DNA from: Candidatus Heimdallarchaeota archaeon | GTDB lineage: Archaea > Asgardarchaeota > Heimdallarchaeia > Heimdallarchaeales > Heimdallarchaeaceae | Direction: 5' to 3' | NCBI GenBank assembly: GCA_023705905.1 | Contig: BPTK01000004.1 | Location: forward strand, 1-32,000 | Length of the DNA stretch: 32,000 nucleotides | Part shown: positions 1 through 32,000 of the stretch, piece after piece | Layout of the letters: every line of letters begins with the position of its first letter | Position numbering within the stretch: position 1 is the first letter of the stretch | Program-made: the position numbers and the translations under genes | Notes under the pieces: generated by a model | Seen by the model: only the letters and a program-made list of their open reading frames with translations | What the model was told of the DNA's origin: nothing | The model's database searches: none

Positions 1-5132
<5,132 letters not shown>

Positions 5133-5343
5133 TCAGATTTTGTTTCCAAAAATTGGAAATAGTTTTTTACCATTTAACGCTTTTAGTCGGATGTTTTCCC
5201 CTAAATATACGCTACTAAAATTGAGAGTTTATCATATAAAAAGAAATTGGTATACCATAGTGTTTTAAGGGCATAAGAGCGCGAAATAAAGCATTTTATC
5301 GTTTAAATTTATCATGGTCTAGTCAAAGGTGAAAAAAAAGGCT

Positions 5344-5469
5344 TCAGGGGACAATTTTTGTTCCTGATTTTCCTTGAATTGCAACAATTGCATTTTCAGA
5401 ATTAGTAATAATTGTAACCCCATGTGTTTTCTTGACAAAGCTGATTGCAGTTTCCATTTTAGGCCCCAT
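5344..5469 (-). CDS. Possible small protein (41 aa), hypothetical
   Basis: Manual translation: MGPKMETAISFVKKTHGVTIITNSENAIVAIQGKSGTKIVP, with a TGA stop. It is preceded by AAGGGGAG (SD-like) 2 nt upstream of the ATG and is below the ORF-track length cutoff. I recognise no homology. Confidence 0.25.
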   Translation of the reverse strand: MGPKMETAISFVKKTHGVTIITNSENAIVAIQGKSGTKIVP

Positions 5470-5501
5470 ACTCCCCTTAATGAAATGACATCAAAAGATA
5501 G

Positions 5502-6893
<1,392 letters not shown>

Positions 6894-6950
6894 TTAAAAT
6901 AACAAAAAAATGATTAAATTATCAATAATTGATAATAGAAAGATTTTTGG

Positions 6951-7643
6951 ATGGAACCAAGAAAAGTGAGAAATAGCAATTTTGTTGTGACAAAAATGAG
7001 CAAGTTTGAACAAAAGGCCCCAATACTGCTTTATGCAATCGACATAGTTGATGGACATCTGATTAAAGAGGAAGGAGAATTTGGTCGTTGGGTATTGATA
7101 ACCACTAATAACGAAAAAATCTACAAGATAAGAATCAATGGCACAATAGTAGATAAATATCATAGTGCAAGTGATGGAACCAAAAAAGCATTCACAACAC
7201 TAACTTTAGACGATGGAACAGCTACTGTTAGAATAAAAGCTTGGGAAGAAACTGCAGAGTTCTTGAATGGTTTTATTCCGGGTAATGATGTTGATGTAAC
7301 TGGAAAGCCTAGAACAAGTGAGGACGAAGTATACATTTTACCTGAATCAGTGGTTATAATTGAAGATCTAAATAAGGAGATTTACCTACGGGCTAAAAAA
7401 ATAAAACGTTATTCAAAGAATAATCTAATTATATCCAAGGAAGTACAAGCTATTCCTGAGCACAATCAAGAACAAAAAGAGAAAATATGGGTTCTAATTA
7501 CGGATTCTGAAGAGGGAATAGAGTTGGAAGAAATTATGGAAAAAACCAAGTTGGATAAAGCAACTGTTGAATCGATTATCCATGATTTGCTGAATGATGG
7601 AGATATATATGAACCAAGTGCTCTGAAATTTAAAAAAATCTGA
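6951..7643 (+). CDS. OB-fold nucleic-acid-binding protein with a C-terminal winged-helix-like domain (RPA32/Stn1-like architecture)
   Basis: The central segment YKIRINGTIVDK...FTTLTLDDGTATVRIKAWEE...GNDVDVTGKPR...VYILPESV looks like an OB barrel. The C-terminal IWVLITDSEEGIELEEIMEKTKLDKATVESIIHDLLNDGDIYEP resembles a winged-helix domain. An alternative ATG is at 6996. Confidence 0.5.
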   Translation: MEPRKVRNSNFVVTKMSKFEQKAPILLYAIDIVDGHLIKEEGEFGRWVLITTNNEKIYKIRINGTIVDKYHSASDGTKKAFTTLTLDDGTATVRIKAWEETAEFLNGFIPGNDVDVTGKPRTSEDEVYILPESVVIIEDLNKEIYLRAKKIKRYSKNNLIISKEVQAIPEHNQEQKEKIWVLITDSEEGIELEEIMEKTKLDKATVESIIHDLLNDGDIYEPSALKFKKI

Positions 7644-7654
7644 GTAAGTTTGTT

Positions 7655-8134
<480 letters not shown>

Positions 8135-8167
8135 TCATGAAGGAATTTGAAAGGTAAACGTAATAAA

Positions 8168-8348
<181 letters not shown>

Positions 8349-8370
8349 CAAAAGAAAAGAAAATAGATTG

Positions 8371-8378
8371 CTTTTTAA
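8371..8378 (-). promoter_or_regulatory. TATA-box-like element for the permuted 5S-like gene
   Basis: Minus-strand TTAAAAAG ends 22 nt upstream of the first nucleotide of the terminal helix (8348). That spacing fits an archaeal TATA box at about -26. Confidence 0.4.
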
Positions 8379-8431
8379 GTTTACTATTGGAGACAAATGA
8401 TTTGACAAATAAAGCAAATTTTGAAAGAAGT

Positions 8432-8457
8432 CGAAATGTTTATGCTGAGATACTCAA
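8432..8457 (+). repeat. Left copy of the bipartite direct repeat, a partial copy of the tRNA-Ser upstream region plus its first 14 nt
   Basis: The sequence is cgaaatgttta immediately followed by tgctgagatactcaa. The same two blocks occur at 10528-10538 and 10570-10584, separated there by 31 nt. Confidence 0.8.
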
Positions 8458-8534
8458 ACGCATGAAATGAAGCTAGTCTACATTAGACACTGCTTGAAGG
8501 GATTACTCCCAAACCCCTCACATGCGTTGAGGGG
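8438..8534 (-). ncRNA. Putative omega-RNA (reRNA)-like scaffold plus guide of the TnpB-like gene
   Basis: On the minus strand: a 7-bp hairpin CCCCUCA-ACGCAUG-UGAGGGG (8534-8514); GGGA-GUAA-UCCC (8510-8499), a GNRA loop; and the tnpB-like stop at 8485-8483. CAUGCGU (8464-8458) is complementary to the first hairpin's loop, making a pseudoknot candidate. It is directly followed by UUGAGUAUCUCAGCA. Confidence 0.4.
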
Positions 8535-10471
8535 GAATTATTATGAATAACTTTTGCTCCTTTCTGAGCTATGTTCTTGGCCGCATTAATATGAGTATTT
8601 ACCCTTTTATTGCATTTTTTACAAGGTGCATAATCATAACTTGTAAACCCTCTATCTAATGTACCACCACATTTATTGTGGAGTCTACTTGTGTTTTGGG
8701 GGTTAACTAATACGAGTCTTACTATCCTAGTGGATAGCATTGATGCTATTAGAACTGCTTTCTTAAAAATCTCCAAATCATCAGGCATATTATAAATCGC
8801 CTTAGCTAAGGCACCTTTTTTTCCTCGGGCACTAATCTGTAAATTTTCAATGCATAAGTATTGGCTTTTGTTCTGAATTATGACTGCCGCCAAGAAATGA
8901 GGTAATTTGTTCTTTATTTCTTTGAGTAATCGAGCTCTTCTTGCATAAACCCGTTTTAATTCTCCTCTAATCTTACAATAACCATATGTATCCTTTTGCT
9001 TTCCTTTTATTGCTAGACTTATGTGCAATGATCTAATTTGGTTTTTAGTTAAAGAATGATACTCCTTTGATAGTTTAATCAAATCACGAGGAATTTTTAC
9101 AGGATAATTGAAGGCAACCATATGCTCGCTGAGTCGATTAATGTCTACTCCCATAATAGTAGAGTTATTCAAAGGAATGTTTCGCATATATTGTACAGTT
9201 AATTTCGTACTAATGAAACATTCAGAGTTTCCTTCTAAAACCACTTTCACATTTGGTTTATTACTTGGAGGAATACCACTTTCAATTTGAAGAACCTTAA
9301 TCTGGGCACCATTTTTCAAGAAATTTCTCACTTTCTTTGGGAAGAGTAGAGATGCTGTAAGTTTTGAACGATTTTTTGAGGGAAAACCCAACTCAAATTC
9401 ACCGTTATTTATAGCTAGATTTGTCATAATCTCTGCATTTCCCGGTCGAGTAATCACATATTTTTTGTTCATCATAAGTTTGATAGGCAATTTACCTCTT
9501 TTTTTCTTAAAGGGCATTGAAATGAATTCTTCAGGATTTGAAGCCTTTAACATTTTAAGTACAGTCGTCCATAAGTGAGGGAAGAGTGCGAAAATAATTA
9601 TCAGTCTTAAAGTTGAAAATAATTTTCTGGATTTATTTCCTAAAACTATTGCTAGCTCAGAGGATAATAACTTGAGGCTTTTCCATCTTGATGTTTGTTG
9701 TGTGTTAATCCAAGAAGTAAGGTATGAAGCTACTAAGCTTTTATTGCTTAATATAAGATGTAATTTTCGTAGAAATGCGTTTTGTTTATCGGTTAGTTTA
9801 GATAGTTTGGTGAACTCATCTAATTTGTTTTCATAAGCGTCACTGATCGCTTGTTCAACTTCATAATGAGTTACTAGTGGAAGGAAACTGTTAAACTTCA
9901 ATTGGTGTTTTCTATAGATATTAGGAGATTTCTTTCTCCAATATGAATCAACTTGTCTACGAGTGCTCGTAAGAAGATTAAGAACCCAAATATACTTGCT
10001 TTTCCATTTGTCGCTAAATTTACTCTCAGTATAAGGAGAACGACCAAAAACAATCCATTCAATCGCTTGTTGAGGATTTTTCATCCAATAGATGAAGAGC
10101 TGATTTATTTTGCTCTCTTGATTTAACCTGTTTTTTAAACTTACAAAGAGCCAATGAAAGGCGCTTTCAGCTATATTTGGGCTCTTTCCTATTGTTTTGC
10201 TTAATTTGCTTCGAGGATATAAATCATGAGGGTTTTCACGACATATGTTTAGTGCAGTTTCAACAGTTCTCTTATCGAGCAATTGTAATTGATCTTCTTC
10301 TAACTCCCTTATTCTTTGATTTATTGCATCACGGTGTTCGGAATTCAAGAATTTCAAAGGCAAAGAATATGTTTTTGAAACTATTGTAGAACTAGATGCA
10401 ATTTGATACAACTTGAAAACCTTCTTCATACATATATCTGACAAATCATATATAAAGTAAGTAAAAATCAT
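8483..10471 (-). CDS. TnpB/Cas12-like RNA-guided nuclease homolog (662 aa) with an enlarged N-terminal/REC-like region and an atypical RuvC-III motif
   Basis: RuvC-I is MGVDINRL (D443, codon 9145-9143). RuvC-II is LCIENLQ (E542, codon 8848-8846). A zinc-ribbon-like HNKCGG...CKKC follows, then NTHINAAKNIA, where TnpB proteins have D-x-NAA-x-NI (H627, codon 8593-8591). The D-E and E-H spacings are about 99 and 85 aa. An alternative ATG is at 10429. Confidence 0.8.
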   Translation of the reverse strand: MIFTYFIYDLSDICMKKVFKLYQIASSSTIVSKTYSLPLKFLNSEHRDAINQRIRELEEDQLQLLDKRTVETALNICRENPHDLYPRSKLSKTIGKSPNIAESAFHWLFVSLKNRLNQESKINQLFIYWMKNPQQAIEWIVFGRSPYTESKFSDKWKSKYIWVLNLLTSTRRQVDSYWRKKSPNIYRKHQLKFNSFLPLVTHYEVEQAISDAYENKLDEFTKLSKLTDKQNAFLRKLHLILSNKSLVASYLTSWINTQQTSRWKSLKLLSSELAIVLGNKSRKLFSTLRLIIIFALFPHLWTTVLKMLKASNPEEFISMPFKKKRGKLPIKLMMNKKYVITRPGNAEIMTNLAINNGEFELGFPSKNRSKLTASLLFPKKVRNFLKNGAQIKVLQIESGIPPSNKPNVKVVLEGNSECFISTKLTVQYMRNIPLNNSTIMGVDINRLSEHMVAFNYPVKIPRDLIKLSKEYHSLTKNQIRSLHISLAIKGKQKDTYGYCKIRGELKRVYARRARLLKEIKNKLPHFLAAVIIQNKSQYLCIENLQISARGKKGALAKAIYNMPDDLEIFKKAVLIASMLSTRIVRLVLVNPQNTSRLHNKCGGTLDRGFTSYDYAPCKKCNKRVNTHINAAKNIAQKGAKVIHNNSPSTHVRGLGVIPSSSV

Positions 10472-10527
10472 GTTCAGGTTAAATATATGTAAGAAATGAT
10501 TGAGAGAAATTAGTTATATTACAAGGA

Positions 10528-10584
10528 CGAAATGTTTAAATTTTTACTGTAATCATTGAACAAAGAACGTGCTGAGATACTCAA
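10528..10584 (+). repeat. Right copy of the bipartite direct repeat, overlapping the promoter region and 5' end of tRNA-Ser
   Basis: Block cgaaatgttta is at 10528-10538 and block tgctgagatactcaa is at 10570-10584. The second block comprises the base before the tRNA plus tRNA nucleotides 1-14. Confidence 0.8.
10535..10542 (+). promoter_or_regulatory. TATA-box-like element upstream of tRNA-Ser
   Basis: TTTAAATT lies about 30 nt upstream of the mature tRNA 5' end. Confidence 0.35.
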
Positions 10585-10653
10585 GTGGTATGAGGGTGGA
10601 TTGCTAATCCATTGTCACTAGACTCCCGGGTTCAAATCCCGGTCTCAGCTCCA
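10571..10653 (+). tRNA. tRNA-Ser (anticodon GCU), class II with a long variable arm and genomically encoded CCA
   Basis: Manual fold: acceptor GCTGAGA/TCTCAGC; D-arm CTCA-AGTGGTA-TGAG; anticodon arm GTGGA-TTGCTAA-TCCAT (anticodon GCT); variable arm TGTCACTAGACTC; T-arm CCGGG-TTCAAAT-CCCGG; then T-CCA. Confidence 0.92.
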
Positions 10654-10680
10654 TTCTTTTCTTCACATATTTTATCCAAC

Positions 10681-11481
10681 TTAACCAATTAGAGCTCTTA
10701 ATCCAAAACCTATTCCATAAGCTGCCGCTGCTGCAAGTCCGCCTAATGCTAACATCTCCAATCCAGATCGGATGAAGTTCTTTCCTGTTACTTTTACCTT
10801 CAAAGATCCCAGAACAAAGAGAGTTAGTCCTGTTATAATACAAGCTATTAGAAACGATACATTTTGATTCTCTACGAGATAAGGCCATAATTGAGCTATT
10901 ACATAGGTGATTAAAGGAACAAAACCAAACAGAGCAAATGATAGAAAAGTTGCAATGCCGTTTTTTGCTGGAGACTCATCTGTTTCAATTATACCTAACT
11001 CCTCAGCCATCATCACATCCACCCAGGCCTTTGGATATTTCGATAATATTTCAACTATAGCTTGAGCTTCTTCTGAGCTTATTCCTTTATCTTCATATAT
11101 TTCTATCATCTCTTTCTTTTCACCTTCTGGATAATGTTCCACTTCCCATTCTTCCCTTTCTCTTTCTCCTTGTTCATATTCTCTTTCGGATTTTGAACTT
11201 AGATAATCTCCTATACCCATTGAGAGTCCATCTGCTAATAGATTAGCAAAACCCAAAATTATTATTGCACTAAAATCAAGTTGAGCTCCTACCACTCCTG
11301 CAACAATTGCAAATGTTGTAATTATTCCATCAACGCCACCATAAATTAGGCTTTTCACATATTTTCCCGCTTCTATCTTATGACGTTCTGGGGCTCTTAC
11401 AGAATGAGCTTGTTTCATTTTTTCTACATCTTTTTCTTTGTAAGCTTCCTTCGCTTTTTCTAGATCTCTACTTGCTGCCAT
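10681..11481 (-). CDS. VIT1/CCC1-family iron/manganese transporter
   Basis: N-terminal YGGVDGIITTFAIVAGV, then LSMGIGDYLSSKSEREYE, and a Glu-rich cytoplasmic metal-binding segment (EREREEWEVEHYPEGEKKE). Hydrophobic helices at the C-terminal end fit the VIT family. Confidence 0.85.
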   Translation of the reverse strand: MAASRDLEKAKEAYKEKDVEKMKQAHSVRAPERHKIEAGKYVKSLIYGGVDGIITTFAIVAGVVGAQLDFSAIIILGFANLLADGLSMGIGDYLSSKSEREYEQGEREREEWEVEHYPEGEKKEMIEIYEDKGISSEEAQAIVEILSKYPKAWVDVMMAEELGIIETDESPAKNGIATFLSFALFGFVPLITYVIAQLWPYLVENQNVSFLIACIITGLTLFVLGSLKVKVTGKNFIRSGLEMLALGGLAAAAAYGIGFGLRALIG

Positions 11482-11527
11482 AATTCGACAATCTCCTTAG
11501 GGATTATTTTTACTGAAAACTACATAA

Positions 11528-14998
<3,471 letters not shown>

Positions 14999-15180
14999 AT
15001 TTGAAAAATACATTTTTACGAAGATTTACTAAAACTGCCCTAACTTAAATGAGATTGAAGAAATCACCTATTTTATTAGCCAACTACTGACGATAAACCT
15101 TAATAATTAGCTGTTATTCACTATCAATGTCGCATTTGTGACCCCTATTAGAGGTTACGTGGTGAACTAATAAAATATAA

Positions 15181-17136
<1,956 letters not shown>

Positions 17137-17140
<4 letters not shown>

Positions 17141-17451
17141 TTGAACAACTTCACTTACTAATTTTAGCGGTCATCCTATTTGGTGTAGGCTTATACGCTA
17201 TATTAGGAAAGAGAAATGTGATTAAGATCCTAATGGGTATCGAAATCATGACAATAGCTATCAATGTAGCTTTTATCGCACTCGGAACAGATATAGCAAA
17301 TGAAACATTCAAGGAATTTACACAAATATTCCCCCTGATTTCACTTGCTGTTGGAGCAGCTGTCATTGCGCTTGGACTCGCAATCGTCATCAACAACTAT
17401 AGACACACAAACAGTGTTGATAGTGATGAAATGTCCACATTGAAAAGGTGA
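17137..17451 (+). CDS. nuoK: Complex I-like subunit K (NuoK family)
   Basis: 104 aa, three TM segments, with conserved-looking membrane Glu residues (MGIEIM, NETFKEF). An AGGAGG SD precedes it, and it overlaps nuoJ with ATGA. Confidence 0.65.
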
Positions 17452-17456
17452 TATAA

Positions 17457-19250
17457 ATGGAATTGGAAATAATATTTACAATAATCGCAATTGTGGTTCC
17501 CATAATTGGTGCATTTCTATCACTACTTCTGAAGAAATGGACAGCTGTGCGTGACATCTTTGGTGTTAGTACAATTGGAATCTCTGCTATATCAGCAGTT
17601 ATAGTATTTGGGCTATTTGATGGAACTCCAATAGCAGCAACATTCAATTGGTTGAAGCTATCAACTACTATACAAACTGGGTTCTACTTAGATTCTCTCT
17701 CAGTCCTAATGGGCATCATTGTTTCAATTTTGAGTATGCTTATCGCATTCTTCTCATTGGAATATATGAGTGAAGAGAAACACAAACCAAGATACTGGTT
17801 CTTCATTCAACTATTCGTTGGTGGTATGTTACTACTAGTTTTCGCCTATGATATGATCTTCTTGTTCTTAGGCTGGGAATTAGTTGGTTTATGCTCCTGT
17901 TTCCTAATAGGACACCACTATATGAAGAAAGGTGAAGAAGGAGAAAAAGCAGCAAAAAGCGGAATTAAAGCTTTGATCATGACTGGTATAGGTGATGTTG
18001 GTTTACTTGCATTTTTAGCATGGGTTTATGCAACAACTGGTGACATACTAATTGGCTCAACTATTTTCAGCGATCCAGCTGGAGGTGTATTTATGAGCTT
18101 ACTACTAGTACTTGCTCCCATAACCAAATCTGCACAATTCCCATTACAATCTTGGTTAAGCTCAGGTGACACAGTAGACGTCGATGCTATGCAAGGCCCT
18201 ACCACCGTTTCAGCTCTAATACATGCTGCAACAATGGTGAAAGCAGGTATATATCTTGTTGCTCGTTTCAGTCCAATATGGGATGTACAAATATTCTATA
18301 CTATACTCATGGTGGTAGCTGGAATATCAACCGTATTAGCTGCAATTGGTGCGCTGGTATCAACTGATCTCAAAAGAGTGCTTGCTTACAGTACAATCTC
18401 ACAACTTAGTTACATGTTCTTAGCATTTACACTACGAACTGATGAAGGATTGTTTGCAGGTCAGATGCATTTGTTATCACACTCAATATTCAAAGCTCTA
18501 CTCTTTTTATCAGCAGGTGCTATAATTCATTCTGTTGCTGAAGAGAGAGATATGAAGAAAATGGGTGGCATGCGCAAAAATCTACCATGGATTTATGGTT
18601 TCATGATGGCGGGTACCCTTGGTTTAATTGGCTTGCCAATTTTAACTAATGGAGGATTTTCAAAAGAATTGATAATCACAGCAGCCTATGGTAATAACTG
18701 GTTCATCTTTGTCATAACAGTACTAACTGCATTCATTACTGCATTATATGCAGCAAGAATGTTCTTGATGATCTTCCATGGCAAAAACAGAGGAGCTAAG
18801 GTTCACAAACCTAAATACATAATGAGAATCACTTTAGGAATTCTAGCAGTACTAGTTGTTGCAACAGGATTTCTTATTGAAGGTCCATTACACAATCTCT
18901 TCAGCGGACATGCTGATCCTTATGCATTAATCAGAGATTTTGAAGTGGTGCCTTTCATATGCGCTCTTAGTGCAATTATCTTAGGTGTTGGATTAGCATA
19001 CTTACTCTATGGTAAGGGACAAACTGAAGTTGCTCATATTGAGAATAACAAAGTGTTGAAAGCTTGCAGAACAGTTGTAGCCAATGGTTACTACATTGAT
19101 CATTTGTACAATCTAATTATCATCAAACCTGTTTTCTGGATAGGAAAGCAACTTTCCTTCTTGAAGACTGGTAAGATTAATTGGAATATGCTACTTGGAT
19201 CCGCAGTGGCGATAACTGCCATTGTTGTTTTAGTGATGGTGATGGTCTAA
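17457..19250 (+). CDS. nuoL: Complex I-like antiporter-type subunit L (NuoL/MrpA family)
   Basis: 597 aa, with WELVGLCS, HAATMVKAGIYLVAR, RVLAYSTISQLSYM and HSIFKALLFLSAG motifs, plus a C-terminal extension typical of NuoL. Confidence 0.8.
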   Translation: MELEIIFTIIAIVVPIIGAFLSLLLKKWTAVRDIFGVSTIGISAISAVIVFGLFDGTPIAATFNWLKLSTTIQTGFYLDSLSVLMGIIVSILSMLIAFFSLEYMSEEKHKPRYWFFIQLFVGGMLLLVFAYDMIFLFLGWELVGLCSCFLIGHHYMKKGEEGEKAAKSGIKALIMTGIGDVGLLAFLAWVYATTGDILIGSTIFSDPAGGVFMSLLLVLAPITKSAQFPLQSWLSSGDTVDVDAMQGPTTVSALIHAATMVKAGIYLVARFSPIWDVQIFYTILMVVAGISTVLAAIGALVSTDLKRVLAYSTISQLSYMFLAFTLRTDEGLFAGQMHLLSHSIFKALLFLSAGAIIHSVAEERDMKKMGGMRKNLPWIYGFMMAGTLGLIGLPILTNGGFSKELIITAAYGNNWFIFVITVLTAFITALYAARMFLMIFHGKNRGAKVHKPKYIMRITLGILAVLVVATGFLIEGPLHNLFSGHADPYALIRDFEVVPFICALSAIILGVGLAYLLYGKGQTEVAHIENNKVLKACRTVVANGYYIDHLYNLIIIKPVFWIGKQLSFLKTGKINWNMLLGSAVAITAIVVLVMVMV

Positions 19251-20740
19251 TGAATTATCTATCGTTAATACTAATTATCCCTCTTGCAGGTGCTGGTTTC
19301 CTTGCTCTTTTCGAGCAAATAAAGAAGTATCTTACCAAGATAGGGATATGTGCTGACTGCTTAAACCATATATTTGCTAATGTCATAGCTTTTGGAGTAT
19401 TCGTTGTCAGTTTCGTCTCATTATTTGCCAATGGCACATTATGGGATTTGAACACTACTTCAGATGGTTTACTCGAATATGGAATGTTACAAGCTGTGCT
19501 AATAACAATATTCAGTTTCTTAGTATGGATGGCTGTTCTCTTCAGTGTAAACTACATGAAGGGCAAAAATGGTTTGGGATTCTACTACGCTTTAATCTTG
19601 ACATTACTCACAGGCTTAAGTGCCGTAACTATGGCAAATAATTTCTTTACCCTATTCATTGGATGGGAAATGTTTGCATTAAGTGGTTACACACTTGTCG
19701 CTTTTGATCGTATGAAAAGAGGAGCAGTGGAAGCTTCATTGAAATACTTCATAATGTCAACTGTTGGAAGCATGTTCGTACTTCTTGGAACAGCTTTAAC
19801 ATACGGAAAGTTTGGATCAGTGGAGTTCTCAGTAGTAAGAGCTGCAGTCGCTAGTGGTGGAAATCCAGCCAATGCTTTAACTGGTGCAATCATCGCTCTC
19901 TTTGTGATTGGTTTCGGAGTTACAGCTGCAGTGCTATTCCTAAATGCTTGGTTACCTGATGCACACTCTTCAGCACCCTCAACAATCTCTGCTTTGCTTT
20001 CAGGCATTGTAGTTAAAGCTGGTGCTTTTGGTATCTACAGAACTGTAATCAGTGCATTTGGAAATGTGAATCTACTTCCTAGTACATCGGTATTCATCTC
20101 TTGGATAGCTATCTTCACGATGATTGAAGGAAACTTCCTAGTTTTCTATCAATTCAAAAGAAAGGATATAGTGGATTTCAAGAGAATACTTGCATACTCA
20201 ACTACTGTCCATTTAGGATACATCCTACTTGGTATAGGAGCTGGTACTACAGTTGGTGTTGAAGCATCTCTATTCCATATACTAACTCACTCTTTAGGCA
20301 AAGGATCCCTCTTTTTGCTCAGTGGTATAATTATTGCAGCCATAGGCTCACGTGATGTTCGTGAAATGAAAGGCATCGGAAGAAGATCTCCTCTTATAGG
20401 AATTTTTCTAACTATTGCCCTTCTATCACTTGGTGGTATACCAATTACAGCTGGTTTTTACTCAAAACTACTTGTAATTGTAGCCGCAGCTGGCGGACTC
20501 TATGGTCCAACCATGAACATAGTCATCGTGGTAATGGCAATCATTAATTCTATGCTAGCTCTTGGTGGATATCTATACATCCTAAAGATAATGCTGTTCG
20601 ATGAATCAGATGCTAAAGCAACTGACAAGATTAAAATCCCAATAATACAAATAGTCGTTATGTCAATAATGGCAGTGCTAATTATCTTCTTCGGCATTTG
20701 GCCAGACAGTATACTGCAATTTATTGGCTTAGCAGTTTAG
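19250..20740 (+). CDS. Complex I-like antiporter-type subunit (NuoN/NuoM family)
   Basis: About 496 aa from ATG 19250 (MNYLSLILIIPLAG), overlapping the nuoL stop as TAATG. Motifs include GWEMFALSGY, WLPDAHSSAPSTISALLSGIVVKAG, RILAYSTTVHLGY and HSLGKGSLFLLSG. Confidence 0.75.
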   Translation: MNYLSLILIIPLAGAGFLALFEQIKKYLTKIGICADCLNHIFANVIAFGVFVVSFVSLFANGTLWDLNTTSDGLLEYGMLQAVLITIFSFLVWMAVLFSVNYMKGKNGLGFYYALILTLLTGLSAVTMANNFFTLFIGWEMFALSGYTLVAFDRMKRGAVEASLKYFIMSTVGSMFVLLGTALTYGKFGSVEFSVVRAAVASGGNPANALTGAIIALFVIGFGVTAAVLFLNAWLPDAHSSAPSTISALLSGIVVKAGAFGIYRTVISAFGNVNLLPSTSVFISWIAIFTMIEGNFLVFYQFKRKDIVDFKRILAYSTTVHLGYILLGIGAGTTVGVEASLFHILTHSLGKGSLFLLSGIIIAAIGSRDVREMKGIGRRSPLIGIFLTIALLSLGGIPITAGFYSKLLVIVAAAGGLYGPTMNIVIVVMAIINSMLALGGYLYILKIMLFDESDAKATDKIKIPIIQIVVMSIMAVLIIFFGIWPDSILQFIGLAV

Positions 20741-20758
20741 AATTGGGACAATAATCCC

Positions 20759-20778
20759 TTTTTTCTTTTTCTTTTCTT
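20759..20778 (+). terminator. Oligo-T tract, a likely archaeal terminator after the nuo-like cluster
   Basis: TTTTTTCTTTTTCTTTTCTT begins 19 nt after the stop codon of the last gene. Confidence 0.45.
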
Positions 20779-20833
20779 ACTTTATCTCATAAATCGCTAA
20801 TAATATTTTTAACTTGAGGTATTGTTTTAGTTT

Positions 20834-21199
20834 ATGGAAATATTAGATTATGTTAACGGTATATATGCGATCACTGTTGGAATCTCCCTTAACCTTTTCT
20901 GGGTTGTAGTATTTGTAATGAAATCATCTCACAGGTTTATAGAAGATTCTAAAGAGAGATTATTTCATATTTTAGCTGAGATTTTTATTTCTTCGTTAGC
21001 GCTAATCTCAGGTATAGCAATTTTTTATGAACAGGATTGGGGTTTGTACATTTTCGTTATGGCAATGGGGGCACTAACTTATGCATGTATTAATGCTGTA
21101 GGGATTTATTCAAAGAAGAAATTGTGGTTGTTAGTGGGGACACTTTCTTTAGTAGGAATTATTTCGTTTGTTTTACTATTGTTTAATCTTATATCATAA
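20834..21199 (+). CDS. Hypothetical small membrane protein (about 4 TM)
   Basis: 121-aa ORF with four hydrophobic stretches. I recognise no family. Confidence 0.45.
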   Translation: MEILDYVNGIYAITVGISLNLFWVVVFVMKSSHRFIEDSKERLFHILAEIFISSLALISGIAIFYEQDWGLYIFVMAMGALTYACINAVGIYSKKKLWLLVGTLSLVGIISFVLLLFNLIS

Positions 21200-21241
21200 A
21201 ATAAATATTAAGAAAAAATAGAATAAAAAAGAAAAAAATAA

Positions 21242-21748
21242 TTAGAAATCTGCACTAATTAAACCAGCATTAATTTGTCTTATTCCATTATAAACTACAC
21301 TAGCTACAAAGAGTAATCCAACTAACCATCCTACATAAGGTATAGTGCCGCTGCACACACCAAGTAGAATACCACCTAGCCCACACAAGATATAATGCTG
21401 ACCTGATTTCTTATCCTTTTTATTATATTGAATAATTCCAAGTACAATACCAGCTGGAGGGATAAGAATGGATAATACCATGAAAAGGATTAGCTTATTC
21501 TTCTCTTCTTTTGTTGGAGGAGTTCCTGCTACTACGGGCGCCCCTACAGCAGTTGGTCCAGATGTATTAGTTGGAGGTGTTGGGGCAACTTGAGGTTCAG
21601 CAACAGTCTCTGTGGCAACTTCAACAACTTTTGCACCACAACTGTTACAAAACTGCATGCCTTCTTGTACCTTTTCACCACAATTTGAACAATATACACT
21701 TTTTGACATAATATCACACAATATTTTTTTATATTCAAATTGTTTCAC
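21242..21748 (-). CDS. Zinc-ribbon protein with a Pro/Thr/Val-rich linker and a C-terminal membrane domain
   Basis: CSNCGEKV...FCNSCGAKV (double CxxC), then a low-complexity PQVAPTPPTNTSGPTAVGAPVVAGTPPT linker, then 2-3 TM helices. An alternative ATG is at 21709. Confidence 0.55.
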   Translation of the reverse strand: MKQFEYKKILCDIMSKSVYCSNCGEKVQEGMQFCNSCGAKVVEVATETVAEPQVAPTPPTNTSGPTAVGAPVVAGTPPTKEEKNKLILFMVLSILIPPAGIVLGIIQYNKKDKKSGQHYILCGLGGILLGVCSGTIPYVGWLVGLLFVASVVYNGIRQINAGLISADF

Positions 21749-21799
21749 ATTGAGTTCTATTTAAGAATAACCTATTTGATTTACACGAACCACAGAACC

Positions 21800-22252
21800 T
21801 TACTCATGTTGAACGTCTTCTCCTATACTCCACAGAAAAATCATAGCAGATTTTGGTCCCATTCGGGAAAACTTCTTTGATAGTTCTTTTCTTACAAATC
21901 TATAATTTTCCGATTTATCAAGAGTGTCAAAGAAATCTTGGAATGATCCATATTCTTCTTGTATTCTAGCAAATGCAATAGCATTAACAAGTACAGATTC
22001 TATTTTAGCTCTATTCCTAATAATACGTGGGTTGGAAAGTAGTTCTTCTATATCTTCATCATTGAAGTCACTGACCTGGTCAATTTTGAAATCCTTAAAT
22101 GCAACTCTGAAATCATTCCATTTATCTGATATAAGCTGCCAACTCAATCCAGCTTGAAACACCGTTCGGGCCATATTTTCAAAATAGGCATCATCATCAG
22201 GAGGAAGTTCATCCCTATAAAACCAACCTGTGCGAGGATTATCTTCAGTCAT
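21800..22252 (-). CDS. tag: DNA-3-methyladenine glycosylase I (Tag)-like protein
   Basis: YFENMARTVFQAGLSWQLISDKWNDFRVAFKDF...IIRNRAKIESVLVNA...GSFQDFF matches the Tag/Adenine_glyco pattern. The N- and C-terminal zinc ligands of E. coli Tag are not obvious. Confidence 0.7.
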   Translation of the reverse strand: MTEDNPRTGWFYRDELPPDDDAYFENMARTVFQAGLSWQLISDKWNDFRVAFKDFKIDQVSDFNDEDIEELLSNPRIIRNRAKIESVLVNAIAFARIQEEYGSFQDFFDTLDKSENYRFVRKELSKKFSRMGPKSAMIFLWSIGEDVQHE

Positions 22253-22314
22253 ACTATAAATACGTACTAGACATTTATCTTATTTTTTGTTATACGAGAA
22301 AAATAATGTAAATA

Positions 22315-23832
22315 TCAATGAAGAAAACATCTTGTTTTAGACCAGACAAGAGCTATATCCAATTTATTTGCTACTTCAATTGACTCACTATCACGTATTG
22401 ATCCACCTGGTGCAATGATTGCTTTAATTCCTGATTTCGCTGCATATTCGACACTATCACCATATGGGAAAAAGGCATCAGAAGCTAAAACTGCTCCATT
22501 GGTTATATCCCCAGCTCTTTCAACAGCTAATTTTACTGCTCCTATTCGACTTGTTTGCCCCATTCCTATTCCTAGAGTTCGTGTTCCTTTTGCTACTACA
22601 GCGGAATTTGATTTCACATACTTCAAAACCTTCCATGCCCAAAGCATATCTCGTATTTGTTCTTCAGTAGGTTTTCGTTTAGAAACAAAGTCCAAATCAT
22701 CAGCTGTTATATTCTGCATATCAGCATCTTGAACCAAAATTCCGTTAGGTACATATCGAACAATCATCTCTGGAAGTTGTGTAGAGGGATTGAGTTTGAG
22801 AAGGATTATTCGTTCTTTTTGTTTTAATATTGACAAAGCTTCAGGTTCATAATCTTTTGCAATCATGATATCAACAAAGATTGCATTTAGTTTAGAGGCT
22901 AATTCTGCAGTCACTATTCTATTGAAACCCATAACTGCTCCGTAAGCTGATATTTCATCTGTTTCAAATGCATGATCAAAAGCTGTTTCTATGTTGTCTG
23001 CACAAGCTAATCCACAAGGGGATGTGTGTTTAACTAAAGCAGCTGTAGGCATTTCATGTTCAGATAAGAGTCTCAAGACAGCTAATAGATCGACTATATT
23101 GTTGAATGATACTTCCCTTCCATGTAACTGCTGATAGAAAGGTTTGTGACCTTCAGTCAGATAATATGTACCATTTTGGTGCCAGTTCTCTCCATATCTT
23201 AGAGAAATGGGATGATGTGCTGTGAGATTATATCTTGGTCCGAATGGTTCTCCGATTTGTTTAAGAAAGTAGTTTGAGATGTGAGTATCATAACTGGCTG
23301 ACACAGCAAAAGCTTTCTGAGCAAGTTTCAGTCTATAATCATCATTTATCACTGGCAAGTTATCCATGAGCTCAGAATAGTCTGATGGGTCCACAACTAC
23401 TACTACATTATGATAATTCTTTGCAGCTGATCGAATGAGAGTATTACCTCCAATATCAATATTCTCAATTGCATCATCTAGATTATGAACAGAGTTTATG
23501 ACTTCATAAAAGGGATATTGGTTACACACAACTAGTTTAACTGGAGTAATATCGTGTTCTTTTAGTTGTGATTGATGAAATTGATTATTCTTGGCAAGTA
23601 TACCTGCATGAATGTTGGGGTGAAGAGTTTTCACACGGCCATCAAGTATTTCAGGAAAACCTGTAATGTCTTCAACATGTTTAATGGGGATATTAGCCCC
23701 AGACAGGATCTTAGCAGTTCCACCAGAACATACAATGGTATAATGTCTGGAAATTTCTCTTGCAAATTCAATAATATCTGTTTTATCATAAACACTCAGA
23801 ATAGCTAAAGGTTTAGAGCTGACTGTAATCAT
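22315..23832 (-). CDS. purH: Bifunctional AICAR transformylase / IMP cyclohydrolase
   Basis: 505 aa. The MGS-like N-terminus reads AILSVYDKTDIIEFAR...SGGTAKIL...TGFPEILDGRVKTLHPNIHAGIL. The AICARFT C-domain includes KHTSPCG and GMGQTSR. Confidence 0.95.
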   Translation of the reverse strand: MITVSSKPLAILSVYDKTDIIEFAREISRHYTIVCSGGTAKILSGANIPIKHVEDITGFPEILDGRVKTLHPNIHAGILAKNNQFHQSQLKEHDITPVKLVVCNQYPFYEVINSVHNLDDAIENIDIGGNTLIRSAAKNYHNVVVVVDPSDYSELMDNLPVINDDYRLKLAQKAFAVSASYDTHISNYFLKQIGEPFGPRYNLTAHHPISLRYGENWHQNGTYYLTEGHKPFYQQLHGREVSFNNIVDLLAVLRLLSEHEMPTAALVKHTSPCGLACADNIETAFDHAFETDEISAYGAVMGFNRIVTAELASKLNAIFVDIMIAKDYEPEALSILKQKERIILLKLNPSTQLPEMIVRYVPNGILVQDADMQNITADDLDFVSKRKPTEEQIRDMLWAWKVLKYVKSNSAVVAKGTRTLGIGMGQTSRIGAVKLAVERAGDITNGAVLASDAFFPYGDSVEYAAKSGIKAIIAPGGSIRDSESIEVANKLDIALVWSKTRCFLH

Positions 23833-23932
23833 ACAACCTTGAAAGAAGCACTATAAGCAATTTTTAAACATTTTTAATTGGTTGGATTATTTTGCAAAAT
23901 CAAGCAATTTTGTATGTTGCTGATTGTACCTT

Positions 23933-24685
23933 TTAGCTATCCGTTGTTTCTGCAATGTAAGAAACTCTAGTTTGTTTTTTGTAATCCGTTATATCTCCTC
24001 TATCGATCACATTCTCATCATTCCAGTTTATCTGTTTGAAGTTGAACCCACCATCTATTAATAGAGCTTCAACAAGTGATTTGTTCGGCATTCCTACTAG
24101 GTTTGATGAACCAAATGAAGCCATATCAAAATCTTGATCTTCTTGATAAAACACCATGTATCCGGCGATTTTTTTAGTTTCTCTCCGACGAATACCATGA
24201 AGTTCAGCTTTAGGCAATTGAAAATCTTCAACAAAAGTATCCAGTATCAGATATTTAGGTTTAGTACTTGTTATTAAATCGAGTAATTCTGTTTGATTTT
24301 TAATGTGATAAAAGAATCCAAAACAAAGAATTGTGTCAAATTGTTCTTCTTCAACAGTTGATAAATAATCAAATGCGTCATCTATTACAAACTCATATTG
24401 ATTTGTTTTACAACCCAAAGATCTCAAGTTTTCATTAGCATCACTAACTAGATTAGATCGTGGTTCAACACCCACTACATACCGAGCTCCTAGTTTTAAG
24501 CAAGCATATGTAAATAAACCATCATGACTCGCCAAATCAAGAACTCTTTTATTACGGATTGCATGACTATTCTGGGTTAGAAGCAGTTCACAGCGATAGT
24601 TTAATCGACTGACATCCTTTTTTACGCGACTAGTCTTTAAGAATGGAGTATTTTGATACTCTACAGTAAAACTCATTTTTTTCAA
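23933..24685 (-). CDS. Class I SAM-dependent methyltransferase
   Basis: Motif I-like RVLDLASHDGLFTYACLKLGARYVVGVEPR and a post-I acidic residue, plus FDTILCFGFFYHI. The substrate is unknown. Confidence 0.65.
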   Translation of the reverse strand: MKKMSFTVEYQNTPFLKTSRVKKDVSRLNYRCELLLTQNSHAIRNKRVLDLASHDGLFTYACLKLGARYVVGVEPRSNLVSDANENLRSLGCKTNQYEFVIDDAFDYLSTVEEEQFDTILCFGFFYHIKNQTELLDLITSTKPKYLILDTFVEDFQLPKAELHGIRRRETKKIAGYMVFYQEDQDFDMASFGSSNLVGMPNKSLVEALLIDGGFNFKQINWNDENVIDRGDITDYKKQTRVSYIAETTDS

Positions 24686-24917
24686 GAATCCTTTGTAAAT
24701 TCAGTTAATAACAATTTCCCAAATATATACAAATTTCCATAACATATGCATTTATGGCTTCTTGTGCAAATTTTTAAAAGCGAATTTAGGAGGATTAAAA
24801 GTGCTATTTTTTGTGCTCTTCTAAGAAGGATGTCCTTCCAAAAAGATAACCTTGTTGCAAAGTCAAAATTGTTCTCTTGTTTGTTTTAAATAAGAATAAA
24901 AACAGAAGGGAAGAGGT

Positions 24918-25820
24918 CTAATGATCTCTTCTGAATCTAGTGTATGCATAAGTCACAATCATTAGTGAACCTAGAATAATTAATGGACTTACCCAACTTA
25001 CTTCAGTACCATTTACCTTGTATTCAGGATTTAGTGAAAATTTAACTTCAGTATATTCTACATTCTCTTTATCATCTTCATTATACACAAGAAAGGTAAT
25101 TTTGTAGTAATATAACTCACCTATTGAAGAATACATCAGTTCAATACTAAAATCAAATCGAGCTTCAAATGAAATTCCTGTTGAGAAATAGGAATATTCT
25201 AAATTCAAGTAATACCCACTATATCTCATCTTGTCCAATGTGAATGTGTCTTTTTGTTTAAGATTCACATCATGCAGTGGTTTTTCACTAGGAAAACTTG
25301 TTGTATAATCAGTTTTGAAGTTGAAAGATGAATGATTAACTGGCAGAAACAAACCATACATTTTATGGCCAATCAACCTGATATCAAAATCAGATATTAT
25401 TCCATCATAAGACAGAATAGAATCCATCATATCTACAAAGTAAAAATCTGTTCCTACAACTGAATACCCAATGGACATACTGTCGGTTACATTATCGTAC
25501 CAATAATGTTCTGACAAATAAGTATCATACTCGTCTTGAGTTTCAAAATGCATCAACCCCATGAAGTAAGGAGTAAAATTAGTTCTGAAATACACTTTAT
25601 CACTAACTGTAGTTACATTCCACACTTTCAATGTATCCTCAAATGTTGCCTCGTGAGCTTTTTCTCCATTTTCATAATAGATTGTAGTTACCAAGTCAGA
25701 ATATTCATACATTGAAGCATAATTACCCCAGGTTTCACCTTGGGTTTGAATACCACTAGAACAAACCAAAAATAAAACTAATGCTATTCCATAAGAATAA
25801 GTTTTCGAACCTCCTCTCAT
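24918..25820 (-). CDS. Secreted, C-terminally membrane-anchored protein, hypothetical
   Basis: N-terminal signal-like segment (YGIALVLFLVCSSG), a Tyr/Asn/Asp-rich body with several N-x-S/T sequons, and a C-terminal TM helix plus basic tail (LIILGSLMIVTYAYTRFRRDH). Confidence 0.55.
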   Translation of the reverse strand: MRGGSKTYSYGIALVLFLVCSSGIQTQGETWGNYASMYEYSDLVTTIYYENGEKAHEATFEDTLKVWNVTTVSDKVYFRTNFTPYFMGLMHFETQDEYDTYLSEHYWYDNVTDSMSIGYSVVGTDFYFVDMMDSILSYDGIISDFDIRLIGHKMYGLFLPVNHSSFNFKTDYTTSFPSEKPLHDVNLKQKDTFTLDKMRYSGYYLNLEYSYFSTGISFEARFDFSIELMYSSIGELYYYKITFLVYNEDDKENVEYTEVKFSLNPEYKVNGTEVSWVSPLIILGSLMIVTYAYTRFRRDH

Positions 25821-25921
25821 GATTAATCACATTATATTAGTGAAAAAGGTTATTTAAAGCTACGTAAACTGTTTTTAAACTGGCTTATCCTTATAAGTAA
25901 TGTATACAAAGGAGCAAACCA

Positions 25922-26215
25922 ATGTCAGTGACAAACAACGATGAAGTGCAACATCTTCTTTCACTTCTAGATAAAGCAGCATCAGAAATGATATCCCTTG
26001 GGAATCAATCAACGTTCTCATATTTTGACACTTGTGAAGATTTGGGGTTATATATCAGAGCTATTACGAACAAAGCAAAATCTGGAGAAGTCAATGAACT
26101 CTCGAAATTGTGGTATGTTTTTGCCCCAACAGGAACATGGGATGATTCACATGGATCACAAGAAATTGCCAATGAGATTTTTGAAATATTAAATAGGAAT
26201 TATAAACCAGACTAA
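25922..26215 (+). CDS. Hypothetical protein (97 aa)
   Basis: ORF with an ATG start; AAAGGAG lies 7 nt upstream. I recognise no family. Confidence 0.4.
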   Translation: MSVTNNDEVQHLLSLLDKAASEMISLGNQSTFSYFDTCEDLGLYIRAITNKAKSGEVNELSKLWYVFAPTGTWDDSHGSQEIANEIFEILNRNYKPD

Positions 26216-26259
26216 ACTCCAGAGAAGATTTATCAGTTAAATGCTATCTATTAGTAAGT

Positions 26260-26886
26260 ATGTATGAATGGATAAACCTTGGATTGTTTATTCTGTCCCT
26301 ATTACTATTTTCGGTATTGTATTTCTTCAGTCTGATGCCAATGACTCTAAGTGAAAGATGGGGAGAGAGGTCCTGGAAGGATTGTAGAAATCTAAGATTA
26401 GCTGCCTCATTTTTCGAAATAGTTGCAGTTGTTACACCAATTCTATGGATCTGGTTTCCGATACCTGGACTTGCTTGGGAGATATTTCCTAACTGGTGGA
26501 TTGGAATAATTGTTGGAATTGTAATCATAGTTCCAGGAGCTGTTCTCATGTATAAAGGTGTAAAAGATGCGGGAAAAGAAACCCTTACCCCTTCTAAAGA
26601 ATCTGAAATGTATGGAGGAATTTACATGTATATAAGACACCCCCAATCAATAGGTGAATTACCTATGTTTCCAGCCCTAGCTTTATGTCTAAATTCTTGG
26701 TTCTTATTTATCATAATGACAGCTTTCATTTTGATTTACATGCCTATAATGCTAATTTTCGAAGAAAGAGATTTAGTAAAAAGGTTTGGTGAACCTTTCA
26801 AGGAATACCAAAAAACCACAGGGGCTTATTTTCCTAAACTTAGCGTAGTTAAATCATGCTTTCAACGAAAGAAAAGAAACAAGTGA
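26260..26886 (+). CDS. Membrane methyltransferase of the ICMT/PEMT-like family
   Basis: Multi-TM protein with GGIYMYIRHPQSIGELPMF... and EERDLVKRFGEPFKEYQKTT, the pattern typical of isoprenylcysteine carboxyl methyltransferase-like proteins. Confidence 0.65.
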   Translation: MYEWINLGLFILSLLLFSVLYFFSLMPMTLSERWGERSWKDCRNLRLAASFFEIVAVVTPILWIWFPIPGLAWEIFPNWWIGIIVGIVIIVPGAVLMYKGVKDAGKETLTPSKESEMYGGIYMYIRHPQSIGELPMFPALALCLNSWFLFIIMTAFILIYMPIMLIFEERDLVKRFGEPFKEYQKTTGAYFPKLSVVKSCFQRKKRNK

Positions 26887-26948
26887 AAGAATATTATCAA
26901 AAATTGTAAAAACCTACCCCTTAATTGGAATGAAGTGCTAGTTATCTT

Positions 26949-27494
26949 ATGCCAGAAAAAACTCATCGAGAAAAGATTGAGAGAGTTAGAGAACAAAACA
27001 GTATATTGTTTAAAAAATCTCCAAATTCCCCTCTTACTCATGAACAAAAACTTGACTTCAAAGAACTATCTTATTTTCCAATAGATAAAAAATATGAGTT
27101 CATTGTTGAAATGAAGAAATTTAGTAGTCAAACTCAAATAACTATTCCAACAACTACAGGAAATAATAAAGAGTATATTCGTTTTGGCTATATCGAATTT
27201 GAAATTGATGGTCAGATGAATACTCTCACCGTTCTTAAACCAGTTGAAGGCGATTATTTCTTCCTTCCGTTCAAAGATACAACCACTGGAACAGAATCTT
27301 ACAAAATTGGGAGATATGTGGAGATAGAAAAAATATCGAAAGAGAAGTGGCTAGTGGATTTCAATACTGCTTACAATCCTTTATGTGCATATAATGACAA
27401 TTGGGATTGTTCTCACACACCTGACGAGAATATTCTCAAGATTCCAATCCTCGCAGGTATGAAGATTTACCCGGATTATAGAGGGGGACACTAA
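26949..27494 (+). CDS. DUF1684-family protein
   Basis: 181 aa. The sequences FKKSPNSPLTHEQKLDFKELSYFPID, FLPFKDTTTGTESY and DFNTAYNPLCAYNDNWDCSHTPDENIL resemble DUF1684 as I recall it. Confidence 0.6.
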   Translation: MPEKTHREKIERVREQNSILFKKSPNSPLTHEQKLDFKELSYFPIDKKYEFIVEMKKFSSQTQITIPTTTGNNKEYIRFGYIEFEIDGQMNTLTVLKPVEGDYFFLPFKDTTTGTESYKIGRYVEIEKISKEKWLVDFNTAYNPLCAYNDNWDCSHTPDENILKIPILAGMKIYPDYRGGH

Positions 27495-27512
27495 CTTCCC
27501 TTATTTTCTTCT

Positions 27513-28586
27513 TTATTTCTTTTCCAAATATTTCTCCAAATCTTCTCTTTTTATTTGAGCGCTAATATCTTCTTTGTAAACTTTGAAACCAAGTCTATCA
27601 TTAATTGAAATCATGGGTTTGTTCTCAGTTGCGTTATCAGTTGTAATTATGGTTACATCCGGATAATCTTCTTTGATTTTTAGTAATAATGCAGCTTTCA
27701 ACCATTTCCCAAGTCCACGACCACGATATTCTTGCTTTACACCAGTAAGTAATTGTGATATCATCGTTTTTCTGTCTGATCTACACAACATCTCGGTTAA
27801 CCCAGATATCTTTCCATCTGATTCTATTGTTAGATATGTAAATCGAGTTCTTCCTAGAGAAGACTGTCGTTCTTCTTCTTCTCTTATTACTTCAGGAGTG
27901 AAAACGATATCGTTAATATCTAAATCCCCCAAAGGTTGCTGGTTCAGAGTCTCGGTGTATACCTTGGCATACCCTTCAATGATGTCATCTGGAATAGAAG
28001 GATAATATTTCAATTCAGTACCTGGGGAACGTTTTGGACCATCATTCATCCATTCATTTACCATATTCCAATCAACCTCTTCTAACTTTAGCCGATTTTC
28101 TGCTCCTGTTCCAGCCACTTGAGCTCCAATTGCTTTGAGAAAAGATTTCCCATCTTCTTCGTGTGAACCTGTAATAAGGACGGTTCTATCCGTTTCTTGA
28201 GCATATGCCAAAATTCTTTGTAGCATTTGAGTGCCAAGTCCTTTGCGTCTGTATGCGCTAAGAAGTGTAGCATCAAACTGCATAAGATGCTCATTTCCCT
28301 TAAATGATTCTGCTGTTTCACGAAAAACCAAACCCATTGTTAACCCAACTTGCTTGTTAGTTGAATTATCAATTAAGGAAAATGCTTGAACCTTAAACAT
28401 TGGATGGTTTGCTTGAGACTTCAATGATTTTTCCGACATACTATCTTCTGTATAAGGATCATCTGGACTATCTTCTTCATGTCTTTGTTTTCTATATTCA
28501 TGAAACCGTGTCCATTCATCTTTTGAAAGTGTCAGAGGATCGAATAGCTTAAACTCTATATTTTCTGTTTTAAAGGAATCTGTCAT
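27513..28586 (-). CDS. Tandem GNAT-domain N-acetyltransferase
   Basis: Two acetyl-CoA-binding motifs of the R/Q-x-x-G-x-G/A type (YRRKGLGTQMLQ and YRGRGLGKWLKA) lie in two GNAT-sized halves. Start ATG 28586 (MTDSFKTENIEF) is preceded by an AGGTGG SD. The 71-codon upstream extension in the track overlaps the neighbouring gene and looks non-coding. Confidence 0.75.
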   Translation of the reverse strand: MTDSFKTENIEFKLFDPLTLSKDEWTRFHEYRKQRHEEDSPDDPYTEDSMSEKSLKSQANHPMFKVQAFSLIDNSTNKQVGLTMGLVFRETAESFKGNEHLMQFDATLLSAYRRKGLGTQMLQRILAYAQETDRTVLITGSHEEDGKSFLKAIGAQVAGTGAENRLKLEEVDWNMVNEWMNDGPKRSPGTELKYYPSIPDDIIEGYAKVYTETLNQQPLGDLDINDIVFTPEVIREEEERQSSLGRTRFTYLTIESDGKISGLTEMLCRSDRKTMISQLLTGVKQEYRGRGLGKWLKAALLLKIKEDYPDVTIITTDNATENKPMISINDRLGFKVYKEDISAQIKREDLEKYLEKK

Positions 28587-28721
28587 ATTATTCCACCTAA
28601 TTTTTTGGAGAACTCTTACTATTTGTATATAGCTATTTGCAGTAACAAAAAATGATAATGAAACAAAGAAGTATTTTATAAATAATATAATTCCACAAAC
28701 CTCAAACAGTAGTGTGGATGT

Positions 28722-29267
28722 ATGAAGACTAAAACATATGAAGAAAAAATAATGGAAAGACGAGTAAGATACAATAAATCTTTCAAGAACTCTCCTCATT
28801 CTCCTTTACTTGAGGAGCAAAAAGAAGATTTCAAAGAATTAGAGCAATTTCCCATAGATGAAAAATACCGCATAACGACTCAATTCATAAAAAACGACAA
28901 TCCAGAAGAAATAATAATTTCAACATCCAAGGAAGAAGAGTGAAGATATATTCGTTATGGATTCATTGTTTTTGACATTGATGGCGTAGAAAATAGATTA
29001 ACAATTCTGAAACCACCAACGGACGACTATTTGTTCCTACCTTTCAAAGACAAGACTACTAGAGTAGAATCATATAGAGATGGTAGATATGTTGAAGTTG
29101 CATTGCTTACTAATAATGATATTATAGTTGATTTCAATACTTCCTACAACCCCCTTTGTGCATACAACAATAGATTCAATTGCACCAGAGTTCCTACAGA
29201 GAACATTTTAGAGGTAGCAATACCTGCAGGGCAGAAGATATTTGGAGATTATAGAACAGCAAATTAG
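28722..29267 (+). pseudogene. DUF1684-family paralog interrupted by a single in-frame TGA (28941-28943)
   Basis: Track ORFs 28722-28943 and 29031-29267 are in one frame. Reading through the TGA gives ...STSKEEE*RYIRYGFIVFDIDGVENRLTILKPPTDDYLFLPFKDKTTRVESY..., colinear with the 26949-27494 paralog. Confidence 0.6.
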
Positions 29268-29286
29268 TCATTCACACAAATTCATT

Positions 29287-29320
29287 AAACATTCAATTTT
29301 CACAGAATGTTTATATTTTT
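29287..29320 (+). terminator. Hairpin followed by a T-tract downstream of the DUF1684 paralog
   Basis: aaacattc (29287-29294) and gaatgttt (29305-29312) form an 8-bp stem with a 10-nt loop, followed by atattttt. Confidence 0.35.
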
Positions 29321-29387
29321 ACTTTCTAGAAGAAAAATAATTGGCAATATATAGCTAAAAGTAATATAATATTCAGTAAGTGATTTA

Positions 29388-30398
29388 ATGGATATTTATG
29401 TCATAGACATTGAAACAACGGGTTTAGATGGTTGGCAGAAAAATCATGTTGTCGAAATATCAATCATGAAAGCTAATCTTTCAAAACAAAAGGTAGAACA
29501 AGTATATCATTCTCTCGTACACTACGATGTGGATAAGTGGGATGAAGAAACCAGAACAGCTTGGATTTTTAAGAAAGGCATCATTAAACTTGATGAAATT
29601 CAAAATGCAAAAAAAGATATCAAAACAGTTTCTGACGAAGTGAGGAAGATATTAACAGGTAAATTTGTTGCTGCATACAATAATGAATTTGATTTCAACA
29701 AATTCCTGTATCACGGTACTTGGAATATTAATCAAGAAACTTCTAAAACTAAAACTGCTCCCTGTATCATGCTAGCCACAACTGATTACATCAAAATACC
29801 TTCTAAACACCAGAAAAGAAAATTCGTGAGTTTATCTGAGGCTAAAAAACATCTTCTGAATGAGGATACTATTAGCATAAAAAGCAACAAGAAGCTTGAA
29901 AATATTGTTAGGGAATATGGAGTACATAGAGCAAATTGTGATGCATTCTACTCTGCTTGTATCCTATTAGAATTATACAGAAGAAAGAAATACAGAATAT
30001 ATCCCAAAATTTACTATGCTCACTCAATGCTAATATATAAATCTAAACAAGAAAGAAGAGAGATTAGAAGGATTAAAAGTATGTTTCCAAAAGCTGAGAT
30101 TATTAACCCAGCGAAGTTTGAAAGAAAATGGAAGAATCTTTCTGGAAAAGAAATTATGTCTAAATGTCTTGATCTGATAAGTAACAGTGATATGGTTATT
30201 TTCTCTGCAATTGAACAAAGTAGCAAAGATTTTGTTGGAAGAGGAGTATATGTAGAAGTTAAATTTGCACAGGAAATCAACAAGGATATTTACTTTCTAA
30301 AAGATACACTCGAAAGCGATTATTCACTTGAAATATACAATGATAATGATTGGACACTGCAATTTAGTATAGCAAAAATAAAAGAAAGAAAAGATTGA
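29388..30398 (+). CDS. DEDDh 3'-5' exonuclease (DnaQ-like) fused to a C-terminal nucleoside 2-deoxyribosyltransferase-like domain
   Basis: Exo I is VIDIETTGLD, Exo II is AAYNNEFDFNKFL and Exo III is HRANCDAFYSA. The C-terminal about 130 aa (IYYAHSM...AEIINP...LISNSDMVIFSAIE...GRGVYVEVKFAQEINKDIYFL) follows the spacing pattern of NDT/DUF4406-like Rossmann domains, as judged by eye. Confidence 0.6.
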   Translation: MDIYVIDIETTGLDGWQKNHVVEISIMKANLSKQKVEQVYHSLVHYDVDKWDEETRTAWIFKKGIIKLDEIQNAKKDIKTVSDEVRKILTGKFVAAYNNEFDFNKFLYHGTWNINQETSKTKTAPCIMLATTDYIKIPSKHQKRKFVSLSEAKKHLLNEDTISIKSNKKLENIVREYGVHRANCDAFYSACILLELYRRKKYRIYPKIYYAHSMLIYKSKQERREIRRIKSMFPKAEIINPAKFERKWKNLSGKEIMSKCLDLISNSDMVIFSAIEQSSKDFVGRGVYVEVKFAQEINKDIYFLKDTLESDYSLEIYNDNDWTLQFSIAKIKERKD

Positions 30399-30463
30399 AT
30401 TAGTTATTTTGGGATAAGAAATCGCTTCTTGAAAGTCCAATAGAGGAAAGCTCAAAATTTATT

Positions 30464-30805
30464 TTGGATAATGTCAAAGTTGTTGGTGTATTTAATCAAG
30501 TATTTTCCAACATTTTTACAGATACTGTAAAGTACTTACAAGAAAATCAACCATTTAATAAAGTAACTACAAATGAAGACAACATAATAGAATTTCACAT
30601 TAAGAAAAAGAAATCAAAAATGCCAACAAGTATGAATTTGTTGGTAAACGAAGAAGCAACGACTTTTGTTGATAGAAAACTTGATGAATTGTTTATTGAG
30701 TTAAATGAAAAATTTGGACCATATCCAGAGAAGATGATGGAGGATCAATCTGATCCCATTTATGTCCTTAATGCAAATATTTACCCATATTTCAAGGATG
30801 AATAG
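30464..30805 (+). CDS. Hypothetical protein (113 aa, TTG start in track)
   Basis: ORF only. The first in-frame ATG is well inside the ORF, so the start is uncertain. Confidence 0.3.
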   Translation: MDNVKVVGVFNQVFSNIFTDTVKYLQENQPFNKVTTNEDNIIEFHIKKKKSKMPTSMNLLVNEEATTFVDRKLDELFIELNEKFGPYPEKMMEDQSDPIYVLNANIYPYFKDE

Positions 30806-30847
30806 TGTTTAGCAAAAATAAAAAGAAAAAAAGGAGAACTGCTCCAG

Positions 30848-32000
30848 TTAAGTCTTAAGTTTTCTTAATCTGAAACTACCTTTTACAGTCATAATTGTGA
30901 TAGGGATTGCAATTACAATGAGGCTACCACCTATGACAAGGGGATAAAACAACCCAGGAGTTAGAAAGGCAGAAGGGTTTTCAACTATCTCTTGAAATTC
31001 CAGAAGGAGATTGTATGCCTCTTTCACTTTTTCAAGAGCTAGTTCATAATCCATACTATGATAAAGAACATAGGATTCTTCCAAGAATATAGGGACATTC
31101 TTGATGTATTTATTGGAACCAATAAGAGGGCCTACAACTTCGTAATCGCCCAATACATCATCATATTCATTTCTAGTTGTTATATAATAGTAATCAAAAT
31201 AAACTCGTGCAATAGAATCACTGTAGAAAGTACTGAATGTACTAACACCGCAGTAATAGTAAGCTATTTCGTTTAAAACTTCATCAATGTAAATGCTACC
31301 CAAACCATAGTAGGCATTATAATGTCCATATAGTCCTAATTGTTGTCCGATTCTTACCACAATTGTTCGCGATGCACCATACAGCGGTTCATTTACATTT
31401 CCTGATTCAAACAAGTCAAATTGATTTCTACTTAGTAGGATAAAATTTTCAAACCGGAGTTCAGTAACAGTGAATCCATTTGAAGCTAAAGAAGTATCAT
31501 CTAGTAGAAATAAATAATATGGTTGAATTTCATCTGTAGCATCCAAATCAAAATTAGTTTCTAGTTGAGATTCTAGAAGATCATATAATCCATTATCTAT
31601 ATCTACAATATTACCATAGTAATTTTCTTCTATGTTATTCTGAATATTGTTGTAGAGTTCAGGATTCTGATTGAGGTTTATGGTGGTAACATCAATTTGC
31701 CAATCAATCCAAGGAAAGGCTTCAACAAAAACAGATTCAATCCTTGATTCTGAAATGAACCAAGAAAAATCGACTGAATCATATTCTGAACTAGTTAAGT
31801 TGTTAAAAATGACAATTGGGACAGAATAACTATCACAAATTAGAGGTGTTTGGTGTGCTTTTGGAAAGAAAAGGTTATTCAAATAACTAAAAACCCATTC
31901 AGATAGATATCTAGCTAAGGACAATTTACCTGATTGAAGTGAAATATCAATAGTTTCAATAAAAGCATCAATATCATATTTATAATAGTAATAATCATCA
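30848..32000 (-). CDS. Surface or secreted protein with a C-terminal TM anchor, partial (open past the window end)
   Basis: The reading frame stays open upstream of the track start (31924, TTG) to nt 32000 (...DDYYYYKYDIDAFIETIDISLQSGKLSLARYL...). It is Tyr/Asn/Asp-rich and has a C-terminal TM helix plus basic tail (VIGGSLIVIAIPITIMTVKGSFRLRKLKT). Confidence 0.55.
   Translation of the reverse strand, partial: DDYYYYKYDIDAFIETIDISLQSGKLSLARYLSEWVFSYLNNLFFPKAHQTPLICDSYSVPIVIFNNLTSSEYDSVDFSWFISESRIESVFVEAFPWIDWQIDVTTINLNQNPELYNNIQNNIEENYYGNIVDIDNGLYDLLESQLETNFDLDATDEIQPYYLFLLDDTSLASNGFTVTELRFENFILLSRNQFDLFESGNVNEPLYGASRTIVVRIGQQLGLYGHYNAYYGLGSIYIDEVLNEIAYYYCGVSTFSTFYSDSIARVYFDYYYITTRNEYDDVLGDYEVVGPLIGSNKYIKNVPIFLEESYVLYHSMDYELALEKVKEAYNLLLEFQEIVENPSAFLTPGLFYPLVIGGSLIVIAIPITIMTVKGSFRLRKLKT

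Follow-up and report, generated by a model that had tools for sequence, protein, structure and literature searches.

The TnpB-like gene and its surroundings

In the window (the entire 32,000-nucleotide stretch that was analysed), a 2.1-kb unit with a single ORF and without a transposase was found, bordered by a tRNA-Ser gene and its promoter on one side and by a 5S-like rRNA gene on the other; the unit comprised a promoter, the gene, a scaffold and a putative guide (Table 1). Neighbouring genes encoded VIT1, HypE/F, a DUF5752 protein, an OB-fold protein and a MiaB-like protein. An alternative in-frame ATG upstream of the gene, at 10471, would yield a protein of 662 aa. The upstream block (GATTTT..GAGTTTAAATA / ACCGACTTTATATAT) was conserved in all relatives, and the promoter candidate aligned with that block.

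Table 1. Coordinates of the TnpB-like unit and of the neighbouring tRNA-Ser gene in the window.
Feature	Position	Strand	Description
tRNA-Ser(GCU) gene	10571-10653	+	ARAGORN; Rfam tRNA, 60.2 bits
Putative target in tRNA-Ser gene	10589-10570	-	TAM-like ACC (10589-10587), spacer AC (10586-10585), protospacer TTGAGTATCTCAGCA (10584-10570)
Left 11-bp direct-repeat copy	10538-10528	-	Lies within the working tRNA-Ser promoter (plus strand: CGAAATGTTTAAATTTTTAC)
Probable archaeal promoter of the TnpB-like gene	10468-10448	-	BRE/TATA, TTTTACTTACTTTATATAT; placed by alignment with the relatives' upstream block
TnpB/Cas12f-like ORF	10429-8483	-	~648 aa; likely start ATG 10429 (MKKVFKLYQI), chosen from alignment with relatives
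Scaffold hairpin 1	8534-8514	-	CCCCUCA (8534-8528), loop ACGCAUG (8527-8521), UGAGGGG (8520-8514); the loop is the 5' strand of the pseudoknot
Scaffold hairpin 2	8510-8499	-	GGGA-GUAA-UCCC
Scaffold hairpin 3	8488-8476	-	GUCUA-AUG-UAGAC; stop codon TAA (8485-8483) inside
Scaffold 3' end	8474-8458	-	Conserved AGCUUCAU-UU linker, then 3' pseudoknot strand CAUGCGU (8464-8458)
Putative guide segment	8457-8443	-	UUGAGUAUCUCAGCA; antisense to tRNA-Ser nt 14-1 plus base -1
Right direct-repeat copy	8442-8430	-	UAAACAUUUCG + AC; equals the tRNA-Ser promoter core on the other strand (GTCGAAATGTTTA)

The encoded protein matched the Pfam family Cas12f1-like_TNB, and its PDB profile matches were Cas12f/TnpB, with a histidine aligned with the catalytic aspartate. 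The AF2 model (pLDDT 82.6) had Cas12f, TnpB and Fanzor2 as its top Foldseek matches, and the protein has the fold of TnpB/Cas12 proteins, in which the RuvC domain is split and a zinc-finger TNB domain is present. The RuvC-I, -II and -III positions were occupied by D443, E542 and H627, departing from the canonical D-E-D triad, and the original prediction had taken this D->H change as a hint of binding rather than cleavage. That hint was not borne out. H627, the Asp, the Glu and the HxxC...CxxC zinc finger were invariant in 104/104 aligned family members, including multicopy IS607-type copies carrying the TnpA serine recombinase; the NAAxNI motif was also invariant, and the protein was full length with an intact C-terminus. 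As the change was family-wide and shared by mobile copies, it gave no sign of a dead nuclease, and a local inactivating mutation was ruled out. In published surveys, conserved branches with a D->H change in RuvC-III were considered probably active (PMC10691335). A dN/dS of 0.14 indicated purifying selection on the protein. A metagenome scan yielded no closer orthologue of the window protein above ~50% identity, and an exact-sequence look-up of the window HypE returned no record.

An omega-RNA-type scaffold closed by a pseudoknot

The original prediction had described two hairpins at the 3' end of the gene, complementarity between a 7-nt loop and a heptamer past the stop codon, and a 15-nt tRNA-Ser copy, and had read them as an omega-RNA-like scaffold with a pseudoknot just 5' of a guide. 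All of these coordinates were confirmed on the minus strand, and the scaffold structure was conserved, with covariation, in relatives. The DNA of hairpin 1 codes for the conserved peptide PSTHVRG; its nucleotides were kept while the stop codon lay before, inside or after the hairpin, depending on the relative, which indicated that the constraint acts on the RNA or DNA and not on the protein. All tRNA-linked relatives (described below) had an equivalent of hairpin 2 (e.g. AUGGG..CCCAU) followed by CAAG, and relatives had a hairpin of variable sequence at the place of hairpin 3. Hairpins 1 and 2 were both present in the MFE fold.

The heptamer CATGCGT at 8464-8458 is perfectly complementary to the loop of hairpin 1. 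Complementarity over 7 nt within one sequence could be due to chance, a doubt that the comparative data removed. Among 51 main-clade scaffolds, the helix between loop and 3' strand was 93% paired, with compensatory double changes at 4/7 pairs; covariation as strong was reached in 0/500 shuffles, and in slid controls only 23-46% of cells were paired. In the tRNA-linked lineages, 17/17 members kept 6-7 bp of this pairing with differing sequences (CGCATG/CATGCG, CGCATA/TATGCG, CACATA/TATGTG and CGCACG/CGTGCG). The covariation of loop and heptamer across related loci, in both sets, indicated that the pseudoknot is real. We therefore hold with high confidence that 8534-8458 is the 3' part of an omega-RNA-type scaffold with three hairpins, closed by a 6-7-bp pseudoknot. 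Rfam placed no known family over the scaffold; tRNA alone reached the gathering score, and nothing relevant was found at E<=1.

A probable guide segment matching the tRNA-Ser gene

Nucleotide conservation stopped sharply after the 3' heptamer in every one of ~75 related Heimdallarchaeota loci, indicating that the guide begins at 8457 (boundary 8458|8457) and placing the tRNA-like segment in guide position, as had been predicted. From 8457 downward the minus strand reads TTGAGTATCTCAGCA-T-AAACATTTCG. The window contains exactly two copies of the 15-mer, one at 8443-8457 and the other at 10570-10584; the latter constitutes nt 1-14 of tRNA-Ser(GCU) and the preceding base; 0.08 matches with <=2 mismatches were expected, and two matches were obtained in 0/100 shuffles. 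This copy, which stood as the only in-window match of the guide, is preceded by TACCAC (10590-10585), which contains ACC-AC. Together with this TAM-like motif, the target can be written ACC-AC-TTGAGTATCTCAGC.

The guide was the best-conserved part of the 3' region. At 13/14 positions the window guide agreed with the guides of its orthologues in L080 and L084 despite saturation of synonymous sites (pS 0.73-0.76), and the 46 nt beyond it were just 54-61% identical to these two loci. Over guide nt 1-14, orthologues agreed at 13/14 positions in the Ser group, 11/14 in the Asn group, 10/14 in the Cys group and 14/14 in group X1, again with saturated synonymous sites, and were 47-61% identical over the following 46 nt. 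The spacer directly behind the guide had indels that differed from lineage to lineage (1, 4 and 13 nt). Guide position 12 and tRNA nt 3 had changed together between the window and L080/L084; the resident tRNA-Ser of L080 and L084 had a mismatch at guide position 11. This test of guide and tRNA covariation covered three Ser-group loci, because the metagenome scan gave no closer orthologue and a second protein search added only L098, which is partial and without a 3' end. Gene conversion was judged an unlikely source of the identity between guide and tRNA for a tract of 14-15 bp. We consider it probable that the 14-15 nt past 8458 are a fixed, tRNA-directed guide.

The same segment could instead be a leftover flank of an old, now inert IS607-type insertion at or near a tRNA gene, resembling the tRNA by descent. 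The TnpB model by its nature takes the right-end flank as the guide; past 15 nt, moreover, the flank enters a second piece of the tRNA-Ser promoter, as would be expected of a duplicated target segment, and the Cys-group guides do not track changes in the tRNA-Cys D-loop. A relic would, however, be at odds with the conservation of the guide beside an indel-ridden spacer, with an ORF that is intact and under purifying selection, with the compensatory changes that keep the pseudoknot, with the joint change of guide position 12 and tRNA nt 3, and with the recurrence of one motif, RCY-NN, across four tRNA groups. We regard an inert relic as improbable.

tRNA-linked lineages and a candidate TAM

The protein family, found in Heimdallarchaeota, is derived from IS607 transposons. 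Its main clade consisted of IS607-type transposons with an upstream TnpA (MerR and Resolvase, a serine recombinase), which were multicopy within genomes, had guides that were all different, and had a left end beginning with ACYGTRRACAACTGA. In the window, no TnpA match, left-end motif, second copy, CRISPR array or tandem repeats were found, and the window copy belonged to deep, transposase-less lineages. Each of these lineages was linked to a single neighbouring tRNA gene (for Ser, Cys, Asn or Pro) and carried a conserved guide antisense to it. In the four independent lineages the guides were antisense to nt 1-14 of tRNA-Ser, nt 7-25 of tRNA-Cys, the anticodon arm of tRNA-Pro and the T-arm of tRNA-Asn, and target positions varied by group (nt 1-14, 7-25, 24-40 and 53-66). 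The association of lineages with different tRNA genes, the absence of the unit from the closest relatives and an 11-bp direct repeat (both below) had all been missed by the original prediction. Simple interruption of a tRNA gene was rejected as a full explanation of the tRNA-like segments, as the neighbouring tRNA genes are complete, the Asn-group fragment is antisense to a tRNA gene on the same strand, and the similarity in the Cys group stops at nt 7.

The unit resembles known IS607 TnpB/omega-RNA systems in its fold, with RuvC and zinc-finger TNB domains, in a scaffold that overlaps the 3' end of the ORF and runs through a pseudoknot into a guide, and, in the main clade, in the MerR-Resolvase TnpA and variable, flank-derived guides. 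It differs in that the window copy has neither a TnpA nor a recognisable left end; its guide is fixed among orthologues and, beyond its own flank, has a match in a neighbouring tRNA gene; and the protein is large (~650 aa), carries an extensive helical REC lobe and has a family-wide His for Asp in RuvC-III.

The motif RCY-NN preceded the guide match in the tRNA gene of all four groups, in the forms ACC-AC; ACC-GY or ACT-CC; GCC-GC or GCC-AC; and ACC-TG. The ACC-AC of the window fits this pattern, and the left-end junction of the main clade (ACY-GT) has the same motif, which suggests RCY-NN as a candidate TAM. In group X1 (L048/L055), no common TAM was found, and the guide recurred ~175 nt downstream, where there was no recognisable tRNA. 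The match to the resident tRNA gene was imperfect in several lineages. Cys-group guides matched the neighbouring tRNA-Cys at only 12-14/18 positions, with mismatches near the TAM-proximal end. The L051 and L057 guides matched the empty L017 allele at 15/18 positions, versus 11/18 and 13/18 in their own neighbouring tRNA. The Pro guide fitted an intron-less tRNA-Pro at 15/18 positions with a TAM, and in the resident tRNA-Pro (L056) an intron of 22 nt stood precisely at the junction of TAM and protospacer.

The guides were antisense to the tRNA in 4/4 groups, irrespective of how the neighbouring tRNA gene was oriented, and also in L080, in which the tRNA cassette is inverted. An action at the level of RNA, in which the RNP or the omega-RNA alone would pair with pre-tRNA or tRNA transcripts, would account for this orientation and for the Pro guide, which matches the spliced tRNA one base beyond the gene. 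Against this, a single orientation in four of four groups has a chance probability of only 1/8; the constant DNA motif beside each match points to TAM-dependent recognition of DNA, and the targets lie buried within helices of the tRNA. RNA-targeting activity is not known for any TnpB. Pairing with transcripts is accordingly very improbable in our estimation.

Direct repeats and occupied and empty alleles

The 11-mer TAAACATTTCG that adjoins the 15-mer was present at 8432-8442 and at 10528-10538, forming a direct repeat that flanks the unit. The promoter block containing the left copy was also found upstream of tRNA-Ser in L080, L098, L099 and L100, and the right copy ran on into the original downstream context, as the empty sites of L099 and L100 showed when compared. 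The repeats may have arisen by a 57-bp duplication followed by deletions, or from an element-borne guide plus an 11-bp repeat. The tRNA-Ser/5S locus was empty in the closest relatives, namely L099 (HypE 90% identical), L100 (87%), L103 (79%) and the P0130 contig (78%), and was occupied in the window and in the more distant L080, L084 and L098; the unit is therefore an insertion/deletion polymorphism. An empty tRNA-Asn site was represented by L017.

tRNA genes are classical integration sites, and the repeats (11 bp in the window, 15 bp in L051) could be read as integrase-type attachment sites or as the product of CAST-like RNA-guided transposition. Type V-K CASTs (Cas12k) home to tRNA genes, and the distance from protospacer start to insertion point, 57 nt in the window and 61 nt in L084, recalls them, as do a TnpB-derived effector and a short guide matching the adjoining tRNA gene. 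Neither integrase nor Tn7-like genes were present in or beside the unit, however: it is without tnsB, tnsC, tniQ or a CRISPR array, its neighbours are housekeeping genes, and its catalytic residues are largely kept. The Asn-group insertion is found on the side of the target that bears the TAM, so that neither the distance nor the orientation between target and insertion is constant, and this difference in geometry between the Ser and Asn groups ruled out a CAST-like fixed spacing. An origin of the repeats by an integrase or a CAST-like process thus appears highly unlikely.

Proposed explanation: RNA-guided homing

With a built-in guide that matches the start of the neighbouring tRNA-Ser gene, the element appears to be RNA-guided and aimed at tRNA genes. 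Our best explanation, held tentatively and with somewhat less than even confidence, is a transposase-less TnpB element whose fixed, tRNA-directed guide serves homing by cleavage. TnpB is known to serve its transposon as a homing nuclease. In the unit described here, the RNP would recognise tRNA-Ser alleles and probably cut them, and repair from the element-bearing copy, with the conserved tRNA and 5S genes as homology arms, would copy the element into empty alleles. The unit would then be the RNA-guided counterpart of a free-standing homing-endonuclease gene such as that for SegB, which is found in a tRNA gene region of phage T4 (PMC13565253). As in such systems, a single nuclease gene adjoins a conserved RNA-gene target, occupied and empty alleles coexist, and the resident target differs in several cases from the best-recognised sequence (L051, L057, L056 with its intron, and L080/L084). 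Unlike in those systems, recognition would be RNA-guided and not protein-based, and the resident target in the window is unmutated: it has the TAM-like motif and a perfect match (15/15), versus 14 nt in the empty alleles. The resident match being at least as good as that of empty alleles, no obvious self-immunity was apparent in the window.

The patchy presence of the unit could also reflect recurrent losses, through recombination of one flanking repeat with the other, instead of gain. The element protein was 56% identical, versus 57-76% for the neighbouring proteins, and this similar divergence of element and host proteins fits long vertical residence as well.

The main contender is an exaptation like that of TldRs, in which the RNP would bind the 5' end of the tRNA-Ser gene but leave it uncut, modulating its transcription or protecting the locus; binding of this kind was what the original prediction had suggested. 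TldRs are encoded by bacteria or phages, their RuvC triads are degraded and their C-termini truncated, and the promoters that they target belong to protein-coding genes; TldRs of the oppF type have guides of 9-16 nt directed at a neighbouring promoter. The unit shares with them a transposase-less TnpB relative, an adjacent pseudoknot scaffold, a short fixed guide and a target beside the gene, and its conserved guide likewise matches the adjoining gene. In the window the match, from -1 to +14 of the adjacent tRNA-Ser, is perfect over 15 nt behind a TAM-like motif and overlaps the transcription start; the locus is syntenic, the protein is under purifying selection, and a match of 14-15 nt may permit binding without cleavage. 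The RuvC decay and C-terminal truncation that define TldRs are, however, absent here: the protein keeps its catalytic D and E, its zinc finger and its C-terminus, and the H is common to mobile IS607 copies. The setting is archaeal, and the unit is polymorphic for insertion and deletion; its absence from the closest relatives indicates that it is dispensable. The targets lie inside tRNA genes at positions that differ by group and are not consistently promoters, being deeper in the sister groups, and in the Asn, Pro and L080/L084 cases foreign or intron-less alleles suit the guide better than the resident tRNA gene does. We consider a TldR-like role unlikely, though worth keeping in view. The indel polymorphism, the 11-bp direct repeat and the existence of lineages with different tRNA targets speak for a selfish homing element rather than a regulator of the host.

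A wider form of the homing explanation is that the transposase-less units with built-in guides constitute a family of homing elements spreading through the Ser, Cys, Asn and Pro tRNA genes of Heimdallarchaeia, with conserved flanking RNA genes as homology arms and tRNA variants as resistance alleles. The tRNA-Pro intron (L056), the acceptor-stem changes (L080/L084, L057) and the longer D-loop (L103) would be such alleles. We put this family-wide form forward as possible but doubtful.

Implications

The findings provided a covariation-supported guide-RNA scaffold for an undescribed family of large (~650 aa) Asgard-archaeal TnpB proteins with a D-E-H RuvC site. With the boundary between scaffold and guide fixed and a TAM suggested (RCY-NN), the system is directly testable in vitro. 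They also suggested a route by which TnpB may persist after transposase loss, with a conserved tRNA gene as the fixed match of the guide and as the unit's neighbour. If binding without cleavage is true, TldR-type RNA-guided regulation would reach archaea and tRNA genes. If homing is true, the unit would be an RNA-guided analogue of homing-endonuclease genes, and would provide a concrete example of the long-standing idea that tRNA genes are shielded from mobile elements by their introns and sequence variants.

Scaffold of the guide RNA

The original prediction placed two G+C-rich hairpins at the end of the TnpB-like gene and, past the stop codon, a 7-nt complement of the first hairpin's loop followed directly by a tRNA-Ser-derived segment; sequence read-out and fold prediction recovered the hairpins, and the 15-mer was present at the expected position with a second copy at 10570-10584. 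Alignment of the 3' ends of approximately 75 loci demonstrated that the nucleotide block from hairpin 1 to '...TTCAT-NN-heptamer' was conserved, and that beyond the heptamer different loci had nothing in common.

Features of the window and of related loci (L numbers). Scaffold hairpins are in the minimum-free-energy fold; linker, pseudoknot strand and guide were read from the sequence.
Feature	Locus	Position	Strand	Sequence or remark
TnpB-like ORF	window	8483-10429 or 10471	minus	alternative starts
Scaffold hairpin 1	window	8534-8514	minus	CCCCTCA-ACGCATG-TGAGGGG
Scaffold hairpin 2	window	8510-8499	minus	GGGA-GTAA-TCCC
Scaffold hairpin 3 (small)	window	8488-8476	minus	GTCTA-ATG-TAGAC; encloses stop codon 8485-8483
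Linker	window		minus	AGCTTCAT-TT
3' pseudoknot strand	window	8464-8458	minus	CATGCGT
Guide and beyond	window	8457 downward	minus	TTGAGTATCTCAGCA-T-AAACATTTCG
Second 15-mer copy	window	10570-10584		first 14 nt of tRNA-Ser(GCU) and the base before
tRNA-Ser	window; L084	10571-10653; 1-46		
tRNA-Ser, inverted with promoter	L080; L098	4688-4770; 168-250		
Inserted segment	window	10527-8443		2,085 bp
11-mer repeat	window	8432-8442; 10528-10538		TAAACATTTCG; beside the 15-mer
Right-hand repeat	window	8430-8442	plus	GTCGAAATGTTTA
5S-like gene	window	8150-8350	minus	
Rfam 5S model 36-120	window	8370-8229		17.6 bits
Rfam 5S model 1-52	window	8229-8180		16.1 bits
5S-like counterparts	L080; L099; L100; L103	6940-7130; ~5950-6130; ~6670-6850; 		
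tRNA-Pro(UGG)	L056	4824-4922; 4773-4790	minus (4824-4922)	22-nt intron
tRNA-Ser(GCU), empty site	L103	5145-5229		
Lineage X1 guide	L048; L055	5963-5980; 5912-5929		GCTGTTTAGAGGACC
X1 guide recurrence	L048; L055	~6138; ~6030		~175 and ~120 nt downstream
216-aa ORF	L099	6429-7079		
GyrA with intein	L099	1-744		

The predicted pseudoknot between the hairpin 1 loop and the 3' heptamer was borne out by a covariation check on homologues. In 51 scaffolds of the main clade (multicopy IS607-type members), this helix was 93% paired, with compensatory double changes at four of its seven pairs (loop/heptamer variants ACGCACG/CGTGCGT, ACACACG/CGTGTGT, ATGCACG/CGTGCAT and ACGCTCG/CGAGCGT); the covariation was matched by none of 500 shuffles, and slid controls paired in just 23-46% of cells. 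A further 7-bp helix covaried as well. Pairing of 6-7 bp, with other sequences again, was kept in 17/17 members of the divergent lineages, the window included. As the pairing covaries in the main clade and is retained in all 17 divergent members, the pseudoknot is genuine; the scaffold is closed by it, with the variable segment following at once on the 3' side, the same arrangement as in TnpB and TldR guide RNAs. No Rfam family matched the scaffold.

Depending on the member, translation stops ahead of hairpin 1, within it or past it, with the nucleotides unchanged; often the stop codon is a TAG inside the hairpin, giving a bulge. Hairpin 1 encodes the conserved C-terminal peptide FPSTHVRG (window 8514-8534 and homologous positions in all loci). 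As the stop codon moves while the nucleotides stay, the alignment indicates that the 'PSTHVRG' tail is an RNA/DNA constraint.

The TnpB-like protein

The sole Pfam domain found in the ORF was Cas12f1-like TNB. Among solved structures, the family profile matched Cas12f and TnpB in their RuvC-TNB region, and the AlphaFold model (pLDDT 82.6), with its large, helical REC lobe, matched Cas12f, Cas12 variants, ISDra2 TnpB and Fanzor2. Homologues (>120, ca. 645 aa) were nearly all in Heimdallarchaeota MAGs, often several per genome. Aligning the family motif 'NTHxNAAxNI' with 'NADxNAAxNI' of the structures put His at the third catalytic position. The RuvC-I Asp, RuvC-II Glu, His627 and zinc finger HxxC...CxxC were invariant; with His627 common to all members, the D-to-H change is a trait of the whole family and loses its earlier value as a hint of binding rather than cleavage. 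A survey described conserved RuvC-III D-to-H branches, some archaea-only, and argued that activity was probably kept (PMC10691335). The protein of the tRNA-Ser-linked group is under purifying selection (dN/dS 0.14, L080 vs L084). Our literature search found no paper on this Heimdallarchaeial TnpB-like family or on tRNA-directed TnpB guides.

Lineages linked to tRNA genes

The main clade formed a recent, bushy radiation, in which a MerR+Resolvase ORF (IS607-type TnpA) lay directly upstream, or the copy was a deletion derivative retaining the left end, where conservation began abruptly at ACYGT-RRACAACTGA; every guide was different. In the neighbor-joining tree, the window copy fell among deep, long-branched lineages, in which TnpA was absent; the window contained no second TnpB-like copy and no CRISPR array. 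Each deep lineage adjoined a single tRNA gene: tRNA-Ser(GCU) in the window, L080-L084 and L098; tRNA-Cys(GCA) in L047, L050, L052, L053, L060 and L063; tRNA-Asn(GUU) in L051 and L057-L059; and intron-containing tRNA-Pro(UGG) in L056. Cys-type and Asn-type copies coexisted in single genomes (e.g., CSMAG_1090 and CSMAG_2472). Despite the inversion of tRNA-Ser and its promoter in L080 and L098 relative to the window and L084, the orientation of the TnpB-like gene and guide was unchanged.

The guide 15-mer occurred just twice in the window, and none of the shuffles gave two matches. In every tRNA-linked group, the segment after the scaffold was antisense to part of the neighboring tRNA (Ser nt 1-14, Cys nt 7-25, Asn T-arm, Pro anticodon arm). 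This uniform antisense polarity is the sole suggestion that the system acts on tRNA transcripts, a reading we consider highly improbable. Orthologues with saturated synonymous sites (pS 0.65-0.76) shared 13/14 (Ser), 14/14 (X1; the transposase-less lineage L048/L055), 11/14 (Asn) and 10/14 (Cys) of the nucleotides that directly follow the scaffold; the following 46 nt were just 47-61% identical. Such a conservation pattern fits poorly with the unit being a pure relic, which is improbable. The window and L080/L084 differed at guide position 12 (A vs G) and, in step with it, at tRNA nt 3 (U vs C); position 11 had not followed its tRNA, leaving L080 and L084 with one mismatch to their own tRNA. 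The X1 guide recurred with 1-2 mismatches inside conserved sequence not recognizable as a tRNA, and CTTGCTGTTT also lay just upstream of the gene's promoter.

At the best guide placement on the tRNA gene, RCY-NN always preceded the match: ACC-AC in Ser; ACC-GT, ACC-GC, ACC-GA or ACT-CC in Cys; GCC-GC or GCC-AC in Asn; and ACC-TG in Pro, only with the 22-nt intron removed. The main-clade left-end junction is ACY-GT, where a TAM is expected. Assuming uniform base composition, RCY at one fixed offset in four independent groups has a chance of ~1e-5, and RCY(-NN) is likely the TAM. The tRNA-Ser of the empty site L103 had a D-loop 2 nt longer (ACC-AGGC-TTGAG vs ACC-AC-TTGAG), which would put the TAM-like motif at a different offset from the protospacer.

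Insertion and empty sites

The window locus was syntenic with L080 (HypF-HypE-tRNA-Ser-gene-5S-like-DUF5752-OB-MiaB-like-GyrB), with identities of 57-76% for neighboring proteins and 56% for the TnpB-like protein. Closer relatives had the same gene order without the TnpB-like gene: L099, L100, L103 and the P0130 contig (HypE identity to the window 90, 87, 79 and 78%, respectively). Their order was tRNA-Ser, a ~36-nt leader, promoter block AAACATTTCGAC, CTTCTTT.AAATTTGC and the 5S-like gene. Compared with such empty loci, the window carried an extra segment of promoter, gene, scaffold and 15-nt guide, flanked by the 11-mer repeat. L051 had the same layout (scaffold, 16-nt guide, then the 3' end of tRNA-Asn repeated over 15 bp), and L017 was an empty tRNA-Asn site.

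The flanking repeats have two possible origins. A ~57-bp duplication (tRNA nt 14-1, leader, promoter) may have had its right copy later trimmed by lineage-specific deletions, leaving right-copy spacers of 1, 4 and 13 nt, of which that of L080 still resembles the window leader; or the unit may bring its own ~16-nt guide, with a short repeat on both sides. Under either origin, recombination between the repeats would restore the empty arrangement.

The right-hand repeat reproduces the BRE/TATA region of tRNA-Ser in truncated form and points into the scaffold; it is conserved in all three Ser-group loci though its TATA part is shortened. At the L099 empty site, an unrelated ORF lay between tRNA-Ser and VIT1, and the L099 GyrA carried an intein with a LAGLIDADG domain (precomputed Pfam hits). 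The conserved 5S-rRNA-like gene of the locus had its halves swapped and was closed by an 11-bp helix, GCCUAGUAAGG/CCUUACUAGGU, which suggests a circularly permuted 5S matured via a circular intermediate. A normal 5S was not found in the window at the Rfam gathering score, and in the literature searched, permuted 5S was reported for organelles only.

Proposed mechanism

We observed that the scaffold is genuine, that the guide is fixed and has a TAM-like match in tRNA genes, that the protein is intact and under selection, that no transposase is present, and that the unit shows presence/absence polymorphism. The system works like IS607 TnpB/omega-RNA, but lacks the transposase and the full D-E-D triad of such systems; TldR likewise aims a fixed guide at a neighboring gene, but its defining RuvC decay was not found here. 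In logic, not in machinery, the system also resembles free-standing homing-endonuclease genes and V-K CASTs in their homing to tRNA genes.

The perfect 15-nt match to the resident tRNA-Ser counts against homing: a match of 14-15 nt may be enough for binding only, the cell may tolerate or repair self-cutting, or the window copy may act as TldR does, which we regard as rather unlikely. Homing is the reading we favor, tentatively. TnpB is known to serve its transposon as a homing nuclease, and conservation of the catalytic residues is exactly that of the mobile clade. Homing is also favored because several guides match the resident allele less well than an empty or intron-less one: those of L051 and L057 matched the empty L017 allele at 15/18 positions vs 11/18 and 13/18 for their own tRNA, and L080 and L084 carry the position-11 mismatch. 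The L056 guide matched the intron-less tRNA-Pro form at 15/18, with the motif, vs 14/18, without it, for the intron-containing gene; the intron sits at the exact junction of the TAM-like ACC-TG (exon 2) with the guide-matched sequence (exon 1) and may be a resistance allele. The RNP probably recognizes tRNA-Ser DNA, and in homing the two highly conserved RNA genes around the unit would serve as ideal homology arms.

Follow-up and report, generated by a model that had tools for sequence, protein, structure and literature searches.

In the window analysed here, a 32,000-nucleotide stretch of a Candidatus Heimdallarchaeota archaeon contig, an element comprising a leader, a gene for a large TnpB-like protein and a scaffold is inserted within a tRNA-Ser(GCT) gene, between its nucleotides 14 and 15, and a second copy of a segment of about 58 bp on the other side of the element keeps the tRNA gene intact. 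The most informative feature of the locus is the tRNA 5′ end at the guide position, which comparison with element-free loci identifies as the tRNA-Ser gene's original end, now displaced. Proteins of this kind, from a large TnpB branch found across Asgard archaea in which His replaces the RuvC-III Asp, have been described before; what is new is the context, an element inside a tRNA-Ser gene whose presumptive guide is the displaced tRNA end. Held with modest confidence, the probable explanation is an RNA-guided homing element specialised on the tRNA gene, with an Asgard D-E-H TnpB as putative nuclease and a tRNA-Ser-derived guide.

The guide position is repeated exactly at the intact gene (15/15; 8443-8457 versus 10570-10584), the extra guide base being that which precedes tRNA-Ser(GCT), and the direct duplication that brackets the element extends to about 58 bp (8432-8457 with 10528-10585; Table 1). 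Against this tRNA-Ser, the guides of 48 mobile-clade copies all score lower. In related metagenome contigs the site is empty at five loci (L085, L087, L088, L090, L091), and there the guide sequence is contiguous with the remaining tRNA, from which follow the placement of the element at tRNA position 14/15 and the reading of its guide as the displaced end. The filled sites are the window, L002 and L089. Since L002 is nearest (93%) to the empty L088 and L091, gains or losses are interleaved, and the inversion of its tRNA unit points to a more involved history than a single clean insertion event. The synteny between L002 and the window (flank orthologues 56-80% identical, gene 55%) at first suggested a gene of long standing that does not move and is inherited vertically, a reading abandoned in view of the empty sites and of their interleaving with filled ones. 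Co-variation of guide and tRNA between these two loci involves one position.

Table 1. Features of the element and of the flanking tRNA-Ser locus, in window coordinates
Feature	Position	Strand	Remark
TnpB-like ORF	8483..10471	-	662 aa as listed
Helical REC-like block	residues ~44-316 of the TnpB-like ORF		
RuvC-I D443 codon	9145-9143	-	
RuvC-II E542 codon	8848-8846	-	
Zinc ligand codons	H598 8680-8678; C601 8671-8669; C617 8623-8621; C620 8614-8612	-	
RuvC-III H627 codon	8593-8591	-	
Omega-RNA-like scaffold (putative), 3′ part	8458..8537	-	overlaps ORF end; from alignment and covariation
Hairpin S1 CCCCTC/GAGGGG	8514-8534	-	
Pseudoknot	S1 loop CGCATG (8521-8526) with CATGCG (8459-8464)	-	
Hairpin S2	8499-8510	-	
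Hairpin S3	8476-8488	-	
Scaffold end ...GCTTCATTTCATGCGT	8458	-	
Guide position (right-end flank) TTGAGTATCTCAGCA	8443..8457	-	reverse complement of tRNA-Ser(GCT) nt 1-14 plus one base
Remnant of original tRNA-Ser promoter region TAAACATTTCG	8432..8442	-	abuts guide after a 31-nt spacer deletion
Left-side target copy	10528..10585	+	promoter box CGAAATGTTTAAA, 31-nt spacer and tRNA nt 1-14
tRNA-Ser(GCT), intact	10571..10653	+	divergent from the TnpB-like gene; 5′ end 100 nt from ORF start
Predicted guide target (tRNA-Ser) TTGAGTATCTCAGC(N6)			

Translation of the ORF probably begins at Met15 (ATG 10429), giving 648 aa, because the alignment of homologues sets in at residue ~24-31 and the structural model shows disorder over residues 1-27; the size norm among homologues is 642-651 aa. 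A frameshift or fusion artefact of the assembly, a concern of the initial annotation, is set aside: the ORF is intact, a separate, independent Logan contig encodes an identical protein, and its length is shared by more than 100 homologues. The TnpB architecture that had been proposed for the C-terminal part is borne out by PF07282 (Pfam, Cas12f1-like TNB; 29.1 bits against a gathering cut-off of 26.3), by NCBIfam guided_TnpB (residues 402-637, E 6e-10) and by an AlphaFold2 model (pLDDT 84.6, pTM 0.71), for which all 41 Foldseek matches at E<=0.001 are to Cas12f/h/k/m/g/X/lambda, CasX, ISDra2 TnpB (8h1j) or Fanzor2 (9b0l). The model, with a split RuvC fold and a WED/REC N-terminal part, places the product in the TnpB/Cas12 superfamily. 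In it a strand at 30-37 is followed by an all-helical block at 44-316, with WED/RuvC strands thereafter, and this block, a REC-like expansion of about 270 aa, agrees with the Cas12-like REC expansion suspected earlier.

The best structural and sequence matches are to Cas12f (CnCas12f1 8hr5, AsCas12f 8dzj, Un1Cas12f1 7c7l), with the RuvC and TNB motifs aligning residue by residue, and differ from the present protein in having a CRISPR array or tracrRNA, a smaller REC and no His at RuvC-III. In sequence and profile alignments with four solved Cas12f structures, E542 falls on the catalytic Glu and H598 on the first zinc-ribbon Cys, while H627 is aligned with the catalytic Asp of NADxNAAxNI in 8hr5, 9nzq, 7c7l and 7l48. 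The D-E-D triad is incomplete, D443 and E542 being present and the third position His627, and the TNB / OrfB zinc ribbon between RuvC-II and RuvC-III has the ligands H598-C601-C617-C620, i.e. HCCC and not C4; both histidines had been correctly recognised at the outset.

Neither is peculiar to this copy. Across 121 aligned Heimdallarchaeial family members, conservation is 121/121 for D443, 117/118 for E542 and 114/114 for H627, the survey of Asp versus His at the third site that had been advised yielding His alone, and the zinc ligands are equally constant (H598 116/116, C601 116/116, C617 114/115, C620 113/114). The same motifs are typical of the Asgard-wide superfamily (456 cluster representatives), as is a size of ~650 aa, and the named homologues are all from Asgard archaea. 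The D-E-H triad with its H-C-C-C zinc ribbon is a fixed trait of an Asgard-archaeal TnpB (OMEGA) branch. Active sites of dead enzymes drift; judged from the sequences, a dead enzyme is an unlikely reading of the family because D, E and H are invariant in mobile and fixed copies alike and dN/dS is ~0.10-0.16 in both the tRNA-linked and the mobile copies. We know of no D-E-H TnpB with known cleavage activity. The His substitution is itself not new, a major TnpB clade with RuvC-III Asp-to-His, no C4 zinc finger and predicted activity, RIIIr-4, having been published by Altae-Tran et al. 2023 (PMC10691335), the members described including viral genes and RHH/MazE-linked genes of euryarchaea and crenarchaea. 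From the clades of that study, Ser-6, RIIIr-6 and RIIIr-4 were considered for the family by description, and the published description of RIIIr-4 resembles it in His at RuvC-III and in absence of the C4 finger, the first Cys being His here. The main text of the same paper (PMC10691335) has 0 occurrences of 'tRNA' and reports no tRNA-gene link.

The family is transposon-borne. In 13 of its loci an IS607-type serine recombinase TnpA (MerR HTH plus resolvase; PF00239 at E 1e-20 to 1e-24, plus PF00376) lies ~50 nt upstream, an association of the crown clade, and copy number reaches up to 10 or more per MAG. That the gene is without TnpA or CRISPR array, as initially described, is true for the window (tblastn in the case of TnpA), but the absence of TnpA is only local, even though most family copies are TnpA-less. 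In contrast to type V CRISPR-Cas, arrays do not adjoin these genes and cas genes are not among recurrent neighbours, neither having been found in 80+ family loci.

At the 3′ end of the gene, and ending at a sharp element boundary, is a putative pseudoknotted omega-RNA scaffold. In an alignment of 33 sequences representing all clades (A2), S1 is 98% paired and the pseudoknot 93.5%, against 38-50% for slid controls, and both sides of the pseudoknot change in 5/7 pairs. In the mobile clade, DNA similarity ends exactly at the scaffold boundary, ~64 nt beyond the stop codon, with unrelated flanks after it; the window copy retains all scaffold elements. At gathering threshold Rfam gives only tRNA near the gene and no omega-RNA or other family, RAGATH-18 and HEARO included. 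The right end reads ...ACGTGCGT (...GCGT). Neither the left-end flanks of TnpA-bearing copies, which are merely AT-rich, nor the bases 5′ of the tRNA matches, which differ between clades, yield a TAM consensus.

With IS607-family TnpB/OMEGA systems the family shares the TnpB fold, a MerR-HTH and resolvase TnpA directly upstream in some loci, a scaffold overlapping the 3′ end of tnpB, a guide formed by the DNA directly past the right end, and a majority of copies that lack TnpA. It departs from them in size (~650 versus ~400 aa), in D-E-H for D-E-D, in its HCCC zinc ribbon, and in having deep clades that are each tied to one stable-RNA gene. The window copy departs further: IS607 elements normally end in GG, insert at GG and make no target-site duplication (PMC13565253), whereas here the right end is ...GCGT, the duplication is of 58 bp and the element lies inside a tRNA gene.

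Other deep clades adjoin tRNA-Cys, Asn, Leu(TAA) or Pro genes or the 3′ end of 23S, and each guide position resembles the gene concerned; crown-clade copies almost never neighbour a tRNA. Positional homologues in several clades agree in the guide segment but not in the sequence beyond it. Guide and adjacent tRNA do not co-vary in the tRNA-Cys clade and disagree in the D-loop, at 2-6 positions or through a 2-nt insertion, though the guides match the tRNA-Cys of other genomes perfectly, e.g. that of L068 against the tRNA of L072 (17/17). No remnant of the 3′ part of tRNA-Cys was found upstream of the genes of this clade, the only trace being a sense 15-mer like nt 2-16 that occurs ~125 nt upstream in four loci. 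As an empty site for the Asn clade L025 was considered and rejected, its flanks being too diverged.

Restorative homing by TnpB is established for IS605 and IS607 (review PMC13565253). In the window a transcript running from the 3′ end of the gene into the flank would yield the omega-RNA, with a guide that is antisense to the first nucleotides of the tRNA-Ser gene; directed by this RNA, the D-E-H protein would recognise and cut element-free tRNA-Ser alleles; and repair from an element-bearing genome copy would restore or spread the element, by restorative or horizontal homing for which TnpA is not needed. A conserved tRNA gene would be a durable, universally present target, and it is proposed that selection on guide and protein has lasted for this reason. 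Several features count against homing. Since the guide and the intact tRNA-Ser of the window have these 15 nt in common, the element's own tRNA gene should itself be visible to an active nuclease, barring discrimination by the TAM or by positions 16-20. The right end and duplication that depart from the IS607 norm are also counter to it, as are the tRNA-Cys guides that do not co-vary with the adjacent tRNA, the absence of a TAM consensus, the inverted tRNA unit of L002 and the fact that no D-E-H TnpB is known to cleave.

Selfish elements that settle safely in a conserved stable-RNA gene, present in every host, are familiar in other guises, e.g. the homing crRNA of V-K CASTs (a dedicated guide matching a tRNA gene), tRNA-targeting integrases, casposons, and homing-endonuclease genes in archaeal rRNA introns and IStrons. 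Unlike with V-K CASTs, integrases, casposons and homing-endonuclease genes, the presumed effector here is a lone TnpB-type protein, and the element interrupts the tRNA gene with a duplication restoring it.

Of the alternatives, one is a domesticated RNA-guided DNA binder or regulator, its cleavage lost through Asp-to-His and its guide directing binding at the tRNA-Ser start or promoter to tune transcription, and a nuclease-dead, TldR-like binder had also been suggested initially. The resemblance is to TldR, Cas12k and Cas12m, nuclease-inactive TnpB derivatives that have lost catalytic residues: the window copy has no TnpA, its guide spans tRNA nt 1-14 beside the promoter of a host gene, synteny with L002 is conserved, purifying selection is strong, and in several clades the guide segment has been kept when what follows it has not. 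However, unlike in these derivatives, D443, E542 and H627 are all invariant, TnpA-linked mobile copies included, the filled/empty polymorphism among close relatives would be atypical for a housekeeping regulator, and the tRNA-Cys guides do not track their adjacent tRNA, so that such a regulator is considered unlikely.

Also improbable is that the gene belongs, as cargo or leftover, to a larger integrative element that targets tRNA genes and is mobilised by an integrase or, in casposon-like fashion, by an Asgard Cas1, with repeats of 14-17 bp or longer as att sites or target-site duplications and TnpB having no part in site choice. Casposons and integrases do target tRNA genes and leave direct repeats, and repeats of this general type bracket several loci: the window (15 nt), L007 (17 nt of the tRNA-Leu 3′ end) and L083 (15-20 nt after the 23S gene, the copies being 5.8 kb apart with other genes between). 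Asgard Cas1-TnpB elements have moreover been reported (Altae-Tran 2023, PMC10691335). Nevertheless, among the neighbours at 62 loci neither integrase nor Cas1 recurs and the serine recombinase is the only recurrent mobility gene, the window repeat abuts the scaffold end exactly, as the right end of a TnpB element would, and the duplicated segment is native sequence of ~58 bp rather than a 14-15 bp target-site duplication.

Very unlikely, in turn, is an addiction module of cleave-and-rescue type, in which the nuclease would target the wild-type tRNA gene, a functional tRNA copy would be kept beside the element, and element loss would be lethal. An intact tRNA always adjoins the element, and the tRNA-Cys clade, where the guide differs from the adjacent tRNA and matches that of other genomes, is as would be expected; but the window guide equals its adjacent tRNA over 15 nt, and element-free genomes are viable. 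A TnpB-to-Cas12 or Fanzor intermediate, the former having been entertained with the latter in the initial annotation, or a decaying pseudogene can hardly be right and is already contradicted by these data, since, despite the large size, the REC-like expansion and Cas12f as nearest solved structures, the window and related loci have no CRISPR arrays or cas genes, the ORFs are intact and under constraint, the size is that of the Asgard superfamily, and E542, 56 residues before H598, aligns with the canonical Glu in proteins of archaeal hosts, whereas in Fanzor the RuvC-II Glu is relocated to ~6 residues before the zinc finger and the host is a eukaryote or giant virus.

A circularly permuted 5S rRNA-like gene adjoins the TnpB element. 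To our knowledge, closed Heimdallarchaeum genomes have not yielded a 5S rRNA, and the permuted gene may account for this. Pairing of the guide with this neighbouring RNA was dismissed, the complementarity being merely 7 nt.

Beyond the homing element of the window, a wider proposition is advanced tentatively, at rather less than an even chance: that Heimdallarchaeia harbour a set of OMEGA homing elements that work without TnpA, every lineage being dedicated to a single stable-RNA gene (tRNA-Ser, Cys, Asn, Leu, Pro or the 23S end), with a displaced piece of that gene as guide, a duplication or variant copy keeping the RNA gene functional, and the D-E-His RuvC a working nuclease. Homing endonucleases, integrases and V-K CASTs are known to use conserved RNA genes as targets in this site-specific way, and no literature report of TnpB as a transposase-free homing element on such genes was found. 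If shown, catalysis by D-E-H would widen the nuclease chemistry of Cas12/TnpB and provide a compact archaeal effector of ~650 aa. The filled and empty alleles, with sister lineages on other tRNA and rRNA genes, make persistence by transposase-free OMEGA homing directly testable. If the proposition is true, these elements would amount to an RNA-guided gene drive that occurs in nature and targets tRNA genes, perhaps with cleave-and-rescue features in the tRNA-Cys lineage, among the archaea most closely related to eukaryotes and alongside a circularly permuted 5S rRNA-like gene.

Comparison of the window locus with its relatives shows an OMEGA-type element with a tRNA gene's own sequence at the guide position. 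The protein-coding part is intact: the ORF was confirmed, and an independent Logan contig carries a gene for an identical product, which disposes of the assembly artefact that the initial annotation had listed as a possible refutation. A Cas12f1-like TNB domain exceeds the Pfam gathering score, the NCBIfam guided_TnpB model covers residues 402-637, and the C-terminal 140-200 residues align (phmmer and a family profile) with Cas12f structures 8hr5, 9nzq, 7c7l and 7l48, where E542 of CIENL matches the catalytic Glu, H627 of NTHINAAKNI the Asp within NADxNAAxNI, and H598 the first zinc-ribbon Cys. An AlphaFold2 model built from 41 homologues (pLDDT 84.6, pTM 0.71) runs from a strand (30-37) through an unbroken helical block (44-316) to the WED and RuvC strands, and its Foldseek matches are exclusively Cas12f/h/k/m/g, CasX, ISDra2 TnpB and Fanzor2. 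Every element of the TnpB architecture first described from sequence is present, the sole correction being the start. Since homologues align only from about residue 24-31 onwards and the model leaves residues 1-27 disordered, Met15 (ATG 10429), which also agrees with family length, is the likelier start, the listed ATG at 10471 probably over-extending the gene by 14 codons.

Positions of features in the window and at related loci
Feature	Contig or loci	Position	Strand	Remark
gyrA	window	1-3079	-	
gyrB	window	3021-5123	-	
Circularly permuted 5S rRNA homologue	window; also L002, L085-L091	8168-8349	-	eight other loci, same position
Scaffold end	window	8458	-	then guide 8457-8443, TTGAGTATCTCAGCA
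TnpB-like ORF	window	8483-10471	-	
tRNA-Ser(GCT)	window	10571-10653	+	100 nt upstream of ORF
Direct repeat	window	27352-27394 / 29125-29167		43 nt, 81% identity
tRNA-Ser with native promoter, filled site	L002	4555-4770		inverted relative to window and empty sites
tRNA-Cys(GCA)-linked	L055, L057, L059, L060, L067, L068, L070, L072, L084			guide resembles D-arm; tRNA 45-75 nt past guide
tRNA-Asn(GTT)-linked	L058, L064, L065, L066			guide resembles T-arm and 3' end
tRNA-Leu(TAA)-linked, intron-bearing	L007; probably L006, L009			
Copy of tRNA-Leu(TAA) 3' end	L007	5889-5905		exact, 17 nt, 45 nt upstream of gene
Intact intron-bearing tRNA-Leu(TAA)	L007	7983-8113		38 nt past scaffold
tRNA-Pro(TGG)-linked	L063			guide resembles exon 1 end at intron junction, 13/13
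23S rRNA 3' end-linked	L083			
Repeat pair	L083	177-191 and 7966-7980		ATGGAAATTGGTTCG

The family is sizeable. A word-indexed search returned 125 homologues (40-56% identity, nearly all 620-655 aa, the named ones from Heimdallarchaeota), a scan of species-representative genomes 122 relatives, with 10 or more in some MAGs, and an exhaustive profile search 456 cluster representatives at E<1e-3, the named ones from Heimdall-, Hermod-, Odin-, Hel- and Promethearchaeota. Most representatives have 600-830 aa; in a few fusions of 1,200-1,780 aa (P0143, P0154, P0171, P0180, P0183) the His-variant module forms the C-terminal end of a much longer protein, and one close relative comes from an Odinarchaeota MAG. 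His at the third RuvC site, remarked on initially in the window protein, is near-invariant: a 121-sequence alignment shows little or no variation at D443, E542, H598, C601, C617, C620 and H627, many Trp and Arg residues of the N-terminal part are similarly constant, and HxxC...CxxC-x(3-4)-VNTHxNAA occurs in almost all of the 456 representatives that extend to the C-terminus. Given that distribution, the His is a feature fixed across an Asgard-wide branch and not a lesion. Cleavage by the D-E-H protein is plausible by analogy, because other RNase H-fold nucleases use His to bind metal or in catalysis, as in the Argonaute DEDH tetrad and Cas9 H983. The variant is already known in kind. RIIIr-4, a major TnpB clade with His in place of the RuvC-III Asp and no C4 finger, is argued by its authors to be active (Altae-Tran et al. 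2023, PMC10691335); the window family agrees with it in both respects, a likeness judged on features.

In neighbour clustering of 62 loci the sole recurrent partner, at 13 of them, is a protein of ~196 aa encoded ~50 nt upstream on the same strand; with its MerR HTH and resolvase catalytic domain it is an IS607-type TnpA. All 13 loci belong to a single crown clade (70-92% identity), of which genomes hold many copies in unrelated contexts. There, pairwise DNA similarity stops ~64 nt past the stop codon (40-89 across the pairs listed), the last ~85 nt before this boundary are conserved above the coding sequence, and the sequence beyond is unrelated between copies, which is how a TnpB right end with a guide in its flank is built. 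The scaffold preceding the boundary is common to every clade, window included, and consists of hairpin S1 (CCCCTC/GAGGGG), two more hairpins, a CTTCAT motif and a pseudoknot in which the S1 loop (CGCAYRY) pairs with the 7 nt just ahead of the boundary. Across 33 sequences S1 is 98% paired and the pseudoknot 93.5%, with two-sided changes in 5 of its 7 pairs (variants include CGCACGT/ACGTGCG, CACACGT/ACGTGTG, TGCACGT/ACGTGCA, CGCATAC/GTATGCG and CACATAC/GTATGTG); slid controls drop to 38-50%.

An NJ tree with midpoint rooting places the TnpA-linked crown within a set of deep single-copy lineages, each of which adjoins a stable-RNA gene, while a tRNA is almost never present at crown-clade loci. 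Crown and deep clades share a dN/dS range of 0.10-0.16. In each deep lineage the ~15-20 nt past the scaffold resemble a segment of the neighbouring RNA gene, and most of these likenesses exceed all 48 null guides. The guide of L083 is a 15/15 copy of sequence starting 4 nt past the 23S 3' end, 5.8 kb upstream. Between the two lies the gene for a 905-aa membrane protein that bears a zinc-finger-like motif at its C-terminus and is also the conserved upstream neighbour in the tRNA-Cys clade. Several deep lineages can share one genome, JAGXNV, DAOVET and JAUWPI each having an Asn- and a Cys-linked copy. At L007 the upstream 3'-end copy and the intact downstream tRNA-Leu mean that direct repeats bracket the element, att-site-like.

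At the window locus the 15-nt guide is the reverse complement of tRNA-Ser(GCT) nt 1-14 plus one base, the next 11 nt recur in the tRNA-Ser promoter region, and none of the guides from 48 crown-clade copies reaches a similar score with this tRNA. Scanning metagenomes with the neighbouring 5S-like gene as seed returned seven contigs. Five (L085, L087, L088, L090, L091) read HypE, tRNA-Ser, promoter, ~80 nt and then the 5S-like gene; a TnpB-like gene is absent from the tRNA-Ser locus, and this order is the ancestral arrangement; L089 is filled, as are the window and L002/L003. Alignment of filled and empty sites places the element between tRNA-Ser nt 14 and 15. The scaffold is followed by the displaced nt 14-1 and native promoter, and on the opposite side the tRNA is made whole by another copy of this segment, ~58 bp long and close to native (nt 14-1, spacer, promoter box). 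The promoter copy on the scaffold side is complete in L089 and has lost 31 nt in the window and ~20 nt in L002. A 6-nt relic of the old tRNA 3' end, TGGAGC, is left beside HypE in L002. In the empty L091, the tRNA-Ser, ~290-400 nt upstream of the 5S-like gene, carries by its anticodon loop a ~20-nt insertion absent from other tRNA-Ser copies, a probable archaeal intron. Ancient domestication was first inferred from synteny. Across the promoter-to-5S marker, however, L002, a filled site, shares 93% identity with the empty L088 and L091 and only 87-89% with the filled WIN (the window copy) and L089. Filled and empty states are thus intermixed among relatives, a pattern that favours recurrent gain or loss at this particular site over one old domestication event. 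Identity among the occupants is 55-77%.

The 5S-like gene is itself unusual. Its order is the 3' two-thirds, a UUCG-type tetraloop capping helix I, then the 5' third, with the new termini within an extra 10-bp helix (CCTAGTAAGG/CCTTACTAGG) and an extra hairpin. The Rfam 5S model gives only 16 bits, and all canonical motifs are kept (CATAG, loop C CTCATTCCGAAC, AAGTTAAG, loop E GGTACT/GGGAAC, loop D CGAGAG); RNAalifold on 9 sequences recovers the three-way junction, with compensatory changes in 5 pairs. For closed Heimdallarchaeum genomes, Wu et al. 2022 (PMC8813620) obtained no prediction of a 5S rRNA gene, and no paper on a permuted archaeal 5S was found in the literature searched. Elsewhere in the window, the alignment of GyrA to the orthologue in L002 falls into two blocks, of 444 and 136 aa, which suggests an intein-size insertion in the window copy.

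Restorative or horizontal homing, which TnpB has been shown to perform in IS605 and IS607 (review PMC13565253), may operate here: the omega-RNA would direct the D-E-H protein to tRNA-Ser alleles that lack the element, and the element would then be restored by recombination with a filled copy. A caution is that the intact window tRNA-Ser carries the same 15-nt match as the guide, and no TAM emerges for the window family. Unlike canonical IS607, which has GG ends and no duplication, the window element has neither feature. That the protein is instead a TldR-like regulator of the tRNA gene seems unlikely, and that the locus is cargo of a Cas1- or integrase-driven element is similarly doubtful. In the Cys clade the guides differ from the adjacent tRNA D-loop by 2-6 mismatches or a 2-nt insertion, do not co-vary with that tRNA and match tRNA-Cys of other genomes perfectly; the adjacent tRNA-Cys may be a cleavage-resistant rescue copy, and a cleave-and-rescue module as the general explanation is highly improbable. 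Homing would explain lasting selection on protein and guide without TnpA. In the literature searched, no description was found of TnpB lineages linked to tRNA genes in this way, where alleles with and without the element exist and a duplication restores the tRNA, and it is this linkage that appears to be new.
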